64,000 nt of DNA from an uncultured bacterium (GTDB taxonomy: Bacteria; Krumholzibacteriota; Krumholzibacteriia; JACNKJ01). This document shows positions 1 to 64,000 of this stretch, one piece after another. The DNA lies in assembly GCA_963695095.1 (NCBI GenBank), contig CAVOFT010000001.1:928001-992000 (forward strand). The letters are read 5' to 3'. The translations under genes were made by a program, and so were the position numbers. The notes beneath the pieces are model-generated. The model was not told where the DNA came from. It ran no database searches and worked only from the letters and a program-made list of their open reading frames with translations. Positions within the stretch are counted from its first letter, which is position 1. Each line of letters begins with the position of its first letter.

Positions 1-59
1 CGGGCAGTGTACACGTGTACAAACCCGGCCTCGTGCTGGCAGATGCCGCCGCCAGCCCG

Positions 60-88
60 TTGACGCGGCTCCCCGCGCGCCCTAGGAT
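60..88 (+). promoter_or_regulatory. sigma70-type promoter for the nucleotide-sugar operon
   Basis: TTGACG (60-65), 17-bp spacer, TAGGAT (83-88), upstream of ATG 136. Confidence 0.6.
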
Positions 89-135
89 AGTCGGGCCCCG
101 CGCCCCGCGCGACTCCACGACACGATGAGGTTCCC

Positions 136-1114
136 ATGAAGATCCTGATCACCGGCATCACCGGCTTCGCCGGCAGCCACCTGGCCGACTACCTGCTCGC
201 CGCCGAGCCCAGGGCCGAGCTGGCCGGCATCTACCGCTGGCGCAGCCGGACCGAGAACATCGAGCACCTGCCGGCCAGCGTGAAGCTCATCGAGTGCGAC
301 GTGCGCGACGCCACCGCCACGCGCGAGGCGGTCGAGGCCTTGCGGCCCGACTACATCTTCCACCTCGCCGCGCAGAGCTTCGTGCCCTCGAGCTGGCGCG
401 CGCCCCAGGAGACCCTGAGCACCAACCTGCTCGGCCAGCTCAACATCTTCGAGGCCGTGCGCAAGTGCGGACTCGGATGCCGCATCCAGATCGCGGGCTC
501 CAGCGAGGAATACGGCCTCGTCCACCCGCACGAGCTGCCCATCACCGAGGAGCAACCCCTGCGCCCGCTCTCGCCCTACGCCGTGAGCAAGGTGGCCCAG
601 GACGCCCTCGCCTATCAGTACTTCATGAGCTACGGCATGCCGATCATCCGCACGCGCGGCTTCAACCACACCGGCCCCAGGCGGCCCTCGGTCTTCGTCT
701 GCAGCGACTTCGCGCGGCAGGTGGTGGAGATCCAGCTCGGCCTGCGCGCGCCCGAGATCCACGTGGGCAATCTCGAGGCCCGCCGCGACTTCACGCGACG
801 TGCGCGACACCGTGCGCGCCTACTGGCTGGCGCTCAGCCAGGGCGAGCCGGGCGAGGTCTACAACGTGGCCACGGGCGTGAGCTGGGCCATCGGCGAGGT
901 GCTGGACAAGCTCATCGCCCTGGCCGGCGTGAAGGTGAAGATCGTCCCCGACCCCGCGCGCCTGCGCCCCAGCGACGTGCCGCGCCTGGAGGGCGACGCC
1001 TCGCGCCTGAGGGCCGCCACCGGCTGGACGCCCGCGATCCCCTTCGAGACCACCCTCGGCGACCTGCTCGCCTACTGGCGGGAGCGCCTCGCGCCCGCCG
1101 GCCGCCGCGGGTGA
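136..1114 (+). CDS. GDP-mannose 4,6-dehydratase family extended SDR (frameshift near 796)
   Basis: GITGFAG Rossmann motif, HLAAQS, SSEEYG, YAVSK. The expected RRDFTDVRD is split by one extra base, and the C-terminus continues in ORF 800..1114. Confidence 0.85.
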
Positions 1115-1122
1115 GCCGGCCG

Positions 1123-2103
1123 ATGCGGACCCTCGTCACCGGCGCCAGCGGCTTCGTGGGCAGCCATCTCGTGCCCCGGCTCGTCGCCGCCGGCGACACT
1201 GTGCTCGGCCTCGGCCTGGATCCGCAGAACGGCGCCGGCTCGCCCCCGGGGGCGACCTGGGAGCGCCTGGATCTGCTGGACGCCCCGGGCCTGGCCGCCC
1301 GAGTGGCCGATTTCAAGCCGGAGCGGGTGGTCCACCTGGCCGGCCAAAGTGCGCAGGGAGCCGCGCTTGCCGATCCGGCTCCCAGCGTCCGCGCAAATGT
1401 CATGGGCACCTTACACTTGCTCGAGGCCCTGCGCCGAGGCGCGCCGGCGGCGACGCTGCTCGTGGTCTCCTCGGGCGAGGTCTACGGCAATCCGGGGCCG
1501 AGGCCGGTGGGGGAGGACGCTCCCATCGCCCCCGTGAACCCCTACGGCGCCAGCAAGGCCGCCGCGGAGATCCTGGTGGGCCAGGCCCGGCGGGCCTGGG
1601 GGGCGCAGGCGGTCATCGCGCGCAGCTTCCCCCACGCGGGGCCCGGCCAGCGGCCCGCCTTTGCCCTGCCCGCCTTCGCCCGCCAGATCGCCCGCATCGA
1701 GGCCGGGCTGCAGGAGCCCCGCCTCGAGGTGGGCAACCTGGAGGCCCGCCGCGATTTCCTTGACGTGGAGGACGTGGTAACGGCCTATCTCTTGCTGCTC
1801 GACCTGGATCCAGCGGCCGGGCGGGGCGCGGGCGGCGAGGTCTACAACGTCTGCTCGGGCGTTACCCACAGCATTCGCGAGGGGCTGGACGGGCTCGTCG
1901 CCCTGGCCAGGCTGCCCGGTGGCGGCCGCATCGCCGTGGAGACGAACCCGGCCCTGCTGCGCCCGGCCGACCAGCCGGTGCTCTGCGGCCGGCCCGACAA
2001 GCTGAGGGCGGCGACCGGCTGGTCGCCGCGCCACGACTTCCCATCGATGCTCGAGCGCGTGCTCGCGGACTGGCGCCGCCGCACGGCAGAGGAGACGGCG
2101 TGA
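1123..2103 (+). CDS. Second GDP-mannose dehydratase / GDP-4-keto-6-deoxymannose reductase (Rmd-like)
   Basis: GASGFVG, HLAGQS, SSGEVYG, YGASK and RRDFLDV motifs. Forms the 3' part of ORF 136..2103. Confidence 0.8.
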
Positions 2104-3429
2104 CGCACATCCTGATGATCGGCACCGGCTACGTGGGGCTCGTCTCGGGCGCCTGCATGGCGGACTTCGGCAACCACGTGGTCTGCTACGACATCGACCG
2201 GGCCAAGATCGGCACGCTCGAGCGCGGCGAGATCCCCTTCTACGAGCCGGGACTGGCCGAGCTGGTCCAGCGCAATCGCGACGCCGGCCGCCTGCGCTTC
2301 AGCACCGAGCTGGACGCGCGCCATCGCCGAGTGCCAGGTGATCGTCATCGCGGTCGGCACGCCCGAGCAGCCCGACGGCAGCGCGGACCTCAGCTTCGTC
2401 TTCGCCGTGGCCGAGTCGATCGGCCAGCGCCTGGACGGCTACAAGGTCATCGTCCAGAAGAGCACGGTGCCGGTGGGCACGAACCGCGTGCTGCGCGATC
2501 GCATCGCCGCCGCGGCCAGGCCCGGCGCCGACTTCGACATGGTGGCCAACCCCGAGTTCCTCCGCGAAGGCTCGGCGATCGGCGACTTCCTCCGCCCCAA
2601 CCGCGTCGTCATCGGGGCCGACAGCGAGCGGGCGCTCCGCCTGATGCGCGAGGTCTACCGGCCGCTCTTCCTGAACGAGACGCCGGTGCTCGCCACGGAC
2701 ATCGAGAGCGCCGAGATGATCAAGTACGCGGCCAACGCCTTCCTCGCCGCGAAGATCTCCTTCATCAACGAGGTGGCCGAGCTCTGCGAGCAGGTGGGCG
2801 CCGACGTGCAGGTGGTGGCCCGCGGCATGGGCCTGGACCAGCGCATCGGCTCCAAGTTCCTCCACGCGGGCGCCGGCTTCGGCGGCTCCTGCTTTCCCAA
2901 GGACACCAAGGCCCTGCTCACGATGGGCAAGCAGCACGGCGCGCCGATGGGCCTGGTGGCGGCCAGCATCGCGGCCAACGAACGGCAGCCGCTGCGCGCC
3001 GTGGCCAAGCTGGCGGCCCTGGCCGGCGGCGAGGCCAAGCTGAAGGGCATGCAGGTGGCCGTGCTCGGCCTCAGCTTCAAGCCGAACACGGACGACGTGC
3101 GCGAGGCCGCCGCGCTCAAGATCATCGCCCTGCTGCGGGAGAAGGGCGCCCGCGTGCGCGCCTTCGACCCGGTAGCCGGGCCGAACGCGCTGCGCGCCAT
3201 GCCGGATCTCGAGCTGGCGCCCGACACCTACGAGTGCCTGGCAGGCGCCGACGCGCTGGTCATTGCCACCGAGTGGAACGAGTTCCGCGTGCTGGACCTG
3301 GAGCGCGTGGCGGGCTTGCTGAGGAAGAAGCTCGTCGTGGACTGCCGCAACATCTTCACGCCGGCGCTGATGGCCGCGGCCGGCCTCGCCTATGCCAGCT
3401 TTGGCCGGCGGGGAGAGGCCGGCGCATGA
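2100..3429 (+). CDS. ugd: UDP-glucose/GDP-mannose 6-dehydrogenase (frameshift near 2318)
   Basis: [35 protein letters not shown] and [10 protein letters not shown] motifs across ORFs 2100.. and 2338..3429. Confidence 0.9.
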
Positions 3430-4515
3430 AGATCCTCGGCGTGGTGGGCGCCCGGCCCAACTTCATGAAGATGGCCCCCATCGTGCGGGCGCGCGGCGGG
3501 CAGCGGCCTCGCCCTGGAATTGTGCCACACGGGCCAGCACTACGACGACAACATGTCGAAGGTCTTCTTCGAGGACCTGGAGCTGCCGCGCCCGGACGTC
3601 TACCTCGGCGTGGGCAGCGGCTCGCACGCCGCGCAGACGGCGCTGATCATGAGCGGATTCGAGCAGGTCGTGCTGGAGCGCAAGCCGGACCTCGTGATGG
3701 TGGTGGGCGACGTCAACACCACGCTCGCCTGCAGCCTGGTCTGCGCGAAGCTGCTGATTCCCGTGGCCCACGTGGAGGCCGGCCTGCGCAGCTTCGACCG
3801 CGAGATGCCCGAAGAGATCAACCGCATGGTGACCGACATCCTCTCGGACTTGCTCTTCACCACCAGCGCCGAGGCCGAGCCGAACCTGCTGCGCGAGGGC
3901 GTGCCGGGCGAGAAGATCCACTTCGTCGGCAACGTGATGATCGACTCGCTGCACTTCTACCTGCGCAAGGCGGAGAGCAGCGACGTGCTGGATCGCCTGG
4001 GCCTCCCCGCCGGCGGCTACGGGCTGGTCACCCTGCACCGGCCCAGCAACGTGGACGACCCGGCGCAGCTGGCCGGCATCCTCGACGCCATGGGCGAAGC
4101 GGGGCGCGAGCTGCCGCTGCTGTGGCCCGTGCACCCGCGCACGGCCAAGATGCTCGAGGCCCACGGCATCGACCCGGCGGCCCATGGCCTGCGCCTGGTG
4201 GAGCCGCAGGGCTATCTCGACTTCCTGCGCCTGATGAAGGACACGCGCCTGGTGCTCACCGACAGCGGCGGCATCCAGGAGGAGACCACCGTGCTCGGCG
4301 TGCCCTGCCTCACCCTGCGCGAGAACACGGAGCGGCCGATCACCTGCGAGCTGGGGACGAACGTGCTGGTGGGCACGGATCCCGCGCGCATCCGGGCGGC
4401 GATCCGCGAGGCCCTGGACGGCAAGCGGCAGGCGCATCAGGTGCCGCCGCTCTGGGACGGCCACGCCGCCGAGCGCATCGTCGCCGTCACCAGGGACTGG
4501 CTGGCCGCGCGCTAG
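3426..4515 (+). CDS. wecB: UDP-N-acetylglucosamine 2-epimerase, non-hydrolysing (frameshift near 3490-3520)
   Basis: [47 protein letters not shown]. Confidence 0.9.
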
Positions 4516-4539
4516 GCGCTCACCGCCCATCGGCTTCAC

Positions 4540-4568
4540 TTGACCCGCCTGCGCCCGGCGGCTAGGAT
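4540..4568 (+). promoter_or_regulatory. sigma70-type promoter, probably giving a leaderless transcript
   Basis: TTGACC (4540-4545), 17 bp, TAGGAT (4563-4568). ATG 4575 follows 6 nt later with no Shine-Dalgarno. Confidence 0.6.
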
Positions 4569-4574
4569 CGCGGC

Positions 4575-5485
4575 ATGGATCACCTGCGCATCGGCATCAA
4601 CAACAGCCGCGTCTCGCGCTTCGCCGCCGAGCGCCTGCGCGCGCAACTCACCGCCGCCCATGAGGGCCTGGACATCGCGCTCGAGACCTTCGAGACCGAG
4701 CGGGGCCCCGCCCCGGCGACCCCGAGGCGCACATCCGCGCGCTCGAAGGCCCCCTGGCCAAGGGCAAGGTGGACGTGGTGGTGCACCTGCTCAAGGAGAT
4801 CCCGGTGCGCCTGCCCGAGCCCATCCGCCTGGTCGGCGTCACGGAGCGGCTTACCCCCTTCGACGCCTTCGTCTCCGAGCGCTACCAGCTCATCGACGAG
4901 CTGCCGGCCGGCGCCCGTGTGGGCTACACGCACGCGCGCCAGCGCGCGCAGCTGCTCATCCACCTGCGCGGGCAGGGGCTCGCCTTCGTGCGCGTGGCCG
5001 GCTCGGCCGAGAGCCGCCTGCAGCAGCTCGCCAGCCGGGAGCTGGACGGGCTTGTCATCAGCGCGGAGAGCCTGGAGCTGGTGGGCCGGCAGGACCGGGC
5101 GAGCGAGATCATCGGCGAAAGCGTCCTGCTGCCCGCGCCTGGCGCCGGCTGCCTGGGCTTCATCACCCGCCGCGAGGATCCCGAGATCGAGGACTTGCTG
5201 AGGCCCGTCGAGGACCGCACGAGCCGCCTGGAGACGATGGCCGAGCGGGCCTTCCTCGACCGTCTGGGCGGCGACCCGGAACTCGCCCTCGGCGCCCGCG
5301 CCGCGCTCGACTCGCAGTCGATGATCGTCGAGGGCATGCTCAGCAACGCCGACGGCAGCGTCTTCATCCGCGATGCGATCCAGGGCCCCGCGGCCCGCGC
5401 CGGCGAGCTGGGCGCCAAGCTCGCCGAGCTGCTGCTCGCCCTGGGCGACGAGGAACTGCACACGCTCGTCGCCGGCGCCTCCTAG
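4575..5485 (+). CDS. Hydroxymethylbilane synthase (HemC)-like protein with degenerate catalytic residues (frameshift near 4705-4740)
   Basis: HemC-like layout: LRIG.., VDVVVHLLKEIP, ELPAGARVG, LDGLVIS, LLPAPGAGCLG, AERAFLDRLGG. Confidence 0.75.
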
Positions 5486-5499
5486 CCGCGAGGTCATCC

Positions 5500-8114
<2,615 letters not shown>

Positions 8115-8157
8115 GCCCGCTGCCCGCGCCGCAGCCTCCGCACGCCAAAGGAGTCCC

Positions 8158-9726
8158 GTGCAGCAACCTCCTCGCCAGCGCATCCTCTGGGCAGATGACC
8201 AGATCGATCTGCTGAAACCCCACATCATCTTCCTGCAGGAGAAGGGCTACGTCGTCACCGGCGTGCCCAACGGCGACGATGCCCTGGCCCTGCTCGAGCA
8301 GGAGCAGTACGACCTCGTGCTGCTGGACGAGATGATGCCCGGCAAGAACGGCCTCGAGACGCTGGCGGAGCTGCGCCGCTTCCGCAGCGACATCCCCGTG
8401 ATCATGATCACCAAGAGCGAGGAGGAGGGCCTGATGAACCAGGCCCTCGGTCAGCAGGTGCAGGACTTCCTCGTCAAGCCGGTGAATCCGGTGCAGATCT
8501 TCTCGGCGATCAAGCGCATCTTCGAGGGCCGCCGCATCCAGGAGGGCCAGCTCACCCAGGACTACATCGCCGAGTACGGCCGCATCAGCGCCGAGAACAT
8601 GGATAACGCCCACTGGCAGCGCTGGCTGGAGGTGAACCGCTTCCTCGCCGACTGGGACCTGCGCCTGGATCGCTTTCCGGGTTCGGGCCTGGAGCAGACT
8701 CATCAAGACCTGCGCCGTGATCTCAACCTCGCCTTCGGCCGCTGGTTCGAGCAGCGCTATCCGACCTGGGTGCGCGAGGGGGCGGTGGATAGCCCGCTCT
8801 TCAGCCCGCAGCTGTTCAGCCGCCTGGTGGCGCCCTTCGTGGCCGACGGCCGCCAGGTCTTCTTCATCGTCATCGACTGCATGCGGCTGGATCAGTGGCT
8901 GGTGGTGGAGGAGATGCTGCGCGAGTTCTACACCATCCAGCGCGAGGACTACTACGCCATCCTGCCGACGGCCACGCCCTACGCGCGCAACGCGATCTTC
9001 GCCGGCCTCTTCCCGGACGACATCCAGCGCCGGCACCCGCGCTACTGGGTGGAGGACCCGCGCGAGGAGCTGAGCCTGAACCGCTTCGAGAAGGAGCTGC
9101 TGGCTGCCCAGTTGAAGCGCCTGGGGCTGAACGAACGCGGGCTCAAGTACGCGAAGATCTCGCGCATCAACGAGGCCAACGAGCTCTATCGCCAGATCGG
9201 CAGCTTCCAGGGCATTCCCGTCGTGGCCCTCGTCTTCAACTTCCTGGACATCCTGGCCCACGGCCGCTCGCAGTCGGAGATCCTGCAGGAGATCGCCCCC
9301 GACGAGTCCGCCTTCCGCACCCTGATGGGCTCCTGGTTCCGCCACTCGGCGCTCTACGACATCCTCAAGGTGCTGGCCCGCCAGGGCGCGGCGGTGGTGG
9401 TGACCAGCGACCACGGCTCGGTGCTCTGCCGCCGCTCGAGCCTGGTGCACGGCAACCGCGACACCAGCTCGGGGATCCGCTACAAGTACGGCGACAACCT
9501 GGGCTGCGACGAGAAACAGGCGCTCAAGATCATCAAGCCCGAAGCCTGGCGTCTGCCCGCCGCCAGCCGCACGAAGACCTACGTCGTCGCGCGGGAGAAC
9601 TACTACTTCGTCTACCCGACCAACTTCCACGAGTTCGAGCAGCGCTACCTGGGCAGCTTCCAGCACGGCGGCATCTCGCTGGAGGAGGTGATCGTCCCCT
9701 GCGCGGTCCTGGAGCCGAAGTCTTGA
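8158..9726 (+). CDS. porX: PorX-like response regulator (REC + PglZ/alkaline-phosphatase-superfamily domain)
   Basis: ILWADDQIDLLKPH..FL, LLDEMMPG, ITKSEEE, IDCMRLDQW, ILPTATPYARNAIF, TSDHG, FQHGGISLEE. Directly upstream of tsaE, as in Bacteroidota. Confidence 0.85.
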   Translation: MQQPPRQRILWADDQIDLLKPHIIFLQEKGYVVTGVPNGDDALALLEQEQYDLVLLDEMMPGKNGLETLAELRRFRSDIPVIMITKSEEEGLMNQALGQQVQDFLVKPVNPVQIFSAIKRIFEGRRIQEGQLTQDYIAEYGRISAENMDNAHWQRWLEVNRFLADWDLRLDRFPGSGLEQTHQDLRRDLNLAFGRWFEQRYPTWVREGAVDSPLFSPQLFSRLVAPFVADGRQVFFIVIDCMRLDQWLVVEEMLREFYTIQREDYYAILPTATPYARNAIFAGLFPDDIQRRHPRYWVEDPREELSLNRFEKELLAAQLKRLGLNERGLKYAKISRINEANELYRQIGSFQGIPVVALVFNFLDILAHGRSQSEILQEIAPDESAFRTLMGSWFRHSALYDILKVLARQGAAVVVTSDHGSVLCRRSSLVHGNRDTSSGIRYKYGDNLGCDEKQALKIIKPEAWRLPAASRTKTYVVARENYYFVYPTNFHEFEQRYLGSFQHGGISLEEVIVPCAVLEPKS

Positions 9727-10187
9727 CCCTGCGCGCCGACTCGCCGGCGACGACGGCGGCCGTCGCGGCCGCGCTGGCGGCGGGTGCGCGGCCGGGCGAC
9801 TGCCTCGCCCTGTCCGGCCCCCTCGGCGCCGGCAAGACCCTCTTCGTCGCCGCCTACTGCAGGGCCCTGGGGGTGGGGCCGGGCGAGGTGGACAGCCCGA
9901 GCTTCGTGCTCCTGAACGAGTACGCGGGCGGCCGGCTGCCGCTCTACCACTTCGATGCCTATCGCCTGGCGGGCGGGGAAGAGGAGCTGCTCGAGGCCGG
10001 CTTCTTCGACGAGCGGCTAGGCAACGGTGTGTGCATGATTGAATGGGGCGAGCGCCTGGCCGCCTTCCTGCCCGCCGGCGCCCTGCGCATCGCGATCGAG
10101 CCGCTCGGCGAGTGCGAGCGGCGGCTGAGCTTCGCCGGCTGGCCGGCCGCGCGGCTGGCAGCCCTCGCGCCCTGGCGGGAGGCGTGA
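9723..10187 (+). CDS. tsaE: tRNA threonylcarbamoyladenosine biosynthesis ATPase TsaE
   Basis: LSGPLGAGKT, VDSPSF, HFDAYRL, IEW. TTG start overlaps the porX stop. Confidence 0.9.
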   Translation: MTLRADSPATTAAVAAALAAGARPGDCLALSGPLGAGKTLFVAAYCRALGVGPGEVDSPSFVLLNEYAGGRLPLYHFDAYRLAGGEEELLEAGFFDERLGNGVCMIEWGERLAAFLPAGALRIAIEPLGECERRLSFAGWPAARLAALAPWREA

Positions 10188-11629
10188 GCCGGTCCGCGCG
10201 CCCCGCGGCCGCGGCGCTGCTGCTGGCGGCCCTGGCCCTGGCCACCTTCCTCGGCCGGCAGAGCGCCGGCGGCCTGCGCAGCTTCGACGACGCCTACTAT
10301 GCCCAGAAGGCCGTCGAGCAGCTCGCGGCCGGCGGCTCCTGGGTGAGCACGCAGGGCGGGCGCGCGCGCTACGACAACCCGCCCCTGCACTTCTGGGCGA
10401 CGGCGCTGGCCTATCGCGCCTTCGGCGTGTCGCGCTTCGCGGCCGTGCTGGCCACGGGCCTCTTCGCCACGGGCACGGTGCTGCTGACCTGGGCGCTCGG
10501 CAGGCGGCTCTTCGGCCGCGGCGGGCCGGCGCTGAGCGCCGGGCTCGTGCTCCTGCTGCCGGGCTTCTTCATGGACTATGCCCGCCGCGGCATGCTGGAC
10601 CAGACCCTGGTCTTCTTCTTCACGGCGGGCCTGGCTGCGCTCTGGCAGGCCGAGCTGGGCGAAGCCGGCCGCCGCCGCGCCCTCTGGCTGAGCGCCTTCG
10701 GCCTCGCCTTCGGCGGCGCGCTGCTGACGAAGAGCGTCATCGGCGGGCTGCTGCTGCCCGTGGCGCTCCTCTGGCTCCTCGCGGCCGGCCGGCGCCCCGC
10801 GCGCGGCTTCTGGCTCGCGAGCGGGCTCGGCCTCGGCCTCTTCGCGCTCTGGGTCTGGCGGAACGCGCTCCACGGCGGGCCGCGCTTCTGGGGCGAGCAC
10901 TTCGGCTGGCTCATCCTCGGCCGGGCGGCGAGCGACGCCGGCGAGTCCGGCCCCGGGTTCCTCCTCGGCTACCTCAAGCTGCTGGGCGGCAACTTCTGGC
11001 CCTGGCTCCCCTTCGCGCTCTACGGCCTGTGGCTGGCCTGGCGGGCCTGGCGCCGCGAGCAGAGCGCGGCCGGCGCGCTCCTGCTCGTCTGGCTGCTGCT
11101 GCCGCTGGCGCTGATGAGCCTCACGCGCAACCAGTTCCTGCGCTACCTGCTGAACGTGTGGCCAGCGCTGGCCCTGCTGGCGGCCTGGGGACTCACGCGC
11201 CTGCTCGAGCCGCGTGGCTGGCTGGGGCGGGTGAACGCGGGCCTCGCCGCGCTCGCGATCGCCACGGCCCTGGTGATCAACTTCACGGCCTTCGCTCCGC
11301 CGGGCGCCGTGGGGCTCGCGCCGCAGAGCGCGGATGTGCTGGCCCTGGCGCCGGCGATCCGCGCCGGCACGCCCCCGGGGGCGACCCTGCTCAACTTCCG
11401 CCTCGGCACCTGGGACCCGCGCAACGCCGTGCTCTTCCACGCCGAGCACTGGCTGGCGGACCCGATCGCGGATCCGCAGGCCTGCACGGATTCGCTGCTC
11501 TGCGAGCCGGGGCGCGGCCTACTGACCAGCGTGGCGGGCGCGGCCCTGCTCGACTCGGTCTCGCCGGGCCTGCTCATCGAGCGCGGGCGGGCGGGCAACC
11601 TGGTCTACGCGGTGGGGGCGGGCGACTAG
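10184..11629 (+). CDS. Glycosyltransferase family 39 / ArnT-like polytopic membrane protein
   Basis: FDDAYYA, YDNPPLHFW, many TM helices, LLTKS, PWLPF, RYLL motifs. Confidence 0.75.
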   Translation: MSRSARPAAAALLLAALALATFLGRQSAGGLRSFDDAYYAQKAVEQLAAGGSWVSTQGGRARYDNPPLHFWATALAYRAFGVSRFAAVLATGLFATGTVLLTWALGRRLFGRGGPALSAGLVLLLPGFFMDYARRGMLDQTLVFFFTAGLAALWQAELGEAGRRRALWLSAFGLAFGGALLTKSVIGGLLLPVALLWLLAAGRRPARGFWLASGLGLGLFALWVWRNALHGGPRFWGEHFGWLILGRAASDAGESGPGFLLGYLKLLGGNFWPWLPFALYGLWLAWRAWRREQSAAGALLLVWLLLPLALMSLTRNQFLRYLLNVWPALALLAAWGLTRLLEPRGWLGRVNAGLAALAIATALVINFTAFAPPGAVGLAPQSADVLALAPAIRAGTPPGATLLNFRLGTWDPRNAVLFHAEHWLADPIADPQACTDSLLCEPGRGLLTSVAGAALLDSVSPGLLIERGRAGNLVYAVGAGD

Positions 11630-11705
11630 CGGCGCAAAAGGGGGTCCCGGGGCGGGGCCCGGATGCGCTAGAGTAGTGCGAACCCGCTCGCGAGGCCCAG
11701 GGATC

Positions 11706-12395
11706 ATGATTCTCGCCATCGATGTCAGCGCCCGCTACGGGCTGCTCAGCCTGGAGCTGGCGGACGGTTGCCTGCTCACGCGCCTCGGCGAGGAGCCGCG
11801 CGAACAGCTCGCGTTCCTGGGCGCCGCCCTGGCCTCGCTGCGGGCCGAGGCGGGCGTGCCGTGGAGCGCGCTGGCGCGCGTGGCGGTCACCATCGGTCCG
11901 GGCAGCTTCACGGGCCTGCGCATGGGCCTGGCCGCGGCCAAGGGCCTGGTCTTCGGGCGGGAGGTGCCGCTCGCGCCGGTGTCCAGCCTGGCCCTGCCGC
12001 GCCTGGCCGCCGATCCGGCGCTGGCCGCGCCGCTGCTCGTGAGCCGCCGCGCCCGCGGCGAGGAGTACTGGCTGGCCGGCTTCGCGGCCGGTTCCTGGCA
12101 GCCGGCCGAAGAGCGCCTGGCGAGCCTCGCCGAGCTGGCGACCGCCCTGGCCAAGCCCGCCGCCGGCCGCCACCTGGGCGAGGGCCCGGGCGCCGAGCCC
12201 GAGCCCGGCCCCGCGGCCCAGCTCGCCGCCCTGGCCCGGCTCGCCCGCGAGGCGCCGGCCCTGCCCGCGGGCCCTGACCTGGATCGCCTGCTGCCGCGCT
12301 ACCTGCTCGCCCCCTCGGTGACCCCGCCCAGGGGCTCGGCGCCCGGCCCGGCGCCGGGGGCCGCGGCCGACCCGCCCCCGGGGGCGAGCCGATGA
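11706..12395 (+). CDS. tsaB: TsaB (t6A complex dimerisation subunit)
   Basis: MILAIDVS, VTIGPGSFTGLRMG..AKGL, VSSL. Confidence 0.85.
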   Translation: MILAIDVSARYGLLSLELADGCLLTRLGEEPREQLAFLGAALASLRAEAGVPWSALARVAVTIGPGSFTGLRMGLAAAKGLVFGREVPLAPVSSLALPRLAADPALAAPLLVSRRARGEEYWLAGFAAGSWQPAEERLASLAELATALAKPAAGRHLGEGPGAEPEPGPAAQLAALARLAREAPALPAGPDLDRLLPRYLLAPSVTPPRGSAPGPAPGAAADPPPGASR

Positions 12396-12913
12396 GAGTG
12401 CCCGCCCCCCGCCTGCCCCAGGGCTTTCGCAGCCGCTTCCGCGGCCACGAGCTGGTCGCCGAGCCCTTCCGGCCCGAGCATCTGTCGGCCGTGATGGCGC
12501 TCGAGGAGGCCTGCTTCCCCGCGCCCTGGAGCGAGGCCCTGCTGCGCGAGGAGGCCCAGCCGCGGCGCCACGCCTGGAACCTGGTGGTGCGGATCGACGG
12601 CGCCATCCGCGCCTTCCTCTTCAACTGGATCGTGGTGGACGAGCTGCACCTGCTCAACATCGCCGTGGACCCGCCCCTGCAGGGCCAGGGACTGGGCGGC
12701 CACCTGCTGGACTGGCTGCTGGCCGAGGGCGATCGCGCCGGGCTGCGCCTGATGAGCCTGGAAGTGCGGGCCGGCAACGCGCGCGCGCTCAGGCTCTACG
12801 AATCCCGGGGCTTCGTGCGCATCGCTCTGCGTCGGGGCTACTACACCGACAACGGCGAGGACGCCGTGGTGATGATCTGCCTACTCGGGGAGGCGAGCGC
12901 CGATGGCCGCTGA
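12392..12913 (+). CDS. rimI: Ribosomal-protein-alanine N-acetyltransferase
   Basis: LEEACFPAPWS, DELHLLNIAV, QGQGLG, LEVRAGN..A..LY...GF, RRGYYTDNGEDA. Confidence 0.9.
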   Translation: MRVPAPRLPQGFRSRFRGHELVAEPFRPEHLSAVMALEEACFPAPWSEALLREEAQPRRHAWNLVVRIDGAIRAFLFNWIVVDELHLLNIAVDPPLQGQGLGGHLLDWLLAEGDRAGLRLMSLEVRAGNARALRLYESRGFVRIALRRGYYTDNGEDAVVMICLLGEASADGR

Positions 12914-13766
12914 GTTCGCCTGGCCGGCCGACCTGCCCGCGCCGCTGGCGGCGGCGCTGGCGGAGCTGGCGCCGATCTGGTCCGCGCTGGAGCTGCCGGC
13001 CGGCACGCTGGGGGTGATCCTGGGCAGCGGATTGGGCCCGGCCGCGGACGGATTTCCCGCCCGCTGGAGCCGCGGCTTCGCCGAGCTGGGCCTGCCGGCA
13101 GCCTCCGTGGCGGGGCACGCCGGGCGCCTGATGCTGGCCGCGGGCCCGGGCGCGCCGCTGCTCTTCCTGTCGGGTCGCCTGCACCGCTACGAGGGGCTCG
13201 GCGACCTGCGCGTGCTGCTGCCGGCCGCGGCCATGGCCGCCCTCGGCCTGCGCGGGCTCCTGATCACCAATGCCGCCGGCGGGCTCGATCCCGCCTTCGC
13301 GCCGGGCGACTTCATGCTCATCGAGGACATCCTCAGCACGCAGCTCGCCGATCCCCTGCGCGGGCAGGCCCTGGGCGGCCTGCCCCGGCGCCCGCCGCGC
13401 CGGCCGCTCTTCGATCCTGCCCTCGCGGAAACGCTGGCTGGGGCCGCGACCGCGGCCGGCCTGCGCCTCCACCGCGGCGTGCTGAACTGCGCGCCGGGGC
13501 CGGCCTACGAGACCCGCGCCGAGCTGCGCATGGCCCGGCAGCTCGGCGCCCAGGCGGCCAGCATGTCCACCTTCCCCGAGAGCATGCTGCTGGCGCACTG
13601 GGGCCTGCCGACGGTGGCGCTGAGCTGCATCACCAACGCGATTCCGCCCGAGGGGGCCGAGGCGCCGCCCCTCACCCACGACGAGGTGGTCGAGGTGGGG
13701 CGGAGCGCGGCAGCGGGCTTCGGGCGCTTGCTGGCAGCGCTTTCGGCGGCGCTGGGACCCGGCTAG
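12903..13766 (+). CDS. Purine nucleoside phosphorylase (PNP-I/XapA type)
   Basis: ILGSGLG, VAGHAG, GRLHRYEG, TNAAGG, GPAYETRAE, MSTFPE. Confidence 0.9.
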   Translation: MAAEFAWPADLPAPLAAALAELAPIWSALELPAGTLGVILGSGLGPAADGFPARWSRGFAELGLPAASVAGHAGRLMLAAGPGAPLLFLSGRLHRYEGLGDLRVLLPAAAMAALGLRGLLITNAAGGLDPAFAPGDFMLIEDILSTQLADPLRGQALGGLPRRPPRRPLFDPALAETLAGAATAAGLRLHRGVLNCAPGPAYETRAELRMARQLGAQAASMSTFPESMLLAHWGLPTVALSCITNAIPPEGAEAPPLTHDEVVEVGRSAAAGFGRLLAALSAALGPG

Positions 13767-13882
13767 GGCTGCGGGCGGCCCGCCCCCGGGGGCGGGCCCA
13801 GAGCGAGAACGCCACCGGATCGGGAATTGCAGGCCGTCACAGGGCCTGCGGCCCCCCGCAGGCTCGACCCCTCCTCACGGAC

Positions 13883-13912
13883 TTGTACGGTTGGCGTACA
13901 TCGTGCTAACTT
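13883..13912 (+). promoter_or_regulatory. TA promoter with an overlapping palindromic operator
   Basis: TTGTAC (-35), 18 bp, TAACTT (-10). Inverted repeat TGTACG-N5-CGTACA at 13884-13900. Confidence 0.6.
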
Positions 13913-13933
13913 CTCTACAGAGCGTGGAGAGGC

Positions 13934-14242
13934 ATGAAGGCCCTGTCGGTGGAGGAGGCCAGGGGTCTGCTCGAGCTGATCAAGCTGGCCGTCATCGCCC
14001 AGAGCTACCGCGAACACTATGAGGACCGGGAGTGGGAGCGGGACTTCGACCGCCAGGACCTCTTCTACCTCATCCACCACGGCAAGATCGACAGCGAGCC
14101 CGAGTACGACCGGGATCACGGCAATTTCAAGGTGAGAATCACCGGCGAGACGGCCGACGGCAGACACACGCGTGTCGCGCTGGGCATCAGGCCCGACCAG
14201 CGCGTCGCCTACGTGATCACGATCATCGGGAAGAAGGGATGA
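13934..14242 (+). CDS. Putative type II toxin (DUF4258/RelE-BrnT-like)
   Basis: 102 aa with a Y-x-x-H start motif, then KVRITG..DGRH.RVAL...VITI. Immediately upstream of an MqsA-like gene. Confidence 0.6.
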   Translation: MKALSVEEARGLLELIKLAVIAQSYREHYEDREWERDFDRQDLFYLIHHGKIDSEPEYDRDHGNFKVRITGETADGRHTRVALGIRPDQRVAYVITIIGKKG

Positions 14243-14249
14243 GCTCGCC

Positions 14250-14822
14250 ATGGCGGACCAGAACTGCCCCCGCTGCGGGGGCCAGAATGTGCGCAATCTG
14301 GTTCTAAGGGACTATCCCTACCGGGGCTGCGGCCTGGACAGCGTGACCTTGAAGAGCGGCGTGACCGAGATCCGATGCGCCGACTGCGGGGGCGCCTTTC
14401 ATGCGATCCCGCGCGAGCGGCAGCTCCTGCAGGTGATCGCGCTCTCCGTGCTCTGGAAGCCGGCGCCCCTCCTGGGGGCTGAATGGAAGTACGTGCGGAA
14501 GGCCTGCGGATTGACTCAGGAGCAGGCGCAACTCGGCCTTGGGCGAGCCCGCCGGGGGACCATCTCCGACTGGGAACGGAAGCGGCCGGCGATCGATCTG
14601 CCCACGGAGATCGGGGCGCGACTCTTTTACCTGCATTCCTTCGAGAAGCGCGTGGGGCGGCCGGAGCACTGCTTCCTCGACAAGATCCACCTGGACCAGC
14701 TCGCGGCGATGCGTGGGTCCTTTGCCGAGCTATACGTGACGCTCATCGGCAAGGAAGCCCAGATCGCGATCGAGTTCTCTGCGGACGAAGCCTGGGTCCC
14801 GGAAGCTCCCAAGGCAGCCTGA
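14250..14822 (+). CDS. MqsA/YgiT-type zinc-finger + XRE HTH antitoxin
   Basis: CPRCGG...CADCG zinc ribbon, then KYVRKACGLTQEQ....G..RGTISDWE HTH. Confidence 0.75.
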   Translation: MADQNCPRCGGQNVRNLVLRDYPYRGCGLDSVTLKSGVTEIRCADCGGAFHAIPRERQLLQVIALSVLWKPAPLLGAEWKYVRKACGLTQEQAQLGLGRARRGTISDWERKRPAIDLPTEIGARLFYLHSFEKRVGRPEHCFLDKIHLDQLAAMRGSFAELYVTLIGKEAQIAIEFSADEAWVPEAPKAA

Positions 14823-14964
14823 CGGGATCGGTCGGGCTTCGCTCCGCCCCCGGGGGCGGGTCGGGGGCCCGGCGGCGGCGAGAAGCGGCCAATGGGCCCC
14901 TGCGGCTCCCCCGCCCCTGCGCACGGGCCTTGCATGATAGGGTAAAGTTCCTGTGAATTGGGCC

Positions 14965-14994
14965 TTGCCCCCGCTCCCTCCGGCTCCCTATACT
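14965..14994 (+). promoter_or_regulatory. sigma70-type promoter for accD-folC
   Basis: TTGCCC, 18 bp, TATACT (14989-14994). Confidence 0.45.
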
Positions 14995-15045
14995 GCCACC
15001 GCTTCTCAAGGATGAGCTATACCGAAGCAATATGAGGTATTGCCC

Positions 15046-16023
15046 ATGTCCTGGCTGCAGCGCGACAAGAAGGGTCTGAAGACCCAACCCCGCCTCGCGC
15101 GCAAGGAAATCCCCGACGGGCTCTGGATGAAGTGCCCCAGTTGCGGGGAGATCCTCTTCCGCCAAGAGCTCGAAAAGAGCAGCTGGGTCTGTGGCCGTTG
15201 CCAGAACCACTTCCGGGTGGCGGCGGACATCTACCTGGGCTTCATGCTCGACGAGGACAGCTTCAGCGAGACTCACACGGGGATCACGAGCCTGGATCCG
15301 CTCGAGTTCAAGGTGGGCGACGAGGCCTACGCGGACAAGCTGAAGGAAGCCCAGGCCAAGAGCGGCATGGACGATGCCGTGATCACGGGCACGGGCGAGG
15401 TCGGCGGCTACGCCGTGACGGTGGCGGTCATGGACTTCAGGTTCATGGGCGGCTCGATGGGCTCGGTGGTGGGCGAGAAGATCGCCCGCGCCATCAAGGA
15501 CAGCCTGGCGAGCGGCCGGCCCCTGATCATCGTGTCGCAGTCCGGCGGCGCGCGCATGCAGGAGTCGATTCTCTCCCTCATGCAGATGGCCAAGACCGCC
15601 GCCCTGCTCGGCCGGCTGCGCCAGAAGGGCGTGCCCTACATCTCGATCCTCACGCACCCGACCACGGGCGGCGTGACGGCCTCCTTCGCGATGCTGGGGG
15701 ATCTGATCCTCGCCGAGCCCAAGGCCCTGATCGGCTTCGCCGGGCCGCGGGTGATCCAGCAGACGATCAACGCCGAGCTGCCCGAGGGCTTCCAGACGGC
15801 CGAGTTCCTCGAGGAGCACGGCCAGGTGGACCGCGTGGTCGGCCGGCCCGAGCTACGGCGGGTGCTCGCCCAGAGCCTGCGCTTCTTCTCGCAGGAGCGG
15901 CGGGTCGTGCCGCGGGCCGAGACGCAGGGGCCGCCGCGGGCGGCCCTGCCCGGCGCGGAGCTGCCCCGCATGCTCAAGCGGGCCAGCGGCTATCCCTTCG
16001 TGGCCGACGACGACAGCGCCTAG
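15046..16023 (+). CDS. accD: Acetyl-CoA carboxylase carboxyltransferase beta subunit
   Basis: GLWMKCPSC..VCGRC zinc finger, FMGGSMGSVVGEK, SGGARMQE, PTTGGVTASF, IGFAGPRVI. Confidence 0.95.
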   Translation: MSWLQRDKKGLKTQPRLARKEIPDGLWMKCPSCGEILFRQELEKSSWVCGRCQNHFRVAADIYLGFMLDEDSFSETHTGITSLDPLEFKVGDEAYADKLKEAQAKSGMDDAVITGTGEVGGYAVTVAVMDFRFMGGSMGSVVGEKIARAIKDSLASGRPLIIVSQSGGARMQESILSLMQMAKTAALLGRLRQKGVPYISILTHPTTGGVTASFAMLGDLILAEPKALIGFAGPRVIQQTINAELPEGFQTAEFLEEHGQVDRVVGRPELRRVLAQSLRFFSQERRVVPRAETQGPPRAALPGAELPRMLKRASGYPFVADDDSA

Positions 16024-16029
16024 CGCGCC

Positions 16030-17442
16030 ATGGGCGACCCCCCAGTCGAGACCGGCCAGCCCGGCCGCCGCTTCGACTTTCCCGAATCCCCGCTGACCCC
16101 GCCCAGCACCGAGACGGAGCGCTGGCTCTACTCGCTCACGCGCTTCGGCATGAAGCCGGGGCTCGCCAATATCCAGGCCCTGGCGGCGCGTTTCGGGGAC
16201 CCGCAGCGCTCGCTGCGCTTTCTGCACGTGGCCGGCACCAACGGCAAGGGCTCGGTCTGCCTCATGCTCGAGCGGCAGCTCCGCGCGGCGGGCTACTCGA
16301 CCGGGCTCTTCACCAGTCCCCACCTGCTGCACGTCGGCGAGCGCCTGCGCGTGGACGGCGTGGCCCTGGACGACGCGGGCGTGGGCGCGCTGGTGGAGCG
16401 CGTGGCGCCGGCGGTGAGCGAGCGCGAGGCCACCTTCTTCGAGGCGATCACGCTGATGGGCCTGCTCCACTTCGCCGAGCGCGGCGTCGACTGGGTGCTC
16501 TGGGAGACGGGCCTCGGCGGGCGGCTGGACTCCACGCGCATCGCCGCGGCCGAGGCGGCGCTGGTGACGCGGCGTGTCGCTGGACCACAGCCCCTACCTG
16601 GGCAGCGACCTGGCGGGGATCGCCCGCGAGAAGCTGGCCATCGGCCGGCCGGGGCGGCCGCTGTACTCGGCGATCGCGCAGCCGGAGCTGCGCGCGGTGG
16701 CGCGGGAGATGGCGGCGACCGACGGGCTTCGAGCTGGTGGAGCGGGATGTGGCATTGGCCTGGCGACTCGAGGGCCCGAGCTGGTGGTTGAGGGCGCGGC
16801 GACTGCCCCTGCGGCGGGTCTAGCCGCGGGCGGCGCCTCAGGCTGCCACCGCGGGCTCGAACGCGGCGACATCGGCCGCGACCGCCCTGGCCGGGCGCTA
16901 CCCGCTGCCGGGCTTGGCCGATGTGCAGGCAGGCAATGCGGCGCTGGCCCTGCTTGCGCTGGCTGATCTGGGCGCGCGGCGGGGCGAGCGGCTGTTGCCC
17001 GCCGATCCCGGCGCTGCGCTGGCGGCCACCGCGCTGCCGGCGCGCTTTCACCGGTTGCCGGGCGCGCCCCTGCGCGTGATCGACGGCGCGCACAACCCCG
17101 AGGCCCTGCGCCTCACGCTCGGGGCCTGGCTGCGCCTGCTGGCGGACGGAGGGCCTGCCGGCCGGGCAGGCCTGCGTCGTCTTCGGCTGCATGGCGGACA
17201 AGGAGATCGAGCCGATGCTGGCCTCGCTGGCGGCGTGCCCCTGCCGGGTGATCCTGACGGCGGCGCGGCAGCCGCGCGCGATGTCCCCGGCGGCGCTGGC
17301 CGAGCGGGCAGGCGAGGCAGCGGCCCGCTGGGAGGGCGCGCCGGATCTGGCGGCGGCGCTGGCCGCTGCCGGCGAAGCGCCAACCCTCGTCACGGGATCG
17401 TTCTATCTGGCGGGGGAGCCTACCTCGATCTTGGTCCTGTAG
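16030..17442 (+). CDS. folC: Folylpolyglutamate synthase/dihydrofolate synthase (several frameshifts, 16570-17190)
   Basis: HVAGTNGKGS, GLFTSPHL, TFFE, ETGLGGRLDST, SLDH, IAREK, IDGAHNP, MADK and VTGSFYL in successive frames. Follows accD. Confidence 0.85.
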
Positions 17443-17632
17443 TCGGTGGAGTGCTGAACGATGAAGCCGTCCGGGATCACTGCATGAGTTCGCAATGCTC
17501 GACCGTGCTCATGCGGACCGAGAAATCAATGCGAGCTCGATTCCGGGCAAGGCGATCCTGGCGGTCATGCGGCCCCCTGCAAGCTGGCGGCTCGATGTCC
17601 AGGTTAGTCGCGTGACGGGGATGCTGCTGCAA

Positions 17633-18370
17633 TCAAGGGTTCAGCTTCCCTTCCTCGCCGACCTCCCATCGGAACGGGTTGAAGTTCGTGCCGCGGTCGT
17701 AGACGTCCACGCCTTCGCGACGCTTCAGCGCGCCGACCACCCAGTAGGTGACAGGCGTGAGCAGCACCTCCACGCCGCACTTGAAGAGGTAGTTGGTCAC
17801 GACCAGCGGCACCCACAGCGCGGGGATGAACCCGGGTACGCCTAGCAACGTGGCAATGGAAACGAACAAGACCGTGTCCAGCCCCTCGCCCACCAGCGTG
17901 CTGCCGATGGTGCGCGTCCAGAGCCAGCGCCCGCGCGTGGCGATCTTCATCTTGGCGAGCACGAAGGAGTTGGCGAACTCGCCGCCGAAGTAGGCGACGA
18001 GGCTGGCCAGCACGATGGCGCCCGAGCTGACGCCGCCCAGGATGGCCCGGAAACGCTCGTCGCCCACGGCCGTGCGCCAGCTCGCCTCGCCGGGCAGCCA
18101 GCCGACCAGCCAGAGCATTCCGCTCATCAGCGCCGCGGCCAGGAAGCCCAGCCAGATCACGCGGCGGCTCCTCCGATAGCCGTAGACCTCCGTGAGCAGG
18201 TCCCCGAACAGGTAGCTCAGCGGAAAGAGCAGCGTGCCCGCGTCGAAGATGAGCGGCAGGCCGAAGAGCGAAGTGCCCCAGTCGATGATCTTCGCCGACG
18301 AGGCGATGTTGCTGACCAGCAGCACCGTCACGAAGAGCGCCACGAGCAGGTCGAAGTAGCGGTAGCGCAC
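17633..18370 (-). CDS. Queuosine precursor transporter (YhhQ/VUT family)
   Basis: LLVSNI, DLLTEVYG, ASLVAY..GEF.N, LWTRTIGST.VG...DT, K...EV..TP, EGVDVYD..TNFNPF. GTG start with AGGAGG RBS. Confidence 0.85.
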   Translation of the reverse strand: MRYRYFDLLVALFVTVLLVSNIASSAKIIDWGTSLFGLPLIFDAGTLLFPLSYLFGDLLTEVYGYRRSRRVIWLGFLAAALMSGMLWLVGWLPGEASWRTAVGDERFRAILGGVSSGAIVLASLVAYFGGEFANSFVLAKMKIATRGRWLWTRTIGSTLVGEGLDTVLFVSIATLLGVPGFIPALWVPLVVTNYLFKCGVEVLLTPVTYWVVGALKRREGVDVYDRGTNFNPFRWEVGEEGKLNP

Positions 18371-18378
18371 GGCGCCTC

Positions 18379-19078
<700 letters not shown>

Positions 19079-19086
<8 letters not shown>

Positions 19087-19873
19087 TGCTCGCCTCCGGG
19101 CCCAGGTAGGCCTCGATCACCTTCGGGTCGCGCCGGATCTCGGCCGGGCTGCCCTCGGCGATCTTCACCCCGTAGTCGAGCACGGCCACGCGCTCGCAGA
19201 TGCCCATCACCACGCGCATGTCGTGCTCCACGAGCAGCACGGCCAGGGCGAACTCCGCGCGGATCTTCCGGATCAGCGCCATCAGCGCGTCCGTCTCCTG
19301 CGGGTTCATGCCGGCGGCCGGCTCGTCGAGCAGCAGGAGCCGCGGCCCCGTGGCCAGGGCCCGCGCCATTTCCAGCCGCCGCTGCAGGCCGTAGGGCAGC
19401 ATGGCCGCCCGCCAGTCGGCGTAGCGGGCAAGATCCATGAGCGCCAGCACCTCGCGGGCCCGCGCCTCGATGGCCGCCTCCTCGTGCGCATGGCCCGCCG
19501 TGCGCAGCACCGCCGCCAGCACGCCATTCTTGGCGCCCTGGTGGCAGGCGATGCGCGCATTGTCCAGCACGCTGAGCGCCCCGAAGAGGCGGATGTTCTG
19601 GAAGGTGCGCGCCACGCCCAGCCGTGCGATCAGGTGGGAAGGCCGCCCGCCGATGGACTCTCCCGCCAGCAGCACACGGCCCGCGGTGGGGGCATAGATG
19701 CCCGTGATCGCGTTGAAGACCGTCGTCTTGCCGGCGCCGTTGGGGCCGATCAGGCCGACCAGCTCGCCCGCGCCCACCGTGAGGTCGAGATCCGCCACGG
19801 CCTTGAGCCCGCCGAAGGCGATGGTCAGCCCCTCGATCCGGAGGATCGGCGCGGCGCCGGCGCCCGCGCTCAC
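19079..19873 (-). CDS. livG: Branched-chain amino acid ABC transporter ATPase
   Basis: GPNGAGKTT, RTFQNIRLF, LPYG.QRRLE, LDEPAAGMN, VEHDM. Confidence 0.9.
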
Positions 19874-20892
19874 GACCCGCCCCCGGGGGCGGACGCGCGC
19901 TTGCCCGGCCAGATCCGGCGCAGCATGGCGCGCGGGTTCGGCTCACCGGCGCCGAAGATGCCCTGCGGGCGCAGCAGCATCAGCAGGATGAGCATCAGCG
20001 AGTAGATCACCATGCGGTAGGCCTTGATCGGGCGCAGGAACTCCGGCAGCAGGGTCAGCAAGATGGCCGCCGACACCGAGCCCGTGATCGAGCCCATGCC
20101 GCCGAGCACCACCATGATCACCACCTCGAAGCTCTTGAGAAAGCCGAAGCTGTTCGTGTTGAGATAGCGCAGGTAGTGCCCGAAGAGCGACCCCGCCATG
20201 CCGGCGAAGGCCGCGCCCACGGTGAAAGCCAGCACCTTGTAGCGCGTGGTCGGCACGCCGAGGCTCTCGGCGGCCACCTCGTCCTCGCGTACGGCCAGCA
20301 GCGCTCGCCCGTGGCGCGAGCGCACCAGGTTCCAGTTCACGATGAGCGTCACGCCCACGAGCAGGTAGACCCAGAAGAAGCTCGTGTAGCCGGGGATGTT
20401 GTTCAGCCCCCGCGCGCCGCCCACGGCCTCGATGTTGAGGATGACCACGCGGATGATCTCGCCCAGCCCCAGCGTGGCAATGGCGAGGTAATCGCCGCGC
20501 AGGCGCAGCGTGGGAATGCCGATGAGCAGCCCCGCGAGCGCCGCTGACGCGCCGCCGATGGCGAGCCCGGCGAGCAGCATCAGCGCCGCGCCGGCGCCGG
20601 GCTCGGCGGGCGTCGCTCCCAGCGCGCCCAAGATCCTGGGTCCCGCCTGTATGGCGAAGTAGCCGCTCGTGTAGCCGCCGATGGCCATGAAGCCCGCGTG
20701 CCCCAGCGAGAACTGCCCCGTGAAGCCGTTGATCAGGTTCAGGCTCACGGCGAGCATGATGTTGATGCCGCAGAGGATCATCAGCCGCTCGGCGTAGGGG
20801 TTGATCACGCGGGGGAAGATCTTCCCGAGCAGGAAGAGCAGGGCGAGCAGCCCGATGGACAGCGCCAGACGCCTGGCGAAGGCCCCGCGCAT
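19870..20892 (-). CDS. livM: Branched-chain amino acid ABC transporter permease
   Basis: GQFSLGHAGF, LRLRGDYLAIATLG, VREDE, VVLGGMGS. Confidence 0.9.
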   Translation of the reverse strand: MRGAFARRLALSIGLLALLFLLGKIFPRVINPYAERLMILCGINIMLAVSLNLINGFTGQFSLGHAGFMAIGGYTSGYFAIQAGPRILGALGATPAEPGAGAALMLLAGLAIGGASAALAGLLIGIPTLRLRGDYLAIATLGLGEIIRVVILNIEAVGGARGLNNIPGYTSFFWVYLLVGVTLIVNWNLVRSRHGRALLAVREDEVAAESLGVPTTRYKVLAFTVGAAFAGMAGSLFGHYLRYLNTNSFGFLKSFEVVIMVVLGGMGSITGSVSAAILLTLLPEFLRPIKAYRMVIYSLMLILLMLLRPQGIFGAGEPNPRAMLRRIWPGKRASAPGGGS

Positions 20893-21797
20893 CAGACCTT
20901 CTCCGCCACCGCGCGGCCGAGCAGGCCCGCCGGCCGCACGAGCAGGATAATGATGAGCAGCGCGAAGGCGATGGCATCGCGGTAGGTGGAGGAGACGTAG
21001 CCCGAGACCAGCGTCTCGGCCAGGCCCAGCACCAGCCCGCCGATCATGGCGCCGGGGATATTGCCGATGCCGCCCAGCACCGCGGCCACGAAGGCCTTCA
21101 GGCCCGGGATCAGGCCCATCAAGGGGTCGATGCGCGGCGTGGACAGGGCCACCAGCACGCCCGCCGCCGCGGCCAGCGCCGAGCCCAGCGCGAAGGTGAA
21201 GGTGATGATGCGATCCGTGGGAATGCCCATCAGGCTCGCCGCATCGCGGTTGAAGGAGAGCGCGCGCATCGCCCGCCCCACGCGGCTCTTGTAGACCACG
21301 AGGCTGAGCGCCACCATGAGCACGAGTGCCCCGCCCAGCACGAGGAGCTGGTGGCTGGTGGTCAGCGCACCGCCCGGCAGTTGCACCGAGCGGCTGGCGA
21401 GGATCTGCGGGAAGAACTTGGGGTCGGCGCCGAACACGAGAATGCCCGCGTTCTCGAGGAAGAGGGAGACGCCGATGGCCGTGATCAGCACCGTGAGCCG
21501 CGGCTGGCGCCGGAGCGGCTTGTAGGCCAGCCGCTCGATGACGATGCCGAGCAGGGCCGCCCCTGCCATCGCGCCGAGGATCACCAGCAGCGCGGCCAGG
21601 GGCGTGGCGCCGCCGCCGGACATGCCGAGGGCCGCCACCAGGTAGTAGGCGATGTAGGCGCCCACCATGTACACGTCGCCGTGGGCGAAGTTGATGAAGC
21701 GCAGGATGCCGTAGACCATCGTGTAGCCCAGGGCGATCAGCGCGTAGATGCTGCCCCAGGTGATGCCGTTGACGAGCTGCTGGAGAAGCTCCTGCAC
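20892..21797 (-). CDS. livH: Branched-chain amino acid ABC transporter permease
   Basis: YALIALGYTMVYG..INFAHG, GRAMRA, KAFVAAVLGGIG. Confidence 0.9.
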   Translation of the reverse strand: MQELLQQLVNGITWGSIYALIALGYTMVYGILRFINFAHGDVYMVGAYIAYYLVAALGMSGGGATPLAALLVILGAMAGAALLGIVIERLAYKPLRRQPRLTVLITAIGVSLFLENAGILVFGADPKFFPQILASRSVQLPGGALTTSHQLLVLGGALVLMVALSLVVYKSRVGRAMRALSFNRDAASLMGIPTDRIITFTFALGSALAAAAGVLVALSTPRIDPLMGLIPGLKAFVAAVLGGIGNIPGAMIGGLVLGLAETLVSGYVSSTYRDAIAFALLIIILLVRPAGLLGRAVAEKV

Positions 21798-21800
21798 GCC

Positions 21801-23003
21801 CTAGCTCCCCATGCGCTCGCGGAAGCGCAGCTGCCCGTCCCTCACTTCGAGCACCACGGCCGGCTTCTGGGCGTTGCGTGCGGCATCCAGGCTGATCGTG
21901 CCGGTGACGCCGGGAAAGTCCTGGGTGCCGGCGATCAGGTCGCGCAGGCGCGCGCGTGCCGCCGCGCTGGCCTCCGCGTCGCCTCCGGTGAGCGCGGCGA
22001 AGCCCGCGGCGTCCACCTCGTGGAGCCGGCGCAGGCAGTGCACGAGCAGGCGCATGGCGTCATAGCCGAGGGCGGCCATCGCGTCGGGCGCCTCGCCGTA
22101 GCGCGTGCGGTAGCTGCCGACGAAGTTCTGCACCAGGGGGCTCGGATCCTCCACCGAGTAGTGGTTGCTCAGGAAGCAGCCCTCCAGGGCGCCGCTCGCA
22201 ATCTCGAGGAGCTTGGGCGAGTCCCAGCCGTCGCCGCCCAGGAGCGGGCCCGTGTAGCCCAGTTCGCGGGCCTGCCGCGCGATCAGCCCCACCTCGGTGT
22301 AGTAGCCCGGCACGAAGAGCGCCTCGGGCTTGCCGGCGATCAATGCCGTGAGCGGCGCCTTGAAGTCCACGTCCCCCTGCTGATAGCTCTCGTCGCCCGT
22401 GATCACGCCGCCCTGGCGCACGAACTCCGCGCGGAAGAAACCGGCCAGGCCCACCGAGTAGTCGCTCTTGACGTCGCGCAGCACGGCCACGCGCGTGAGG
22501 CCCAGCGACTGGCCGGCGAAGCGCGCCATCACGGTGCCCTGGAAGGGGTCGATGAAGCAGATGCGGAAGATGTAGTCGCCCACCTCGGTCACCGCCGGGT
22601 TCGTGGAGGCCGGCGTGATCATCGGCACCTTGGCCTCCTGGCAGATCGGCGCCGCCGCCAGGGAGTTCGAGCTGGCCACCTCGCCGAGCACGGCCGCCAC
22701 GCGATCCTGCACGATGAGCTTGTTCACCGCCGTGGCCGCCTCCTCGGGCCGGCCCTGGTTGTCCTCGGTGATCACGGTGATCGGCAAGCCGGCGACGCCG
22801 CCGGCCGCGTTGGCCTCGTCGAGGGCCATCTCCACGCCGTGGTGCTGGGAGGTGCCGAAGGTCGCCTTGTCCCCTGTGAGGGAGCCGTATTCCCCGATCT
22901 TGAGCCGGCCGCTCTCCTTGCCGCAGCCGCCGGCGAGCGCGAGGGCGATGAGCAGCGCGAGGAGCGCGGAAAGCTGCCGGCGGGGCCGCGACAAGCTGGG
23001 CAC
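21801..23003 (-). CDS. LivJ/LivK-family ABC substrate-binding lipoprotein
   Basis: Lipobox LAGGC, SLTG, GEVASS, FRICFIDPFQG, DYSVGL, GGDGWD. Confidence 0.85.
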   Translation of the reverse strand: MPSLSRPRRQLSALLALLIALALAGGCGKESGRLKIGEYGSLTGDKATFGTSQHHGVEMALDEANAAGGVAGLPITVITEDNQGRPEEAATAVNKLIVQDRVAAVLGEVASSNSLAAAPICQEAKVPMITPASTNPAVTEVGDYIFRICFIDPFQGTVMARFAGQSLGLTRVAVLRDVKSDYSVGLAGFFRAEFVRQGGVITGDESYQQGDVDFKAPLTALIAGKPEALFVPGYYTEVGLIARQARELGYTGPLLGGDGWDSPKLLEIASGALEGCFLSNHYSVEDPSPLVQNFVGSYRTRYGEAPDAMAALGYDAMRLLVHCLRRLHEVDAAGFAALTGGDAEASAAARARLRDLIAGTQDFPGVTGTISLDAARNAQKPAVVLEVRDGQLRFRERMGS

Positions 23004-23110
23004 GCGGGGCCTCCTTGGCGAGGGGATTGCTAGGCTAACTCGTTGAAATCAGAGCGGAAGCTAGCACCGCTCGGCAGGGGCGGTCAATGCCCAAGGGCGG
23101 CGGTTCTCCC

Positions 23111-23138
23111 TCAAGAGCCCCGCGGCGGCTGCCGATAG
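23111..23138 (+). promoter_or_regulatory. Candidate sigma28 (FliA) promoter for motAB
   Basis: TCAA(G)-N16-GCCGATAG, close to the TAAA-N15/16-GCCGATAA consensus, about 90 bp upstream of motA. Confidence 0.55.
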
Positions 23139-23225
23139 CCATCAGGACGAGACGGGGCGCGCGGCCTGGCCGCAGCGCCAGCGGTTTCGCATCGACAACC
23201 TCTTGCGAAGGACCAGCTGCCGAGC

Positions 23226-24089
23226 ATGTTGGCGATCATCGGAGTCCTCGTCGTCATCTTCTCCGTGGTGGGAGGCTACGCGCTCACGCACGGGCCCTTC
23301 CGCGTCCTCTATCAGCCGGCGGAGCTGATCATCATCATCGGCGCCGCCCTGGGCATCGTCCTGCTCGGCTCGCCGCCCAAGGTGCTCAAGCATCTGTTGC
23401 GGGCCCTGCCCGTGGTCTTCAAGGGCTCGCCCTACACCAAGAACACCTACCTCGAGCTGCTCAAGATGCAGTTCGAGGTGTTCTCGAAGATCCGCAAGGG
23501 CGGTCTGCTGGCCATGGAAGAGGACGTCGGCGACCCCTACAACAGCGCCATCTTCAAGAGCTACCCCCATTTTATCGCCAATCCGGCGGCGGTGCACTTC
23601 TTCTGCGACTCGATGAAGCTACTCATCGACGGCACCGACGTGGGCGAGGTCGAGCACATCATGCAGTCCGACCTGGCCACGCAGCAGGAGGAAGGAAGCC
23701 TGCCGGCCAGCGTGCTGATGGCCGTGGGCGACGCCATGCCGGGCCTGGGCATCGTCGCGGCCGTGCTCGGCATCATCGTGACGATGCAGAAGCTGGACGG
23801 CCCGCCCGAGGAACTCGGCGCGCACGTGGCCGCGGCGCTGGTGGGCACCTTCCTCGGCATCCTCGTGTCCTACGGCTTCTTCCAGCCCCTGGGCACCGCG
23901 GTCGGGTCCCTCGCCCGCGACGAGCACAAGTATCTCCAGTGCATGATGATCGGCTTGAGCAGCTCCACGGGCGGCACCTCGCCGGGCACCTCGGTCGAGC
24001 AGGCGCGCCGCGTGATCTACGCCGCCGACCGGCCCACTCCCGAGGAGCTGGAGACGGCCATCAACGAGCTGAAGACGGCCAAGGCCTAG
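23226..24089 (+). CDS. motA: Flagellar motor stator protein MotA
   Basis: VVGGY, QPAELIII.G, RKGGLLAME, GDAMPGLGIVAAVLGII, ALVGTFLGI. Confidence 0.92.
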   Translation: MLAIIGVLVVIFSVVGGYALTHGPFRVLYQPAELIIIIGAALGIVLLGSPPKVLKHLLRALPVVFKGSPYTKNTYLELLKMQFEVFSKIRKGGLLAMEEDVGDPYNSAIFKSYPHFIANPAAVHFFCDSMKLLIDGTDVGEVEHIMQSDLATQQEEGSLPASVLMAVGDAMPGLGIVAAVLGIIVTMQKLDGPPEELGAHVAAALVGTFLGILVSYGFFQPLGTAVGSLARDEHKYLQCMMIGLSSSTGGTSPGTSVEQARRVIYAADRPTPEELETAINELKTAKA

Positions 24090-24113
24090 CGCGCCCGGGG
24101 CGATTGGGGAGTC

Positions 24114-25106
24114 ATGTCCAAGGCGGAGAAACCGACGCGATCGCGCAACCGGGGCGGCCACGGGGGCGGCCATGGCGGCGGCGGCCATCACGGCGGCGCC
24201 TGGAAGGTGGCCTACGCCGACTTCACCACGGCGATGATGGCCTTCTTCATGCTGCTGTGGATTCTCGCCGCGAGCTCGCCCAAGCAGAAGCAGGCCATCG
24301 CCCAGTACTTCCGCAGCGACGGCGCCTTCCAGGACGGAGGCTCGCTGACGCCCGGCGACATGGACGGCGGTCCCTCCTTCCTCGAGATGTCCCCGGCCAG
24401 CACGATCCTGGCGGAGACCAGCGCGCTCGAGCAGGTGGCCCAGCAGCTCAAGGCAGCGCTGGAGGGCGACGGCGGCGAGGACGCGGGCGAGGGTGCCGGC
24501 GAGGGCGGCAGTCCAGGCCTGAAGGACCAGGTGAAGATCAGCGTCAGCGACGAGGGCTTGATCATCGAGATCGCCGACGATCCGCAGGACGAGCTCTTCC
24601 CCGTGGGCAAGGCCGACATGAACGCGGGCTTCGGCGAGGCCCTGGACGCCGTGGCCGCGCAGCTGAAGACCCTGCCCAACTCAGTGCGGCTGGAGGGTTA
24701 CACGGACGCCCGCCAGTATCCGGAAGGGGCCCCCTACACCAACTGGGAGCTGTCCGTGGATCGAGCCAACGCCGCGCGGCGGCGGCTGGAGACCCACGGC
24801 CTGGCTCGCGCGCGCTTCCAGAGCGTGGTGGGCTATGGCGACGGCCGCCTGGCGGTGCCCGACGCGCCGCTGGCGCCCGGCAACCGGCGCATCACGATCA
24901 CGGTGCTCCGTCAGAACCCGGTGCCGCACGAGGGGGGTGGCGTGATCGAATCGCCCGTGCAGGGCTTCCGCCCCCTGGGCGAGCCCTACGTGCCCGAGCA
25001 AGCCCGGCAGGCGGCCCAGCCCGGCAGGCCGGCCGCCGGCGATCCGGCGCCCAACGGGCAGGCGCCCGTCAAGCCGGCGCCCGCGCCCGCGGGCCACGGG
25101 CACTAG
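24114..25106 (+). CDS. motB: Flagellar motor stator protein MotB
   Basis: HHGGAWKVAYADFTTAMMAFF, then OmpA-like domain EGYTD..NWELS.DRAN..NRRI. Confidence 0.92.
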   Translation: MSKAEKPTRSRNRGGHGGGHGGGGHHGGAWKVAYADFTTAMMAFFMLLWILAASSPKQKQAIAQYFRSDGAFQDGGSLTPGDMDGGPSFLEMSPASTILAETSALEQVAQQLKAALEGDGGEDAGEGAGEGGSPGLKDQVKISVSDEGLIIEIADDPQDELFPVGKADMNAGFGEALDAVAAQLKTLPNSVRLEGYTDARQYPEGAPYTNWELSVDRANAARRRLETHGLARARFQSVVGYGDGRLAVPDAPLAPGNRRITITVLRQNPVPHEGGGVIESPVQGFRPLGEPYVPEQARQAAQPGRPAAGDPAPNGQAPVKPAPAPAGHGH

Positions 25107-25273
25107 GCGCGCGCCCGGGCCGGCGGCCTGCGTTCGCGACGCTGGCCGAGGCGGAGTGTACACGTGTACAAAGCGAGCCGCCCTGCGAGGTCGCGATCTA
25201 CCGCTGCCAGGCCTGCGGCGCGGTCCGCCTCTCCGGCGGTCGCACCCCGAGCTTCGCCCCCTAGCGGATAAGG

Positions 25274-25882
25274 CTAGCTGAAGTCCAGCTCGATCCGCTC
25301 CAGCTTCATCAGCGCGTGCTCCGCGAGCCGCCGCCGGGCGGCGATGACGGCGTCGACGGCGCCCGTCAGCACGCCCTCCGCCTTCAGCTCGTACTCGTGC
25401 GCCGGCGAGTAGGCCTCGACGCCGGCCGCCTCCTTGTCCACCCGCTCCGTCTCGCTGTAGTCCGCTACCGCTGCCCCCGTGGGCAGGGCCGCCAGCAGGC
25501 CGCGCAGCTCCTGGGCGTGGCCGCGCGTGAAGGCATGGCAGGAGAAGGCGCAGCGGCCGCCGCGCAGGGGCTTGACGGCCACCACGCGCAGCTCGGCCTC
25601 GGCCTCCAGCCTGGGCGCGGCGGCCTGGACGCGCGCGGCCAGGGCCGCGCTCACGACGAGATGGATCAGCCGGCCCTTGCCGCCGATCAGCTCGCGCAGG
25701 TGGGCGCCGAGGGAGCCCTCGGCCAGCTCGTCCTCCAGGCCGATCAACTCGCGCTCGGCGCCGCCGGCGCCGATCTGCAGGCCGACGATGAGGCCGCGGC
25801 AGACCTCGTCATCGCCGGCGAGCACCAACTCGCAGTACGAGGTGGGCGATGCTGCGGGTGGGGCGGGCTCGCGCGGGGTCAT
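25274..25882 (-). CDS. Hypothetical protein
   Basis: 202 aa ORF with AGGAGG RBS, directly downstream of the antiporter gene. Confidence 0.6.
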   Translation of the reverse strand: MTPREPAPPAASPTSYCELVLAGDDEVCRGLIVGLQIGAGGAERELIGLEDELAEGSLGAHLRELIGGKGRLIHLVVSAALAARVQAAAPRLEAEAELRVVAVKPLRGGRCAFSCHAFTRGHAQELRGLLAALPTGAAVADYSETERVDKEAAGVEAYSPAHEYELKAEGVLTGAVDAVIAARRRLAEHALMKLERIELDFS

Positions 25883-25893
25883 GGCGATGCCTC

Positions 25894-27280
25894 CTAGCGG
25901 AAGAAGATCAGCGAGACGAGGATGAAGACCGGGATCAGGAAGGGAATCGTGTAGCGCAGGATGTAGCCGAAGAAGCTGGGCATCGGCACGCCCGCCTCCT
26001 CGGCGATGGACTTGATCATGAAGTTGGGCGCGTTGCCGATGTAGCTGTTGGCGCCCATGAAGACCGCGCCGGCCGAGATCGCGGTGAGGTAGGCGATGAA
26101 GGTCTCGTCGCGGGCGGCCGCGCCGGCATAGCCCAGCAGGCCGGGCACGGCGCTCTCGCTCTGCCCGAGGCTGCCCAGGGCCGTGTTGAAGAAGGTGAGG
26201 TAGGTGGGCGCGTTGTCCAGGAAGCTGGACAGGCTGCCCGTGGCCCAGAAGTAGTGGGCGGGCTCGCGCACGGCGCGGATCAGCCCGGCCAGGGCGCCGT
26301 GCTCGCCGGCCTGGAGGATGGCGAGGGCCGGAATGATCGTCACGAAGATGCCCGCGAAGAGGTAGGCTACCTCCTTGATGGGCCCCCAGGTGAAGCCATT
26401 CTGGGCGCGGATCGCCCGCCGCGTGGTGATCAGCGAGAGCACGCCCATCAGGATCAGGAAGGCGTCGCGCACCCAGTTCTGCAGGTCCACGGCGACGTGG
26501 CCGTAGACATGCACCTGGCTCAGCTTCACGTAGCCCGAGAAGATGACGCCGCCCATCACGCCGAGCAGAAAGAGCAGATTATAGGGCGCCTTCCACGTGC
26601 AGGCCGCGCTCGCCGGGCTGGGCGACGGGGCGCTCCGTCTCGCGGGCGTAGTGCCAGCGGTCGAGCAGGAAGAACACCACGAGCAACACCAGCGCCGCGA
26701 AGCCGCTGAGGGCGAGCAGGCCCTTGGTCACCCAGAAGAAGGGCACGCCGTGCAGGAAGCCCAGGAAGAGCGGCGGATCCCCCAGAGGCGTGAGCGAGCC
26801 GCCGATGTTGCCGATCAGGAAGATGAAGAAGACGATCACATGCACCTGCTGCCGCCGCCAGGCGTTGGCGCGCAGCATGGGCCGGATCAGCACCATCGAA
26901 GCCCCGGTGGTGCCGATCCAGGACGCGAGCAGGGTGCCGATGAGCAGCATCAGCGCGTTGACGGCCGGCGTGCCGCGCAGGGCGCCGCCCACGTAGATGC
27001 CGCCGGCGATGGTGAAGAGCGCCCAGAGCAGGATGATGAAGGGCACGTAGTCGATGAGCGCGATGTGGATGAGCGACTGCAGGGCCTCGCTCCGGAAGGC
27101 GATCAGGAAGGGCACGGCGAGCAGCACCGCCCAGGCCGCGGAGATCTTCGGGTAGTGCCGGTGCCAGAAGTGGGGCGCGAGCAGGGGGAAGAGCGCGATC
27201 GAGAGCAGGATGCCCGCGAAGGGCAAGGTGCTCCAGAGCGGCAGCAGTTCGCCGAGGGCGGGCGGGTGGTGGGCGGGCAT
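25894..27280 (-). CDS. Putative Na+/H+ antiporter (DUF1646/IT superfamily; frameshift near 26585)
   Basis: LLSIALFPL, ASWIGTTGASM, NIGGSLTPLGDPPLFLGFL, LSSFLDNAPTY, YIGNAPNFM, MPSFFGY. Confidence 0.85.
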
Positions 27281-27576
27281 CGCGGCTTCCTCCTCGTCGA
27301 TCCAGCGCCGGCGGGCGCTGCCGACGGCCGGCAAGGTAGAGCATCGCGGGAGGGCGGTCAACAGCGCCTCGCGCCTCGCGCGCCGAGGCCCGCGGCGGCC
27401 TCTGGCGCGGCTCCCCGGCGAGCGACTCCGCGGGCGGATCTCGTATCGACATCTCGGGTTGCTTCTGTTATAGAATCTCGGGCTCCGTCCCGGCCACCGG
27501 GTCGGGCGCGGGTGCCCTTGTGCCCGGCAATCGCTTCGCTCACAAGTTCTCGTCCGTCTTTCGCTGGAGGGTCGTG

Positions 27577-30078
<2,502 letters not shown>

Positions 30079-30143
30079 CGGCTTCGGGGCGAGGGCGGCG
30101 CGCGCGCGCCGCCCTCGGCGCCCGGCGGGAGGCGCGCACGCCG

Positions 30144-31016
30144 ATGACTTCCCTCGACAAGGGCTTGCTCGTCTCCAGGTTGGCGATCCTCGTCAACGCC
30201 TTGCTCGCCGCGGGCAAGGTCTTCACGGGCATCGTCGGCAACTCCTACGCGCTGGTCGCCGACGGCATCGAGTCCACGGCGGACATCTTCAGCTCCGCCG
30301 TCGTCTGGGGCGGCCTGCGCCTGGCGGCCAAGCCGCCCGACAGCGACCACCCCTACGGCCACGGCAAGGCCGAGTCGATCGCCGGCCTGATCGTCGGCGT
30401 GGGCCTGCTCGGCGCCGCCGTGCTGATCGCGGTGCAGAGCATCGGCGAGATCCGCGAGCCCCACCTGGCGCCGGCCTGGTACACGCTGGTCGTGCTGGCG
30501 GGCGTGATCCTGATCAAGGAGACGCTCTACAGGCGCGTGATCCGCGTGGGCGACTCGCTGCAGAGCACGGCGCTCAAGGGCGACGCCTGGCACCACCGCT
30601 CGGACGCGCTGACCTCGGGCGCCGCCTTCATTGGCATCTCGATCGCGCTCATCGGCGGGCCCCGCTTCAACGGCGCCGACGACTGGGCGGCCCTGATCGC
30701 CTGCGGCATCATCGTCTTCAACGGCGTGCGTATCTTCCGCGCGGCGCTGGACGAGCTGATGGACGCGGCCGTGGCGCCCGCCATCGTCGAGCAGATCCGC
30801 GCGCTGGCCGGCAGCGTGGAGGGCGTGCGGGCCATCGAGAAGTGCCGCGTGCGCAAGAGCGGGCCCAGCCTGGCCCTGGACATCCACGTCCACGTGCCCG
30901 CCGAGATGAGCGTGCGCGAGAGCCACCGCATCGCCCACCGCGTGCAGGACGCCCTGCTCGCCTCGCCGCACCGCATCAGCGACGCCACCGTGCACATCGA
31001 GCCGGACGTCGACTAA
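30144..31016 (+). CDS. Cation diffusion facilitator (FieF-like)
   Basis: ALVADGIES.AD, KPPD.DHPYGHGKAE, DAWHHRSD, C-terminal HIEP. Confidence 0.9.
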   Translation: MTSLDKGLLVSRLAILVNALLAAGKVFTGIVGNSYALVADGIESTADIFSSAVVWGGLRLAAKPPDSDHPYGHGKAESIAGLIVGVGLLGAAVLIAVQSIGEIREPHLAPAWYTLVVLAGVILIKETLYRRVIRVGDSLQSTALKGDAWHHRSDALTSGAAFIGISIALIGGPRFNGADDWAALIACGIIVFNGVRIFRAALDELMDAAVAPAIVEQIRALAGSVEGVRAIEKCRVRKSGPSLALDIHVHVPAEMSVRESHRIAHRVQDALLASPHRISDATVHIEPDVD

Positions 31017-31020
31017 ACGA

Positions 31021-31050
31021 AGCGCCCGGATCCTCGCGGACCCGGGCGCT
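31021..31050. terminator. Hairpin between convergent genes
   Basis: AGCGCCCGG...CCGGGCGCT inverted repeat. Confidence 0.5.
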
Positions 31051-31078
31051 AGTTCGGAAGCGAATCGTCGGCGAGACG

Positions 31079-32197
31079 CTAGCGGAGCATCGTCAGCTTG
31101 CGCTCCTCGGCCGGGCGGCCGCCCTGCAGCAGGCGGGCCAGGTAGATGCCGCTGGGCAGTGCATGCCCCGCCTCATCCCGGCCGTCCCAGTCCAGGCTCT
31201 GCTGCCCGGCAGGGAGCTCGCCCGCAGCGAGCCGCCGCAGGAGCCGGCCGCGCATGTCGTAGATGGCCAGATCCACGCGGGCGGGTGCCTCGAGCGCGAA
31301 GCGCAGCGTGGTCTTCGGGTTGAAGGGGTTCGGGAAGGCGGCCAGCGGCGCCGCCGCCGACGGCGTGGGCCCGCTCAGGCGGCCCTGGGCCGGGCCGAGA
31401 TAGCGGCCGATCTCGCCGTTGTCGTCCAGCATGGCCAGCCAGTACCAGTAGTCGCGGCCGGCCACGGCGCCGTAGTCGTCGTAGCGGTAGTCGCCGGGGC
31501 CTTCCAGCACCTGCCCCGTGAGCGGCACCGAGGCCAGCGGGTTGGCGCTCTCGCCCCGCTGCAGGCGGAAGGTCTCGGTCTCGCCCTGCAGCTCCAGCTC
31601 CCAGCGCAGGGCGATGTGGTCGCCCGCGTCCAGGGCGATGAAGCTGGCCAGGGTGAGCGGCGTCTCGCCGAAGCTCAGCTCGGGGCCGTTCTCCAGGTAG
31701 CCGCCGAGCGCATGGCCGCTGCTGCCGACGCTGCGGCCGAACCAGCCATTGGGATCCGTGTCCACCTGGCCGTTGCTCTGGGCGGTGATGTCGAACTCGA
31801 GCGTGAGCGTGATGCCGGCCGGCACGATCAGGTCCGGCGAGCCGTCGGGGTCGCCGAAGACGAAGCGGTGGGGGCGCAGGCCCGGCTCGATCTCGCCCGT
31901 CGTGCCCGCCTGGTAGCTGTGCTGCACGTCCTCGGTGCCCACGCGGGCGCTCACGTTGGAGACCGTCACCCAGCTCGGATACTGCTCCGAGACGAAGAGC
32001 CCGCCCAAGGGCAGGCCGTTCGTGGGGCGCAAGGTCCAGGTGACGCGGCAGGGCTGGCCCACGGGGATGTGGTAGTCGGCGTCCGCGAAGGCACGGGTGA
32101 CCGCCACCTCGCCGGCCTGGGGCCACTGGGCAGCCAGCGCCGGGGGCGCGAAGAGGGCCAGTATGAACAAGGCGGTCAGGATTCTGCGCAGGGCCAT
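31079..32197 (-). CDS. Secreted protein with FlgD-Ig / T9SS-type-A-like C-terminal domain
   Basis: Signal peptide, PLTLASF.A..I.L.W linker, FPNPFNP.T.L.F...V.LAIYD.RGR..R.L...WDG.D..G..LPSGIY. Confidence 0.8.
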   Translation of the reverse strand: MALRRILTALFILALFAPPALAAQWPQAGEVAVTRAFADADYHIPVGQPCRVTWTLRPTNGLPLGGLFVSEQYPSWVTVSNVSARVGTEDVQHSYQAGTTGEIEPGLRPHRFVFGDPDGSPDLIVPAGITLTLEFDITAQSNGQVDTDPNGWFGRSVGSSGHALGGYLENGPELSFGETPLTLASFIALDAGDHIALRWELELQGETETFRLQRGESANPLASVPLTGQVLEGPGDYRYDDYGAVAGRDYWYWLAMLDDNGEIGRYLGPAQGRLSGPTPSAAAPLAAFPNPFNPKTTLRFALEAPARVDLAIYDMRGRLLRRLAAGELPAGQQSLDWDGRDEAGHALPSGIYLARLLQGGRPAEERKLTMLR

Positions 32198-32463
32198 GAC
32201 GCTCCTTTATCCCGTGATGATCGCGACGCTGATGCGATGCGGGGCAGGCGTCCAGTGGCGGCAGGCGAGGCGCCGGCGGCCACTGACGGCCTCCTCCCAG
32301 CACCTCCCCCAACGACAGGGAGCAAAGGGTGGACCACGATCCCCGGAATTGCAAGGCTTCATGTGCCCGCTTGGGGCCGTGAAGGGCGCTTTGAGGCGGC
32401 GGCGGGCCTGTGCTAAGCTGCCGCCCGGCCACGGGAAAGCCGACCCCGCGGTCCGGAGGCCCC

Positions 32464-34950
32464 ATGCCCGAAAAGCCCGTTCGCCATCGCCTTGCCCCCG
32501 AGCGGCTGCGCTGGACCTGCGATCCGGCCGACCTGCCCAAGGTGGGCGACGGCGCCCGCGCCTCCCTGGAGATCATCGGCCAGGACCGCGCTCTCGACGC
32601 CCTGCGCATGGGCCTGGAGATCCGCCGGCCGGGCTACCACATCTTCGTGACGGGCACGGAGGGCACGGGCCGCACCACCACCATCCGCCGCGTGCTCGCC
32701 GATCATCGGCGCCGCGGCGAGCTGCCCTGCGACCTCTGCTACGTGCACAACTTCCAGGTGGCCGAGCAGCCCCTGCTGCTGAGCTTTCCGGCCGGCGTCG
32801 GCTGCGACTTCAAGTCCCGCATCGAGCGCATGACGAGCAGTCTGCGCCGCCACATCCCGCAGCTCTATCGCGGCGAGAACTTCCAGAAGAAGATGGCCGC
32901 CGTCGAGCGCCGCTACAGCAAGGCCCAGAGCGACGGCGTGCAGGCCTTCGCCGAGCGGGCCCGACGCAGCGGCTTCAACCTGGTGGAAGTGCAGAGCGGG
33001 CCCTACATCCGGCCCGAGCTGCACGCCCGCGTCGGCGAGGAGGAGTACGACGTCGCCGAGCTGGGCCAGCTCGTGGAGGAGGGCCGCCTCGAGGCCCGCG
33101 CGGCCGCGCGCCTGGAGCGGCGCTACCACGTGCTCTCCAACGAGCTGCGCGCGCTGGTCCGCGCCAACTCCCGCCTGGACGAGGCCTTCCGCGAGGAGCG
33201 CGGCAACCTGGCCCAGGCGGTGATCCTCCCCCTCATCCACGACACCGTCGAGCTGCTCAAGACGCGCTTCGACGACCCCGCCGTGCACGCCTACCTCGAG
33301 CGGCTCGAGCAGGCCCTGGTGGGCGCGCCCTGGCTGCCCCGCGAAGCGAGCGGCGACGAGGACGACGACGAGGAGGCCGAGGACCGCGAGCAGAGCTTCG
33401 CCCGCTTCGGCGTCAATCTGCTCGTGGACAACGGCGAGCGACAGGAGGCGCCGGTCATCATCGAGACGGCGCCGACCTTCCAGAATCTCTTCGGCAACAT
33501 CGAGCCCGCCTTCTCCAGCCGCGGCGTGCCCAGCTTCGACTACCGCCAGATCAAGGCCGGCTCCCTGGTGCGCGCCCAGGGTGGCACCCTGGTGATCATG
33601 GCCCAGGACCTGCTGGAGGAGCCCCTGGTCTGGCCCACGCTCAAGCGCGGGCTGCGCAACCGCAAGCTCGAGATCCAGGCCTACGACCCGCAGAACCGCA
33701 TGGTGGTGGGCCCGCTCAAGCCCCAGCCCATCGATCTCGACCTCAAGGTGATCCTGGTCGGCGACTCGCGGCTCTACAACGCGCTGCTGCAGGGCGACCC
33801 CGACCTGCAGCGCGTCTTCCGCATCAAGGTGGACTTCGAGACCGACATGCCGCGCAACCGCGGCAACATGCGTCGCTATCTCAATTTCATCGACAAGGTC
33901 TGCCAGCAGGACGAGCTGCTCACGCTCACGCCCCGGGCCCGCGCCGGCGTGCTCGAGCAGGGCGCGCGTCTGGCCGGGCGGCAGGACCGCCTCTCGACGC
34001 GCTTCAGCAGCATCGTCGACCTGCTCATCGAGAGCGACTACTTCGCCCGCCGCGACGGCGCGCGCCTGGTGCACGTCGAGCACGTGGACCGCGCCCTGGC
34101 CGAGCGGGACCGCCGCCTGGGCACGCTGGAGGAGCAGTTCCACAAGATGGTGCGCGACGGCGGCCTGATGATCAGCACCAAGGGCAGCGCCGTGGGCCAG
34201 GTGAACGGCCTCTTCTTCGTGGAGCACTGGGACTACGCCTTCGGCCAGCCCGTGCGCATCACGGCGAGCTGCTCGCTCGGCGAGGGGGACATCCTCAGCA
34301 TCGAACGCGAAGTCGAGATGAGCGGCGCCTCCTTCGACAAGGGCCACATGACCCTCGAGGGCTTCCTGCGCCAGCGCTTCGCCCATGACAAGCCGCTTCG
34401 CCTGCACGCGACGCTCTCCTGTGAGCAGAATTACATGGGCATCGACGGCGACAGCGCCAGCGTCTCGGAGATCTTCGCCCTCATGAGCGCGCTGGCGGGG
34501 CTGCCCCTCAGCCAGTCCCTGGCCGTGACCGGCTCCGTCAACCAGTTCGGCGAGGTGCAGCCGGTGGGCGGCGTCATCCAGAAGGTGGAGGGCTTCTTCA
34601 AGATCTGCCGCGAGCGGGGGCTCAGCGGCGAGCAGGGCGTGATCATCCCGGCGGCGAACGCGAAGGATCTCATGCTGGACAAGGAGATCGTCGCCGCCGC
34701 CCGCGCCGGGAAGTGGCACATCTACGCGATCCGCACCGTCGACGAGGGCCTGGAGCTGCTGACCGGCGTGCCGGCGGGCAAGCGGCGGGCGAATGGCAGC
34801 TGGCCCACCGACAGCGTGAACGGGCGCGTCGATGCGCGCCTGCTCGAGATGGCGCTCACCTTACAGCATTTCAGCGACGACGCGCCCGGGGCGGCGCCCG
34901 TCCAGCCGCCGGAGGAGCGGCCGCGGCGGGCCGCGCGCAGCCCGCGCTAG
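32464..34950 (+). CDS. LonC-like (AAA_32 + Lon_C) protease
   Basis: IIGQDRA, degenerate Walker A GTEGTGRTT, VGQVNGL, IEREV.MSG, DGDSAS catalytic Ser, GGV.QKVEGF catalytic Lys. Confidence 0.88.
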   Translation: MPEKPVRHRLAPERLRWTCDPADLPKVGDGARASLEIIGQDRALDALRMGLEIRRPGYHIFVTGTEGTGRTTTIRRVLADHRRRGELPCDLCYVHNFQVAEQPLLLSFPAGVGCDFKSRIERMTSSLRRHIPQLYRGENFQKKMAAVERRYSKAQSDGVQAFAERARRSGFNLVEVQSGPYIRPELHARVGEEEYDVAELGQLVEEGRLEARAAARLERRYHVLSNELRALVRANSRLDEAFREERGNLAQAVILPLIHDTVELLKTRFDDPAVHAYLERLEQALVGAPWLPREASGDEDDDEEAEDREQSFARFGVNLLVDNGERQEAPVIIETAPTFQNLFGNIEPAFSSRGVPSFDYRQIKAGSLVRAQGGTLVIMAQDLLEEPLVWPTLKRGLRNRKLEIQAYDPQNRMVVGPLKPQPIDLDLKVILVGDSRLYNALLQGDPDLQRVFRIKVDFETDMPRNRGNMRRYLNFIDKVCQQDELLTLTPRARAGVLEQGARLAGRQDRLSTRFSSIVDLLIESDYFARRDGARLVHVEHVDRALAERDRRLGTLEEQFHKMVRDGGLMISTKGSAVGQVNGLFFVEHWDYAFGQPVRITASCSLGEGDILSIEREVEMSGASFDKGHMTLEGFLRQRFAHDKPLRLHATLSCEQNYMGIDGDSASVSEIFALMSALAGLPLSQSLAVTGSVNQFGEVQPVGGVIQKVEGFFKICRERGLSGEQGVIIPAANAKDLMLDKEIVAAARAGKWHIYAIRTVDEGLELLTGVPAGKRRANGSWPTDSVNGRVDARLLEMALTLQHFSDDAPGAAPVQPPEERPRRAARSPR

Positions 34951-34959
34951 AGGAGGAAC

Positions 34960-36066
<1,107 letters not shown>

Positions 36067-36083
36067 GCGCGGCGGGAGCGGGA

Positions 36084-37049
36084 ATGGGCATCCTCCTGGG
36101 CCTCGATGTCGGCGGCACCAACGTGAAGGCCGTGCTTGCCGCCACGGACGGGAGCCGGCGCCGGCGGGCGCGCTGGGCCACGGCCGCCCTCGGCGACTCC
36201 CCGGCGGCGGCCCTGGCCGGCCTGGAGACGCGCATCCGCGCCCTGCTCGCCCGCGAGCATCTGGCGCCCGAGGCCCTCGCCGGCCTCGGCCTGGCCTGCG
36301 CCGGGCTCATCGACGGCGCCAGCGGGCGCCTGCTCGCAGCGCCGAACCTGCGCCGCTGGGAGGGCGCGCCGCTGGGCGACTGGCTGGCCGCGCGCTTCCC
36401 CTGCCCGGTCGCCATCGAGAACGACGTCAATGCCCTGGCTTACGGCGAGTGGCGCCTGGGCGCGGGCCGCGGCGCGCGGCACCTCGTCTGCCTGGCTCTG
36501 GGCACGGGGGTGGGCGGGGGCCTCATCCTCGACGGCGCGCTCTATCGCGGGCAGCGCGGACTGGCCGCGGAGCTGGGCCACATGGTCATCGCGCGCGATG
36601 GCCGGCGCTGCCCCTGCGGCAGTCGCGGCTGCCTGGAGGCTTACGCCGGGGCCCGCGCCATCACGGCGGCCGCGCGGCGCGCCCTGGCCCGCCGTGCGCC
36701 CGGGCACCGCGAGCTGGCCCGGCTGCTCGGCGGGGACGCGCCCGCGCCGCGGGCGCTCCACGCCGCCGCCCGCGCCGGCAGCGGCCTGGCCCGGGAACTG
36801 CTGGCCGAGGCCGGGCGTGCCCTCGGCGTGGGCATCGCCAGTTGCATCAACGCCTTCGCTCCAGACTGCATCGTCGTGGCCGGCGGCGTGGCCGGAGCCG
36901 GCAAGGCCCTGCTCGGCCCGGCGCGCGCCGAGGCCGCCGCACGGCTGATGGACCCCGAGCACCAGCGCCTCGACCTGCGCCTGCGCACCCTCGGCGACGA
37001 CGGCGCCGCCCTCGGCGCCGCCCTGCTGGCGGCGGAGCGAGACGCATGA
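36084..37049 (+). CDS. ROK family sugar kinase (glucokinase-like)
   Basis: GLDVGGT, ENDVNA, GTGVGGG, ELGH, CPCGSRGCLE. Confidence 0.9.
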   Translation: MGILLGLDVGGTNVKAVLAATDGSRRRRARWATAALGDSPAAALAGLETRIRALLAREHLAPEALAGLGLACAGLIDGASGRLLAAPNLRRWEGAPLGDWLAARFPCPVAIENDVNALAYGEWRLGAGRGARHLVCLALGTGVGGGLILDGALYRGQRGLAAELGHMVIARDGRRCPCGSRGCLEAYAGARAITAAARRALARRAPGHRELARLLGGDAPAPRALHAAARAGSGLARELLAEAGRALGVGIASCINAFAPDCIVVAGGVAGAGKALLGPARAEAAARLMDPEHQRLDLRLRTLGDDGAALGAALLAAERDA

Positions 37050-40000
37050 AAGGCTCGCTCGCCGCGCTGCTGGGCGCGCTCGTCCTGGCAGGCGCGGCCG
37101 GCGCCGCCGGGCAGGAGCCGCGCGCGCGGGTCTTCAACTGGCGCGGCGACGACCTGGAGCACCAGCGCCGCGGCGAGGTGAGCATCACCCAGCTCACCAA
37201 CTTCTGGTGCCAGTCGGACAGCCTGGTGGTCACCGCCGAGCTCGCCGAGCGGCGCGTGGACGCGGCGGCGGCGACCGACGAGTTCTCCCTGCGCGGCAAC
37301 GTGGTGGCCGTCGAAGGCGCCACCCGCATCGTCGGCGAGACCGGCCACTACGACCGCCACCGCGACGTCGCCACCGTGAGCGGCGCCGTCACGATCAACG
37401 ACGCCGCCACGGTGATCCACTGCGCGGAGGCCGTCTACGAACGCGGCGCGCAGCTCATCCACCTGGTGGGCGATGTCGACATCGCCCAGGGGGAGAGCCG
37501 CCTCCGGGCCCAGCGGGTGATCTACCACCGCGCCACCGGCTTCGCCGAGGCCTTCGACGATGTGGAGCTCTCCGAGCAGGGCGGCGACACCGTTCTGCGC
37601 GGCCAGCACGGCAGCTACGACCGCGAGCGCGACCAGGCGGAGATGGACGCCTCTCCCCACCTGCTGCGCGCGAGCGCGGGCGACACCGTCCAGGTGACCG
37701 CCGCCCGCATGCGCCAGCTGCGCGCCGACAGCCTGGCCATCGCCGTGGGCGACGTGCGCTACCTGCGTGGCCCCACGGAGGCCCTATGCGACTCCGCGCT
37801 CTTCTACCAGGCGGAGGATCGCCTGCTGCTCTTCGGCGAGCCGCGCGTGCTGCGCAGCGGCAGCACCCTGGCGGGCGACACGCTGGAGCTCTTCTTCGCC
37901 GGCGGCGAGATCCAGCGCATGAACATCAATGGCCGGGCGCGCTTCCGCGACCGGCCCGCCGATACCCGCGTCTTCCCCGGCCAGCAGAGCGAAATCCGGG
38001 GCGATCGCTTCCGCATCCACTTCCGAAGCGGCGAGATCAGCAGCGTCGAAGTGCAGGGCTCACCCAGCAGCACCTACATTCCGCCGCTGGGCGCCGACGG
38101 GCGCGCCGCGATCAACGAGGCCGCAGGCGACTCCATGCTCCTGCGCTTCAGCGCCGACGATCTGGACGAGGTGCGCATCTTCGGCAGTGCGTCCGGACGC
38201 TACCGCTACCTCGACGACTGGCCGGCCCGCTGGGCCGTGGCGGACAGCGCCGCGCCAGCATCGCGGACAGCGCCGCCGCCAGCATCGCCGACAGCGCCGC
38301 CGCCAGCATCGCCGACAGCGCCGGCGCTGCCGCGCGCTTCGCGACGCTAGCGGCCGTGATCGAGTACAAGGCCGACGACATCATCTACCAGGCCGTGCAG
38401 GAGCGCGCCTACCTGGAAGGCGAGGCGGAGGTGGCCAGCCCCGACTTCACCCTGCAAGCGCGGGCCATTCGCTTCGATGCGCGCGATGACTTCCTCGACG
38501 CCCGCGGCGAGCCCGTGCTCATCGACGAGGGCGATCAGCTCTACGGCAGCCTGATGGAGTACGCGATCGACGAGAAGGTCGGCCTCGTGCACAGTGGCAC
38601 GACGCGCTACGGCGAGGGCTTCTACGCTGGCGAACGCCTGAAGAAGAAGCCCGACGGCCGTGTGAACGCCTACGCCTGCACCTACACCACCTGCGATCTC
38701 GCGGAGCCGCACTTCCACTTCAAGGTCGATCGCATGACGATCCAGACTCGCGACAAGATCGTCGGCGCGCCCGTTCGCTTCTACCTGGGGGACATCCCCC
38801 TCTTCTACCTGCCCTACCTGTTCAACGACCTCAAGCGCGGCCGGCGCTCGGGCTTCCTGCAGCCGGATTTCGAGTTCGGCATCACCCTGAGCGAGAACAA
38901 GCCGCAGCGCTTCGTGCGCGACCTCGGCTACTACTGGGCCGCCAGCGACTACTACGACCTCACCCTGCGCGGCAACTTCGAGGAGCGGCGGTCGCTGTTC
39001 GGCACCCTGGGCATGCGCTACTACCAGCGCTATTTCCTGGGCGGCTCGGTCAACAGCAACCTCAGCTACGACGCGCGCCGCGATCTGGTCAGCGACGCCT
39101 TCTCCTGGGGCCTGCACGGCACCCACAACCAGGAGCTGGACGAGCGGACGCGGCTGAACGCCAATATCGACTTCGTCAGCAGCGAGGCCCTGCGCGACAT
39201 CGACAACTACACGGTCGAGCAGACCATCAACCAGCGGCTCACCTCCAATGCCGCGCTGAGCCGCAAGTGGGACAACCTCTCGCTGAACAGCAGCTACAAG
39301 CGCACGCAGATTCTCAATCAAGAGGACGACGATCCGGCGACGGACAATCTCCTGGTCGAGGAGACGACGCCGGTGTCGCTGAGCGCGACGCCGCTGCCGC
39401 TGTTGCCCGGCCTGAGCGGGCGCGACGGCCTGCGCGGAGCGCTGGCGGGGCTCAAGCTGACGCCGCGGCTGTCCTACACGCGCAACAGCAAGCGCTACGA
39501 GACGCGCCGGCTGGTCACCGAGTCGGCGTCCACGGGCAGCAGCCTCGGCTTCAGCTTCAAGGTCGGCTTGTTCACGCTGAGGCCGGGCTTGAGCGCCTCG
39601 GAGAACTGGAATCGCAGCAGCGCGCCGGTGACGGTGACGGGACTGGCGCCCTTCGGCAAGCTGACGGGGTTCGCCGACGGCGTCAGTCCGCTCTCGCCGG
39701 CCGGCGAGAGCGCTGCGCTGGCGACGGTCACCGGCACCGCCGATCGGGACGGCGAATTCAGCCACCGCTGGACGGCGAGCACGGCCATCTCGACCAAGTT
39801 CTTCGGGCTCTTCTACCCGCAGATCGGCCGGCTGACCGGAATCCGCCACACGGTGTCGCCCGCCGCGACCTGGAACTATGCGGAGTCGCGCGGCAAGACC
39901 TTCGCCGTCGGCCGCAGCATCAGCCTGTCGCTCGACAACAGCCTCGATCTCAAGCTGGGCGAAGGGGAGACGGTCGAGCGCAAGACCGGAGTCGCCAACT

Positions 40001-40701
40001 GGAGCCTGAGCACCGGCTACGACCTGACCAAGCAGTCCACCGAGCAGCCCTGGAGCGCGCTGAGCAGCAGCTGGCAACTCAATCCCCTGCCCAACTTCAG
40101 CCTGGCGCTGCGCCAATCCTACGATCTCAACCACGGGGAGAAGCTCGGCACCACGCTCTCGGGCAATGTCTCCTTCAACGGCAGCTTCAGCTACGGCGGC
40201 ATCGAGCGCCGCGAGCAGATGCGCAACGTGGTGCTCCAGCGCGAGGGCGAGACGGCAGCCCCGAGCGAGCCGGCCGCCGCCGAGCCGGCGGGCTTCGATC
40301 CCAACGCGCCCCTGCACGAGGACGGCCCCCCGCTGCCGCGGCAGGAGCCGGGCGCCGCCGCCGCCGGCCCGGGCGGCAGCCAGCGCTGGAACCTGTCCAG
40401 CAGCTTCACGTTGAACCGCACTCGTAGCAGTTCGCCCAGCCCCACGGTCAATCTGGGTGGCCGGGTGGATCTTACGGACAATTGGAGCCTGGACTATCGA
40501 ACCAGCTTGAATCTCGCGGATGGGGTGCTCGGCACGCAGTCGATCCACCTGACGCGCAATCTGCACTGCTGGGAAGCCTCATTCTCGCGACTTGTCTTCC
40601 AGGGTAGGGAGCAGTACTATTTCCGCATCTACTTGAAGGCACATCCTGACGATATCAAGCTCGAATCGGGCGATCGCGGCGCGGGTTACGGAGGCTTCTA
40701 G
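37046..40701 (+). CDS. lptD: LPS assembly protein: long LptA/OstA-like N-terminal region joined to an LptD-type barrel (frameshift near 38252)
   Basis: Signal peptide, repeated L.G.V.I jellyroll strands, YTTCDL..PHFHF, RRSGFL.P, LGYYWA, RNLHCWE C-terminus. Confidence 0.75.
38240..38322 (+). repeat. 24-bp tandem repeat x3.5 encoding ADSAAASI
   Basis: GC(G/C)GACAGCGCCGCCGCCAGCATC at 38263 and 38287, a partial copy at 38311, and a first copy (38240) of only 23 bp. Confidence 0.9.
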
Positions 40702-40738
40702 GCACGCCGGCTGCTGCGCTCGACCGGAGAGGATCGCG

Positions 40739-41032
40739 ATGAACAAGGCTGAACTCATCGATCGCCTGGCTGCGGCCAGCGGTCTCGCCGTGAAGGACGC
40801 GCGGAGCGCCGTGGACCACCTGTTCGCCACGGATCCCCGCAACGGCGTCATTGCCAATGCCCTTGCCGGTGGCGAGAAGGTGCAGATCACCGGCTTCGGC
40901 ACCTTCGAACTGCGCCAGCGCAAGGCGCGCACCGGGCGCAACCCACGCACGGGCGAAGAAATCGCCATTGCCGCGAGCCGAGCGCCGGCGTTCTCGGCCG
41001 GCAAGAGCTTCAAGGAACGCTACAACGACTGA
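40739..41032 (+). CDS. hup: HU family DNA-binding protein
   Basis: MNKAELI, GEKVQITGFGTF, RKARTGRNPRTGE, PAFSAGK. Confidence 0.95.
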   Translation: MNKAELIDRLAAASGLAVKDARSAVDHLFATDPRNGVIANALAGGEKVQITGFGTFELRQRKARTGRNPRTGEEIAIAASRAPAFSAGKSFKERYND

Positions 41033-41077
41033 CCCGATGCGCGGGTTGGAGATGCAAGCAAGGAGAGTGGAGTGACC

Positions 41078-42430
41078 ATGCATAGCCTGCGAAGCCGCCT
41101 CAGCGGGGGCGGACTTGTGCTGCTAGCCATCCTCAGTGCCGGCGGGCTGCGCGCGGCGCTTGCCGACGTGGACGTGGTGATCGGCTACGAGACGCGCGCC
41201 ATCGGCGAACTCGACGAGTGTGGCTGAAAGAGCAAGCAGAAAGGCGGCGCTGCCCGGCGGGCGGCGCTTATCGAGACCCTGCGTGAAGAGAACGAGCACG
41301 TGCTGATCCTCAGCGGGGGCGACAACATCTCCAATCAAGCGGATCGACAGTGGGAGCGGCAGTCGCGCCTGCTGATGGATCTCCTGGGCGACATGGGCCT
41401 CGACGCGACGGCCGTGCAGGCCCAGGACCTGCTGCTGGGCCTGGACGTCCTGCAGGGTTTCGGCGCGCAGGAAGGCTACGCGCTGCTCTGTGGCAACCTC
41501 ATGGACGGCAGCGGCAAGGCGGTGTTTCCGAGCTACCGGATCTTCGAACTCGGCGGCAAGAAACTCGGCGTGCTGGCGGTGACGGACCCTCGGCTTCAGC
41601 ACGGGGTGCAGAAGATGCCGGCCGGGCTCACCTTCGCCGATCCCGGGCCGGTGATGGAGGCCGGCGTGCGCGCGCTGCGCGAGCATGAGGGCTGCGCGGC
41701 CGTTGTGCTGCTCTACGGCGGCCGGCGCGAGCAGGCGCTCGAGGCCTGCAAGACCTTGACTGGCGTCGACCTGATCTTCTTCGGCAACTCGACGATCAGC
41801 CAGCGGGTGCCGACCGAGACGGAGTCGGGCGTGCCCGTCTACACGGCGGGAAATCGGGGCAAGGACTTCGGGGAGATCCAGCTGACGCTGAAGGATGATG
41901 GGTCGGTGGCGCTGTCACCGATGCAGATCCACGAGCTGGACAAGAACTACCCGGAGCAGCCGGAGGTGGCGGCGCGCGTGGCGGCCCTGAAGGCGGAGCT
42001 GGATGCGGAGAAGCAGCGAACGCAGCTGATCGAGCAGCTGGCGCGGCAGACCAGCGAGACGGAGGTGACGGAGGCCTTTCTCGGCTCGGAGACCTGCAAG
42101 CGCTGCCACGAGGCGGAGTACACGTCGTTCATGGCCACCGCGCACGCCCAGGCGCTGGCGAGCCTGGAGCACGACTTCCAGGACAACAACCCGGACTGCG
42201 TGAGCTGCCATGTGACGGGCTGGCAGCAGCCGGGAGGCTACGGACTGGATGCGGTGAACCGGAACAAGCTGAAGGGCGTCCAGTGCGAGGCCTGCCACGG
42301 CTATGGAACGACGCACGCGCGGAACCAGCCGGCAGCGAGCGAACCGGCCGCGATGTGCCTGCGTTGCCATGATGCGGCCAACAGCCCCGAGTTCAACTAC
42401 AAGCGCTACTGGGAGAAGATCAAGCACTAG
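41078..42430 (+). CDS. Exported UshA-like selenoprotein fused to a tetraheme c554-type cytochrome (TGA 41225-41227 read as Sec)
   Basis: Signal peptide plus GELDECG-TGA-KSKQKGGAARRA in frame with ORF 41300..42430. Four CXXCH motifs (CKRCH, CVSCH, CEACH, CLRCH). Hairpin after the TGA. Confidence 0.85.
41246..41268 (+). promoter_or_regulatory. Candidate bacterial SECIS hairpin
   Basis: GGCGCTGCCC-GGC-GGGCGGCGCT. The G-led apical loop starts 28 nt after the UGA. Confidence 0.65.
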
Positions 42431-42441
42431 GGGAGAGGGCC

Positions 42442-43137
42442 GTGCGCGCTGTCTGCGGGGTCCTGACGGCCTTGCTGTTCCTCGGTCTCATCGATGCCCG
42501 GCAGAGCGAGGCGAGCGGCCCGCTCCCGCCGGGCTTCTTCATGGAGTACCGCGTCGAGTCCTTCAGCGAAGGCCGCCGCAGCGAGGAGCGCTTTCGCCTC
42601 GTCGTGCGGGAGGCCCTCGACGCCGATCGCCGCTTGCTCGAACTTAGCCTGGATAGCGGCAGCGCCTACCGCGCCGTCTATCAGGCAGGTGGGGGGGGGC
42701 AGGGCCCCTTTGCCGTGGAGCGCTTCGAACGCGTCGAGGGCCTGCAGGACGGCCAGTGGCAGCCGCTGGTCCCGGCGGAGATCGAGCTGCTCACCCTCCT
42801 GGCCGACATGCAGGACCGCATCGAGCGCGGCCACGCCGAGGCGGACAGCAGCATCTCGGTGGGCGGTCGCGCCTGGCCTGCCCAGCGCTACAGCCTGACC
42901 GACAGCAGCGCCACCGTCCAGCGCAGCGCCAGCGTGACGCTCACCCGGCAAGTGCTGGCCCGTGGCACGGCCTGGGTCGCCGCCGATCTCCCCTTCGGCG
43001 GCTGGATTCGCTTCGAGGAGGAGCGGCAAGCGCGCAAGATCTCGGAGCTCGGCGGTCGCCGCTTCGTCGGCGAGCTGGAGACCAGCCGCGAGCTCTGGAC
43101 CCTCGTGGCGCTGAGTCCGGCTGCTCTCAACAAGTAA
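42442..43137 (+). CDS. Hypothetical exported protein
   Basis: 231 aa, GGAGAGG RBS, signal-peptide-like N-terminus, 11 bp after the cytochrome gene. Confidence 0.6.
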   Translation: MRAVCGVLTALLFLGLIDARQSEASGPLPPGFFMEYRVESFSEGRRSEERFRLVVREALDADRRLLELSLDSGSAYRAVYQAGGGGQGPFAVERFERVEGLQDGQWQPLVPAEIELLTLLADMQDRIERGHAEADSSISVGGRAWPAQRYSLTDSSATVQRSASVTLTRQVLARGTAWVAADLPFGGWIRFEEERQARKISELGGRRFVGELETSRELWTLVALSPAALNK

Positions 43138-43248
43138 AGCGGGTGGTGGGGGTGGCGAGCGGGAAGCCCGCCGGCAGGCCAGGCAGAGCTGGCCGCAGCC
43201 GCCCCGCCGAGCAGCCGCCCGGGGCCCTGCAAGCCGCCGCCAATCCCC

Positions 43249-43277
43249 TTGACAAGTTCTTGACGATTCGCTAGGGT
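43249..43277 (+). promoter_or_regulatory. sigma70-type promoter
   Basis: TTGACA (43249-43254), 17 bp, TAGGGT (43272-43277). Confidence 0.6.
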
Positions 43278-43399
43278 GGCTACAAGCTGTAGGGGCCCTA
43301 TCGTTCCAATTGAGGGGTCGCCTACCATATCTAGGGTGAGATCTAGGGTGAGAGAAATCACCCCGTGACGAGTCATTACTCAAAGGGAAGGGTGAGCCA

Positions 43400-43612
43400 A
43401 TGAGTAATACGAATCCGGGCGTTGCCACGTCGACCTTTTTGGAACGTGAGCTGGATTCAAACAAGAAATACGTCAAGTTCCACAAGCTGCTTGCCAAGGC
43501 CGAAAAGGAGGGCCGGATCGACGGACGCTATGCCTGTCCGGTATGTGGCATGCGCTTCATGGTCTGGGATGAAGCGGACACCTGCTGCAAGCAACTGCCG
43601 GGCATGAAGTAG
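43400..43612 (+). CDS. Small Cys-containing protein (CPVC...CC)
   Basis: 70 aa ORF with purine-rich RBS and a zinc-finger-like C-terminus. Confidence 0.65.
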   Translation: MSNTNPGVATSTFLERELDSNKKYVKFHKLLAKAEKEGRIDGRYACPVCGMRFMVWDEADTCCKQLPGMK

Positions 43613-43639
43613 GTCGGCGATCGCGGAGAAGGGATTTCC

Positions 43640-44020
43640 ATGAAGCAGTACTGCTCCGTTTGCAAGGACCACCTCGACATGGCGGTGGTGGAAGAGGGCG
43701 GAGAGGACGAGGTTACCTGGCTGAAGTGTCCCCGCTGCAAGGGAATCCTGCCTCACATGAAGCTCGATGGCGAGGAGGAACCCGTTCCGGTCCCCGCCGC
43801 GGCGGCCTTCACGCTCGAGGGCATCGATACCACGAGCGTGCACGAGTACGAGCCGTCGCGGTTCTACGAAGTGGGCGATGTCATCTACCACCGGTCGTGG
43901 AATGACTACGGCCGTGTCGTGGAGAAGCTGATCCTGCCCGGGGATCGCCATGCGATCAGAGTGCAGTTCCTCAATCAGGGCGACGTCAACCTGCTCGAAG
44001 ATGTCAGTCACGGAGGCTGA
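43640..44020 (+). CDS. Zinc-ribbon protein with a C-terminal Tudor-like domain
   Basis: CSVC...CPRC, then YEVGDVIYH..W...GRVV...IRVQF...G...L. Confidence 0.7.
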   Translation: MKQYCSVCKDHLDMAVVEEGGEDEVTWLKCPRCKGILPHMKLDGEEEPVPVPAAAAFTLEGIDTTSVHEYEPSRFYEVGDVIYHRSWNDYGRVVEKLILPGDRHAIRVQFLNQGDVNLLEDVSHGG

Positions 44021-44864
44021 GCGGCGTTCTTGCTGGCGCCTCTCAGCCTCCGTTCTGCTTCTGCTGGCCGCCGTTCCGGCGGGCGCCGGCTTTCTCCACG
44101 GTGAGGGTGTCCTGGACAGTCAGGCCGCGCTGCCCGCAGGGCAGCGCCGACTGGAATTCGGCTCCACCTACTATGGCGCCGGGCCCTGGGCGGGCCACCG
44201 GCATCTGCTGCGCGTGGCCGGCAGCCGCGGCGAGCTGGTCCAGTGGAGCCTCTCCCTGCCCTGGCTCTATTCCTCTCTCGGCAACGGCGGCCGCTCCGGC
44301 CGCGACAATCTGCTCACGGGCGCCACTCTGCGCATGGCCGCCGGCGAGCGAGGCCGCCTGCGGCTGGGAGGGGAGTTCTGGCTACCCCTGGCCTCGGCAT
44401 CGCTCGCTCCGCTGGCGGAGCGCCGCGCCTTCCTGCGCCTGGCTCTGCTCGGGGAGCTGACGGCCGCGGGCGGCCTCGAGGCGGGGCTCAGTTACTGCCG
44501 CGAGCTGCGGGGCATCGGTCCGGAGGCGGAGGGTCCCTGGCCGGCGTCCCTGGACCTTGACCTGCGCCTGGGTCGGCGTCCGACGTCGGGCCTTCGCGCC
44601 TGCCTGCTCGGAGGAAGCGCCTGGCAGCCCGAGGGCGAACTCGGGATGGGCTGGCTGGGGGCAGGCCTGGCTTACGCCTGGGACGGCCAGTGGCTCGCCG
44701 AATTGACGGGCGCCGCGTATCTCGGCGCCGCAGACGAGCCCACCCGTGCGGACTACCGGGTGCGCCTGGGCCTGCGCTGGGATGCCGAGCTTCCCAGCGC
44801 CACGCCTGCCCGGGGCGGCGCGGCCGCCGGCGAGGCGGCGGCGCCCAGCCCTAGTGGCTGCTGA
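44001..44864 (+). CDS. Hypothetical exported protein, possible outer-membrane beta-barrel
   Basis: Signal peptide ending VPAGA, alternating hydrophobic strands, RLGLRW-like last strand. Confidence 0.5.
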   Translation: MSVTEAERRSCWRLSASVLLLLAAVPAGAGFLHGEGVLDSQAALPAGQRRLEFGSTYYGAGPWAGHRHLLRVAGSRGELVQWSLSLPWLYSSLGNGGRSGRDNLLTGATLRMAAGERGRLRLGGEFWLPLASASLAPLAERRAFLRLALLGELTAAGGLEAGLSYCRELRGIGPEAEGPWPASLDLDLRLGRRPTSGLRACLLGGSAWQPEGELGMGWLGAGLAYAWDGQWLAELTGAAYLGAADEPTRADYRVRLGLRWDAELPSATPARGGAAAGEAAAPSPSGC

Positions 44865-45606
44865 GCAGCTTCAGCTCGTACTTGCCGTACTTGAAGCGGC
44901 TGCCGTCGCCGGCGATCGCCAGGCGCGTCTTCTCGTCCGGCCTCACGATCACTTCCTCGACGAGCAACTCCGATGAGAAGAGCTGCGATTGCTTCTCGCC
45001 CTGGACGATCTCGTCCAGCTCATTGCCGACCACCACGAGGACCCGGTGCGGGCCCGCGGGCAGTTCCATCACTGCGGGCGGGAACTCGTGGTCGTTGCGC
45101 AGGAGGGTCCAGCCGCGATCGAAGTAGTCCTTCTCGATGGTGTCATCCTTGTCCGCGGAAGCCAGGACGCCGTCCACGAAGACCTTGAAGTGCAGGGTGT
45201 TCAACTGCAGCATCCGCTCCCGCTCGGAGGGGCGCTTGAAGCGCGCCGACGAGCGCGGCGAATCGCCAATCAGGACGACCTCGAGCGTGCCGATGCCGGC
45301 CGGGGGAGGCGCAGCGGCTGCCGTCGGTGCAGCGGGCGTCGCCTGGGCGCCGGCGGCGCCTTCGCTCAGATAGATGGCCTTGATCTTCGCGCGGGGGATG
45401 CGCAGGGAGTCGGCGAAGTCGGTCTGGAGCACGAGCAGCGAGTCATCCATGGACACGAGATGCCCCTGCAGCACGGAGCCGTCGAGCAGTGTGACCTGGT
45501 GCAGGGTCTCGCCGCCGGCGAGCGCTGGCATGCCGAGCAGCAGGGCCAGCAGCAGCGCCCAGGCGCCACGGCTGGCGGACGGTGAAATGAGCGGTGATTG
45601 CATCAT
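44851..45606 (-). CDS. Hypothetical exported protein
   Basis: GAGG RBS, signal peptide, VTLLDGSVLQG..IPRAKIKAI small beta domain, Ala/Pro linker. Confidence 0.65.
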   Translation of the reverse strand: MMQSPLISPSASRGAWALLLALLLGMPALAGGETLHQVTLLDGSVLQGHLVSMDDSLLVLQTDFADSLRIPRAKIKAIYLSEGAAGAQATPAAPTAAAAPPPAGIGTLEVVLIGDSPRSSARFKRPSERERMLQLNTLHFKVFVDGVLASADKDDTIEKDYFDRGWTLLRNDHEFPPAVMELPAGPHRVLVVVGNELDEIVQGEKQSQLFSSELLVEEVIVRPDEKTRLAIAGDGSRFKYGKYELKLLSSH

Positions 45607-45732
45607 CGGGATACCTCGGTGGTGATCGTCGGATGCCAGCGGATGGCTTGCATCCGCTGCCTGCCTGTGGCAGCCTGCCGGCAGTCTAGGCGGCCGCCGC
45701 CGCCGGCACAAACACTTTCCCGGGAGTCAGGT

Positions 45733-48462
45733 ATGCGCTTCATGGCCACCCGCGCGCGCCAGTTGTCCGCCCTGATGACGCTCGCCGTGCTCGCTGCCTG
45801 GCCGCTGCGCGCCGCTGCCATGGATCTCGAGCAGGTTCGGCTGGCCAACGGCCTCGACCTCTTGCTCAAGGAGTCGCACGGCGGCCCGATGGTGGCCTCG
45901 ATCGTGACGGTGGGCGCTGGCGCTCGCTTCGAAGATGAACAGAGCTATGGCGCCAGCCACTTCCTCGAGCACATGGTCTTCAACGGCACCGCCACGCGCA
46001 GCCGGGAGGACATCAACGAGGGCATCAAGGCCTACGGCGGCTACATCAACGCCTTCACCCGCCGCGAGTACACCTGCTACGTGCTCCTCATTCCTCGCGC
46101 CTATCTGGGCGAAGGCCTGGCGATACAGGCCGACATGCTCTTCGGTTCCCAGCTGCCCGCCGCCGAGTTCGAGAAGGAGAAGCGGGTGGTCATCGAGGAG
46201 ATGAACAAGGACTACGACAGCGGCAGCTACCGCGGCGAGCTGCACCGCAACGCCACCCTCCTGGCCGGTACCCCCTACGCGCATCCCATTCTCGGCACCG
46301 TCGACACGATCGAGCGCCTGCGTCGCGAGGACGTGCTCGCCTACTACCGGGAGCGCTACCAGCCGGGGAATTGTCGGCTCTTCCTGGTCGGCGACTTCGA
46401 GCGGGCGCCCGCGCTCGCCCTGCTCGACTCGCTCTACGGCCAGGTGCCGGGCCGGCCGCCGGTACCCCTCGAGCCGGTTGAGCTGCGCTGGCCGGACGCG
46501 CCCGCCCTGCACAGCTACCGGGCGGAGGAGGGCAGTCCCCGCCTGGATCTGGTCTGGCGGCTGCCCGCCATCACCAGCGGCGATGCCGCTGCCCACGCCG
46601 CGCTGGCCGAGATGCTGATGGATGAGCACCGCTCGCCGCTCAATGGCAGTGACGGAGGCGATGACGGACCCGCACTGGATCTGGGCATCGGGCTGGAGTA
46701 CTTCGCCGACTTCAGCCTCCTCACGCTCACGCTGGATACGGGCGATGAGGAGCCGGCGCCCCTGCTTGCTCGGCTCAGCGAGCAGCTGGCGGCACTGGGC
46801 ACCTGGGTGCCGGATCCGGCCTGGACCGCCGAGCAGGTCAACCGCCTGCGCGTCGACGACATCTTGCTGCAGGACACCTATCACTACTATGCGATGATGA
46901 AGTCGGCCGAGCTCCATCTCGGCGGCTTCCCCTTCCTGGCCGGCTACCGCGATGCGGTGGCGGCGCTCGACCCCGCCGCGCTTCGCGGCGCCCTGGAGAG
47001 CGGAGTGCTGGCCGGCCCGCCGCAGGTGCTCTGGAGCGCCCAGTCCGCGGACTCGGCGGCCACCCTGCTGCCGGGCGGCCTGTCGGCTGCGGCCTTCCGG
47101 GTCGAGCCCGGCGATGCCGTGCTTCGCCTGGACGCGGCGGCGCGGGCCAAGCCGGCCAAGCGCGGGCCGGCGGATGCGGCCGCCGCGCCCGGCGAGGAGC
47201 GCTTGCTTCTGGCTAACGGGCTGACCGTGCTGCTGCGCTCGGATCCCTCGAGCGAGGTCTGCGCGGCCCACTTGCTCGTGCGCGGGCGCTCGGCCAGCGA
47301 ACCTGCAGGCCGCGAGGGCATGGTGGCCCTGGCTCACGAGCTGCTGCCGGCCGGCACTCGCCGCCACGACGAGGCGGCGCTGGCGGCGGCGCTCTCGGGT
47401 CTGGGCGCGCGGCTCAAGGTGGGGGACAATCCCTGGATTCCCTTCGACGACTACTACACGCGCGAGGACTTCTCCTTTGTGCGCCTGGAGGCCCTGGACG
47501 AAACCGCAGATGCCGCCTTGGCTCTGCTGGCCGAGCTGGTCGGGGAGGCGAGCTATCCCGACGCAGCCGTGGAGCGAGAAAAGGGCAAGCTGATCGGCGC
47601 ACTGCGCATGGGCAGCCCCCGTCCGAGCGAGGTGGCGCGGCAGGCGCTGGGGGAGCAGCTCTTCGCCGGCGGGCCGCGCGGGCGATCCTTGCGGGGGACA
47701 CCGGCTTCGATCGCCGAGATCACCGCAGAGAAATTGCGCAGCTTCCATCCGCGCTACTTCGCGCCCGAGCGGATGATCCTCTCCGTGGTGTCGGGGCTGC
47801 CCCTGCCGACCCTGCGCCACAGCGTGGAGGCGCGCTTCGGCGGCCTGCCCGCGGCGCCGGGCATTCCGCTCGGAGCAACCTCACTGGGGGCGGGGCCGGC
47901 CGAGATCGAGCGGCCCCTGGAGAAGGCGCAAGTCGCCCTGCTCGCGGCGCGCAGCTTGCCGCCGGCGCCCGCGCTGCCGGACGAAGTCGAGGTGCTCGTC
48001 GACGTGCTCTCGGCGCGCCTCGCTCTGGAGCTGCGCGAGACCCAGGGCCTGGCCTACTCCGTGGGGGCCGGGCTCAGCTCCGTGCCGGGGCTGGCCGCTG
48101 GGGAGCCTGGCTTCAGCCTGATCACGCTGCAGATCGCCACGGCGGTGGAGAATCGAGAGCAGGCTCGCCTGGGAATGCAGGCCGAGCTGGAGCGGATGGC
48201 CACGGCCCCGCCCAGCCGGGAGGAGGTGTTCCGGGCGGTCAACGGGCGCTGGGGACGGGAGCTGATGCGCGATCTGTCCCGAATCCACCAGGCCTACCGC
48301 ATCGGTCTGCGCGAGCATCTGGGCCTGGCGCCCTTCGGCCAGGATGAGGAGCGGGTGGCTCGGCAGCGTGCCGCCACTCCGGCAGATCTTGCCCAGCTGG
48401 CGCGGCAGTTCTTGCTGCAAGATGACTGGATCTGGGCCTTTGCGGGTGGCGGATTGCAGTGA
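45733..48462 (+). CDS. M16 (pitrilysin/insulinase) family zinc protease
   Basis: Signal peptide, LANGL, SHFLEHM inverted zincin, NAFT, second M16 half with LRETQGLAYSV. Confidence 0.9.
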   Translation: MRFMATRARQLSALMTLAVLAAWPLRAAAMDLEQVRLANGLDLLLKESHGGPMVASIVTVGAGARFEDEQSYGASHFLEHMVFNGTATRSREDINEGIKAYGGYINAFTRREYTCYVLLIPRAYLGEGLAIQADMLFGSQLPAAEFEKEKRVVIEEMNKDYDSGSYRGELHRNATLLAGTPYAHPILGTVDTIERLRREDVLAYYRERYQPGNCRLFLVGDFERAPALALLDSLYGQVPGRPPVPLEPVELRWPDAPALHSYRAEEGSPRLDLVWRLPAITSGDAAAHAALAEMLMDEHRSPLNGSDGGDDGPALDLGIGLEYFADFSLLTLTLDTGDEEPAPLLARLSEQLAALGTWVPDPAWTAEQVNRLRVDDILLQDTYHYYAMMKSAELHLGGFPFLAGYRDAVAALDPAALRGALESGVLAGPPQVLWSAQSADSAATLLPGGLSAAAFRVEPGDAVLRLDAAARAKPAKRGPADAAAAPGEERLLLANGLTVLLRSDPSSEVCAAHLLVRGRSASEPAGREGMVALAHELLPAGTRRHDEAALAAALSGLGARLKVGDNPWIPFDDYYTREDFSFVRLEALDETADAALALLAELVGEASYPDAAVEREKGKLIGALRMGSPRPSEVARQALGEQLFAGGPRGRSLRGTPASIAEITAEKLRSFHPRYFAPERMILSVVSGLPLPTLRHSVEARFGGLPAAPGIPLGATSLGAGPAEIERPLEKAQVALLAARSLPPAPALPDEVEVLVDVLSARLALELRETQGLAYSVGAGLSSVPGLAAGEPGFSLITLQIATAVENREQARLGMQAELERMATAPPSREEVFRAVNGRWGRELMRDLSRIHQAYRIGLREHLGLAPFGQDEERVARQRAATPADLAQLARQFLLQDDWIWAFAGGGLQ

Positions 48463-48662
48463 AATCCTCTATATCGGACTCGACCTGTTAGGGAATTCCC
48501 AGCCTTTATTTGCCGAAATCATAGCAGAAATTGGAGAGATACCCTCCTATACCGTAACCGTTTCGCAATAGACGGGCGAATCGAGAAACCTAAGTCCTGT
48601 AATATTCGCGAGTTGCAAACCCATCGGGAACTCCCAGTGGGGGCCGGGGTTTTGCATTCCGC

Positions 48663-48691
48663 TTGACTCGAGAGGGTCGATCCGCGATAAT
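48663..48691 (+). promoter_or_regulatory. sigma70-type promoter for the sigma factor gene
   Basis: TTGACT, 17 bp, GATAAT. Confidence 0.55.
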
Positions 48692-48782
48692 GCTGGCGCT
48701 GAGTTGTGACAATCTTCACAACGAGCCACGATAAACCGGAATGTCAAGCGGCCCCCCTTCGGGGTCCGCGATGAGGCGAGAA

Positions 48783-49634
48783 ATGGCTGGAGCCTATCAG
48801 AATCAGGCCGAGAGCGAGACGCTCAACGCCTACCTGCAGTCGATCGGTGACTTTCAGAGTCTCTCCCGCGAGCAGGAAGCCGCCGTCACGGTGCGCATCC
48901 GCGAGGGAGACGAGAAAGCCCTGGAGGAGATGATCACCGCGAACCTGAAGTTCGTGGTTTCCATCGCCAAGCAGTACGTCGGCCAGGGACTGAGCCTGCT
49001 GGACCTGATCAACGAGGGCAATCTCGGCCTGATCAAGGCCGCCTATCGCTTCAATGAGAAGAAGGGCTTCAAGTTCATCTCCTACGCCGTCTGGTGGATT
49101 CGCCAGTCGATCATGCAGGCCATCGTGGAGCAGGGCAACATCGTGCGCCTGCCCATGAACAAGGCCAACATCCTCTACCAGATCCGCAAGCGGAACCGGG
49201 CGCTCTGGGAGCAGCTCGGACGCCAGCCGACCAAGGGCGAGTTGGCCAAGGCGCTGGGCATCACCGAGGCGGTCATCAACGAGATCGAACTGGCCACGAA
49301 CACCTACCGCTCGCTGGACGAGCCCGTGGGCAACGAGGAGGACCACATCCTCCTCAACACGCTCGAGGACGAGGATCAGATCAGTCCCGCCGAGCAGCTC
49401 GACATGAACGAGTTCCACTCGTTGATCGTGGCCGCCCTGGATTCCCTCAGCCCGCGCGAGGCGATGATCCTGCGCAACTACTACGGCCTGGGCGACCGCG
49501 AGCCGATGACGCTCGAGGAGATCGGCAAGGACCTGAACATCAGCCGCGAGCGCGTGCGGCAGGTGAAGGTGAAGGCCCTCAGCCGCATCCGCAACAGCCA
49601 GGTGGGTCGCCGCCTGGCCGAGCACGCGGCCTGA
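48783..49634 (+). CDS. RpoD/RpoS-family sigma70 factor lacking region 1.1
   Basis: [62 protein letters not shown]. The start could also be 48741 or 48771. Confidence 0.92.
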
Positions 49635-49664
49635 GCGGTAGCCGGCAGCCAGTTTCCAGGCAAG

Positions 49665-49696
49665 ACCCCCCTCCCGTGAGGGGGGTTTCGCTTTTT
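49665..49696 (+). terminator. Intrinsic terminator
   Basis: ACCCCCCTC-CCGT-GAGGGGGGT followed by TTCGCTTTTT. Confidence 0.75.
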
Positions 49697-49789
49697 GCGT
49701 CGGCAACGAGGCCGCGCTTGTCCTTTTGCCGAAGCTGTGGCATCTAAGGCAGCAAGTCCCCCAACAAACCCTCAGGGAAGGAGAAGCTC

Positions 49790-50146
49790 ATGAAGCGCGC
49801 TCTGCTCATTCTCGGCCTCATCCTGGTGGCGGCCTTCGCCATCAGTGGCTGCGGCAAGAAGGCCGAAGCCACGGTGCCCTGCGACGGCGGCTGCGGCATG
49901 GAGTTGACCAAGGCGGATGCCAAGGTGATCGATGGCAAGTCCTACTGCGCGGGCTGTGCGGCACACCTGGCCGATGAACTGGCCAAGGAAGCGGCGACCG
50001 AGGCAGCGCCCGAGGCCGCGCCTGCTGCTGACATGGTCAAGTGCGCAGGCGGCTGCGGCATGGAGCTGGCAAAGGCCGACGCCACCGAAATCGACGGCAA
50101 GTCCTACTGCGCGAGCTGCGCCGCTCACGTCGGGCACGACCACTAG
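49790..50146 (+). CDS. Small lipoprotein with two Cys-rich repeats
   Basis: Lipobox ISGC, two copies of CxGGCGMELxKADAxxIDGKSYCAxCAAH, C-terminal HDH. Confidence 0.8.
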   Translation: MKRALLILGLILVAAFAISGCGKKAEATVPCDGGCGMELTKADAKVIDGKSYCAGCAAHLADELAKEAATEAAPEAAPAADMVKCAGGCGMELAKADATEIDGKSYCASCAAHVGHDH

Positions 50147-50178
50147 CCGCCCTAATCATCTGCTAGTGTGAAGCTTGC

Positions 50179-50222
50179 GGGGCCCGGGGTGGATTGACAC
50201 CCCCGGGCCCCCTTCTTATCAT
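50179..50222 (+). promoter_or_regulatory. Terminator-like hairpin overlapping the pdxS promoter
   Basis: GGGGCCCGGGGTG...CACCCCCGGGCCCC hairpin containing TTGACA (50194-50199), 17 bp, TATCAT (50217-50222). Confidence 0.6.
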
Positions 50223-50311
50223 AAAGCCGGTCAGCGTGCTGCCGCCCTTCCGACCCATTGCCGGTCCCGCGGCACCGCGCGGCGACCTCCTTCCACACTG
50301 GGGGCAAGTCC

Positions 50312-51193
50312 ATGCCAGTCAGCACCTTCGAGGAGAAGATCGGCCTCGCCGAGATGCTCAAGGGCGGCGTGATCATGGATGTGACCACCGCCGAGCAGGC
50401 CAAGATCGCCGAGGATGCCGGCGCCGCTGCCGTGATGGCCCTGGAGCGCATCCCCTCGGACATTCGCGCCGACGGCGGTATCGCCCGCATGAGCGACCCG
50501 CAGATGATCAAGGCCATCCAGGCTGCGGTGAGCATCCCGGTGATGGCCAAGTGCCGCATCGGCCACATCGCCGAGGCGCGCATTCTCGAGGCCCTCGAGG
50601 TCGACTTCATCGACGAGAGCGAAGTGCTCACGCCGGCCGACGAGGCCAATCACGTCTGGAAGCACGACTTCAAGGTGCCCTTCGTCTGCGGCTGCCGCGA
50701 CCTGGGCGAGGCCCTGCGCCGCATCGGCGAGGGCGCGGCGATGATCCGCACCAAGGGCGAGGCCGGCACCGGCAACATCGTGGAGGCGGTGCGCCACCTG
50801 CGCGCCGTGGTGGGGGGCATCCGCCGCCTCACGCAGCTCGATGCCGGCGAGCTGATGGCCGAGGCCAAGGCGCTCGGCGCGCCCTTCCACCTCGTGCAGG
50901 AGACGGCCCAGACGGGCCGCCTGCCCGTGCCCAACTTCTCGGCGGGCGGCGTCGCCACGCCGGCGGATGCGGCGCTGATGCGCATGCTGGGCGCCGAGGC
51001 CATCTTCGTCGGCTCGGGCATCTTCAAGTCGACGGATCCGCCGCGCATGGCCAAGGCCATCGTCGAGGCCGCCACGCACTGGCAGGACGCCGCGAGGCTG
51101 GCCGCGATCTCGGCGGGCCTGGGCCGGGCCATGAAGGGTCTCGACATGGCCGAGATCCCAGCCGAGCAGATCATGCAGACGCGCGGCAACTAG
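50312..51193 (+). CDS. pdxS: Pyridoxal 5'-phosphate synthase lyase subunit
   Basis: [56 protein letters not shown]. Confidence 0.97.
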
Positions 51194-51194
51194 C

Positions 51195-51865
51195 ATGGAC
51201 AGCGGCGAGCCGAACGCGCGCCGCGCGCCGCGCGGCGAGACCACCAGCCCCCAGCCGCGCCTGCACCCCGTACCGACCGTGGGCGTGCTCGCCCTGCAGG
51301 GCGCCGTCGAGAAGCACCTGCGCATGCTCGAGCGCGTGGGCGCCGCCGCCCGCGAAGTCCGGCTGCCCGCCGAGCTGGCGGGTCTGGACGCCCTCGTGCT
51401 GCCCGGCGGCGAATCCACCACGATGAGCCACCTGCTCGCCTCCAGCGGTCTGCAGGGAGCCGCTCGGCGCCTTCATGGCCGACGAAACCGGTGCTCGCCA
51501 CCTGCGCGGGGATGATCCTGCTGGCGCGCGAGGCGGCGGGTCTGCCCTGGCCGCCCTACGGCCTCCTGGACATCGACGTCGCTCGCAATGCCTGGGGCCG
51601 CCAGATCTACAGCTTCCAGGAGGAGATCGACTGGGCGCTGCCGACGCCGGCCGGCGAGCCGGGGCCGGCGCGGCTGAAGGCCATCTTCATCCGCGCCCCG
51701 CGCGTGACGCGCACGGGCGAGGGCGTGCAGGTGCTGGCTCGCCTCCAGGGCGAGCCGGTGGCCCTGCGCCAGGGCCGCCTGCTGGCCCTCAGCTTCCACC
51801 CGGAGTTGACAGCGGATCCGCGCGTCCACGCCTGGTTTCTGCGCGAGTTCCTCGGTACCCGCTAG
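51195..51865 (+). CDS. pdxT: PLP synthase glutaminase subunit (frameshifts near 51455 and 51482)
   Basis: GVLALQG, LPGGESTT, TCAGMILL, RNAWGRQ, FIRAP, FHPEL. Confidence 0.92.
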
Positions 51866-51869
51866 GCCC

Positions 51870-51886
51870 CTGGCGCAAACGTTGCT
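51870..51886 (+). promoter_or_regulatory. Candidate sigma54 (-24/-12) promoter
   Basis: CTGGCGCAAACGTTGCT versus consensus YTGGCACGRNNNTTGCW, with correct GG-N10-GC spacing. Confidence 0.5.
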
Positions 51887-51951
51887 AACCAATTAGACTG
51901 CTTGCTGGAAGCCGCCGGTAGCCATCGCGGCGGAGGGGGAGTGCGAAGGCG

Positions 51952-52161
51952 ATGCCCTTCTACGACTACGAGTGCCGCGCCTGCGGCGAGAAGTTCACGG
52001 CCCTGCTCAGCATGAGTGCCCGCGACGAGCTGGAGCCCAGCCTGCCCTGCCCCGAGTGCGGGGCCAAGGGCCCGCGACGCCTGCTGTCGACCTTCGCCAC
52101 GAGCTCGAGCGACGCAGGAAGCGGCGGAGCGCCCAGCCATAGCTGCGGGGGCGGTGGCTGA
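51952..52161 (+). CDS. FmdB-family zinc ribbon protein (possibly extended to 52170 by Sec)
   Basis: MPFYDYECRACG..F....CPECG....RLLS.F. Confidence 0.9.
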   Translation: MPFYDYECRACGEKFTALLSMSARDELEPSLPCPECGAKGPRRLLSTFATSSSDAGSGGAPSHSCGGGG

Positions 52162-52202
52162 AGGGTCTAGCTCGGGAGGCGGCGCCTCCCTGCAGGGATC
52201 GC

Positions 52203-52234
52203 AAGAAGAAGGGGAGCGGCGGCGCCGCTCCCCT
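52203..52234 (-). terminator. Intrinsic terminator of the cyclophilin pair
   Basis: AGGGGAGCGGC/GCCGCTCCCCT stem followed by a TCTTCTT pyrimidine tract on the minus strand. Confidence 0.6.
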
Positions 52235-52261
52235 CGCTGTTGCTAGCACTGGCGGATGCCG

Positions 52262-52921
52262 CTATTTCTTGGCGGCGGCCTTGTCCTCGGCCTGCATGGC
52301 GGCCTTCGTGGCCTCCACCTTCTCGGTGGGCCAGTCCTCGACCTTCACGGACACGATCTTCTGGTCCTCGTCGGGCCGGTCGCTGCTGTTGCGCGGCGTG
52401 TTGACGATGGCGTCCACCACCTCGATGCCGTCGATGGTCTCGCCGAAGATGCTGTACTTGCCGTCCAGGAAGGGCGCGTCGCCGTGCATGACGAAGAACT
52501 GGCTGCCGGCGCTATCCGGCTCGCGGGAGCGGGCCATCGACAGGGTGCCCCGCAGGTGTTTGCGGTCGCTGAATTCCGCCGGCAAGTTCGTGTCAGCGCC
52601 CTTGTAGCTGTAGCCGCCCATGCCGTCGTTGGCGGGATCCTTGTCCTTGCTGTTGGGATCGCCGCCCTGGATCATGAAGCCGGGGATGACGCGGTGGAAG
52701 AGGCAGCCGGCGTAGAGCCCGCTCTTGCTGTGCGCGATGAAGTTCTTCACGTGCTCGGGCGCGATATCCGGGAAGAAGCGCAGGACGATGTCGCCCCGAT
52801 TGGTCGTCAGGGTGACCACGGTCTCGGTCTTCTCGCTGGCGCCGGCGACGGCGCTCAGGCCGGTGAGCAGGGCAGCGATGAGCAGGAGCGGGAGTGCGAG
52901 CGAGCGAGCGAAGCGGATCAT
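52262..52921 (-). CDS. Cyclophilin-type peptidyl-prolyl isomerase, exported
   Basis: Signal peptide, APEHVKNF, FHRVIPGFMIQGGDP, LSMAR...DSAGSQFF, FLDGKYSIFG. Confidence 0.93.
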   Translation of the reverse strand: MIRFARSLALPLLLIAALLTGLSAVAGASEKTETVVTLTTNRGDIVLRFFPDIAPEHVKNFIAHSKSGLYAGCLFHRVIPGFMIQGGDPNSKDKDPANDGMGGYSYKGADTNLPAEFSDRKHLRGTLSMARSREPDSAGSQFFVMHGDAPFLDGKYSIFGETIDGIEVVDAIVNTPRNSSDRPDEDQKIVSVKVEDWPTEKVEATKAAMQAEDKAAAKK

Positions 52922-53064
52922 GATTCGCCTTTCCGTTGGGGTCGCGAGCTGAGCGCTGTCAATGCCAGGGCGCGCCAGGCGGTTCCTGCCGCGCTGCCGA
53001 ATCGAGGGCGATGGGGCGGGCCGCCGGAGGCCCGCCGGGGGAGCGGCCGGGCGGCGCCGCGGGC

Positions 53065-53619
53065 TCACTTCGCCTCTCGCCCCGTCAAGGCGGCCGCCAG
53101 GCGAGACGCTTCCCACTGCTCCACGCGCACGCTTTCGATACGCTGGTCCTCGTGGGGGCGGTCGCTGCCGTCCCGGGGCGAATTCACGATGGCGTCCACC
53201 ACGTCCAGGCCGGCGATGGCCTCCCCGAAGACGCTGTACTGACCGTCCAGGAAGGGCGCGTCGGCGTGCATGATGAAGAACTGGCTGCCGGCGCTGTCCG
53301 GATCCTGGGCGCGCGCCATGGACAGGATGCCCCGCTTGTGCTTGCGCGGGTTGAACTCGGCCGGCAGCTTGGTGCCCGGGCCCTTGTAGCTATGACCGCC
53401 GGTGCCGGGCGAGCCCTTGCCGTCGGGCTTCGTGTTCGGGTCGCCGCCCTGGATCATGAAGCCGGGGATGACCCGGTGGAAGGTGCAGCCGGCGTAGAGG
53501 CCGCTCTCGCTGTGGGCGATGAAGTTCTTCACGTGCTCGGGCGCACTGTCCGGAAAGAAGCGCACCACGATATCGCCCCGCGTGGTGGCTAGGGTGACGA
53601 CGGTCTCGGTCTCGGCCAT
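53065..53619 (-). CDS. Cyclophilin-type peptidyl-prolyl isomerase, cytoplasmic
   Basis: Same motifs as the neighbour, no signal peptide, AGGAG RBS. Confidence 0.93.
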   Translation of the reverse strand: MAETETVVTLATTRGDIVVRFFPDSAPEHVKNFIAHSESGLYAGCTFHRVIPGFMIQGGDPNTKPDGKGSPGTGGHSYKGPGTKLPAEFNPRKHKRGILSMARAQDPDSAGSQFFIMHADAPFLDGQYSVFGEAIAGLDVVDAIVNSPRDGSDRPHEDQRIESVRVEQWEASRLAAALTGREAK

Positions 53620-53854
53620 GTCCTTCTCCTGCTTGGGATTGGCGCAAATACAGGCCGGGAGGCTAGCATCCGCGGCGCGCCGGGTCAAGCCGGCAGGCCC
53701 GTGGCCGAAGCACCTTGCAGTCGCGTCGCTTGCGAAGTAGCCTCCGCCCACCGGCAGGCGCCGGGCTGCGGGCTGCCGAGAGGCTCGCCGCAAGACGGGG
53801 AGGAAGGGGCGCCGTGGGTGATGCCCGCGCGCTCAAGGCCAAGGGGGGATCGAG

Positions 53855-54220
53855 ATGGACGAGACGCCGAGCTATCTCTCGAAGAGCACCGTGAAGAGCT
53901 TCTGGCAGGAGTACCGAGTCTACGCCAACCGCGTCGAGTTCGAGACGCGCTTCGGCCGGATGACCGTGCCCTTTGAGCACGTCGAGGGCATCGAGGTCTC
54001 CGAGTCCGAGGTCAAGGGGCTGCTCAGGGGCGACCTGCATCTGAAGGGATTCCGACCGGCCCTGAAGCTGGATTGGGCCAATTTCCTGGAGCATGTCGTG
54101 CTCGACAAGAACGAAGGCTGGGTTCACCGGCTGCTGTTCACGCCGGACGACCCCGTCGCCTTCAAGGCGGCGGTGGAGGCGGCGCTGTCGCGCTATCGAC
54201 GGACGCAGGCCAAGCAATAG
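53855..54220 (+). CDS. Hypothetical protein (possible PH-like fold)
   Basis: 121 aa ORF with coding-like codon usage, 11 bp upstream of metG. Confidence 0.6.
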   Translation: MDETPSYLSKSTVKSFWQEYRVYANRVEFETRFGRMTVPFEHVEGIEVSESEVKGLLRGDLHLKGFRPALKLDWANFLEHVVLDKNEGWVHRLLFTPDDPVAFKAAVEAALSRYRRTQAKQ

Positions 54221-54231
54221 AGGGGAATTCC

Positions 54232-55771
54232 GTGCCGCGCTTCTACGTGACGACGCCGATCTACTACGTCAACGACGAGCCCCACCTGGGCCATGCCTAC
54301 ACCACGGTGCTGGCCGACGTGCTGGCGCGCTACCATCGCCTGCTCGGCGACGCGACGCTCTTTCTCACCGGCACCGACGAGCACGGCCAGAAGGTGCAGC
54401 AGGCGGCCGAGAAGCGGGGGGTGAGCCCCCAGCAGCACTGCGACGAGCTGAGCCCGCGCTTCGCCGAGGTCTGGAAGCGCCTGGGCATCAGCAACGACTT
54501 CTACATCCGCACCACGATGCCCGAGCACAAGGCCGTGGTCCAGCGACTGCTCGCCGCGCTCTGGGACAAGGGCGAGATCTACGCCGCCGACTACGAAGGC
54601 TGGTACGACGTCTCCGAGGAGCGCTTCTACACCGAGAAGGAGCTGGTGGACGGCAAGAGCCCGGCCGGCAACGCCGTGGTCGCCATCCGCGAGAAGAACT
54701 ACTTCTTCCGCATGAGCAAGTACCAGCAGGCGCTGGTCGACCACATCGAGGGCAACCCGCAGCTTCATCGTGCCCGAGAAGCGGGCCAACGAGGTGCTCG
54801 GCTTCCTGCGCCAGCCCCTGGGCGACCTCTGCATCAGCCGGCCCAAGGCGCGCTTGAGCTGGGGGATCACGCTGCCCTTCGACGAAGACTACGTCTGCTA
54901 CGTCTGGTTCGACGCTCTGCTCAATTACTACAGCGCGCTCGGCTTCGGCTTTGCCGGCGACCAGACTGCCGCGTTCTGGCCGGCCGACCTGCACCTGATC
55001 GGCAAGGACATCCTCACCACGCACGCCGTCTACTGGCCGACGATGCTGATGGGCGCCGGCCTGCCGCTGCCCAAGACCATCCTCGCTCACGGCTGGTGGC
55101 TCTTCGGCAGCGAGGGCGAGAAGATGAGCAAGTCCAAGGGCAACGTGGTCAAGCCCCTGGAGACGATGGACGTCTACGGCCGCGACGTGCTGCGCTACTT
55201 CCTCATGCGCGAGATGACGCCGGGGATGGACTCGAGCTTCAGCGAGGGGCTCATCGTCGAGCGCAACAACGGCGAGCTGGCCAACGACATCGGCAACGGG
55301 CTCAACCGCGTCACCAAGCTGGTGGAGACGCACTTCGCCGGCCAGCTGCCCGCGGGCGCTGGCTACGGCGAGGCCGAGCGCGCGCTGAAGCGGCTGGCTG
55401 CCGAGGTGGCGGGCGAGGTGCGCGAGCAGATCGCGCTCTTCCATCCAAACGGGGCCATCCTCGCCGCGCGCCGCCTCTCGGGCGGCGTGAACCGCTACCT
55501 CGAGGAGAAGGCGCCCTGGAAGCGCATCAAGGAAGAGGGCGGCCGCGAGGCGACGGCCGTGACGCTCTACCACGCCGCCGAGGCCCTGCGCATCGTGGGC
55601 AGCCTGCTCTATCCGGTGATGCCCGAGCGCTGCGGTGAGCTGCTGCGCCGCCTCGGCGCGGCCCCCGAGCCCGCGCCTTACGCCGAGAGCCTCGCCTGGG
55701 GCGGGCTGGTGCCTGGGGCGCCGGTCATTTCGGGCGAGCCGCTCTTCCCCCGCTTCGACCCGATCGACTAG
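54232..55771 (+). CDS. metG: Methionine--tRNA ligase, short form (frameshift near 54760)
   Basis: FYVTTPIYYVN..PHLGH, GTDEHG, YVWFDAL, IGKDI, KMSKSKGN. Confidence 0.95.
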
Positions 55772-55802
55772 CGGCGGCAGCCAAGAGAAAGGAGGTGAGG
55801 AC

Positions 55803-55823
55803 ATGGATAGAGCCCGGCCATGA
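55803..55823 (+). other. 6-codon uORF (MDRARP) with a perfect Shine-Dalgarno
   Basis: AAAGGAGGTGA (55788-55798), ATG 55803, stop TGA running into the next AAAGGAGG. Confidence 0.5.
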
Positions 55824-55836
55824 AAGGAGGGCGGCC

Positions 55837-56256
55837 ATGTCCCGCTCACAGAACCCCCATTCCCGCGCCTATCTGCGCCATCAGCGCCGGCGCAGCCTGC
55901 TCCGCCGCTGGCGGCGGTGGCGGCTGCGCTGGTTCCCCGGTGTGCAGCCGCCGAAGAGCATCGAGCAGCTCGATGCCTGGCAAGTCAGGCGCCTGCACCG
56001 CTTCGCGCGGACGCCGATTCTCTGTCCCTGTCACCTCTGTCGGCACTGCAATCCCCGTCGCCGCTACGGCGAGGAGACGCTGCGCGAGGCCTGGGCGGAC
56101 ATCAAGCTCTGGGAAGAGCTCCTCGATGCCGAGACTCCAGACCTGATGCCGCGCCGCCGCTTCAGCTTCCCTCAGGGTCTCACGCGGCAGTTGAGTCGGA
56201 GCCGCCGCTGGCGCCAGCGCGATGACGAGCGGGGAGCGGGGGAATCGCTTGGCTAG
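55837..56256 (+). CDS. Arg-rich hypothetical protein with CPCHLCRHCNPRR motif
   Basis: Strong AAAGGAGG RBS, very basic, Cys cluster. Confidence 0.6.
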   Translation: MSRSQNPHSRAYLRHQRRRSLLRRWRRWRLRWFPGVQPPKSIEQLDAWQVRRLHRFARTPILCPCHLCRHCNPRRRYGEETLREAWADIKLWEELLDAETPDLMPRRRFSFPQGLTRQLSRSRRWRQRDDERGAGESLG

Positions 56257-56312
56257 CCGGCGCTCAGGCGTCGGCAACGCCGGCCGAGGTGGCGACGATC
56301 GTCAGTTGGGAC

Positions 56313-56340
56313 TTGCTCTCGTAGCGCAGCGGGCTAGAAT
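56313..56340 (+). promoter_or_regulatory. sigma70-type promoter for uvrA
   Basis: TTGCTC, 16 bp, TAGAAT. Confidence 0.45.
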
Positions 56341-56423
56341 CGGAGCTTGTCGCAGCGCCGGGCCCCTCCCGCCCGCCCGGCCGCGGCCCCACCCAGCCTT
56401 GCGCCTGTCCCCAGGAGGAGACC

Positions 56424-59303
<2,880 letters not shown>

Positions 59304-59349
59304 GGCCGGTCGCCCGCCTGGCGGGGCAAGCGCCGGTGCTAGCCTGCGC

Positions 59350-59535
59350 TCAGGCGGGGATGTAGCAGTTGACGCCGAGCTTCACGGGCTTGCCGTCGAG
59401 TTCGCCGACGGTGACGTTGCCCTGCGTGCTGCCGATCACCTGGGACTTGCCCGAGGCCGAGGCCGTGCGAGGCGCATCCAGCTTAATGGTGATCGTCAGC
59501 AGGTTGCCGACTAGCTTGGTCTCGATGTTCTGCAT
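59350..59535 (-). CDS. Small beta-rich hypothetical protein (61 aa)
   Basis: MQNIETKLVGNLLTITIKL...SASGKS.VIGST.GN...KLGVN.Y with GGAAGG RBS. Confidence 0.7.
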   Translation of the reverse strand: MQNIETKLVGNLLTITIKLDAPRTASASGKSQVIGSTQGNVTVGELDGKPVKLGVNCYIPA

Positions 59536-59549
59536 GGCGAGCCTTCCGG

Positions 59550-60638
59550 TCAGGGATGGGTGTTGGGGGGCGCGTGCTGCCCGCCGGCTGCCGGCTGCCG
59601 GCGCAGGGAGGCGAGCACGCCCGTCGCCAGGATGAGCAGCACCACGGCGAGCAGGTAGAGGTTGAAGCCCTCGCCGAGGGCCGCCTTCAGCCACTTCGCC
59701 ACCATCATCTTCACGCCGACCACCATTAGCACGATCGCGAGCGCAAGCTTGAGGTAGTGGAAGCGGTGGATCAGTCCCGCCAGCGCGAAGTAGAGCGAGC
59801 GCAGGCCGAGGATGGCGAACACGTTGGAGGTGAAGACGAGGAAGGGATCGGCCGTGATCGCGAAGATGGCCGGGATCGAGTCGACGGCGAAGATGAGGTC
59901 CGTGACCTCGACCATGATCAGCGCCAGGGCCAGCGGGGTCAGCATCCACTTGCCGACCGCGGTGCGCTCGACGGTCTCGTCGCGCTCGGCGGCGCCGCCC
60001 GGCAGGGCCGCCTCATGGGAAGCCTTGCTGCCCGCCCGCAGCAGGAAGCGCTGGCCGTGGAAGCCGTCGGTGACCGGGAAGAGCCGCCGCGCCAGCTTCA
60101 CCACCGGATTGCGGCTGAGGTCGCCGCCCGTCTCCTTGGCCGCGAGCATCTTGAGGCCGGTGAGCACGAGGAAGCCGCCGAAAAGGTAGAGGATCCAGTG
60201 GAAGCGATCGATCAGCGCGCTGCCGATGGCGATCATCGCCCCTCGCATGACGAGTGCGCCCAGGATGCCCCAGAAGAGCACGCGGTGCTGGTAGAGCGCG
60301 GGTACGCCGAAGAAGCCGAAGATCATCACGATGACGAAGATGTTGTCGATGCTCAGCGATTTCTCGACCACGTAGCCCGTGAGGTACTTGACCGCGGCGC
60401 TGGCGCCGTCGTTGGCGAGGCCGTCCACGGCGTCCACGCCCCTGCCCAGTCCGAACCACTGCGCTTCGTAACCGAAGTAGATGAAGACGGAGAACGCCAG
60501 GCCGAGGGAGATCCAGACCGCCGACCAGCCCAGCGCCTCGCGCACGCTGACCACGTGGGCGTGGCGGTGGAAGACGCCGAGGTCCAGGGCGAGCAGCAAG
60601 AGCACGAAGCCGACGAAGGCAGCCCAGACAATCAGCAT
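59550..60638 (-). CDS. TerC/Alx family membrane protein
   Basis: LALDLG, GYVVEKSLSIDNIFV, QHRVLFWGI.GAL.MR, DLIFAVDSIPA, TSNVFAILGLRSLYF. Confidence 0.92.
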   Translation of the reverse strand: MLIVWAAFVGFVLLLLALDLGVFHRHAHVVSVREALGWSAVWISLGLAFSVFIYFGYEAQWFGLGRGVDAVDGLANDGASAAVKYLTGYVVEKSLSIDNIFVIVMIFGFFGVPALYQHRVLFWGILGALVMRGAMIAIGSALIDRFHWILYLFGGFLVLTGLKMLAAKETGGDLSRNPVVKLARRLFPVTDGFHGQRFLLRAGSKASHEAALPGGAAERDETVERTAVGKWMLTPLALALIMVEVTDLIFAVDSIPAIFAITADPFLVFTSNVFAILGLRSLYFALAGLIHRFHYLKLALAIVLMVVGVKMMVAKWLKAALGEGFNLYLLAVVLLILATGVLASLRRQPAAGGQHAPPNTHP

Positions 60639-60775
60639 CGAGAAGGCACCTCCAGGTCCAGCCCCAGCGGAGCGCGTGCATCGCCGGGGGGGAAGCGCTA
60701 TGATCGGCCAGTCCGGGCCTGAGCGCCAGTCCGATCGTCACTGTCCCCTCCGCCCAGAGCATCCAGGAGATCATC

Positions 60776-63700
60776 ATGCGGAATCGCCGCTTCGCCTTCG
60801 CGCTTGGCTTCGGCCTCGCCCTCGCCGCCGTGGCGCCTGCCGCCGCCCAGGTTGCGGGCCTCGACTCGCTCGCGAGCGCCGCCCTCCTGCGCGGGCTCGA
60901 GCTCCTCGAGTTGCGCCCCGAGGAGCTGGGCTTCGACAAGTTTTACGCCCCGGACGACACCTTCCGGCTCGCTGCCGTCGAAGCGGTCATGGCCGACCCG
61001 CTCTCCCTGCCCGCCTGGCAGGACGCCCTCGTTGCCGACCTCACGGCGGCCCAGGGCGATCCCGCGGCGCTGCTCGCACGGCTCGGCAACCTGCTAGCGG
61101 TGGAGCCGCCGGTTCAACCGGCCGGACTCCCCGCGCCGGGCGCCTTTCCGCTGCCGAGGCCCGCAGTCAGCGCCTGGCTGCCCGCCCCCGGGGGCGGCTC
61201 AGCGGCGGCCCCAGCAGCCGGCGCCCGCGCGGAGAAGCGCCGCGGCGCCCGCGCCCAGCGCAAGCAGCTCGAGCGCGCCGTCGATGCCTTCGTGGATTCG
61301 TTGCGCGCTGCCGAGCGCGATCTGGAGCGCGCCTTCGCCGGCCTCTCGGCCAGCGATCGCGATAGCCTGCTGCTCATCGCGCCCGCCTTCTGGGCCGGCT
61401 GGGACAGCGAGGATCCCACGGCGCTTGCCCTCCGCGGCGCGCTGCACCGCGAGTGCGGCGTCGCCGCCGACACCGTGGGCCTCGCCATCGACGAGAACCT
61501 GATCCTCGATCTCGCCGCCCGCGTGGACCGCGCGGCGCTGATCGGCGCCGCCCAGCGCTTCCAGGCGGCGCTGGCCGCCCTGCTGGCCGCGGGTGATCCG
61601 GCCGCGCCGCTGCCCGCTCGCAAGCACATGGAGGGCGTCACCGGCACCATCGTCGGCGCCCGCGAGACGCCCTGGGGTTTGCTCGTCCTCGGTGGCCCCG
61701 AACCCAATCGCTACGAGCCGGCTGCGCTCGCGCGGATCGCCTTCCTCATCGAGCCCGGTGGCAACGATGTCTACGAGGGCCGCGCGGCCTCGGCCCTGGG
61801 CGGTCTGACGCGGTCCTTCGGCGCCCTGGTGGATCTGGCCGGCAACGACCTCTACGACGCAGGCGCGGGCGCCTTCGCCCTCGGCGGCGCCCTGCTCGGC
61901 GTGGCGGCCCTGGTCGACGCCGCCGGCGACGACGTCTACCGCGGCGGCGACGGCACCCTGGGCGCGGGCTTTTTCGGCGTCGGCCTGCTCGCCGACCTCG
62001 CCGGCGCGGACAGCTTCACGGGCGGCGACTTCTGCCAGGGCGCGGGCGCCGTCGGCCTCGGCCTGCTGGTCTCGACCAGCGGCGAGGCGGCGCCGCCCGG
62101 CCCGCCGCCCACGCCGGACCCGGCCTTCGCCGCCGGCCTGCGCAAGGTGCCGCCCACTGCGGCCCTGCCGGTCCGCTACGACGACAACGACGACTACCGC
62201 GCCGCCCGCTACGCCCAGGGCTTCGCCTCGACGCTGGGCGTGGGCCTCCTGCTCGACGCCCACGGCAACGAGGGCTACCGTACGGGCGGCCGCCACCTCT
62301 TCGGCTATCACCTGCCCAACGACTTCCAGTCGCTGGCCCAGGGCTTTTCGATCGGCATGCGGGCGCGGGCGGCCGGCGGCATCGGCATCCTCATCGACGA
62401 GGAGGGCAACGACGCCTACATCGGCGAGGCCTATGCGCAGGGCGTGGGCTACTGGTACTCGCTGGGGCTGCTCCACGATGGCGGCGGCAACGACGCCTAC
62501 CACGCCGTGCACTACGCGCAGGGCGCCGGCGTGCACCTCGCGATCGGCTCGCTGCGCGATCGCGGCGGCGACGACATCTACGCCTGCCGCTGGGGCGTCA
62601 CGCAAGGCGTCGCGCACGACCTTGGGCTGGGCATGCTGCTGGACGAGGGCGGCAACGACTACTACCTCGTCAACAACGGCCAGGGCGAGAGCATCACCAA
62701 CTCCGTGGGCCTGTTCATCGACGCGGGCGGCAACGACTTCTACGCCACCTTCGCCGGCGGCCAGGGGCGCGGCCTGCGCGCCCGCGAGTTCGCCGGCCCC
62801 GGCATCTTTCTCGACCTCGAGGGCAAGGACGTCTACGGCCCCGGCTCGCCGGGCGCCGATGGCGGCGTCTGGGTGCAGGACGCCTTCGGCGTCGGCGTGG
62901 ACCTGGCCCGCGAGCTGACCCTGCCCGAGGAGGCGCCGCCCGCTGCTGTCCCCACGCGCGAGGACTCGCTGCGCAGCCTGGACGCCCTCTTCGCCGACGC
63001 CTCGCTCTGGGAAGTGCTCGCCACGCGCGAGCGGGTGCGCAAGGCGCGGGCCGTGCTGATCGCGCGCGGGGATGAAGCCATCGACTACCTCGTCGCCAAG
63101 CAGCTGCCGCACCGCGACGCCTCCGCCCGCGACGCCATCGCCGAGATCGCGCGGGCCCACCCCGACCGCTTTGCCCAGCTGGCCGGCGCGCGCGTGGCTG
63201 CGGGAGACGCCACCCTGCGCGAATCGATCGCCCTGCTGCTCGGCCGCGCCCGTGGCCGGGCGGGGGCGCCGATCCTGGCCCTCATGCTGGCCGACTCGAC
63301 CAATGCGAAGTTCCGCCATGGGATCATCACGGCCCTGGGCGAGGTCGGGGACGCGGCGACCGCGCCCGCCATTCGCCCCTACCTCGGCGACCCCGCCGAG
63401 CGCACGCGCATTCGCGCCGTGGCCGCGCTGGCTGCCCTCGAGGACGAGGCGGCGCTGCCGGAGCTCGTCGCCCGCTTCGCGGATCCGGCGCTCACCGTGC
63501 GGAATGCCGTGGCGCTGGGCCTGGAGCGCTTCGGGGCGCCCGCCGTGGCTCCGCTGGTGGAGAGCCTCGCGGGTGGAGCGGAGGCCGACCACCCTGCGCT
63601 CCGCCTGCGCACGCTGGGCCGCCTGGCGCTGGCGCTCGCGGCTACGGAGGACGCCGCCGCGCGGGCCGCCCTGGCACAGGCGCTCGGCGCGTTGCAGGCG

Positions 63701-63796
63701 GCGCGGGAGAATGCCGGGGCCAGCGAAGCCGCGCGGCTGGCCGCTCACGACGCCCTGCGGGCCCTGCAGCCGGCGGCCGCCCGGGGTGGCCAGTAG
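60776..63796 (+). CDS. Large exported protein with about 12 G-x-L-x-D-x-x-G-x-D-x-Y repeats and C-terminal HEAT-like repeats
   Basis: Signal peptide. Repeats include VDLAGNDLY, VDAAGDDVY, IDEEGNDAY, HDGGGNDAY, LDEGGNDYY. ALGEVGD..R..AV.AL helical repeats at the end. Confidence 0.8.
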   Translation: MRNRRFAFALGFGLALAAVAPAAAQVAGLDSLASAALLRGLELLELRPEELGFDKFYAPDDTFRLAAVEAVMADPLSLPAWQDALVADLTAAQGDPAALLARLGNLLAVEPPVQPAGLPAPGAFPLPRPAVSAWLPAPGGGSAAAPAAGARAEKRRGARAQRKQLERAVDAFVDSLRAAERDLERAFAGLSASDRDSLLLIAPAFWAGWDSEDPTALALRGALHRECGVAADTVGLAIDENLILDLAARVDRAALIGAAQRFQAALAALLAAGDPAAPLPARKHMEGVTGTIVGARETPWGLLVLGGPEPNRYEPAALARIAFLIEPGGNDVYEGRAASALGGLTRSFGALVDLAGNDLYDAGAGAFALGGALLGVAALVDAAGDDVYRGGDGTLGAGFFGVGLLADLAGADSFTGGDFCQGAGAVGLGLLVSTSGEAAPPGPPPTPDPAFAAGLRKVPPTAALPVRYDDNDDYRAARYAQGFASTLGVGLLLDAHGNEGYRTGGRHLFGYHLPNDFQSLAQGFSIGMRARAAGGIGILIDEEGNDAYIGEAYAQGVGYWYSLGLLHDGGGNDAYHAVHYAQGAGVHLAIGSLRDRGGDDIYACRWGVTQGVAHDLGLGMLLDEGGNDYYLVNNGQGESITNSVGLFIDAGGNDFYATFAGGQGRGLRAREFAGPGIFLDLEGKDVYGPGSPGADGGVWVQDAFGVGVDLARELTLPEEAPPAAVPTREDSLRSLDALFADASLWEVLATRERVRKARAVLIARGDEAIDYLVAKQLPHRDASARDAIAEIARAHPDRFAQLAGARVAAGDATLRESIALLLGRARGRAGAPILALMLADSTNAKFRHGIITALGEVGDAATAPAIRPYLGDPAERTRIRAVAALAALEDEAALPELVARFADPALTVRNAVALGLERFGAPAVAPLVESLAGGAEADHPALRLRTLGRLALALAATEDAAARAALAQALGALQAARENAGASEAARLAAHDALRALQPAAARGGQ

Positions 63797-63799
63797 AAA

Positions 63800-63821
63800 G
63801 CCGGATCCCTTCGGATCCGGC
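63800..63821. terminator. Perfect hairpin after the repeat-protein gene
   Basis: GCCGGATCC-CTTC-GGATCCGGC. Confidence 0.5.
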
Positions 63822-64000
63822 CACCACAGGAAACTCCCCTCGGCGCCGCGCAAAGGAGACCTTGGCTGAAACCATGCTCCGGTGGTAGGCGACTCGGGAA
63901 CGGAGAAAGTGTGACAGGTGGCGCCGGCCCTGTCCAGTGCGGCGCTCCACCCGGGTCCGACAAGCCCTACTCGGCGACGGCAGGGGCGGGCCCGGCCAGG

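Follow-up and report, generated by a model that had tools for sequence, protein, structure and literature searches.

A gene for a predicted 450-residue selenoprotein lies on the forward strand of the window, the whole 64,000-nt stretch of DNA analysed here from an uncultured member of the Krumholzibacteriota (Table 1). Only the downstream part of this gene appears in the list of open reading frames, as an ORF of 376 aa with a GTG start (41300..42430). The first-pass annotation had noticed four CXXCH motifs in this ORF, and their positions can be read directly in the sequence. The same frame is open from an ATG at 41078 to a stop at 42428-42430, and in the read-through translation its sole in-frame TGA is codon 50, at 41225-41227. 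The earlier description of this upstream extension, including the quoted peptide and the placement of the TGA within Cys48-Gly49-Sec50, matches the sequence, as does its claim of a ribosome-binding site ahead of the ATG. Close orthologs also have AAGGAG-like sites upstream of the ATG. When read by eye, the N-terminus resembles a signal peptide, with a basic n-region, the hydrophobic core LVLLAILSAGGL and then ALA followed by DV at the likely cleavage site. The frame, signal peptide and first beta strand upstream of the TGA are conserved in orthologs, and retention of the upstream segment was upheld by a crude hydrophobicity test, in which 36/39 orthologs possess a 10-aa window of mean KD at least 1.8 before the CG-U motif.

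The gene is found in a housekeeping context that includes LptD and HU. Directly upstream is a gene for an HU-type DNA-binding protein, which tblastn recovers at this position in 23/29 phylum loci. HU was considered as a functional partner and rejected: its position beside the gene is conserved, but the protein binds DNA in the cytoplasm, and its gene is probably not functionally linked to that of the selenoprotein. The gene directly downstream encodes an exported 231-aa protein and is present on the same strand in 25/29 phylum loci and in 8/80 loci elsewhere, the intergenic distance ranging from -11 to +76 nt, as counted by iterated jackhmmer on downstream ORFs, the E-values of which refer to that tiny database. 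Single-pass tblastn finds it at 11/29 loci, all within the same taxonomic family. Its AF2 model (pLDDT 90.8) suggests an open beta-barrel, with middling similarity to lipid-carrier folds: VIA-align gives RseB at Z 9.5 (rmsd 3.7 over 140 residues) and LolA-type entries at Z 7-8, and Foldseek gives E about 1e-4 with TM 0.2-0.4. No Pfam or NCBIfam family was found for it, and the ESM Atlas places it with unnamed clusters and a CT021 lead at 0.92, with no family match by sequence. The suggestion that this protein is a partner of the selenoprotein is sustained in part, by its conserved neighbourhood within the phylum; the protein has no conserved Cys or His. Pfam and NCBIfam families were likewise not found for the ORFs at 43400-43612, 43640-44020 and 43950-44864.

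Table 1. Features of the predicted selenoprotein locus, with positions in the window.
Feature	Positions	Strand	Basis
HU-type DNA-binding protein gene, directly upstream	40739..41032	+	Pfam Bac_DNA_binding E 9.2e-29; conserved synteny
Ribosome-binding region: AAGGAG 41060-41065 and GGAG 41069-41072, ahead of ATG 41078	41060..41072	+	Direct sequence reading
Whole gene for predicted 450-aa selenoprotein, stop included	41078..42430	+	Read-through translation; NF041198 matches on either side of TGA
Putative signal peptide, residues 1-29, likely cleavage after A-L-A	41078..41164	+	Read by eye
5'-Nucleotidase-type N-terminal domain (metallophosphatase fold), residues 30-294, without metal ligands	41165..41959	+	AF2, Foldseek, profiles
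Predicted Cys48-Gly49-Sec50 motif (TGT GGC TGA), TGA 41225-41227	41219..41227	+	Conservation and TGA/Cys interchange
SECIS-type hairpin: stem 41246-41255 with 41259-41268 (10 bp), loop GGC 41256-41258	41246..41268	+	Folding and comparison
Long linker helix, residues 295-326	41960..42055	+	DSSP on AF2 model, helix H295-326
Cytochrome c554-like tetraheme domain, residues 327-450	42056..42427	+	Pfam, PDB profile
Four CXXCH motifs	42095-42109, 42197-42211, 42284-42298, 42356-42370	+	Read directly
Conserved downstream gene, exported 231-aa protein, LolA/RseB-like open beta-barrel, candidate partner	42442..43137	+	Synteny, AF2, VIA-align

Decoding of the in-frame TGA

The TGA codon is a stable feature of the gene. 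An ortholog was identified in 200/208 genomes of the phylum and in 125/125 of the high-quality ones, and exactly one TGA was present in 145 of the 150 phylum matches listed; the other five comprise two matches cut by contig ends and three Cys forms. The recurrence of the same single TGA excludes a sequencing error that had replaced TGC or TGT at 41225. Outside the phylum, 72 motif-bearing loci have either TGA (15 loci) or Cys (57 loci) in the same column and no other residue, as had been anticipated for homologs of a selenoprotein. Among 11 aligned database homologs, the motif reads C-G-C in seven and C-N-C in one, and one distant homolog, P0099, reads S-G-P. In a set of 104 family sequences, C-G-C/U is present in 104/104, although both end residues of the motif were required by the pattern used for selection and only Gly49 was not. 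By their record titles, Cys or Sec forms occur in Planctomycetota, Acidobacteriota, Thermodesulfobacteriota, Verrucomicrobiota, Myxococcota and many other groups.

The genome also contains the machinery for selenocysteine insertion. All four of the components named in the first-pass annotation, selA (429.8 bits), selB (336.8 bits), selC as tRNA-Sec (71.9 bits) and selD (342.4 bits), are present above their cut-offs. The selD gene itself contains one TGA, and past this codon there is a GGA-triloop hairpin similar to the one at 41246-41268.

The hairpin downstream of codon 50 had been described as starting 28 nt past the TGA, with a 10-bp stem and a G-led loop. The stem and loop are present, but 28 nt is the distance from the TGA to the loop, while the stem begins at 18 nt; a TGA-to-loop distance of 28 nt is, we presume, within the accepted range for bacterial SECIS elements. 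In this 70% G+C DNA, the stability of this sequence alone is no different from chance (z = -0.01), with 96/200 shuffles folding equally well. Since there is no folding signal in the single sequence, the reality of the hairpin rests on comparative analysis. Across 28 distinct orthologs, 89.3% of cells pair, compared with 40-58% when the partner is slid, and a GGN loop is kept. Four of the 10 pairs have changed on both sides, and the covariation score was reached by 0/500 shuffles. Among loci outside the phylum, the mean number of paired positions is 8.1/10 in the 15 TGA forms versus 4.9/10 in the 57 Cys forms, and at least 8/10 pairs are formed in 13/15 versus 2/57, these column-wise counts being biased low for some Cys forms with different spacing. 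In the remaining two of the 15 TGA forms the homologous columns form just 5 and 2 pairs, and the hairpin is lacking there. In these alignments the hairpin goes with the TGA forms and not with the Cys forms. A search of 41000-41400 against Rfam at E <= 1 gave no match, as would be anticipated were Rfam to have no models of bacterial SECIS elements.

It could be argued instead that the TGA genuinely terminates translation, or that it reflects a sequencing error or a pseudogene lesion, and that the cytochrome ORF from 41300 is a separate gene whose product is unexported or non-functional. Gene callers treat the codon in this way. Public gene calls begin at GTG 41300, the database protein of this genome (P0002) and 30 further close ones start downstream of the TGA, and 31/32 of the closest database proteins are truncated, at 328-384 aa. 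The unremarkable energy of the single-sequence hairpin is compatible with the same interpretation. However, the single TGA at the same codon throughout the phylum, the Cys in that column in 57 loci elsewhere, the conserved segment upstream and the full Sec machinery all speak against it. Moreover, c-type heme attachment requires export, and the sole candidate signal peptide lies upstream of the TGA, which argues against a real stop at this position. A stop, error or lesion is therefore close to refuted already. Selenocysteine is almost certainly the residue inserted at the TGA at 41225, and the gene very probably encodes a genuine member of the UshA-like CxU selenoprotein family, with selenium incorporation as a prediction. 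Because such genes are called as truncated, signal-less 'cytochromes', counts of selenoproteins and heme proteins in these uncultured lineages come out too low.

Domain architecture and family membership

The proposed architecture, a nucleotidase-fold scaffold that presents a Cys/Sec pair joined to a c554-type heme chain, is upheld by the profile matches and the predicted fold (AF2 model, pLDDT 90.6). In profile comparison with 5'-nucleotidases of the PDB (E 4.5e-33), alignments reach about residue 324. Foldseek matches UshA and the CD73 5'-nucleotidases at E about 1e-20, with E. coli UshA (1ush) at E 7e-20 and an rmsd of 2.7 over 330 columns, and SoxB (2wdc) at E 6e-19. The Pfam Metallophos family (PF00149) has no match at E <= 0.01. 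Of the metal-ligand motifs DxH, GD, GNH(E/D), H and GHxH, only the Asp of GD is kept in this copy, and none of the metal-ligand positions is conserved at 80% or more in the 104 family sequences. The same genome contains a canonical 5'-nucleotidase paralog with all motifs intact (L023:838-2331). BLAST alignment with this paralog pairs LDAGD with LSGGD and GNHELD with QAQDLL and so agrees with the earlier reading that DAGD had become SGGD and GNHE had become QAQD; the replacement of DxH by ETR is assigned by position only. There is also no Pfam match to the C-terminal substrate-binding domain of 5'-nucleotidases. Because the metal ligands are lost and the substrate-binding domain is replaced, identity as a nucleotidase or thiosulfohydrolase is ruled out, and nucleotidase or SoxB-type hydrolase activity was rejected.

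The only N-domain residues kept at 80% or more of the 104 sequences are G43, C48, G49, C/U50, G56, G57, R60, R61, G81, N140 and G261. As judged from this alignment, the conserved reactive side chains left in the domain are only Cys48 and Sec50, with R60, R61 and N140. The residue before Cys48 is Glu in this copy, and most orthologs have EPCGU.

The tetraheme domain scores 59.7 bits against Pfam Cytochrome_C554 (PF13435, cut-off 20.8), and its profile matches c554 of the PDB (1bvb) at E 1.3e-27. The four CXXCH motifs, H356 and H413 are invariant in the 104 sequences and H450 is present in 90%, giving three conserved distal His for four predicted hemes.

By far the best family match is NF041198, 'UshA-like (seleno)protein' of NCBIfam, at 248.2 bits and E 1.5e-73 in two stretches. 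The score is below the curated cut-off of 275, and the PGAP equivalog rule would not name the protein. In the genome scan, profile positions 18-269 gave 114.1 bits across 1 TGA and positions 353-519 gave 123.9 bits; the latter match residues 283-442, and positions 270-352 are unmatched. The statement that UshA-like proteins with CGC/CGU motifs are a predicted selenoprotein family accords with NF041198 and with survey tables, in the portions available, which carry a COG0737 UshA-like, CxU family (PMC2398784, PMC9312934, PMC13188914). The available portions of these three papers do not discuss the function of this family or a heme domain. Our search found no literature joining nucleotidase, multiheme and selenocysteine. 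The fusion of nucleotidase fold and cytochrome is not new, since the cytochrome tail is already within the curated profile. This is a well-supported case of a known predicted selenoprotein family and not a new kind of system. The protein is near-universal in one candidate phylum and has Cys or Sec forms in many others, yet it is without an assigned function.

Possible roles of the Cys-Gly-Sec motif

The TGA at 41225 is very probably recoded to selenocysteine by SelB and tRNA-Sec with the hairpin at 41246-41268 as guide. The mature protein is predicted to consist of an N-domain lacking the two-metal site and a c554-like domain that carries four hemes of the c type, with the linker helix between them. 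In the proposed mechanism, its Cys48-Sec50 pair would alternate between a selenosulfide and a selenol/thiol state, passing two electrons singly to or from the hemes and thereby linking periplasmic thiol/disulfide chemistry to the cytochrome c pool. The favoured direction would be oxidising, with electrons passing from thiols of exported proteins or from a thioredoxin-fold carrier through CGU and the hemes to the respiratory chain, so that the protein may be a heme-wired sulfhydryl oxidase. As a whole, the reading of an exported 450-aa selenoprotein with a Cys/Sec-to-heme redox mechanism has a probability of roughly 0.55. Taken by itself, the wiring of a Cys/Sec redox couple to the hemes stands at even odds, while the thiol-oxidase direction is tentative.

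The CGU as sole conserved motif of the inactivated nucleotidase domain, the recurrence of thioredoxin-fold neighbours and the failure to find DsbB or VKOR suggest electron flow between thiols and c hemes, which, if correct, would constitute an additional way of forming disulfides in the periplasm. A gene for an exported CXXC thioredoxin-fold protein lies directly downstream on the same strand in 8/72 motif-bearing loci and in three architectures, DsbA-like (at Thermodesulfobacteriota homologs), Trx+HEAT and Trx; these eight loci fall into three related groups and do not count as eight separate events, and all of them lie outside this window and this phylum. ResB or CcdA genes are beside three loci. 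Additionally, precomputed Pfam assignments show a fusion to Redoxin/AhpC-TSA domains in P0083, a database protein related to the heme domain. Searches of this genome (93.5% complete) for DsbB, VKOR and DSBA were negative, and across the phylum DsbB turned up in 0 and VKOR in 1 of the 51 genomes with a completeness of 90% or more. Many anaerobes are without DsbB and VKOR anyway, so this absence lends weak support. CXC disulfides are strained and oxidising, and sulfhydryl oxidases use them as shuttles, examples being Erv2p (CGC) and Mia40 (CPC). Two observations count against a thiol relay. The conserved 231-aa neighbour has a lipid-carrier-like fold with no conserved Cys; in addition, the thioredoxin-fold neighbour is restricted to the minority of loci given above, and a DsbA-type carrier was not found in this genome.

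If extended further, the sulfhydryl oxidase interpretation would make the protein a third kind of disulfide-generating machine, a soluble periplasmic enzyme with a strained Cys-Gly-Sec selenosulfide and a four-heme wire. It would replace DsbB/VKOR in lineages with neither protein, of which this phylum, by the counts above, would be an example, and its place beside LptD and the LolA/RseB-like gene would tie it to outer-membrane assembly. This extended reading is distinctly unlikely.

The substrate of the same selenoprotein might instead be an inorganic form of sulfur or selenium, for instance polysulfide, thiosulfate, tetrathionate, selenite, elemental S or elemental Se. The protein would then be a respiratory or detoxifying reductase or oxidase in which the Sec/Cys pair attacks the substrate and the hemes deliver or remove electrons. 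The N-domain matches SoxB by TIGR04486 (E 5.9e-13) and by profile (E 3.5e-22) as well as by Foldseek, but SoxB chemistry needs a two-manganese site that is lost here. The conserved R60 and R61 beside the motif could bind an anion, and a speculative role in handling S8 or Se0 can be imagined for the downstream LolA/RseB-like barrel, whose fold is that of carriers of hydrophobic ligands. Other multiheme selenoproteins, ExtKL and the octaheme tetrathionate reductase family, are listed in the available part of a review table. However, neighbours of the sox, psr, phs or ttr type were not seen in the flanks of 80 loci or in the window, and the LptD/HU housekeeping context and near-universality in the phylum suit a core function better than a niche respiration. 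Overall, action on inorganic sulfur or selenium seems unlikely.

A ligand role for Cys48 and Sec50, which would either bind a metal that replaces the two-metal centre or cap the open site of one heme and so form a new catalytic metal site, is improbable. With three conserved distal His for four hemes, one heme is left without a His partner, and SoxAX and TsdA provide precedents for c hemes with a Cys ligand. In c554 itself, however, heme 2 is likewise five-coordinate, so that an extra ligand is not required. By position, the motif occupies the loop that follows strand 1, the region in which the metal site of nucleotidases is formed, but no further conserved metal-binding residues surround it in the 104 sequences. 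Moreover, the interchange of Cys and Sec at a C-x-C site near thioredoxin-fold neighbours is more typical of redox pairs, as in the preferred reading of a Cys/Sec couple that exchanges electrons with the hemes.

Comparison with known systems

The protein resembles the NF041198 family in having C-G-U/C near the N-terminus of a 5'-nucleotidase-like domain, Sec/Cys interchange and a multiheme C-terminus. It differs in length, 450 aa compared with a 519-position profile, and in having Glu rather than Pro before the Cys. Unlike the family in general, it is the near-universal gene of one phylum and has its own conserved LolA/RseB-like neighbour. With E. coli UshA, the CD73 5'-nucleotidases and SoxB it shares the fold of the N-domain and the long linker helix. 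In contrast, those enzymes carry the metal-ligand motifs DxH, GNHE and GHxH, which are missing here, and where nucleotidases have a C-terminal substrate-binding domain this protein has the tetraheme domain (residues 327-450). That domain is similar to cytochrome c554 of Nitrosomonas europaea (1bvb) in its four CXXCH, arranged by profile as in c554, and in its three distal His. While c554 is a free-standing carrier, the module here is fused behind a Cys/Sec-bearing domain and has a conserved C-terminal His450.

By analogy, the proposed mechanism may also be compared with Erv2p (CGC), Mia40 (CPC) and DsbB/VKOR, with which it would share a C-x-C type redox motif coupled to a built-in electron sink; an exported thioredoxin-fold protein is encoded next door at 8/72 loci. 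There is no relation in sequence or fold between these proteins and the one described here. In sulfhydryl oxidases and DsbB/VKOR the sink is FAD or a quinone, whereas four c hemes are proposed to serve as the sink here, with one Cys of the pair replaced by Sec.

A selenocysteine codon within one reading frame

The frame that holds a 51-codon ORF (41072..41227) and the tracked 376-codon ORF (41300..42430) of the ORF list contains a single TGA. When this codon is read as selenocysteine, translation yields 450 residues, with U50 as the lone non-standard position. The first-pass annotation had proposed such a frame, with an export signal encoded upstream of the TGA and four CXXCH motifs downstream. 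The read-through translation agrees, all four motifs were located, and the N-terminus (MHSLRSRLSGGGLVLLAILSAGGLRAALA, then DV) resembles a Sec-type signal peptide. That the gene encodes a single protein is shown or close to shown, and this protein is probably exported. Overall, the original observation is confirmed and its interpretation supported.

Features of the selenoprotein and its surroundings
Feature	Position	Strand	Basis or remark
LptD-like gene	37207-40701, as listed	+	Pfam LptD_2, E 1.8e-36, residues 518-892
HU	40739-41032	+	upstream of selenoprotein
Ribosome-binding sites	AAGGAG 41060-41065; GGAG 41069-41072	+	ahead of ATG 41078
Selenoprotein	ATG 41078 to stop 42428-42430	+	read-through translation
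Sec codon U50	TGA 41225-41227	+	read-through translation
SECIS-type hairpin	stem 41246-41255 with 41259-41268; loop GGC 41256-41258	+	fold of sequence
Linker helix	residues 295-326	+	AlphaFold model
Four CXXCH	42095-42109; 42197-42211; 42284-42298; 42356-42370	+	sequence read
231-aa exported protein	42442-43137	+	downstream of selenoprotein
Small ORF, 70 aa	43400-43612	+	conserved downstream
Small ORF, 126 aa	43640-44020	+	conserved downstream

The machinery for selenocysteine is present in the genome (3.64 Mb, two contigs, 93.5% complete), where selA (429.8 bits), selB (336.8), selD (342.4) and tRNA-Sec (71.9) each score above the curated cut-off. When the phylum's genomes were searched in six frames with the read-through protein, 200 of 208 yielded an ortholog, as did all 125 of high quality. 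Exactly one TGA is present in 145 of the 150 matches listed; of the remaining five, G192, G177 and G199 are full-length Cys forms and two are clipped by contig ends. Among 30 fetched loci, 29 possess TG[TC]-GGN-TGA, after which the frame stays open for 393-404 codons and encodes four CXXCH; the thirtieth is clipped by a contig end. Relatives were collected by a pattern scan with one genome per species, and of the best 80 of 365 found, 72 carry the motif, with TGA at codon 50 in 15 and a Cys codon in 57. Additionally, 11 database homologs aligned at the motif have C-G-C (7), C-N-C (1) or S-G-P (1), or lack the region (2).

The hairpin described in the first-pass annotation exists as a sequence feature, but the 28 nt reported as the distance to its start is the distance from the TGA to the loop; the stem begins 18 nt past the TGA. 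In this DNA of 70% G+C, the hairpin folds no more stably than shuffled sequence does (z = -0.01; 96 of 200 shuffles equal it), so it is unproven from the single sequence. In an alignment of 29 orthologs (28 distinct) covering the TGA and the next 75 nt, 89.3% of cells in the proposed helix are paired; sliding the 3' partner by 1-3 columns lowers this to 40-58%. Both sides change in 4 of 10 stem pairs, including GC/CG at 24-42, CG/GC/GU/UA at 27-39 and CG/UA at 30-36, and none of 500 shuffles matches the covariation score. One stem pair, 25-41, fails to form in 19 of the 28 sequences. The same stretch encodes a conserved peptide, GG-x-ARRA, which persists in the Cys forms, and the ten column pairs were counted there as a control. 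The three Cys forms of the phylum retain 5, 7 and 6 pairs; the 57 outside it average 4.9, with at least 8 pairs in 2, although differing spacing lowers the count in some Cys forms. The 15 TGA forms outside the phylum average 8.1, with at least 8 pairs in 13; L114 and L125 have just 5 and 2. Taken together, the machinery, the orthologs and the hairpin comparison make it very unlikely that the TGA at 41225 is a true stop, a sequencing error or a sign of a pseudogene, and the assignment of U50 as Sec is nearly certain.

Outside the window, selD (L010, G000:C1:69142-70107) also has one in-frame TGA (motif ...SAGGU SAK...). Because this TGA is followed by a GGA-triloop hairpin closed by C-G, SelD is a second selenoprotein of the genome with a similar SECIS apex. 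In this single comparison, the two hairpins share the same apical motif.

A degenerate nucleotidase domain joined to a tetraheme module

The fusion of an UshA-like domain to a c554-type tetraheme cytochrome, as first claimed, agrees with the predicted fold and with profile searches. The AlphaFold model (92 sequences; pLDDT 90.6, pTM 0.83) matches 5'-nucleotidases in Foldseek over residues to about 325, with E. coli UshA (1ush) at E 7e-20 and rmsd 2.7 over 330 columns, and further matches to CD73 and SoxB (2wdc, E 6e-19). A PDB-sequence profile search matched 5'-nucleotidases (E 4.5e-33, profile positions 45-324) and cytochrome c554 (1bvb, E 1.3e-27, positions 340-457). Pfam returned Cytochrome_C554 as the sole domain (59.7 bits). 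The predicted architecture is therefore a nucleotidase N-domain, a long linker helix and a c554-like tetraheme module.

The metallophosphatase ligand motifs had been described as lost, and this holds. The Pfam search of the selenoprotein found no Metallophos domain. The genome's canonical 5'-nucleotidase paralog (L023:838-2331, 497 aa) has DLH, DAGD, GNHELD and GGHSH intact; in the BLAST pairing, its LDAGD stands against LSGGD in the selenoprotein and its GNHELD against QAQDLL. This paralog, an internal comparison for the degenerate domain, is exported and lies outside the window on the minus strand (G000:C1:1789012-1789803). Across the family alignment (104 sequences from 113 loci), none of the metal-ligand positions is kept at 80% or more. 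The N-domain residues that are kept at this level are G43, C48, G49, C/U50, G56, G57, R60, R61, G81, N140 and G261, of which C48, C/U50, G56, G57 and R/K60 were imposed by the selection pattern and G49, G43, G81 and N140 were left free. That the N-domain is a dead nucleotidase scaffold is shown or close to it. The same can be said of the four c-heme motifs of the heme domain, where the four CXXCH, H356 and H413 are conserved at 100% and the C-terminal H450 at 90%, giving three distal histidines for four hemes.

Gene neighbourhoods and possible function

The order LptD, HU, selenoprotein is conserved in the phylum, with LptD upstream in 24 and HU in 23 of 29 loci. The LptD-like gene as listed is clearly over-extended at its start: the GTG yields an Arg-rich, implausible N-terminus, and translation probably begins at a later codon. 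By iterated jackhmmer searches within a small local set, the 231-aa gene immediately follows the selenoprotein (gaps -11 to +76 nt) at 25 of 29 loci in the phylum and at 8 of 80 others; these 8 are the closest to the query, and three are titled Krumholzibacteriia. Its protein alignment contains no conserved Cys or His. The model (pLDDT 90.8) resembles the open barrels of RseB, MucB, LolA and CT021, with middling scores (VIA-align Z 9.5 to 7; Foldseek E about 1e-4). The 70-aa and 126-aa ORFs match no Pfam or NCBIfam family and are strongly conserved downstream in the 11 loci belonging to the same taxonomic family, reaching 91% and 86% identity. Further downstream, the window encodes an M16 peptidase and a sigma factor.

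In other phyla, the two longest open stretches per 1.5-kb flank were compared (266 stretches, 80 loci). In 8 of 72 motif-bearing loci, the next gene downstream, on the same strand, encodes an exported thioredoxin-fold protein with an intact CXXC, which is DsbA-like (L076, L078, L088), Trx with HEAT repeats (L085, L096, L126, L131) or Trx (L136); at a ninth, L092, the HEAT protein has lost the CXXC. Adjacent genes also include ResB (L078, L119) and one of CcdA type (L088). The 630-aa database protein P0083 aligns to the heme domain alone, with 43% identity across 22% of the query length, and its precomputed Pfam list of Redoxin, Thioredoxin_8 and AhpC-TSA suggests that a heme module of this kind is fused there to a thioredoxin-fold protein.

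A DUF1573 (Ig-like) gene immediately precedes the Cys-form homolog, in the same orientation, at 13 of 72 loci (L081, L086, L087, L094, L095, L098, L100, L105, L117, L122, L129, L133, L137), in records labelled Planctomycetota or Armatimonadota. DUF4159 is upstream in 4 further loci.

The Cys48-Gly49-Sec50 triplet would be the reactive centre, as no other reactive residue of the N-domain is conserved. Cys48 and Sec50 may form a selenosulfide that trades electrons with the heme chain. As for direction, periplasmic thiol oxidation with the hemes as electron sink is favoured, on four grounds that are each weak or indirect. The strained, oxidising disulfides of C-x-C motifs serve as shuttles in sulfhydryl oxidases, and this reading draws further on the three architectures of thioredoxin-fold neighbours, the Redoxin fusion in P0083 and the lack of the usual disulfide generators in the lineage. 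Specifically, DsbB, VKOR and DSBA profiles found no match in this 93.5% complete genome, and 51 sampled phylum genomes at least 90% complete contain DsbB in none and VKOR in 1. However, many anaerobes do without DsbB, the DSBA result also means that no DsbA-type carrier was found here, and the thioredoxin-fold neighbours are limited to a minority of loci, all from other phyla.

An inorganic sulfur or selenium oxidoreductase is a rival, for which SoxB ancestry, the conserved arginines and the adjoining putative hydrophobic-ligand carrier argue; a Cys/Sec-ligated metal or heme site is another. The boldest form of the thiol-oxidation reading, a heme-wired sulfhydryl oxidase substituting for DsbB or VKOR, seems unlikely.

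Relation to known families

The best match is NCBIfam NF041198 (UshA_like_PCGU, 'UshA-like (seleno)protein', 519 positions), with E 1.5e-73 and a score of 248.2 bits, short of the curated cut-off, 275. In the genome scan it matches in two stretches: positions 18-269 cover the TGA part, and 353-519 cover residues 283-442, the heme region, so the cytochrome tail already lies within the curated family. The selenoprotein is a shorter member, just below threshold. That UshA-like proteins with CGC or CGU form a predicted selenoprotein family, as the first-pass annotation noted, is found in the tables of three sources. The 2008 GOS survey lists 'UshA-like (COG0737), CxU', counting 76 Sec and 92 Cys sequences, and also discusses it (PMC2398784); one review tabulates it (PMC9312934), and a further review table includes it with reference to NF041198 and to a second family, NF049981 (PMC13188914). 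These tables and that discussion give neither a function nor a heme domain for the family, and no paper was found that joins nucleotidase, multiheme and selenocysteine.

Public annotation systematically truncates the family: 31 of the 32 closest database proteins begin after the TGA (328-384 aa, 73-86% coverage), and P0002 (376 aa), the gene call for this window, is among them. Of the 32, P0006 alone is full-length, and it is a Cys form. The case is convincing that the selenoprotein is a mis-annotated member of a family already known as a predicted selenoprotein. Novelty is modest, as both the family and the cytochrome tail in its profile were known. The analysis adds the phylum-wide distribution, the SECIS covariation with its Cys-form control, CGU as sole survivor of the N-domain, the conserved LolA/RseB-like neighbour, and the thioredoxin-fold and DsbB/VKOR leads. 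Compared with the 5'-nucleotidases, the Foldseek and PDB profile matches suggest that a c554-like tetraheme module has replaced their substrate-binding domain.
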